From positions 1 through 12,253 of the forward strand of contig JBHHYO010000077.1 of NCBI GenBank assembly GCA_046757665.1: a stretch of 12,253 bases of DNA, read 5' to 3'. Positions 1-12,253 of this stretch are shown here, piece after piece (the stretch's first letter is position 1; each line of letters begins with the position of its first letter). Below the pieces are notes generated by a model, which saw nothing but the letters and a program-made list of their open reading frames with translations, was not told the origin of the DNA and did no database searches. Made by a program: the position numbers and the translations under genes. Origin of the DNA: Nitrospinales bacterium (lineage in GTDB: Bacteria > Nitrospinota > Nitrospinia > Nitrospinales > JAJDAT01).

Positions 1-48
1 GACCGGTTTTTGGCCTGTTCCGTTCCGTAGCAATTTTCCGCTTGCCGT

Positions 49-2439
49 TTACAAATTTTCTTCCGGTTCCAGGCCGGATGAGCCGATGGGGTAATCCGGC
101 AGGTTGCGGGTCAGGAAGACCTCGAACTTGGCCTTGGGATCGGCGAAGTTGACGACCTTGCCGGTTTCGGGATCGATTTTCAGGAAAACGACGTCGTCGG
201 GGATGGGGAAGTTTTTTATCGGGGCGTCCCGGAGGGCGGCTTTCATGTATTGCAACCAGATGGGAATGGCCGCCCGGGACCCCGTTTCGTTGCGTCCCAG
301 GGATTCATCCTTATCGTTGCCCACCCACACTCCGGTGGCCAGTTCCGGCGTGTACCCCATGAACCAGGCGTCGACGAAGTTGTTGGTCGTTCCGGTTTTG
401 CCGGCGACGGGCCGTCCGAGCGCCCGGACTTTTTTCCCCGTGCCCTCCCGGACGACGCTTTGCAACAGGCTGGTCAGCGTATAAGCGACGCCGGGCGGAA
501 CGATTTGGCTGACTTCCGGTTCGTGCGTGTAAAGAATGTTGCCATTACGGTCCTCGATGAAACGGACGGCGGAGGGTTTGGCGCGGACGCCGAGGTTGGC
601 AAGAATGGCGTAGGCGGATGTCAACTCGAACAGGCTGACCCCGGAGGAACCCAGCGCGATGGAAAGGTTTTCTTCAAGTGGACTGGAAATTCCCAGGCCG
701 CGGGCAATCTCAATGGCCTTCTGCACACCGATGTCCCGCAGGAGCTTGATGGTGACGACGTTCCGCGAATGAGTGATGGCGGTGCGCAGGGACGTGGGGC
801 CGTAAAACTTTTCCTCGAAGTTGACGGGTTTCCATTTGTCAAAGGTGAACTCGGTTTCCTTGAAAATCAGCGGCGAGTCGATAATGATGCTTGCCGGCGT
901 GAATCCCTCGTTGATGGCGGCCGTGTAGATGATCGGTTTGAACGCGGAACCCGGCTGGCGAACCGATTGCCAGGCGCGGTTGAACTGGCTTTTTGAATAG
1001 TCGTATCCCCCGATCATTGCCTTGATGTGACCCGTTCGCGGGTCCAGGCTCAACAGGCTGGCTTCCACTTCCGGCTCTTGTTCCAGCCCCAGGGACCAGG
1101 TGAAATCGTCGTGGGTGCCGATGACCTTAACTTCGATGATGTCTCCGGCGGACAAGGCTTCGTCCGGACTCTTGATCCTTGCCCACCGCCCGTCGAGCTT
1201 GACGTTCGGTTGGCGTGCCCAGCGCATATTTTTCAATTTGAGGATGCCTTCGTTCTCTCCCAACTGGACGCGCACGTCACGCGAACCGACTTCCAGAACC
1301 ACGCCCTTGACAATATCGCCGATTTCCGGCGTCTGCCCGTCCTTGAAATTGTTGATTGCCATGACTTCTTTTTGTATGGCGGACAGGTCCCGGTTGATAT
1401 CAACGTGGCCGATCGGTCCCCGGTAGCCGTAGCGTTTGTCGGCCACGCGGAGATTGTGGCGGACGGCTTTTTGGGCGGCGAGCTGATAATTGATGTTCAG
1501 GGTGGTGTGCACCTTGAGTCCCGCCCGGTACAGCTTTGAGCTTCCGTAGGTGTCTTCGAGAAACTGGCGAATGTATTCGACGAAATAGGGCGCCTTGTTC
1601 AGCCGGTCGGCGATTTGCCCCAGTTTGATTTCGGATTTCATGGCCTGCTTCATTTGCGCCTGGGAGATGAAGTTGTTGCGCGCCATGTTGAGGATGGCGT
1701 GGTTGCGCCTTCTCTTTGCTTTTGCAGGATTGCGGTAGGGCGAATAGGAGTTGGGGGCCTTGGGCAGGCCGGCGATCATGGCGCATTCGGCGATGTCCAG
1801 CTCATTGACGTGCTTGCCGAAATAGGTGCGCGCCGCCGCCTCTACGCCATAAGCGCCGTGACCGTAATAAATCTGGTTGAGGTACATCTCCAGGATGTCT
1901 TTTTTGCTGAAGATCCTTTCAAGGCGGATGGCGAGGATGGCCTCGCGGATTTTTCGTTCGATGTTCTTTGCGCGTGACAGAAACAGCGTTTTGGAGAGTT
2001 GCTGGGTGATGGTGCTACCGCCCTCGACAATGCGTCCGGCTTTGAAGTTGGTGATCATGGCCCGGAAAATGGCCTTGAGATCGATGCCGGGATGTCTGTA
2101 AAAATTGGCGTCCTCCACCGCCAGCGTGGCTTGTTGCAGTTGTTTGGGGATTTTCTCCAGCGGTACGAGGATTCTTTTTTCGATATAAAATTCGGCGATC
2201 AACTCGTCGTTGTCGGAAAAAATTTGCGTGATGGTGCTGGGTTCGTAGGTTTTCAGGGTGCTGACGTCGGGCAGGTCCTTGGAATAATGGTAAAAGATAT
2301 AGGCCGCGCCGGCGAATCCGGTCAGCAGGCACATCAGGAAAAACCCGAAACAGGCGGTGAACAGGTTTTTCAGCAGGGAGCTTTTCTTTTTTTTCCTGCG
2401 GAGTTTTTTCCGTCGGGGTCTTTTTTCCGTTGCGCTCAT
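49..2439 (-). CDS. mrcA: Class A penicillin-binding protein 1A (bifunctional transglycosylase/transpeptidase)
   Basis: 796 aa. Basic cytoplasmic N-terminus and one TM helix; GT51 motifs EDANFYRHPG, GGSTITQQL, RKIRE, YLNQIYYG; OB-like insert; transpeptidase motifs SAFK (SxxK), SRN (SxN) and KTGT. Confidence 0.96.
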   Translation of the reverse strand: MSATEKRPRRKKLRRKKKKSSLLKNLFTACFGFFLMCLLTGFAGAAYIFYHYSKDLPDVSTLKTYEPSTITQIFSDNDELIAEFYIEKRILVPLEKIPKQLQQATLAVEDANFYRHPGIDLKAIFRAMITNFKAGRIVEGGSTITQQLSKTLFLSRAKNIERKIREAILAIRLERIFSKKDILEMYLNQIYYGHGAYGVEAAARTYFGKHVNELDIAECAMIAGLPKAPNSYSPYRNPAKAKRRRNHAILNMARNNFISQAQMKQAMKSEIKLGQIADRLNKAPYFVEYIRQFLEDTYGSSKLYRAGLKVHTTLNINYQLAAQKAVRHNLRVADKRYGYRGPIGHVDINRDLSAIQKEVMAINNFKDGQTPEIGDIVKGVVLEVGSRDVRVQLGENEGILKLKNMRWARQPNVKLDGRWARIKSPDEALSAGDIIEVKVIGTHDDFTWSLGLEQEPEVEASLLSLDPRTGHIKAMIGGYDYSKSQFNRAWQSVRQPGSAFKPIIYTAAINEGFTPASIIIDSPLIFKETEFTFDKWKPVNFEEKFYGPTSLRTAITHSRNVVTIKLLRDIGVQKAIEIARGLGISSPLEENLSIALGSSGVSLFELTSAYAILANLGVRAKPSAVRFIEDRNGNILYTHEPEVSQIVPPGVAYTLTSLLQSVVREGTGKKVRALGRPVAGKTGTTNNFVDAWFMGYTPELATGVWVGNDKDESLGRNETGSRAAIPIWLQYMKAALRDAPIKNFPIPDDVVFLKIDPETGKVVNFADPKAKFEVFLTRNLPDYPIGSSGLEPEENL

Positions 2440-2480
2440 TTTTTTGAGGTCGGTTTGGACGACCGGTTTGCGCCTCGCGG

Positions 2481-2507
2481 AGCCCCCGGAGGCAACTGCC
2501 GGGGGTT
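2481..2507. other. GC-rich intergenic hairpin between the DUF5069-like gene and PBP1A
   Basis: CCCCCGG (2483-2489) pairs with CCGGGGG (2499-2505), directly after the minus-strand TAA at 2507-2509. No U-tract follows on the minus strand, so it is not a classical intrinsic terminator. Confidence 0.4.
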
Positions 2508-2920
2508 TAGAGGCGGCCTTCTTCCAGGTCGATCAGGTCCACCCAGGTTTGAATGTCCGTTCTGGAGGGGTCGATAGCGTCGCGAAGTTCCAGAAATTTT
2601 TCCTTTTTTTCTTGCGTGTCGGGTTTCCGCCCGAGAATTTCCCGGTTGATCGACTGCTTTTCCTCCACGGCGCGGTCACGGATTTTTTCCTCAACCCAGC
2701 AGGCGAGGGAATCGTCCTCCTTGTCCTCCGCCCGTTGGGCGAACTCCTCTGCCGTCACGTCGAGGAAATTGAGGATGATGTTATCGAGAGGGCAGGGGAA
2801 GATGTATTCTCCCAAAGTCCCGGCGTTACGCGCCCGGGCTTTATCGATCATTCGCGGAATGTGAACCAGTCCGGCCAGGGTCTCTTTTGGACTGCGCGGA
2901 AACGTTTTTGTCAGGTTCAT
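2507..2920 (-). CDS. DUF5069-like domain protein
   Basis: From ATG 2920: MNLTKTFPRSPKETLAGLVHIPRMIDKARA...GTLGEYIFPCPLD..LNFL, matching my recollection of the DUF5069 signature (PRSP, PRMIDKARA, GEY, CPLD). 137 aa. An alternative ATG at 2971 has TAAGGA upstream. The track's TTG 3097 start lies inside a repeat. Confidence 0.8.
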   Translation of the reverse strand: MNLTKTFPRSPKETLAGLVHIPRMIDKARARNAGTLGEYIFPCPLDNIILNFLDVTAEEFAQRAEDKEDDSLACWVEEKIRDRAVEEKQSINREILGRKPDTQEKKEKFLELRDAIDPSRTDIQTWVDLIDLEEGRL

Positions 2921-2996
2921 GGGATTGCTCAAAAGGTTAGGCGAGCCGGGTTTCGATAGAGACCTTTGCATAACTCGAGATTCCTTAACCCCCAGT

Positions 2997-3101
2997 GTCA
3001 TCGCGAGCCGCCACCGCCGGCGTGGCGATCCAGCCGGGCCACGCCCGGTGGGAATGGGTCCTTTCTGGATTGCTTCGTCGGCGTCGTCTCCTCGCAATGA
3101 C
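2997..3101. repeat. CGTC-type REP / RPE-like palindromic element (about 105 bp)
   Basis: Outer arms GTCATCGCGAG (2997-3007) and CTCGCAATGAC (3091-3101), 10/11 complementary. Inner arms GCGATCCAG (3025-3033) and CTGGATTGC (3065-3073). Internal hairpin CCGGGC-cac-GCCCGG (3034-3048). Follows the known GTCATTGCGAG...GCAATC...GATTGCTTCG...CTCGCAATGAC repeat pattern. Confidence 0.85.
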
Positions 3102-3144
3102 GATCAAACAAGGATACTTATGCAAAACTCTCGTTCCGATAGGG

Positions 3145-3200
3145 CCGAAAAGCGCCGGAACAATCAATCAGTGTTGATTGACTGATCCGGCGCCTTCCGG
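3145..3200 (-). promoter_or_regulatory. Long mRNA hairpin covering the 3' end and stop codon of the ArfA-like ORF (candidate RNase III site)
   Basis: Minus strand: CCGGAAGGCGCCGGATCAGTCAATCA-acac-TGATTGATTGTTCCGGCGCTTTTCGG. 26-position stem with 22 Watson-Crick pairs, 3 G-U pairs and 1 U-U mismatch; 4-nt loop. The TGA stop is the first 3 nt of the 3' arm. Confidence 0.75.
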
Positions 3201-3344
3201 TTCCACTTTTTTCCCTTCGGTTCTCTTGTAGGTTTTTTTGGATTCCACGACCCGCTTGCGGAATTTCGGGTCGGACAAATTTTGGGCCACGGGATTATTT
3301 TCCCGGACCATTTTCCAGTTGGGTTTCGGTTTTTTTTGAGTCAC
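3168..3344 (-). CDS. Small basic protein resembling alternative ribosome rescue factor ArfA (58 aa; absent from the ORF track)
   Basis: Hand translation from GTG 3344: MTQKKPKPNWKMVRENNPVAQNLSDPKFRKRVVESKKTYKRTEGKKVEPEGAGSVNQH*. Strong SD AAGGAG (3355-3350) 5 nt upstream. Core NPVAQNLSDPKFRKRVVESKKTYKR aligns by eye with E. coli ArfA [28 protein letters not shown] (recalled sequence). Confidence 0.72.
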   Translation of the reverse strand: MTQKKPKPNWKMVRENNPVAQNLSDPKFRKRVVESKKTYKRTEGKKVEPEGAGSVNQH

Positions 3345-3382
3345 GGCTTCTCCTTTCGGGCGTGAGTGTTTGTAAACGGCGG

Positions 3383-3850
3383 TCAGTCCAGGCGGACCCT
3401 GGACAGCCGCGGAAAATTTTTTGACCGTTCGATGGCGCGTTTGCCCTCGGCGCCGATATGATTGCGAAACAAATCGAGCGTGGACAACTGCGGCAAGGTT
3501 TGCGAGGCGGCCAGATGCCGGGCGCCTGCCTCGCCGATTTCATTGAATTTTAAAACGAGTTGATCCAGCTTTCCCAGGGCCGGGGATTCTGCCAGCGCGC
3601 GGGCGCCCTCGGCGGTGATTTTGTTGGACTTCAAGTTCAGAATCCTCAAGTTGCCCAGATGGGGCGATTGTGCCAGGGCGGCCACGCCGTCATCGCCGAT
3701 TTCGTTGTCCCCCAGCAACAAGGCGGTCAGGTTTGCCGGCAATTCCATTTTAGCAAGTTTCGCGGCGCCTTCGTCACCGATTTTTTTATTCTCCAGGTCC
3801 AGCGTCCCGTCGCCCGCCAGGTTTTCCTGAACCAGTTTTTCAATGTCCAC
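3383..3850 (-). CDS. Small leucine-rich-repeat protein (ribonuclease-inhibitor-like/GALA-type 28-aa repeats)
   Basis: 155 aa, GTG start. About 5 tandem units such as LTALLLGDNEIGDDGVAALAQSPHLGN, LRILNLKSNKITAEGARALAESPALGK, LDQLVLKFNEIGEAGARHLAASQTLPQ, LSTLDLFRNHIGAEG. Confidence 0.9.
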   Translation of the reverse strand: MDIEKLVQENLAGDGTLDLENKKIGDEGAAKLAKMELPANLTALLLGDNEIGDDGVAALAQSPHLGNLRILNLKSNKITAEGARALAESPALGKLDQLVLKFNEIGEAGARHLAASQTLPQLSTLDLFRNHIGAEGKRAIERSKNFPRLSRVRLD

Positions 3851-4050
3851 GGATTTGCCCTCGATTTAGGAGCTTGCAGTGTAATTAATTTTTAAAGGCG
3901 GATCAAGGCGCGGTGGAAAAGAACAACAATGGGGACGCGGCCAAGCAGGGTTTTATAGCGGAAATTGATATTTTCAAAGCTCAATGAACATGGTATATTT
4001 AAATTTACAAAATTCAAGCCTGAAATTCGCTAATTTTCCAGGGGGTTGAC

Positions 4051-4407
4051 ATGAGAAAAATTCTGATGATTCTGGCCGTGTTGTTTTTTGTTTCTTCCTT
4101 GACGGCTTTTGCCGGCAACGAAGGCCCGATGCATTTCCCGAAAGGAGCCAATGCCGAGGCCAACATGCATAACGAAGAAGGTATCGCCGCATGGAACAAA
4201 GGCGATATCGAGGGCGCGCTGATGCATTTTCAGGCGGCGTCGAAAATCGACGGCAGTATCGGCGAATCCCATTTTAACGAGGCGGTTTGCCTCGACAAGC
4301 TGGGCCGGCACGGCCTCGCGGCAATGCACTTCAAGGCCGCCAAATCAAACGCCCACGGCAACAGTAAAATTTTGAATTCCCCGATCCTCAACGCGCATCT
4401 GCACTGA
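4051..4407 (+). CDS. Secreted TPR-repeat protein, Met/His-rich
   Basis: 118 aa. Sec signal peptide MRKILMILAVLFFVSSLTAFA|G; two TPR-like units (HNEEGIAAWNKGDIEGALMHFQAASKID and HFNEAVCLDKLGRHGLAAMHFKAA). SD-like AGGGGG at 4040-4045. Confidence 0.8.
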   Translation: MRKILMILAVLFFVSSLTAFAGNEGPMHFPKGANAEANMHNEEGIAAWNKGDIEGALMHFQAASKIDGSIGESHFNEAVCLDKLGRHGLAAMHFKAAKSNAHGNSKILNSPILNAHLH

Positions 4408-4440
4408 GGATCCGCACCAGATCGACCCGGGGAACGTCGA

Positions 4441-4467
4441 CGCGCCTCGAGCGGACGGCGCGCTTTT
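4441..4467 (+). terminator. Possible weak intrinsic terminator of the TPR gene
   Basis: CGCGCC (4441-4446) pairs with GGCGCG (4457-4462), followed by C and TTTT, about 35 nt after the stop codon. Confidence 0.35.
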
Positions 4468-4680
4468 ACAATCGGTTTTGCCTTGTGGCTGGATACGGGA
4501 AAAATCCGCCGGTCTCCGAACTCCTCGCCGCGAACCTTTAAAGGCGTTTCGCGCATCTTATTAACAGGGACAAAGAAAGCATTTACAGTTTAAACGTTTT
4601 CTTCGGAGACCAAAAATCAGCTCTTTGCCTGTAGTGGTTGTGGGCGGATGCCAGACCTGAAAAACGATTGAGTTACAAGA

Positions 4681-4728
4681 CAACGGAAAAGCCTATCTCC
4701 ACTTCAGGGGAGATAGGCTTTTTTGTTG
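4681..4728 (+). terminator. Strong Rho-independent terminator
   Basis: Perfect 10-bp stem GCCTATCTCC (4691-4700) / GGAGATAGGC (4709-4718), 8-nt loop, then T6 (4719-4724). Extendable to 20 bp via CAACGGAAAA / TTTTTTGTTG with two G-U pairs on the plus strand. Confidence 0.88.
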
Positions 4729-4888
4729 GCTGGGGTTTGTAACAGAAATTTTCTTGCAGAGAAATGTTGGCGATGAGGTCGTCAAAAAAACATCGAATAC
4801 CGTGTGAAAACCCGGTTGGCCCAAAAAAGATAATTTCGGGCCAGTACGAGAAATATGTGCCGCCCTAGCCTGACGGGGGGTGATTGTC

Positions 4889-5350
4889 ATGAAATGTTTC
4901 TTTGCCGGAGTGGTGTTTGTCGTTGCTTTCTTCTGCAATGCGCCTGCCGCGGCGGGTATGCCCTATCTTGCCGCCGAGCCCGCCTTAAACCAGCAGTTGG
5001 ACTGGAACCTGATGCCGAACGGTCTGCTGTGCGTCGATTATGACCGGGACGGCAACGGCAAAGCGGATTTTCATACCCTGCGGATAGTCGTTCGGGCTTT
5101 TTATTCCCTTGATACAATCTATACGGTCACTAAAAACAATCCCCGCAACCTGATCTTTTTCGTGGGCAACGCCAAGGTGAAGTTCTATTACGTGGCGGTG
5201 CTGGCGCCGCTCCTCTACGCGATTGACATCAATGAAGACGGCCATTGGGATTTGATCTACAAGGATGTTTCCCAGGATGGGGTGAACGGCAACGAACAGT
5301 TTTATGACAGCCCATCCGGAATGTTTGCTCCGAATATCCAGTATTTTTGA
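4889..5350 (+). CDS. Exported hypothetical protein with Dx[DN]xDG-type putative Ca2+-binding loops
   Basis: 153 aa from ATG 4889 (GGGGGTG upstream). Signal-like MKCFFAGVVFVVAFFCNAPAAA; motifs DRDGNGKAD, DINEDGHWD and DVSQDGVNGNE. Confidence 0.72.
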   Translation: MKCFFAGVVFVVAFFCNAPAAAGMPYLAAEPALNQQLDWNLMPNGLLCVDYDRDGNGKADFHTLRIVVRAFYSLDTIYTVTKNNPRNLIFFVGNAKVKFYYVAVLAPLLYAIDINEDGHWDLIYKDVSQDGVNGNEQFYDSPSGMFAPNIQYF

Positions 5351-5481
5351 AATGGGGTCCTCCGGACGAAAAAGCAACAAGCAGGGAAAAGTTTTACCAT
5401 TATTCAGTGGCTTCTTCCCGGGTTTTTGCTAAACTGAAGGGCAATGGATCTTGTTATTAAGTTGAAGGGGGGACGCAGACA

Positions 5482-5886
5482 ATGATGGGTATTGGTTTTC
5501 CGGAATTGATGATCATTCTGGTCATCATCATGATTATATTCGGCGCGGGCAAGCTTCCGCAAATCGGTAGCGCCTTCGGCAACAGCATCAAAAATTTCAA
5601 ACGCTCCATGAAGGAAGCGGAAGAGGTGCCTCTGGAATCCGCCGACGCCACAGGCGCCGACGCCACGTCCGCCGCTCCGGAAGACGCGAAACAGGCCGGC
5701 GTCAAGAAGAAAGAGGAAGAGTTGATCGACGAGGCCGCCGCCGAGGTCGAGAAAAACCGCATCGGCACCATAACCACCCGGCATGACGGCCTGGTGCAGG
5801 AGGGGGACGTGTTCACCGAATCGGTGAAGAAAACTCCTTTCGGCATGAAATCGACGGACCGCGGCGTTTCCCGCGATGTGCTTTAG
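5482..5886 (+). CDS. tatA: Twin-arginine translocase TatA/TatE family subunit with a long C-terminal tail
   Basis: MMGIGFPELMIILVIIMIIFGAGKLPQIGSAFGNSIKNFKRSM: TM helix, FGxxKLP hinge and amphipathic helix ending in FK. SD-like AAGGGGGGA upstream. 134 aa. Confidence 0.93.
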   Translation: MMGIGFPELMIILVIIMIIFGAGKLPQIGSAFGNSIKNFKRSMKEAEEVPLESADATGADATSAAPEDAKQAGVKKKEEELIDEAAAEVEKNRIGTITTRHDGLVQEGDVFTESVKKTPFGMKSTDRGVSRDVL

Positions 5887-6863
5887 TCGTTAGCCGGGCG
5901 GGCCACGCCCGTCCCCAGCATCAATCCCACGCCCACCCAGGTCAGGTCCTTGATCCGGCGCACCAGCGAGACGGTCAGGCCCAGGTCCGGGGTCATCCCC
6001 ATCGCCACGAAAATAACCACCAGCCCGCTTTCCTGCGCTCCGATACTCAAGGGAATAAAAAAGCTTCCGGCGCGAATCAGTTGCAGGAGCGCCTCGATAA
6101 TCCACAAGTCCGTGAAGCCCAAGGGATGCCCCAGCGCCCAGAGGATAACGTAAAGCTCAAGGATTCCAAAAACCCATCCCAACACCATATAACCGATCGA
6201 TTTCCCGCACCGGTCCGGGTATTCGCGGTAATACTCCGACATGTTCTGGCTGAGGATTTCCAAATGGTCGAGGGAGTTTTTTATCGCCTGGCCGAAGGGG
6301 AGTTTGGAAAACCAGCCGGCGAGAACATTCAACCCGCCCTTGATCTGGAACAGCAGGAACAAAAGGATCAAGGTGGAAAAAATCACCAGCCCCAGCAGGC
6401 TGGTGTGTTTGAAGGTGTCGGTGACGACGCTGGAACTGAAGATCAAAACCGTTCCGCCGATCAAAAAAACGGTGAGTCCCATGAGGTTGGTGGTGCGCGT
6501 GACCACGCCGGCGGCCAGGCCTTGCTTCAAACTCAGCGCGTGGTGTTCTTTCAGCAATTGGGCTTTTACCGGTTCGCCGCCCACGGTGCCCAGGGGAGTG
6601 ATGGTATTGAAGGCTTCGCCGATTTGCCGGATTCGCCACATCCGCCACAGCGGGACCGAGGCGATTTCCCGCGGCGGAAAGGTCAATTTCCAGGCGATGG
6701 TATGCGCGACGGTGACCAGGAAGAAGGGCAGGAGGACCACGATAAACCGGTAGCCCGTTGCGGTTATCAAATGGCCCACGGATGCCGGGTCAACTTTTTT
6801 GAAAGCCCAGATCAACAGGAGGACTCCCATGAGCCAGAACAGCGGCTTTACATATTTCATCAT
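5883..6863 (-). CDS. Lysylphosphatidylglycerol-synthase-TM / flippase-like (UPF0104) membrane protein
   Basis: 326 aa with about 7-8 hydrophobic segments; family motifs NTITPLGTVGGEPVKA and FIPLSIGAQE. Convergent with tatA; the two CDS ends, including their stop codons, overlap within 5883-5886. Confidence 0.85.
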   Translation of the reverse strand: MMKYVKPLFWLMGVLLLIWAFKKVDPASVGHLITATGYRFIVVLLPFFLVTVAHTIAWKLTFPPREIASVPLWRMWRIRQIGEAFNTITPLGTVGGEPVKAQLLKEHHALSLKQGLAAGVVTRTTNLMGLTVFLIGGTVLIFSSSVVTDTFKHTSLLGLVIFSTLILLFLLFQIKGGLNVLAGWFSKLPFGQAIKNSLDHLEILSQNMSEYYREYPDRCGKSIGYMVLGWVFGILELYVILWALGHPLGFTDLWIIEALLQLIRAGSFFIPLSIGAQESGLVVIFVAMGMTPDLGLTVSLVRRIKDLTWVGVGLMLGTGVARPAND

Positions 6864-6945
6864 GGCGTCCGGAAAAGAAGTGGGGGAAAATCGGCGGCGT
6901 TGAGGCCGCGGGGTGGTTGGAAACGGAGCGTTGCGGGCAGACGGG

Positions 6946-8136
6946 TTATCGGTCGCACTCTCCCCCGATCATGTTGATCATATCGAAGGTGGGAATGATG
7001 TCGGCCAGCATACTGCCCTTGATGATGTGGTCCATCGCCGAGGTCAGGGTAAAACTCGGCGGGCGAACGCGGCATTTATAGGGTTTGCCCGTGCCGTCGC
7101 TGACCAGGTAGAAACCCAGTTCGCCGTTGGCCGCCTCGGTGGGAAAATAAACCTCGCCGACCGGCGGCTTCAATCCGTCGATGACCAGTTTGAAATGAGC
7201 GATCATTTCCTCCATGCGGGAATAGACGTCCTGCTTGGAGGGATTACGCAGGTAAGGATTGTCCACATTAATCGGACCCTTGGGCATGTCGCGCATGGCC
7301 TGCTTGATGATTTTCAGGCTTTGCAGGATTTCCTCCATGCGCACCAGATAGCGGTCGAAGTTGTCGCCGGTGGCGCCCAGCGGGATGTCGAAGTCGATGC
7401 GGTCGTAGTGCATGTAGGGATGCGCCTTGCGCACGTCGTAATCCACGCCGCAGGCCCGCAGGCAGGGGCCGGTAAACCCGAAGGAGATGGCGTCTTCCCT
7501 GGAAATGATGCCCGTATCGCGCATTCGGTCCAGGAAAATCCGGTTCTTGGTCAGGAGTTTGTCGACATCCGCGTAGAGGCCGTCCAGCTTGGTGTAGGCG
7601 GATTGCAGGTCCTGGTCAAAGTCCGGCGGCAGGTCGCACATCAGGCCGCCGATGCGGATATAGTTGGAGGTCAGGCGCGCGCCGCAGACTTTTTCCAGAA
7701 GGTCCCAGACGAGTTCCCGCGCCTCGACGAAATAAATGAATGCCGTCAGCGCGCCCAGCTCCAGCGCGGCGGCGGCGACGTTGGTGTAATGATCCGCCAG
7801 CCGCGCCAGCTCGTTCACCACGATACGAACGTACTGGCAACGATCCGTGCATTCGATTCCCAAAAGCTTTTCCACCGCCAGGGCGTAACCGATATTGTTC
7901 ATGATCGCGGAACAATAGTTCAACCGGTCGGTGTACGGAAACACGTTCGTCCAGGTGACGCTCTCGCACATCTTTTCAAAGCCGCGGTGCAGGTAGCCGA
8001 TCTCCATGGTGCTGTCGACAATGGTTTCCCCGTCCAGCACCAGGGTGAATTTGACCGTGCCGTGCGTGGCGGGATGCGACGGCCCCATGTTCAGGACCAT
8101 GTGTTCCGTATGCAGGTTTTTTTGCAGGTCAGACAT
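6946..8136 (-). CDS. nuoD: NADH-quinone oxidoreductase subunit D (49 kDa subunit)
   Basis: 396 aa. NMGPSHPATHG (quinone-site histidines), IGYLHRGFEK, DRLNY (quinone-site Tyr), GELGFY, RVRPPS, C-terminal GECDR. No CxxC pairs of a NiFe large subunit. Confidence 0.96.
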   Translation of the reverse strand: MSDLQKNLHTEHMVLNMGPSHPATHGTVKFTLVLDGETIVDSTMEIGYLHRGFEKMCESVTWTNVFPYTDRLNYCSAIMNNIGYALAVEKLLGIECTDRCQYVRIVVNELARLADHYTNVAAAALELGALTAFIYFVEARELVWDLLEKVCGARLTSNYIRIGGLMCDLPPDFDQDLQSAYTKLDGLYADVDKLLTKNRIFLDRMRDTGIISREDAISFGFTGPCLRACGVDYDVRKAHPYMHYDRIDFDIPLGATGDNFDRYLVRMEEILQSLKIIKQAMRDMPKGPINVDNPYLRNPSKQDVYSRMEEMIAHFKLVIDGLKPPVGEVYFPTEAANGELGFYLVSDGTGKPYKCRVRPPSFTLTSAMDHIIKGSMLADIIPTFDMINMIGGECDR

Positions 8137-8158
8137 CGTTCTCTCGCTTTATCTTGAT

Positions 8159-10792
8159 TTATTCCGCCTTGGCGACGCGGACGGACACGAAACCCTCCTC
8201 GCCGTTGCGGAACAGGTTCACCGGATGCTGAACCCAGTTTTTGGGAATATAAACCATGCCCCTGGCGGTGATGCCGTTCACTTCCACGGGGAGTTCCAGC
8301 CGATGCTTTTCGGAGGCGATGACCACCTTGTCGCCGGACTGGATGCCGAGCGATTTGGCGTCGGCGCGGTTGATCTGCGCGATACAGTCGGGGCCGATTT
8401 CCGTAAGCGCCCTGGCGTATTGGGTATAGGATCCGATGTGAAACATGTGGTTGTTGGTTAACAGTTTGAAGGGATACTCTTCGCTGGAATCCGGCGTTTT
8501 GGTTTCGCCGCAAATCGCGAACTGGCGATGTTCCGCAAAGCCGTCGGGGAGCCATTGCCGGGAGCTGTAGCCATCCATCAGGCCTTTGTAAAAGGGAACG
8601 AGCCGTCCGATCTCTTCCTGAACTTCCGCGGGCGAGTCGGCGGCGAACGGTTTGTCCAGGGCGGCGGCCAGGTCGACGAGGATATCGAAATCGGTTCGTG
8701 CGCTACCCGGCGGCAGAATCGCCGGCGCCACCCGCTGGACGTGGCGCGTCATGTTGGTGAAGCTACCCTCCTTCTCGGCGTAAGAGGCGGTGGGGAGCAC
8801 GATGTCGGCCAGTTGCGCGGTGTCCGTCATGACGACGTCCTGCACGACGAGAAAAGGCACGGTGCGTAAGGCGTCGCGGGTAAGGCCGCCCTTGTAATAT
8901 GAGTGCACCGGGTCTTCCCCGGCAATGTAGAGCGCCTTGATTTCGCCGTTACGGCAATTCTCGAACAAGTTTTGCGCCGGGTTGTTGTCGTCGAACGCCG
9001 GCAGGTCGCATTGCCATTCCGCGGCGCAGTCCGCGCGGGCGGCGGCGTCCTGCGCCGGACGATAGCCCGGCAGAAATTCGGGCGTCACGCCCATGTCGTT
9101 GACCCCTTGGGAGTTGCAATGCTCGCGGGGCGGAAAAACGCTGACACTGCCTTCGCCGCCGCAATGCGCCAGCAGGCAGAGATTCAGAAGGGCGTTTAAA
9201 ATCTCTCCGCTCTGCTCGTTTTCAAGAATGTCGTTGCCGCACAGGATAAAACGATCCGCCTTGCGCGCAAACCGTTCCGCCGCGTGGGTCAGAACGTCGT
9301 CGGCCAGGCCGGTGATCTTCTCCGCGGCGTCCGCCGTGCACGAGGCGAGGGACTGCACGAAGGCGTCGTAATTCGGCAGTGCCGCCTTGACTTTTTCCAG
9401 GTCCACCAGATGGCGGTCGATTATGATGCGGCACAGGCGGTTGAGCGCCGCCAGGTCCGACCCGAGAGTGAAGGGCAGTCGTATCTCGACATTCGCTTCG
9501 TTCTGGAAGACGACTTTGCGCGGATTGGCGATGATAAGGTCCGTGCCCGTGAAGACCGCGCCCTTGCGGACGGCGTTGCCGGCGACGGGAAACTCCGACG
9601 GCAGGTCGGAATTAAAAATCAGCACGACATCCGCTTTCTCAAGCTCGGTCACCGGTTTGCCGGCGATACCGTTGGCGAAACAGTTCAGCATGAACCGGTT
9701 GACGGCGGGGCTTCGCAGGTTTTGCAGGTTGGTGACCTGGTTGGATCCGAAAATGCCGCGGAAAAGTTTTTGAAACAGATAACTTTCTTCGTTGGTCAGT
9801 TTTTCGCCGCCGATTCCGGCGATGCTTTGCGGACCGTTGCGGTTTACGGTGGCGCGTAGCCGTTCGGCAATGGTTTTGATGGCTTCCCCCCAGCCGATTT
9901 CCTGAAACGTGCCGCCGATGTTGATGAGCGGCGTGGTGAGCCGGTCGCCGGAGTTGACGAACCCGTGGCCGAACCGGCCCTTGGCGCACAGGTTGCCGTC
10001 GTTGATGCCGACGGCGCCGGCGTTGTCATCCGTTTCTATGCGGATCAGCCGCCCCTTTTTGGTTTCCAGATTGATGGTGCAACCCCAGGAGCAGAAGTTG
10101 CAGGTGGTCTCCGTCGAGGTGAAAAGAGCCGCCAGCCCCCGGGCCTCGGAGGTCAGGTCCATCAAGGCCCCCGTCGGGCAGACGGTGATGCACTGTCCGC
10201 AGAACTCGCAGTCGAGTGGCTCGTCGTTGGCGGTGCCGATGCCGACGCTCATGCCGCGCTTGTGAAAATCGAGGGCGTTGACTCCCTGGGTTTCGTCGCA
10301 GGCGCGCACGCACAAGCCGCACATGATACAGCGGTTCAGATAAAACTCGATGATGGGATTGGTCTTGATGCTCGGCTCGTTGCGCCGCTTGATTTCGAAT
10401 CGCCCGTTGTAAATGCCCATGGCCTCGGTGTTGTCCTGCAAGGGGCAGACGCCGGACTTGTCGCAGGTCGGGCAGTCGAGCGGATGCTCGACCAACAGCA
10501 TCTCCAGGCAGGCGTTGTTGTAGCGGTCGGTTTCCTCGGTGTGGATGGTGACTTCGATGCCCTCCGCCACCGGCTGGGTGCACGAATAGACCAACTCCTT
10601 GTCGCCGTTGCTACGCATTTCCACCATGCAGGTGCGGCAGGCGGCGAACGGTTTGAGCTTCTGGTTGTAACACAGGTTGGTGATCTCGAATCCGTTTTGC
10701 TTGGCGGCTTCCAGGATGGGGATGCCTTCCCGCGCCTTTACTTCCCGGTTGTCTATTTTGAAAGTGACGATTTTTTGTGTTGCGGTAGTCAT
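8159..10792 (-). CDS. nuoG: NuoG / FdsA-like multi-Fe-S protein with a molybdopterin-oxidoreductase fold lacking the Mo ligand
   Basis: 877 aa from ATG 10792 (MTTATQKIVTFKID; the track's 10870 start overlaps nuoE). 2Fe-2S motif C..CRTC..C; HPLDCPTCDKSGVC; CIMCGLCVRAC plus CEFCGQCITVC; CNFCSWGC..C; ADIVLPTASYAEKEGSFTN; C-terminal dinucleotide-binding-like domain. Confidence 0.8.
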   Translation of the reverse strand: MTTATQKIVTFKIDNREVKAREGIPILEAAKQNGFEITNLCYNQKLKPFAACRTCMVEMRSNGDKELVYSCTQPVAEGIEVTIHTEETDRYNNACLEMLLVEHPLDCPTCDKSGVCPLQDNTEAMGIYNGRFEIKRRNEPSIKTNPIIEFYLNRCIMCGLCVRACDETQGVNALDFHKRGMSVGIGTANDEPLDCEFCGQCITVCPTGALMDLTSEARGLAALFTSTETTCNFCSWGCTINLETKKGRLIRIETDDNAGAVGINDGNLCAKGRFGHGFVNSGDRLTTPLINIGGTFQEIGWGEAIKTIAERLRATVNRNGPQSIAGIGGEKLTNEESYLFQKLFRGIFGSNQVTNLQNLRSPAVNRFMLNCFANGIAGKPVTELEKADVVLIFNSDLPSEFPVAGNAVRKGAVFTGTDLIIANPRKVVFQNEANVEIRLPFTLGSDLAALNRLCRIIIDRHLVDLEKVKAALPNYDAFVQSLASCTADAAEKITGLADDVLTHAAERFARKADRFILCGNDILENEQSGEILNALLNLCLLAHCGGEGSVSVFPPREHCNSQGVNDMGVTPEFLPGYRPAQDAAARADCAAEWQCDLPAFDDNNPAQNLFENCRNGEIKALYIAGEDPVHSYYKGGLTRDALRTVPFLVVQDVVMTDTAQLADIVLPTASYAEKEGSFTNMTRHVQRVAPAILPPGSARTDFDILVDLAAALDKPFAADSPAEVQEEIGRLVPFYKGLMDGYSSRQWLPDGFAEHRQFAICGETKTPDSSEEYPFKLLTNNHMFHIGSYTQYARALTEIGPDCIAQINRADAKSLGIQSGDKVVIASEKHRLELPVEVNGITARGMVYIPKNWVQHPVNLFRNGEEGFVSVRVAKAE

Positions 10793-10817
10793 TGAAAAAA
10801 ATCCCGATGGTTCTCGT

Positions 10818-11381
10818 TCAAGCTTCGGACTTTTCGTCGGCGGTTGCCGCGTCTTCCGATTCATTTTCATAGCCGGCGAGGATCTCGCAGGTTTTCTCCG
10901 GGTCCATGTTGCCGATTGAGTCGTCGCCCACCATGATGATCGGCGCCGCGCCGCAATTGCCGAAACAGGAGGCGGTTTGCAGGGTGAGAAACTTTGTCGC
11001 GTCGGTTTCGCCGACCTTGACGTGGTATTTCTCGTCGATTTTATTGCAGATGATGGAAGCGCCCTTGACGAAACAAGCCGTTCCCGTGCACACCTTGACG
11101 ATATATTTCCCCGGCTCGGTGATCAGCAGTTGGGGATAAAAGGAAATGATCCCATAGACCTGGGCTTTCGAGATTCCCAGTTCCTCCATGACCAGGTGCA
11201 TGGCCTCTTCCGGAAGGTAGCGGTAAGCCACGTGTATCTTTTGCAGAATGGGAATCAGATACCGCCGGGATTTGGGGTAGCTGTCCAGGATTTCTTCCGC
11301 GGCGGTCAGGTCCAGCGCCTGTTCTTCCGGGGGAGGTTCGGTTGCGGTTATGTCGTCAGAAGTTTCCATAAAGTCGCTCAA
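10818..11381 (-). CDS. nuoE: NADH-quinone oxidoreductase subunit E (thioredoxin-like 2Fe-2S)
   Basis: LIPILQKIH, YGIISFY, CTGTAC...CFGNC (Cx4C / Cx3C). Start is TTG 11381 (AGGA 4 nt upstream) or ATG 11369. Confidence 0.92.
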   Translation of the reverse strand: MSDFMETSDDITATEPPPEEQALDLTAAEEILDSYPKSRRYLIPILQKIHVAYRYLPEEAMHLVMEELGISKAQVYGIISFYPQLLITEPGKYIVKVCTGTACFVKGASIICNKIDEKYHVKVGETDATKFLTLQTASCFGNCGAAPIIMVGDDSIGNMDPEKTCEILAGYENESEDAATADEKSEA

Positions 11382-11472
11382 ATTATCCTAAATTAGACTA
11401 AGGGGTTTTCAGCGTCAAAATCCAGCTATTTTGCGGGTTTTAAATGCAAAACGCAAGCAATTCGGCGAGGGC

Positions 11473-11502
11473 AGTATATAGACTGGGACATTTTACTGTC
11501 AA
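11473..11502 (-). promoter_or_regulatory. Sigma70-type promoter for nuoE-nuoG-nuoD
   Basis: Minus strand TTGACA (11502-11497), 18-nt spacer, TATACT (11478-11473), about 90 nt upstream of nuoE in an AT-rich intergenic region. A weaker TTGACG-N17-TAATTT lies at 11418-11390. Confidence 0.65.
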
Positions 11503-11682
11503 TAGATTTGTCGGCTTCGGATGATTGTCTGGAATAACTTGTTTTAAAATGAGTTGCGGGTTTGTTGCCGGAACGGGGCGCGGGAGTGCCTGTGCTTTTT
11601 GCGCCTGGTGCCGGCCAATCCGGAGTACTGGAGCGAATAATGAATACATTTACAGGGCCAGCCGGAAGGCGGCAATTTCGAG

Positions 11683-12195
11683 TCAGGAGTATTCGTTCAC
11701 CGCTCTTCCCTTGTTGAGCGTGTAAAGGAAGACGGTTTTGTCCTTGCTGGCTTTCGCGGGCGTCATGCCGCGCAGGCAGAACCGGTAGCAGACAATCCTG
11801 ACGCCCGGCTTGAGCTGTTCGACGATTTCCGGAACCAGCCGGTCGATCGCCTGATGCGTGAGGTAAAGATAAATGATGTCCGCTCCGCTGTAATCGAAAC
11901 CGTGGATACTGCGCCGCCGGATTTCGATTTGCCGGTCCAGTCCCTTGAGGCGGATCAACAATCGGGACAGCCAGACCTTGATCGGGTCGATTTCCACGCC
12001 GACGCCTCGCAAGCCGAATTGTTCGACAGCGACGATCAATACGCGCCCGTCGCCGCTACCCGGATCGTAAATCGTTTCGCCGGGCCGGGCTTCGCAAAAC
12101 TTGAGGATTTCGACGATTTTTCGTTTCGAGGTGGGATGCCACGGCGCGCCATACAGCATCGGCACGAGCACAACAACCGCCAGCAACAACACCAA
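11683..12195 (-). CDS. Membrane-anchored class I SAM-dependent methyltransferase (FAM173/aKMT-like)
   Basis: N-terminal hydrophobic helix, GAPWHPT, motif I YDPGSGDGR, GVEIDP, IIYLYL, LKPGVRIVCYRF. Start uncertain; the frame is open up to 12246. Confidence 0.85.
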   Translation of the reverse strand: MVLLLAVVVLVPMLYGAPWHPTSKRKIVEILKFCEARPGETIYDPGSGDGRVLIVAVEQFGLRGVGVEIDPIKVWLSRLLIRLKGLDRQIEIRRRSIHGFDYSGADIIYLYLTHQAIDRLVPEIVEQLKPGVRIVCYRFCLRGMTPAKASKDKTVFLYTLNKGRAVNEYS

Positions 12196-12253
12196 CGCCA
12201 GCAGAACGATGGAAAGAAAATCAATCAGAATAAGTCCGCGCCTCGGTTATGAA

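Follow-up and report, generated by a model that had tools for sequence, protein, structure and literature searches.

A small conserved gene of the Nitrospinales encodes a remote homologue of the ribosome-rescue factor ArfA and carries a covarying hairpin at its coding end

The closest described system to the gene considered here is ArfA (YhdL; PF03889), the E. coli type of ribosome-rescue factor, which works with RF2. In the sections of a review that deal with it, ArfA is described as having a helix at residues 15–24 and as contacting RF2 through F25 and the beta-strand Q27–E30, and the stem-loop of arfA as leading, via premature termination or RNase III cleavage, to a non-stop mRNA, with trans-translation controlling what is made from it (PMC8012679). 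The same sections limit ArfA to beta- and gammaproteobacteria (PMC8012679), and the part of a 2024 survey of over 15,000 genomes that covers its distribution likewise reports it only from Gammaproteobacteria, some Betaproteobacteria and ten Bacillus species (PMC11633108). BrfA of Bacillus and ArfT of Francisella carry out the release-factor-dependent rescue job that we propose below for the present peptide; where the review treats them, both are described as having no sequence relation to ArfA, and brfA is noted to be under trans-translation control as well (PMC8012679). ArfB (YaeJ), in the corresponding section, is described as serving as a back-up in rescue, its basic tail being placed in the mRNA channel (PMC8012679), features that the present peptide may share; it differs in having a GGQ hydrolase (RF-1) domain of its own, of which the peptide, at 58 residues, has none.

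The stretch of DNA analysed here (the window) comprises 12,253 nucleotides of a contig (JBHHYO010000077.1) from a Nitrospinales bacterium (GCA_046757665.1). An earlier note, made from the letters of the window, had picked out a 58-aa ORF with a GTG start, a strong Shine-Dalgarno sequence at a 5-nt spacing and a Lys/Arg-rich product with a recognizable core, and had read it as a diverged relative of ArfA. The frame is confirmed on the minus strand, where it is closed by TGA, the AAGGAG sequence is present in front of it, and the translation is identical to that given (Table 1). We consider it probable, though by no means assured, that the product is a diverged ArfA-type rescue factor that would depend on a release factor and would be made from a hairpin-truncated, stop-less mRNA. 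A conserved gene with distant kinship to ArfA and the same kind of hairpin is, for these reasons taken together, probably the missing back-up rescue factor of the phylum.

Table 1. Features of the window around the small ORF
Feature	Position	Strand	Remarks
CDS, Lys/Arg-rich ArfA-like peptide, 58 codons	3168..3344	minus	GTG start; TGA stop 3168-3170
Shine-Dalgarno AAGGAG	3350..3355	minus	5-nt spacer to GTG; directly read
Conserved core, codons 13-41, N-P-V-A..L....F-R.RV..SKK.Y.R	3222..3308	minus	aligns to ArfA residues 10-41
Core of long near-perfect RNA hairpin	3145..3200	minus	candidate RNase III site or 3'-end former
Extended hairpin as folded	3141..3216	minus	dG -46.0 kcal/mol, 29 pairs, z -8.6 vs dinucleotide shuffles
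PBP1A gene	49-2439	minus	Pfam scan of window
DUF5069 protein gene	2507-3097	minus	Pfam scan of window
LRR protein gene	3383-3850	minus	Pfam scan of window; ends 38 nt before small ORF

Rfam and tRNA scans of the window returned nothing. Upstream of the LRR gene lies a stretch of lower G+C content (3890–5400; 0.48–0.49 at 4501–5500) which holds two plus-strand ORFs with signal-peptide-like starts (4051–4407 and 4880–5350), and in which a Pfam scan of the minus-strand ORFs gave no match. A further plus-strand ORF of 134 codons (5482–5886) has an N-terminus that by eye resembles TatA/TatE of the twin-arginine translocase.

Relationship to ArfA and to DUF7230

The by-eye alignment to E. coli ArfA in the earlier note, in which the GKG loop was missing and Ala18 faced Gln, was recovered by two programs. 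BLASTP aligned residues 16–37 of the window protein to residues 13–34 of E. coli K-12 ArfA with 45% identity over the 22 residues (E 3e-5 in a single comparison), and hhalign gave the same alignment, with Gln21 opposite Ala18. The two proteins have in common that they are small and rich in Lys and Arg, that they can be aligned over some 30–50 residues, and that their elements follow the same order: a short helix, [FY]-R-x-R-V, K-K and Y-x-R. At the level of sequence only, F28 and K30-R31-V32-V33 align to F25 and Q27–E30 of ArfA, its RF2-contact segment. This segment, [FY]-R-x-[RQK]-V, is the best conserved part of the alignment, and across the family positions [FY]28 and R29 are either conserved or invariant. 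The window protein differs from ArfA in having neither the three-residue GKG loop (K-G-K-G-S in ArfA) nor the KH motif, no K-H pair following Y-x-R in the hhalign alignment of the window peptide, and in the exchange of Ala18 for Gln; its lineage also lies outside the beta- and gammaproteobacteria to which the cited parts of both surveys of the field assign ArfA (PMC8012679; PMC11633108).

Profile comparisons extend this likeness to the family. An alignment of 15 Nitrospinota sequences (A1), used as a profile against 1.84 billion representative proteins, gave 417 matches at E up to 0.001, with the consensus N-P-x-A-K-x-L-x-x-P-x-Y-R-x-R-V-V-x-S-K-K-x-Y-x-R-K; the best 150 of the 417 are all 34–135 residues long. 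A wide family alignment (A2) was built from 110 of these matches. When its profile was compared with all PDB sequences, the top six matches were ArfA (E 3e-5 to 3.7e-4), the next match having an E of 2.7. Because A2 contains ArfA-like members, the 13 scoring best on an enterobacterial ArfA model were taken out and the remaining 97 sequences realigned (A6); ArfA still supplied the top six matches (E 5e-4 to 3.7e-3), followed by a match at E 0.91. The Nitrospinota-only profile A1 found no ArfA chain in PDB at E 10. Against 15 ArfA sequences, all of them enterobacterial (A3), hhalign gave 94.6% for A2, 90.8% for A6 and 46.8% for the shallow A1, and all three alignments show a three-residue gap at the GKG loop of ArfA.

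A single protein, P0262, is close to both sides of this comparison. It was found by the A1 profile, again in the library of 1.84 billion proteins, at E 2.1e-5; it contains a K-G-K-G-S-Y motif and scores 32.2 bits on the Pfam ArfA model, above the curated cut-off of 25.5 bits. By BLASTP it shares 52% identity with the window protein over 27 residues (E 6e-9) and 52% with E. coli ArfA over 31 residues (E 2e-9), and it matches phrog_20887 at E 8.9e-7. A search for homologues with P0262 as query returned only P0262 itself.

With A2 as the input alignment, AlphaFold2 modelled the peptide (mean pLDDT 80.6) as an extended chain interrupted by a single short helix at residues 18–23; the helix of ArfA cited above spans residues 15–24. 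Foldseek of this model against PDB gave two matches at E up to 10, both of them ArfA (5mdw_6 and 5mgp_w), at non-significant E values of 7.0 and 7.5. A complex prediction with the RF2 of the same genome (alignment A5) and the peptide (alignment A2) scored 0.00, which speaks neither way.

Curated family models do not recover the window protein. The window protein matched neither Pfam ArfA nor Pfam DUF7230 (PF23876; cut-off 27 bits) at E up to 10 and found no match in NCBIfam, and when the genome was searched in all six frames (E up to 1), neither PF03889 nor PF23876 matched at the ORF. None of the 15 Nitrospinota members matched Pfam ArfA at E up to 1, and three of the 15 matched DUF7230 weakly at the same limit (best E 0.0018). 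The window protein does match phrog_20887, a family with no curated cut-off, over residues 16–42 (E 1.6e-8, 35.3 bits). The likeness to an ArfA profile expected in the earlier note stands as regards hhalign (46.8–94.6%) and the PDB matches of the wide family profile, which were only to ArfA, but not as regards the Pfam ArfA model. Since the protein falls below the Pfam ArfA threshold and has neither GKG loop, KH motif nor Ala18, we do not file it as a member of the ArfA family. On these sequence comparisons it is a remote ArfA homologue, a sister branch that probably works like ArfA; the pairwise E value, the PDB profile search and hhalign, together with the covarying hairpin inside the ORF described below, bear out the diverged-ArfA reading of the earlier note.

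DUF7230 and phrog_20887 comprise small proteins of unknown function, largely from phages, whose consensus N-P-x-A-K-x-L-x-x-P-K-Y-R-x-R-V-V-x-S-K-K-x-Y-N-R-K is shared with the present family, as is the missing GKG loop; the window protein differs in being itself unmatched by DUF7230 and in being encoded on a chromosome in a cellular lineage. One alternative is that the window protein belongs to a wider DUF7230/phrog_20887/ArfA superfamily as a small, basic protein that binds ribosomes or RNA in another role, such as modulation of translation, so that it would share ancestry with ArfA and not mechanism. The composition of the family favours such a role, as 48 of the 110 members of A2 match DUF7230 and 11 match Pfam ArfA (both at E up to 1) and among named Atlas clusters DUF7230 (78% viral) is the nearest, and so does the loss of the GKG loop, the KH motif and Ala18. 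However, the part of ArfA that contacts RF2 according to the structural section of the review (PMC8012679) is the very part that is best conserved, the arfA-type hairpin is retained, and no other known back-up rescue factor was found in the genome. We consider this alternative unlikely on balance and prefer a role in release-factor-dependent rescue.

A tblastn search of 50,697 phage records gave nothing at E 1e-3. Two proteins met in the course of these comparisons deserve mention in their own right. In another genome of the window's family, an ORF of 45 codons (L013, in the region G002:C83:12696-12833) contains R-V-E-K-P-K-K-G-R-G-S-Y-N-R-R and keeps a GKG-type loop; it scores 23.8 bits on Pfam ArfA compared to the cut-off of 25.5. 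P0223, a family member of 135 aa, has an ArfA-like N-terminus fused to a longer C-terminal part that by eye is ParB/Srx-like.

A conserved hairpin in the coding end

The 3' end of the small ORF is folded into a long, near-perfect RNA hairpin, a feature absent from the earlier note. Its 5' arm is formed by codons 49–57 and its loop by codon 58, while the 3' arm opens with the three bases of the TGA; the end of the stem includes a TTTT run. Of 3,951 long stop-to-stop frames in the genome, 59 have a fold energy around the stop equal to or below that of this gene, which places it in the lowest 1.5%. Two other identities for the hairpin were considered: it is not a repeat element, its sequence being unique in the genome, and no classical intrinsic terminator was recognized, a consensus scan of 2400–4000 giving no terminator-like site.

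We surveyed 31 loci, namely the 30 from the phylum profile search (the window included) and L012. A long hairpin of 23–32 bp, beginning just 3' of the conserved core, was present at 18 of these. For 17 of the 18 (L044 left out), folding gave 23–32 pairs, dG values of -31.1 to -54.5 and z scores of -4.6 to -9.7. The hairpin starts 21–40 nt past the Y-x-R codons wherever the stop falls: the whole structure is inside the ORF at 13 of the 18 loci and the stop lies in the loop or the 3' arm at the other five, including the window, and at none of the 18 is the hairpin wholly downstream of the stop. Stem sequences differ between genera and pairing is kept. RNAalifold on an unguided MAFFT alignment (A4) predicted 22 pairs, and at 15 of these compensatory double changes occur; 90.6% of cells pair compared to 76.3% in shuffles, none of 500 shuffles reached the observed value, and sliding the partner by 1–3 columns as a control left 30–54% paired. 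The hairpin is thus conserved with compensatory changes, and it is so at an arfA-like position, as the same fold method places the hairpin of E. coli arfA ~27 nt after the R41 codon that anchors Y-x-R. In both systems a long hairpin follows the Y-x-R codons at a distance of ~20–40 nt; in arfA the stop codon comes after the hairpin, whereas in the window copy the hairpin contains it.

The long hairpin was absent from 13 of the 31 loci, which belong to genus g9, genus g12 and a diverged group in family f2. In genus g10 (L027, L029, L031, L032, L034, L038 and L042–L044) the hairpin's 3' arm codes for hydrophobic C-terminal residues (G-G-L-M-G-S-F-S and similar sequences). These endings recall the hydrophobic tail that destabilises full-length E. 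coli ArfA, a likeness between ArfA and some relatives of the window protein.

A second alternative accepts that the window protein is homologous to ArfA and rescues ribosomes, but supposes that it is translated from an ordinary mRNA with its stop codon intact. The hairpin of this copy would then serve only to stabilise the 3' end or as a weak terminator, and tmRNA feedback would be absent. Several features of the window copy and its relatives agree with this: the stop at the first bases of the 3' arm, the TTTT run at the end of the stem, the three loci of genus g9 with a normal small hairpin after the stop or none, and a translation with no hydrophobic or degron-like tail. It fits poorly with the lack of a terminator-like site in the consensus scan and with the 13 of 18 hairpins that lie wholly inside the ORF, unlike an ordinary terminator. 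A stem of 25 bp or more is expected of an RNase III substrate, and the stem here, at least 25 bp, has the length of one in a genome that encodes RNase III. An ordinary, stop-keeping message therefore seems to us rather improbable, and we retain the reading in which the message is stop-less.

Conservation and the complement of rescue genes

The earlier note had proposed conservation in relatives, together with dN/dS, as a check on the gene, and on both counts the 58-codon ORF is a real, conserved gene under purifying selection. An exact-word search of 5.8 billion proteins yielded 4 of 4 candidates as matches: three close metagenome copies with 75–86% identity and the protein itself. A six-frame search with the single protein found relatives in 11 of 41 related genomes, and the A1 profile in 32 of 120 genomes of the phylum. 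By family, the profile matched in 5/5 genomes of f4, 16/21 of f3 and 10/70 of f2, in none of five in the window's own family (f1) besides the window, and in 0/18 of families f5–f9. Residues P18, A20, L23, R29, S35, K37, Y39 and R41 are invariant in A1. Over codons 1–45, dN/dS is 0.02–0.50 in 47 of 49 within-genus pairs, the other two having saturated dS. Because none of the five neighbours of the ORF in the window was found at the 29 other loci, the small ORF moves as its own unit. The protein at L009 (identical to P0131), in a genome of the window's order, is labelled by NCBI as 'Nitrospinae/Nitrospinota bacterium, hypothetical protein'.

The idea of a fortuitous ORF on top of a terminator or structured RNA of the upstream LRR gene, an idea to which its very short length, its GTG start, its position 38 nt after that same-strand gene and the lack of a match to any curated family might point, is barely credible against a core kept across at least three families of the order at saturated synonymous sites (dS up to ~3) with the dN/dS values given above, a Shine-Dalgarno motif before most copies, and neighbours that change while the ORF persists.

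Two loci assigned to different families, L046 (G058, family f2) and L045 (G048, family f3), have almost identical peptides and hairpins, which suggests either transfer or a mis-binned contig.

The genome encodes SmpB and RNase III. It contains exactly two genes with an RF-1 domain, in open frames of 373 and 354 codons; one of the two genes is RF2 and the other RF1; the RF2 gene prfB (G000:C1:36704-37900; L022/L058) has SPF and the classic programmed +1 frameshift site CTT TGA C. As these two genes account for all RF-1 domains, no ArfB was found, and a search of the genome for NFACT_N (RqcH) found none. Across the phylum, three RF-1 matches were seen in 5 of 102 genomes of the order, the rest having at most two, and three or four in 6 of 18 genomes of other families. 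Neither Rfam (above threshold) nor ARAGORN detected tmRNA in the 160 contigs of this assembly. We take this to be an assembly gap, since a tmRNA passing the Rfam threshold is present in 38 of the 41 genomes of the order that were searched.

In the table of the 2024 survey that lists the phylum, the two Nitrospinae/Tectomicrobia genomes have smpB (2) and ssrA (2) and score 0 for arfB, arfA and rqcH (PMC11633108 Table 1), in line with the statement of the earlier note that it knew of no description of a rescue factor of this kind in the lineage. Among the papers searched, we found none describing an ArfA relative in Nitrospinota, and none containing 'DUF7230'.

Proposed mechanism and the wider family

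The analogy with ArfA suggests how such a peptide might work. Its basic C-terminal half (S-K-K-x-Y-K-R and the lysines that follow) would probe the mRNA entry channel, empty in a ribosome that has stalled at the 3' end of a message lacking a stop codon. The helix at residues 18–23 and the F-R-K-R-V-V segment would occupy the decoding centre and there bring in a class-I release factor, by analogy most likely RF2, with RF1 as the alternative. The recruited factor would then hydrolyse the peptidyl-tRNA.

Expression is probably gated as in arfA. RNase III would cut the long hairpin that follows the core (in a few relatives, transcription would end there instead), leaving a message without a stop codon, the product of which would be tagged by tmRNA-SmpB and degraded, so that the factor would build up only once trans-translation is saturated. 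It is from ArfA that we infer ribosome binding, release-factor recruitment, RNase III cleavage and tmRNA feedback alike. In the window copy this gating would be weaker because the stop lies inside the hairpin, and would be lost only by a cut in the 5' arm; a transcript ending after the hairpin keeps the stop, and the full-length and truncated proteins differ by at most ~10 residues.

How such bacteria cope when trans-translation is saturated is a gap that a diverged branch of ArfA with a self-limiting hairpin would, if the proposal is true, fill. It would also mean that most of the family has been missed by curated models, and would supply a testable function for DUF7230 and phrog_20887, and with them for many phage proteins. 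The family may further be regarded as a natural experiment on which features of ArfA are essential, since it retains the helix, the F-R-x-R-V strand and the basic tail but not the GKG loop, KH motif or Ala18.

A broader proposal is put forward only tentatively, and we would not be surprised to see it fail. ArfA may be no speciality of the proteobacteria but one branch of a large, mostly unannotated superfamily of release-factor-recruiting rescue peptides spread across bacteria and phages, made up of ArfA, DUF7230, phrog_20887 and the Nitrospinota clades (417 representative clusters). The coding-end hairpin that yields a stop-less, tmRNA-gated message would then be either ancestral or repeatedly re-invented, and in Nitrospinota the peptide would be the sole back-up to trans-translation.

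A second, more diverged subfamily was observed in genera g2, g22, g3 and g8, at loci L100–L110 (in G003, G004, G001, G098, G100, G092, G078, G065, G033, G101 and G097), with the core K-Q-L-Q-S-K-R-Y-H-V-K...N-K-K-A-Y-x-R. At nine of these 11 loci the 3' coding end is closed by a stem of ~10 bp (GGAATTCAGG ... CCTGAATTCC) whose 3' arm contains the stop codon; one locus has a TAA stop and a 5' arm changed to match. Most proteins of this subfamily end in L-A-A or similar, which we take to resemble the end of the tmRNA tag.

Follow-up and report, generated by a model that had tools for sequence, protein, structure and literature searches.

The window analysed here (12,253 nucleotides, positions 1 to 12,253 of contig JBHHYO010000077.1 in the Nitrospinales bacterium assembly GCA_046757665.1) carries a gene of 58 codons, read from the minus strand, whose stop codon opens one arm of a long RNA hairpin. 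The small gene, the parts of the hairpin and the neighbouring genes are laid out as follows.

3383-3850, minus strand: LRR_6 leucine-rich-repeat protein of 155 amino acids, 38 nt upstream of the small gene (ORF list)
3350-3356, minus strand: Shine-Dalgarno-like AAAGGAG, 5 nt before the GTG (sequence)
3168-3344, minus strand: small basic ArfA-like protein ORF, 58 codons, GTG start, TGA stop (ORF list)
3222-3296, minus strand: conserved core, codons 17-41, NPVA..L..P.FR.RVV.SKK.Y.R, set against ArfA residues 14-41, including the RF2-contact segment (alignment A2)
3175-3200, minus strand: 5' arm of the hairpin, codons 49-57 (RNA fold)
3171-3174, minus strand: tetraloop ACAC, consisting of the third base of codon 57 plus codon 58 (RNA fold)
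3145-3170, minus strand: 3' arm of the hairpin, opening with the TGA stop at 3170-3168 (sequence and RNA fold)
2507-2971, minus strand: DUF5069 protein, downstream of the small gene (ORF list)
49-2439, same strand as the small gene: class A penicillin-binding protein (PBP1A), downstream (ORF list)

The order of LRR gene, small gene, DUF5069 gene and PBP gene is common only to the locus of L044, the closest relative. Between the hairpin and the DUF5069 gene we observed an element of about 175 nt (2957-3134) with a 15-nt inverted repeat (2959-2973 / 3118-3132) and near-identical flanking 9-mers (TATCGGAAC / TATCGAAAC). It is missing at this spot in L044, folds at -80 kcal/mol and recurs as more than 100 BLAST segments of 70-95% identity on many contigs of the genome; it looks like a MITE-type insertion. 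The window DNA is present in two DNA sequencing runs, both from a single metagenome study of a hydrothermal vent.

Judged from comparison of related sequences, the 58-amino-acid ORF is a real coding gene. At the codon where the window gene has GTG, L044, whose protein is 88% identical, has ATG, preceded by AAAGGAGG at the place of the Shine-Dalgarno-like sequence, and across codons 16-42 the two genes are separated by four synonymous changes and a single non-synonymous one. In the conserved core of a second pair, L005 and L006, eight changes are synonymous and none is non-synonymous.

Three close relatives, at 88, 78 and 73% identity, were found in an index of 5.8 billion proteins, and an ORF search of 61 related genomes also yielded homologues of the small protein; three weaker genome matches were dropped, as they lie inside large unrelated proteins. 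The family profile retrieved 359 proteins at E<=1e-3 from 1.84 billion representatives. Ten clusters of profile matches were looked up for names, and the sole name found was that of an off-size protein (453 aa) in one of them. Within the phylum the profile matches 32 of 120 genomes at E<=1e-4, 20 of them at E<=1e-19. The range is patchy: matches occur in all five genomes of family f4, in 16 of the 21 of f3 and in 10 of the 70 of f2, and in none of five genomes from the other genus in the family to which the window genome belongs or of 18 from other families. Related loci recovered from metagenomes come from records titled Nitrospinaceae or Nitrospinota.

Eight residues of the protein are invariant in the family (P18, A20, L23, R29, S35, K37, Y39 and R41; alignment A2, 20 sequences), and the best-conserved stretch is the one that corresponds to the RF2-contact segment of ArfA. 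In every alignment, F28 and K30-R31-V32-V33 of the window protein fall opposite F25 and Q27-R28-V29-E30 of ArfA, and the family has Y or F at the contact position followed by an invariant R (A2). ArfA F25 and Q27-E30 are described as contacting RF2 and adding a strand to its sheet (PMC8012679). Beyond R41 the window protein ends in TEGKKVEPEG, a tail with little net positive charge and no KH motif; the tails of other family members are more basic (A2). The full-length window product is also without a hydrophobic destabilising tail, which many of its own relatives have.

Direct and indirect tests gave different answers on the family to which this protein belongs. The Pfam ArfA model (PF03889, gathering threshold 25.5 bits) left the ORF unmatched at E<=10, was silent at the ORF in a six-frame search of the genome, and matched none of the 20 family members; the ORF was equally unmatched in NCBIfam, and the family profile A2 found no chain among the PDB sequences at E<=10. 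The DUF7230 model (PF23876, threshold 27 bits) also left the window ORF unmatched at E<=10, and six of the 20 family members match it below the threshold, the best at 18.8 bits. No paper in the literature searched uses the name DUF7230. The indirect route runs through a bridge protein of 55 residues, L027, encoded by an Oleiphilaceae genome at the single gammaproteobacterial locus that came out of the genome scan. It scores 26.0 bits on Pfam ArfA against the cut-off of 25.5 and 24.8 bits on DUF7230 as well, and shares 44% identity with the window ORF across 41 residues (E 5e-10). When the window ORF is taken together with its 149 best profile hits, 40 of these 150 sequences match DUF7230 and five match ArfA at E<=0.01. 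A second-round profile made from the 150 (A3) retrieved six E. coli ArfA chains from the PDB, at E 2.1e-5 to 1.5e-4, with ArfA the only solved protein found and the next match an unrelated one at E 0.55. One profile match, P0152, combines the NPVAK core with ArfA's KGKGSY in a single protein.

Profile-profile comparison with hhalign gave 91% (E 1e-6) against an ArfA alignment that included the bridge, 13.9% (E 0.002) against four canonical ArfAs without it and 36.7% against E. coli ArfA alone, the register unchanged in the latter two, so that the result against the small ArfA alignment hinges on one sequence. A complex prediction combining the genome's RF2 (an alignment of 30) with the family alignment scored 0.04 against a mark of 0.32 and provides no evidence either way. 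The first-pass annotation had called the gene ArfA-like: homology through intermediates and the wider profile speaks for that call, and the lack of a match between the ORF and Pfam ArfA itself speaks against it. Because the direct model tests fail and the indirect profile and bridge tests succeed, we file the window gene within an ArfA/DUF7230 superfamily and outside the present definition of Pfam ArfA.

The hairpin occupies the end of this gene. On the minus strand, positions 3140-3205 fold into a single structure of 25 pairs (22 Watson-Crick and three G-U) plus one U-U, entered from the ORF at codon 49, which starts at 3200. The first-pass annotation had drawn a 26-position hairpin of precisely this composition with the TGA opening its 3' arm, and the fold reproduces it exactly. 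The minimum free energy is -44.1 kcal/mol (z -9.66), and none of 200 dinucleotide shuffles is equally stable. Folding both strands, which had been suggested as a check, favours the minus strand: the plus strand reaches -35.2 kcal/mol (z -5.87), with the three G-U positions open as gaps in the helix, and the proposed strand bias is real. It also holds that the conserved core lies wholly upstream of the stem, since the invariant residues from P18 to R41 all precede it (A2). Such stability is exceptional at a stop codon in this genome. Taking the most stable 66-nt segment covering each of 3930 other stops, all at the ends of open frames 200 codons or longer, we found none at or below -44 kcal/mol and one at or below -40, the minimum being -40.4. 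At E<=1, no Rfam family matched anywhere in the window. The 66-nt hairpin is single-copy in the genome, and an origin from a repeat or mobile element was rejected on this ground; the adjacent repeat is a separate element.

For comparison across the family, we took 22 distinct core-family genes whose frames match the A2 profile at E<=1e-19, searched from -110 to about +100 nt around each stop, and scored the most stable stem-loop against shuffles. Of these 22 genes, 19, from seven of eight genera, have a hairpin of 22-30 pairs with its beginning within the ORF, the genes being kin and the counts accordingly not independent. In 18 of them it could be scored (z -4.9 to -10.8), and L081 has the same hairpin further upstream in a longer frame, as seen from the fold only. 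No such hairpin is found in L003, L010 and L021, all of genus g9; L003 and L021 are two paralogues of the small gene in one genome, G020, and L010 is their same-genus orthologue. The earlier reading was to be given up if orthologues lacked a hairpin over the stop codon. The 19 carriers speak for it. The hairpin straddles the stop in six (the window gene, L044, L005, L006, L007 and L014) and lies wholly before it in 13, ending 3-32 nt upstream, or about 70 nt in L081. In 16 of the 18 scored genes the main stem starts 8-14 codons past the conserved Y-x-R (+8 in the window gene), the exceptions being L044 (+6, where the outer stem extends further) and L078, which is without the search motif.

The arm sequences differ between clades, and many of the differences preserve pairing. 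In the 28 pairs compared between L005 and L007, eight are changed on both sides and kept, six are changed on one side and kept, and two are broken; the 27 pairs compared between L004 and L012 give eight, five and two. Between the window gene and L044 the stem shows G-U to G-C, G-U to A-U and A-U to G-U changes; the main stem also holds one C-A mismatch, and pairing is broken twice in the peripheral extension. A structural alignment of 18 sequences (A4) has 82.8% of its cells paired, against 33-52% when the partners are slid by 1-3 columns; double changes occur at 18 of its 28 pairs (reached by three of 500 shuffles) and in 55 cells (reached by none of 500), figures that favour themselves to some degree, as the structure was taken from one member and the sequences are related. 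RNAalifold on a plain MAFFT alignment gives a weak consensus of -4.3 kcal/mol, because the arms do not line up between clades. Covariation of the stem had been named as a further check, and the orthologues show a hairpin at the same place, differing arms and compensatory changes. The hairpin is a selected RNA element.

Beyond the orthologue set the picture is mixed. Ten distinct, weaker relatives within the phylum (E 1e-7 to 1e-15) gave no hairpin of this kind by the same search, nor did a metagenomic clade of six genes give a convincing one. Two more canonical ArfA genes of the Oleiphilaceae order have in-frame hairpins, and in the Oleiphilaceae ArfA the UGA lies within the 3' arm of a 28-pair hairpin that is followed by UUUUU. 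We also observed a freshwater metagenome clade (L045-L048 and L055, five distinct genes) of 45-residue relatives with UAA in the 3' arm of an A/U-rich hairpin of 23-30 pairs, followed by U-rich sequence, in which changes between copies preserve pairing. A marine metagenome clade (L057-L068, eight distinct genes) has a FRKRVVESKK core, a long acidic C-terminal extension and no stop hairpin, and may be a phage-type DUF7230 branch.

The hairpin might instead be an ordinary 3'-end element, a weak terminator or exonuclease barrier that happens to overlap the stop, with normal translation as far as the TGA and no control by tmRNA. We think this unlikely, though it is the alternative that fares best. 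The layout is not foreign to it: any transcript ending after the stem keeps its stop, UUUU comes after a GC-rich inner stem (GGCGCCGGA/UUCCGGCGC), the bona fide Oleiphilaceae ArfA described above has the same arrangement with UUUUU after its stem, and two metagenomic relatives, L056 and L063, have plain hairpins past their stops. Termination at the UUUU (3151-3148) had itself been put forward as the outcome that would overturn the idea of a non-stop message. It is unlikely as a selected function, because the four U are paired within the 25-pair stem, the closest relative has UUUC in their place, a terminator scan of 2400-4200 returned no site, and a run of at least four U at the 3' end of the hairpin occurs in only four of 18 orthologues (L009, L080, L007 and L005). 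In an intrinsic terminator a U-rich tract comes straight after a GC-rich stem; the window hairpin has no such tract, with no U among the eight nucleotides past the full stem. A simple end-of-gene terminator also leaves unexplained why the homologous hairpin lies wholly in frame in 13 of 19 orthologues, and in L044 the ATG of the next gene, on the same strand, follows the hairpin by about 40 nt, which disfavours efficient termination there.

RNase III acts on near-perfect double-stranded RNA of about two turns, some 20 bp or more. The stem, with its 25 pairs and one U-U, has the form of such a substrate, and the genome encodes the enzyme (133.5 bits).

The closest precedent is arfA of E. coli. 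Its mRNA is described as becoming non-stop through an RNase III cut or termination within a stem-loop, and the product of this message as being tagged by tmRNA and degraded unless trans-translation is overloaded; ArfA keeps its full activity after losing 17-18 residues, and no more than 46-48 of its residues adopt an ordered form on the ribosome (PMC8012679, PMC8874680). The basic C-terminal tail with its KH motif fills the empty mRNA channel (PMC8012679). By our fold, the E. coli hairpin has -46.6 kcal/mol and a stem that begins at codon 51, 10 codons past R41. The window gene resembles this system in encoding a small basic protein with the conserved core in the same register, and in the long near-perfect hairpin that begins soon after Y-x-R (+10 in E. 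coli, +8 here). It differs in several respects: the E. coli hairpin lies wholly within the ORF, whereas the window's stop opens the 3' arm; the E. coli hairpin encodes a hydrophobic tail that destabilises the full-length protein, which the window protein does not have; the GKG insertion and KH motif of E. coli ArfA are missing; and the host belongs to the Nitrospinota instead of the beta- or gammaproteobacteria, with Pfam ArfA failing to recognise the protein.

A second precedent is provided by B. subtilis brfA and some proteobacterial arfA genes, which share with the window gene a hairpin before or over the end of the frame, and for which a stop-less message and gating by tmRNA are described (PMC8874680, PMC8012679). 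There the hairpin is an intrinsic terminator placed before the stop, unlike the window's, which has no U tract after its stem and where termination after the stem would retain the stop. The DUF7230 family, finally, consists of small basic proteins with the shared core N-P-x-A-K...Y-R-x-R-V-x-S-K-K-x-Y-x-R, even if the window ORF itself is not matched by its model.

Our preferred reading, which we regard as reasonably probable from these comparisons, is that the locus would work as a non-stop switch of the arfA type, with RNase III the probable cutting enzyme. As a divergent member of the ArfA/DUF7230 superfamily, a group of small basic peptides that bind the ribosome, the protein would most likely act together with a release factor to rescue ribosomes that have stalled at the 3' ends of stop-less mRNAs, and the hairpin would serve to remove the stop codon from the message. 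Because the hairpin is unlike an intrinsic terminator, a cut by a double-strand-specific enzyme, most probably RNase III, would be the likeliest route to a non-stop message. As the stop stands in the 3' arm, the cut would have to fall in the 5' arm or the loop to yield one. On the cut message a ribosome would run to the end and stall there. With tmRNA-SmpB available the peptide would be tagged and degraded, and with trans-translation saturated a peptide of about 50-55 residues would escape tagging, build up and assume the task of rescue. Uncut mRNA would be expected to give a stable, possibly active protein, because the full-length product of 58 residues is without a hydrophobic tail, and the switch may then be leakier than that of E. 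coli or reliant on efficient cleavage. A transcript that ends past the hairpin, or is trimmed back to it, retains the stop, and this counts against the switch.

The non-stop design might be real and the peptide something other than a rescue factor, namely another ribosome- or RNA-binding peptide of the DUF7230 type with its level gated by tmRNA. We consider this improbable. The family does stand nearer to DUF7230 (matched by six of 20 members and 40 of 150 hits) than to ArfA (none of 20 and five of 150), but its best-conserved stretch is the one aligned to the RF2-contacting segment of ArfA, and canonical ArfA is the only solved protein that the extended profile reaches. Least probable of all, and to our minds very doubtful, is a processing site for RNase III or another enzyme that separates the LRR, small ORF and DUF5069 cistrons and sets their relative stability, with loss of the stop incidental: the small ORF follows the LRR gene by 38 nt on the strand of the DUF5069 and PBP1A genes, and RNase III is encoded in the genome, yet these neighbours recur only at the 88%-identical L044 and at no other orthologue locus, and since the hairpin travels with the small gene across genera (seven of eight) it is a feature of that gene, not of the operon.

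The non-stop switch that we favour calls on tmRNA-SmpB and a release factor. The genome, at 97.6% assembly completeness, encodes SmpB, RF1 and RF2; neither an ArfB-sized RF-1 domain nor NFACT_N/RqcH was found in it. A search of the 160-contig assembly (G000) with Rfam RF00023 and ARAGORN did not find tmRNA, which is full-length and above the cut-off in all 14 relatives searched, and its absence from the assembly is probably a gap, the gene having been left unassembled. Across the phylum, ArfB (NF006718) is above the cut-off in one of 120 Nitrospinota genomes, and 88 of the 120 are also without a match to the ArfA-like profile; with these queries, most of the phylum is without a recognisable back-up to trans-translation. 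Found in a single genome, ArfB does not make up for a missing ArfA-like gene elsewhere, and the comparison is uninformative on function.

The published range of ArfA is a subset of the beta- and gammaproteobacteria (PMC8012679, PMC8874680, PMC11633108), and a 2024 survey of 15,259 genomes also counts arfA in 10 Bacillus species (PMC11633108). The same survey lists a Nitrospinae group of two genomes with smpB and ssrA and without arfA, arfB, smrB and rqcH (PMC11633108). In the literature searched, this survey and its preprint were the only works to bring ArfA and Nitrospinota together. The principle is already known; what is new is the phylum, the protein family and the frequency with which the stop lies in the 3' arm, a layout shared by four genera of Nitrospinota, the freshwater clade and one true ArfA.

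We tentatively entertain a broader view, in which ArfA is one branch of a much wider superfamily in which the non-stop hairpin is an old means of control, retained repeatedly, the family is the sole back-up to trans-translation in those Nitrospinota that carry it, and the stop in the 3' arm is a distinct variant of the switch; this seems to us a serious possibility, still short of a probable one. Under such a view the superfamily would comprise ArfA, DUF7230 and the Nitrospinota family, and ArfA would not be an invention of the beta- and gammaproteobacteria. In the variant with the stop in the 3' arm, uncut mRNA would give a stable full-length factor, and only cut mRNA would be gated by tmRNA. 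The hairpin placements seen in the family (in frame, over the stop, or absent) form a natural series for probing the non-stop switch. If the preferred reading is true, surveys using current ArfA models would undercount release-factor-dependent rescue, and the family would fill the reported rescue-factor gap in part of the Nitrospinota.
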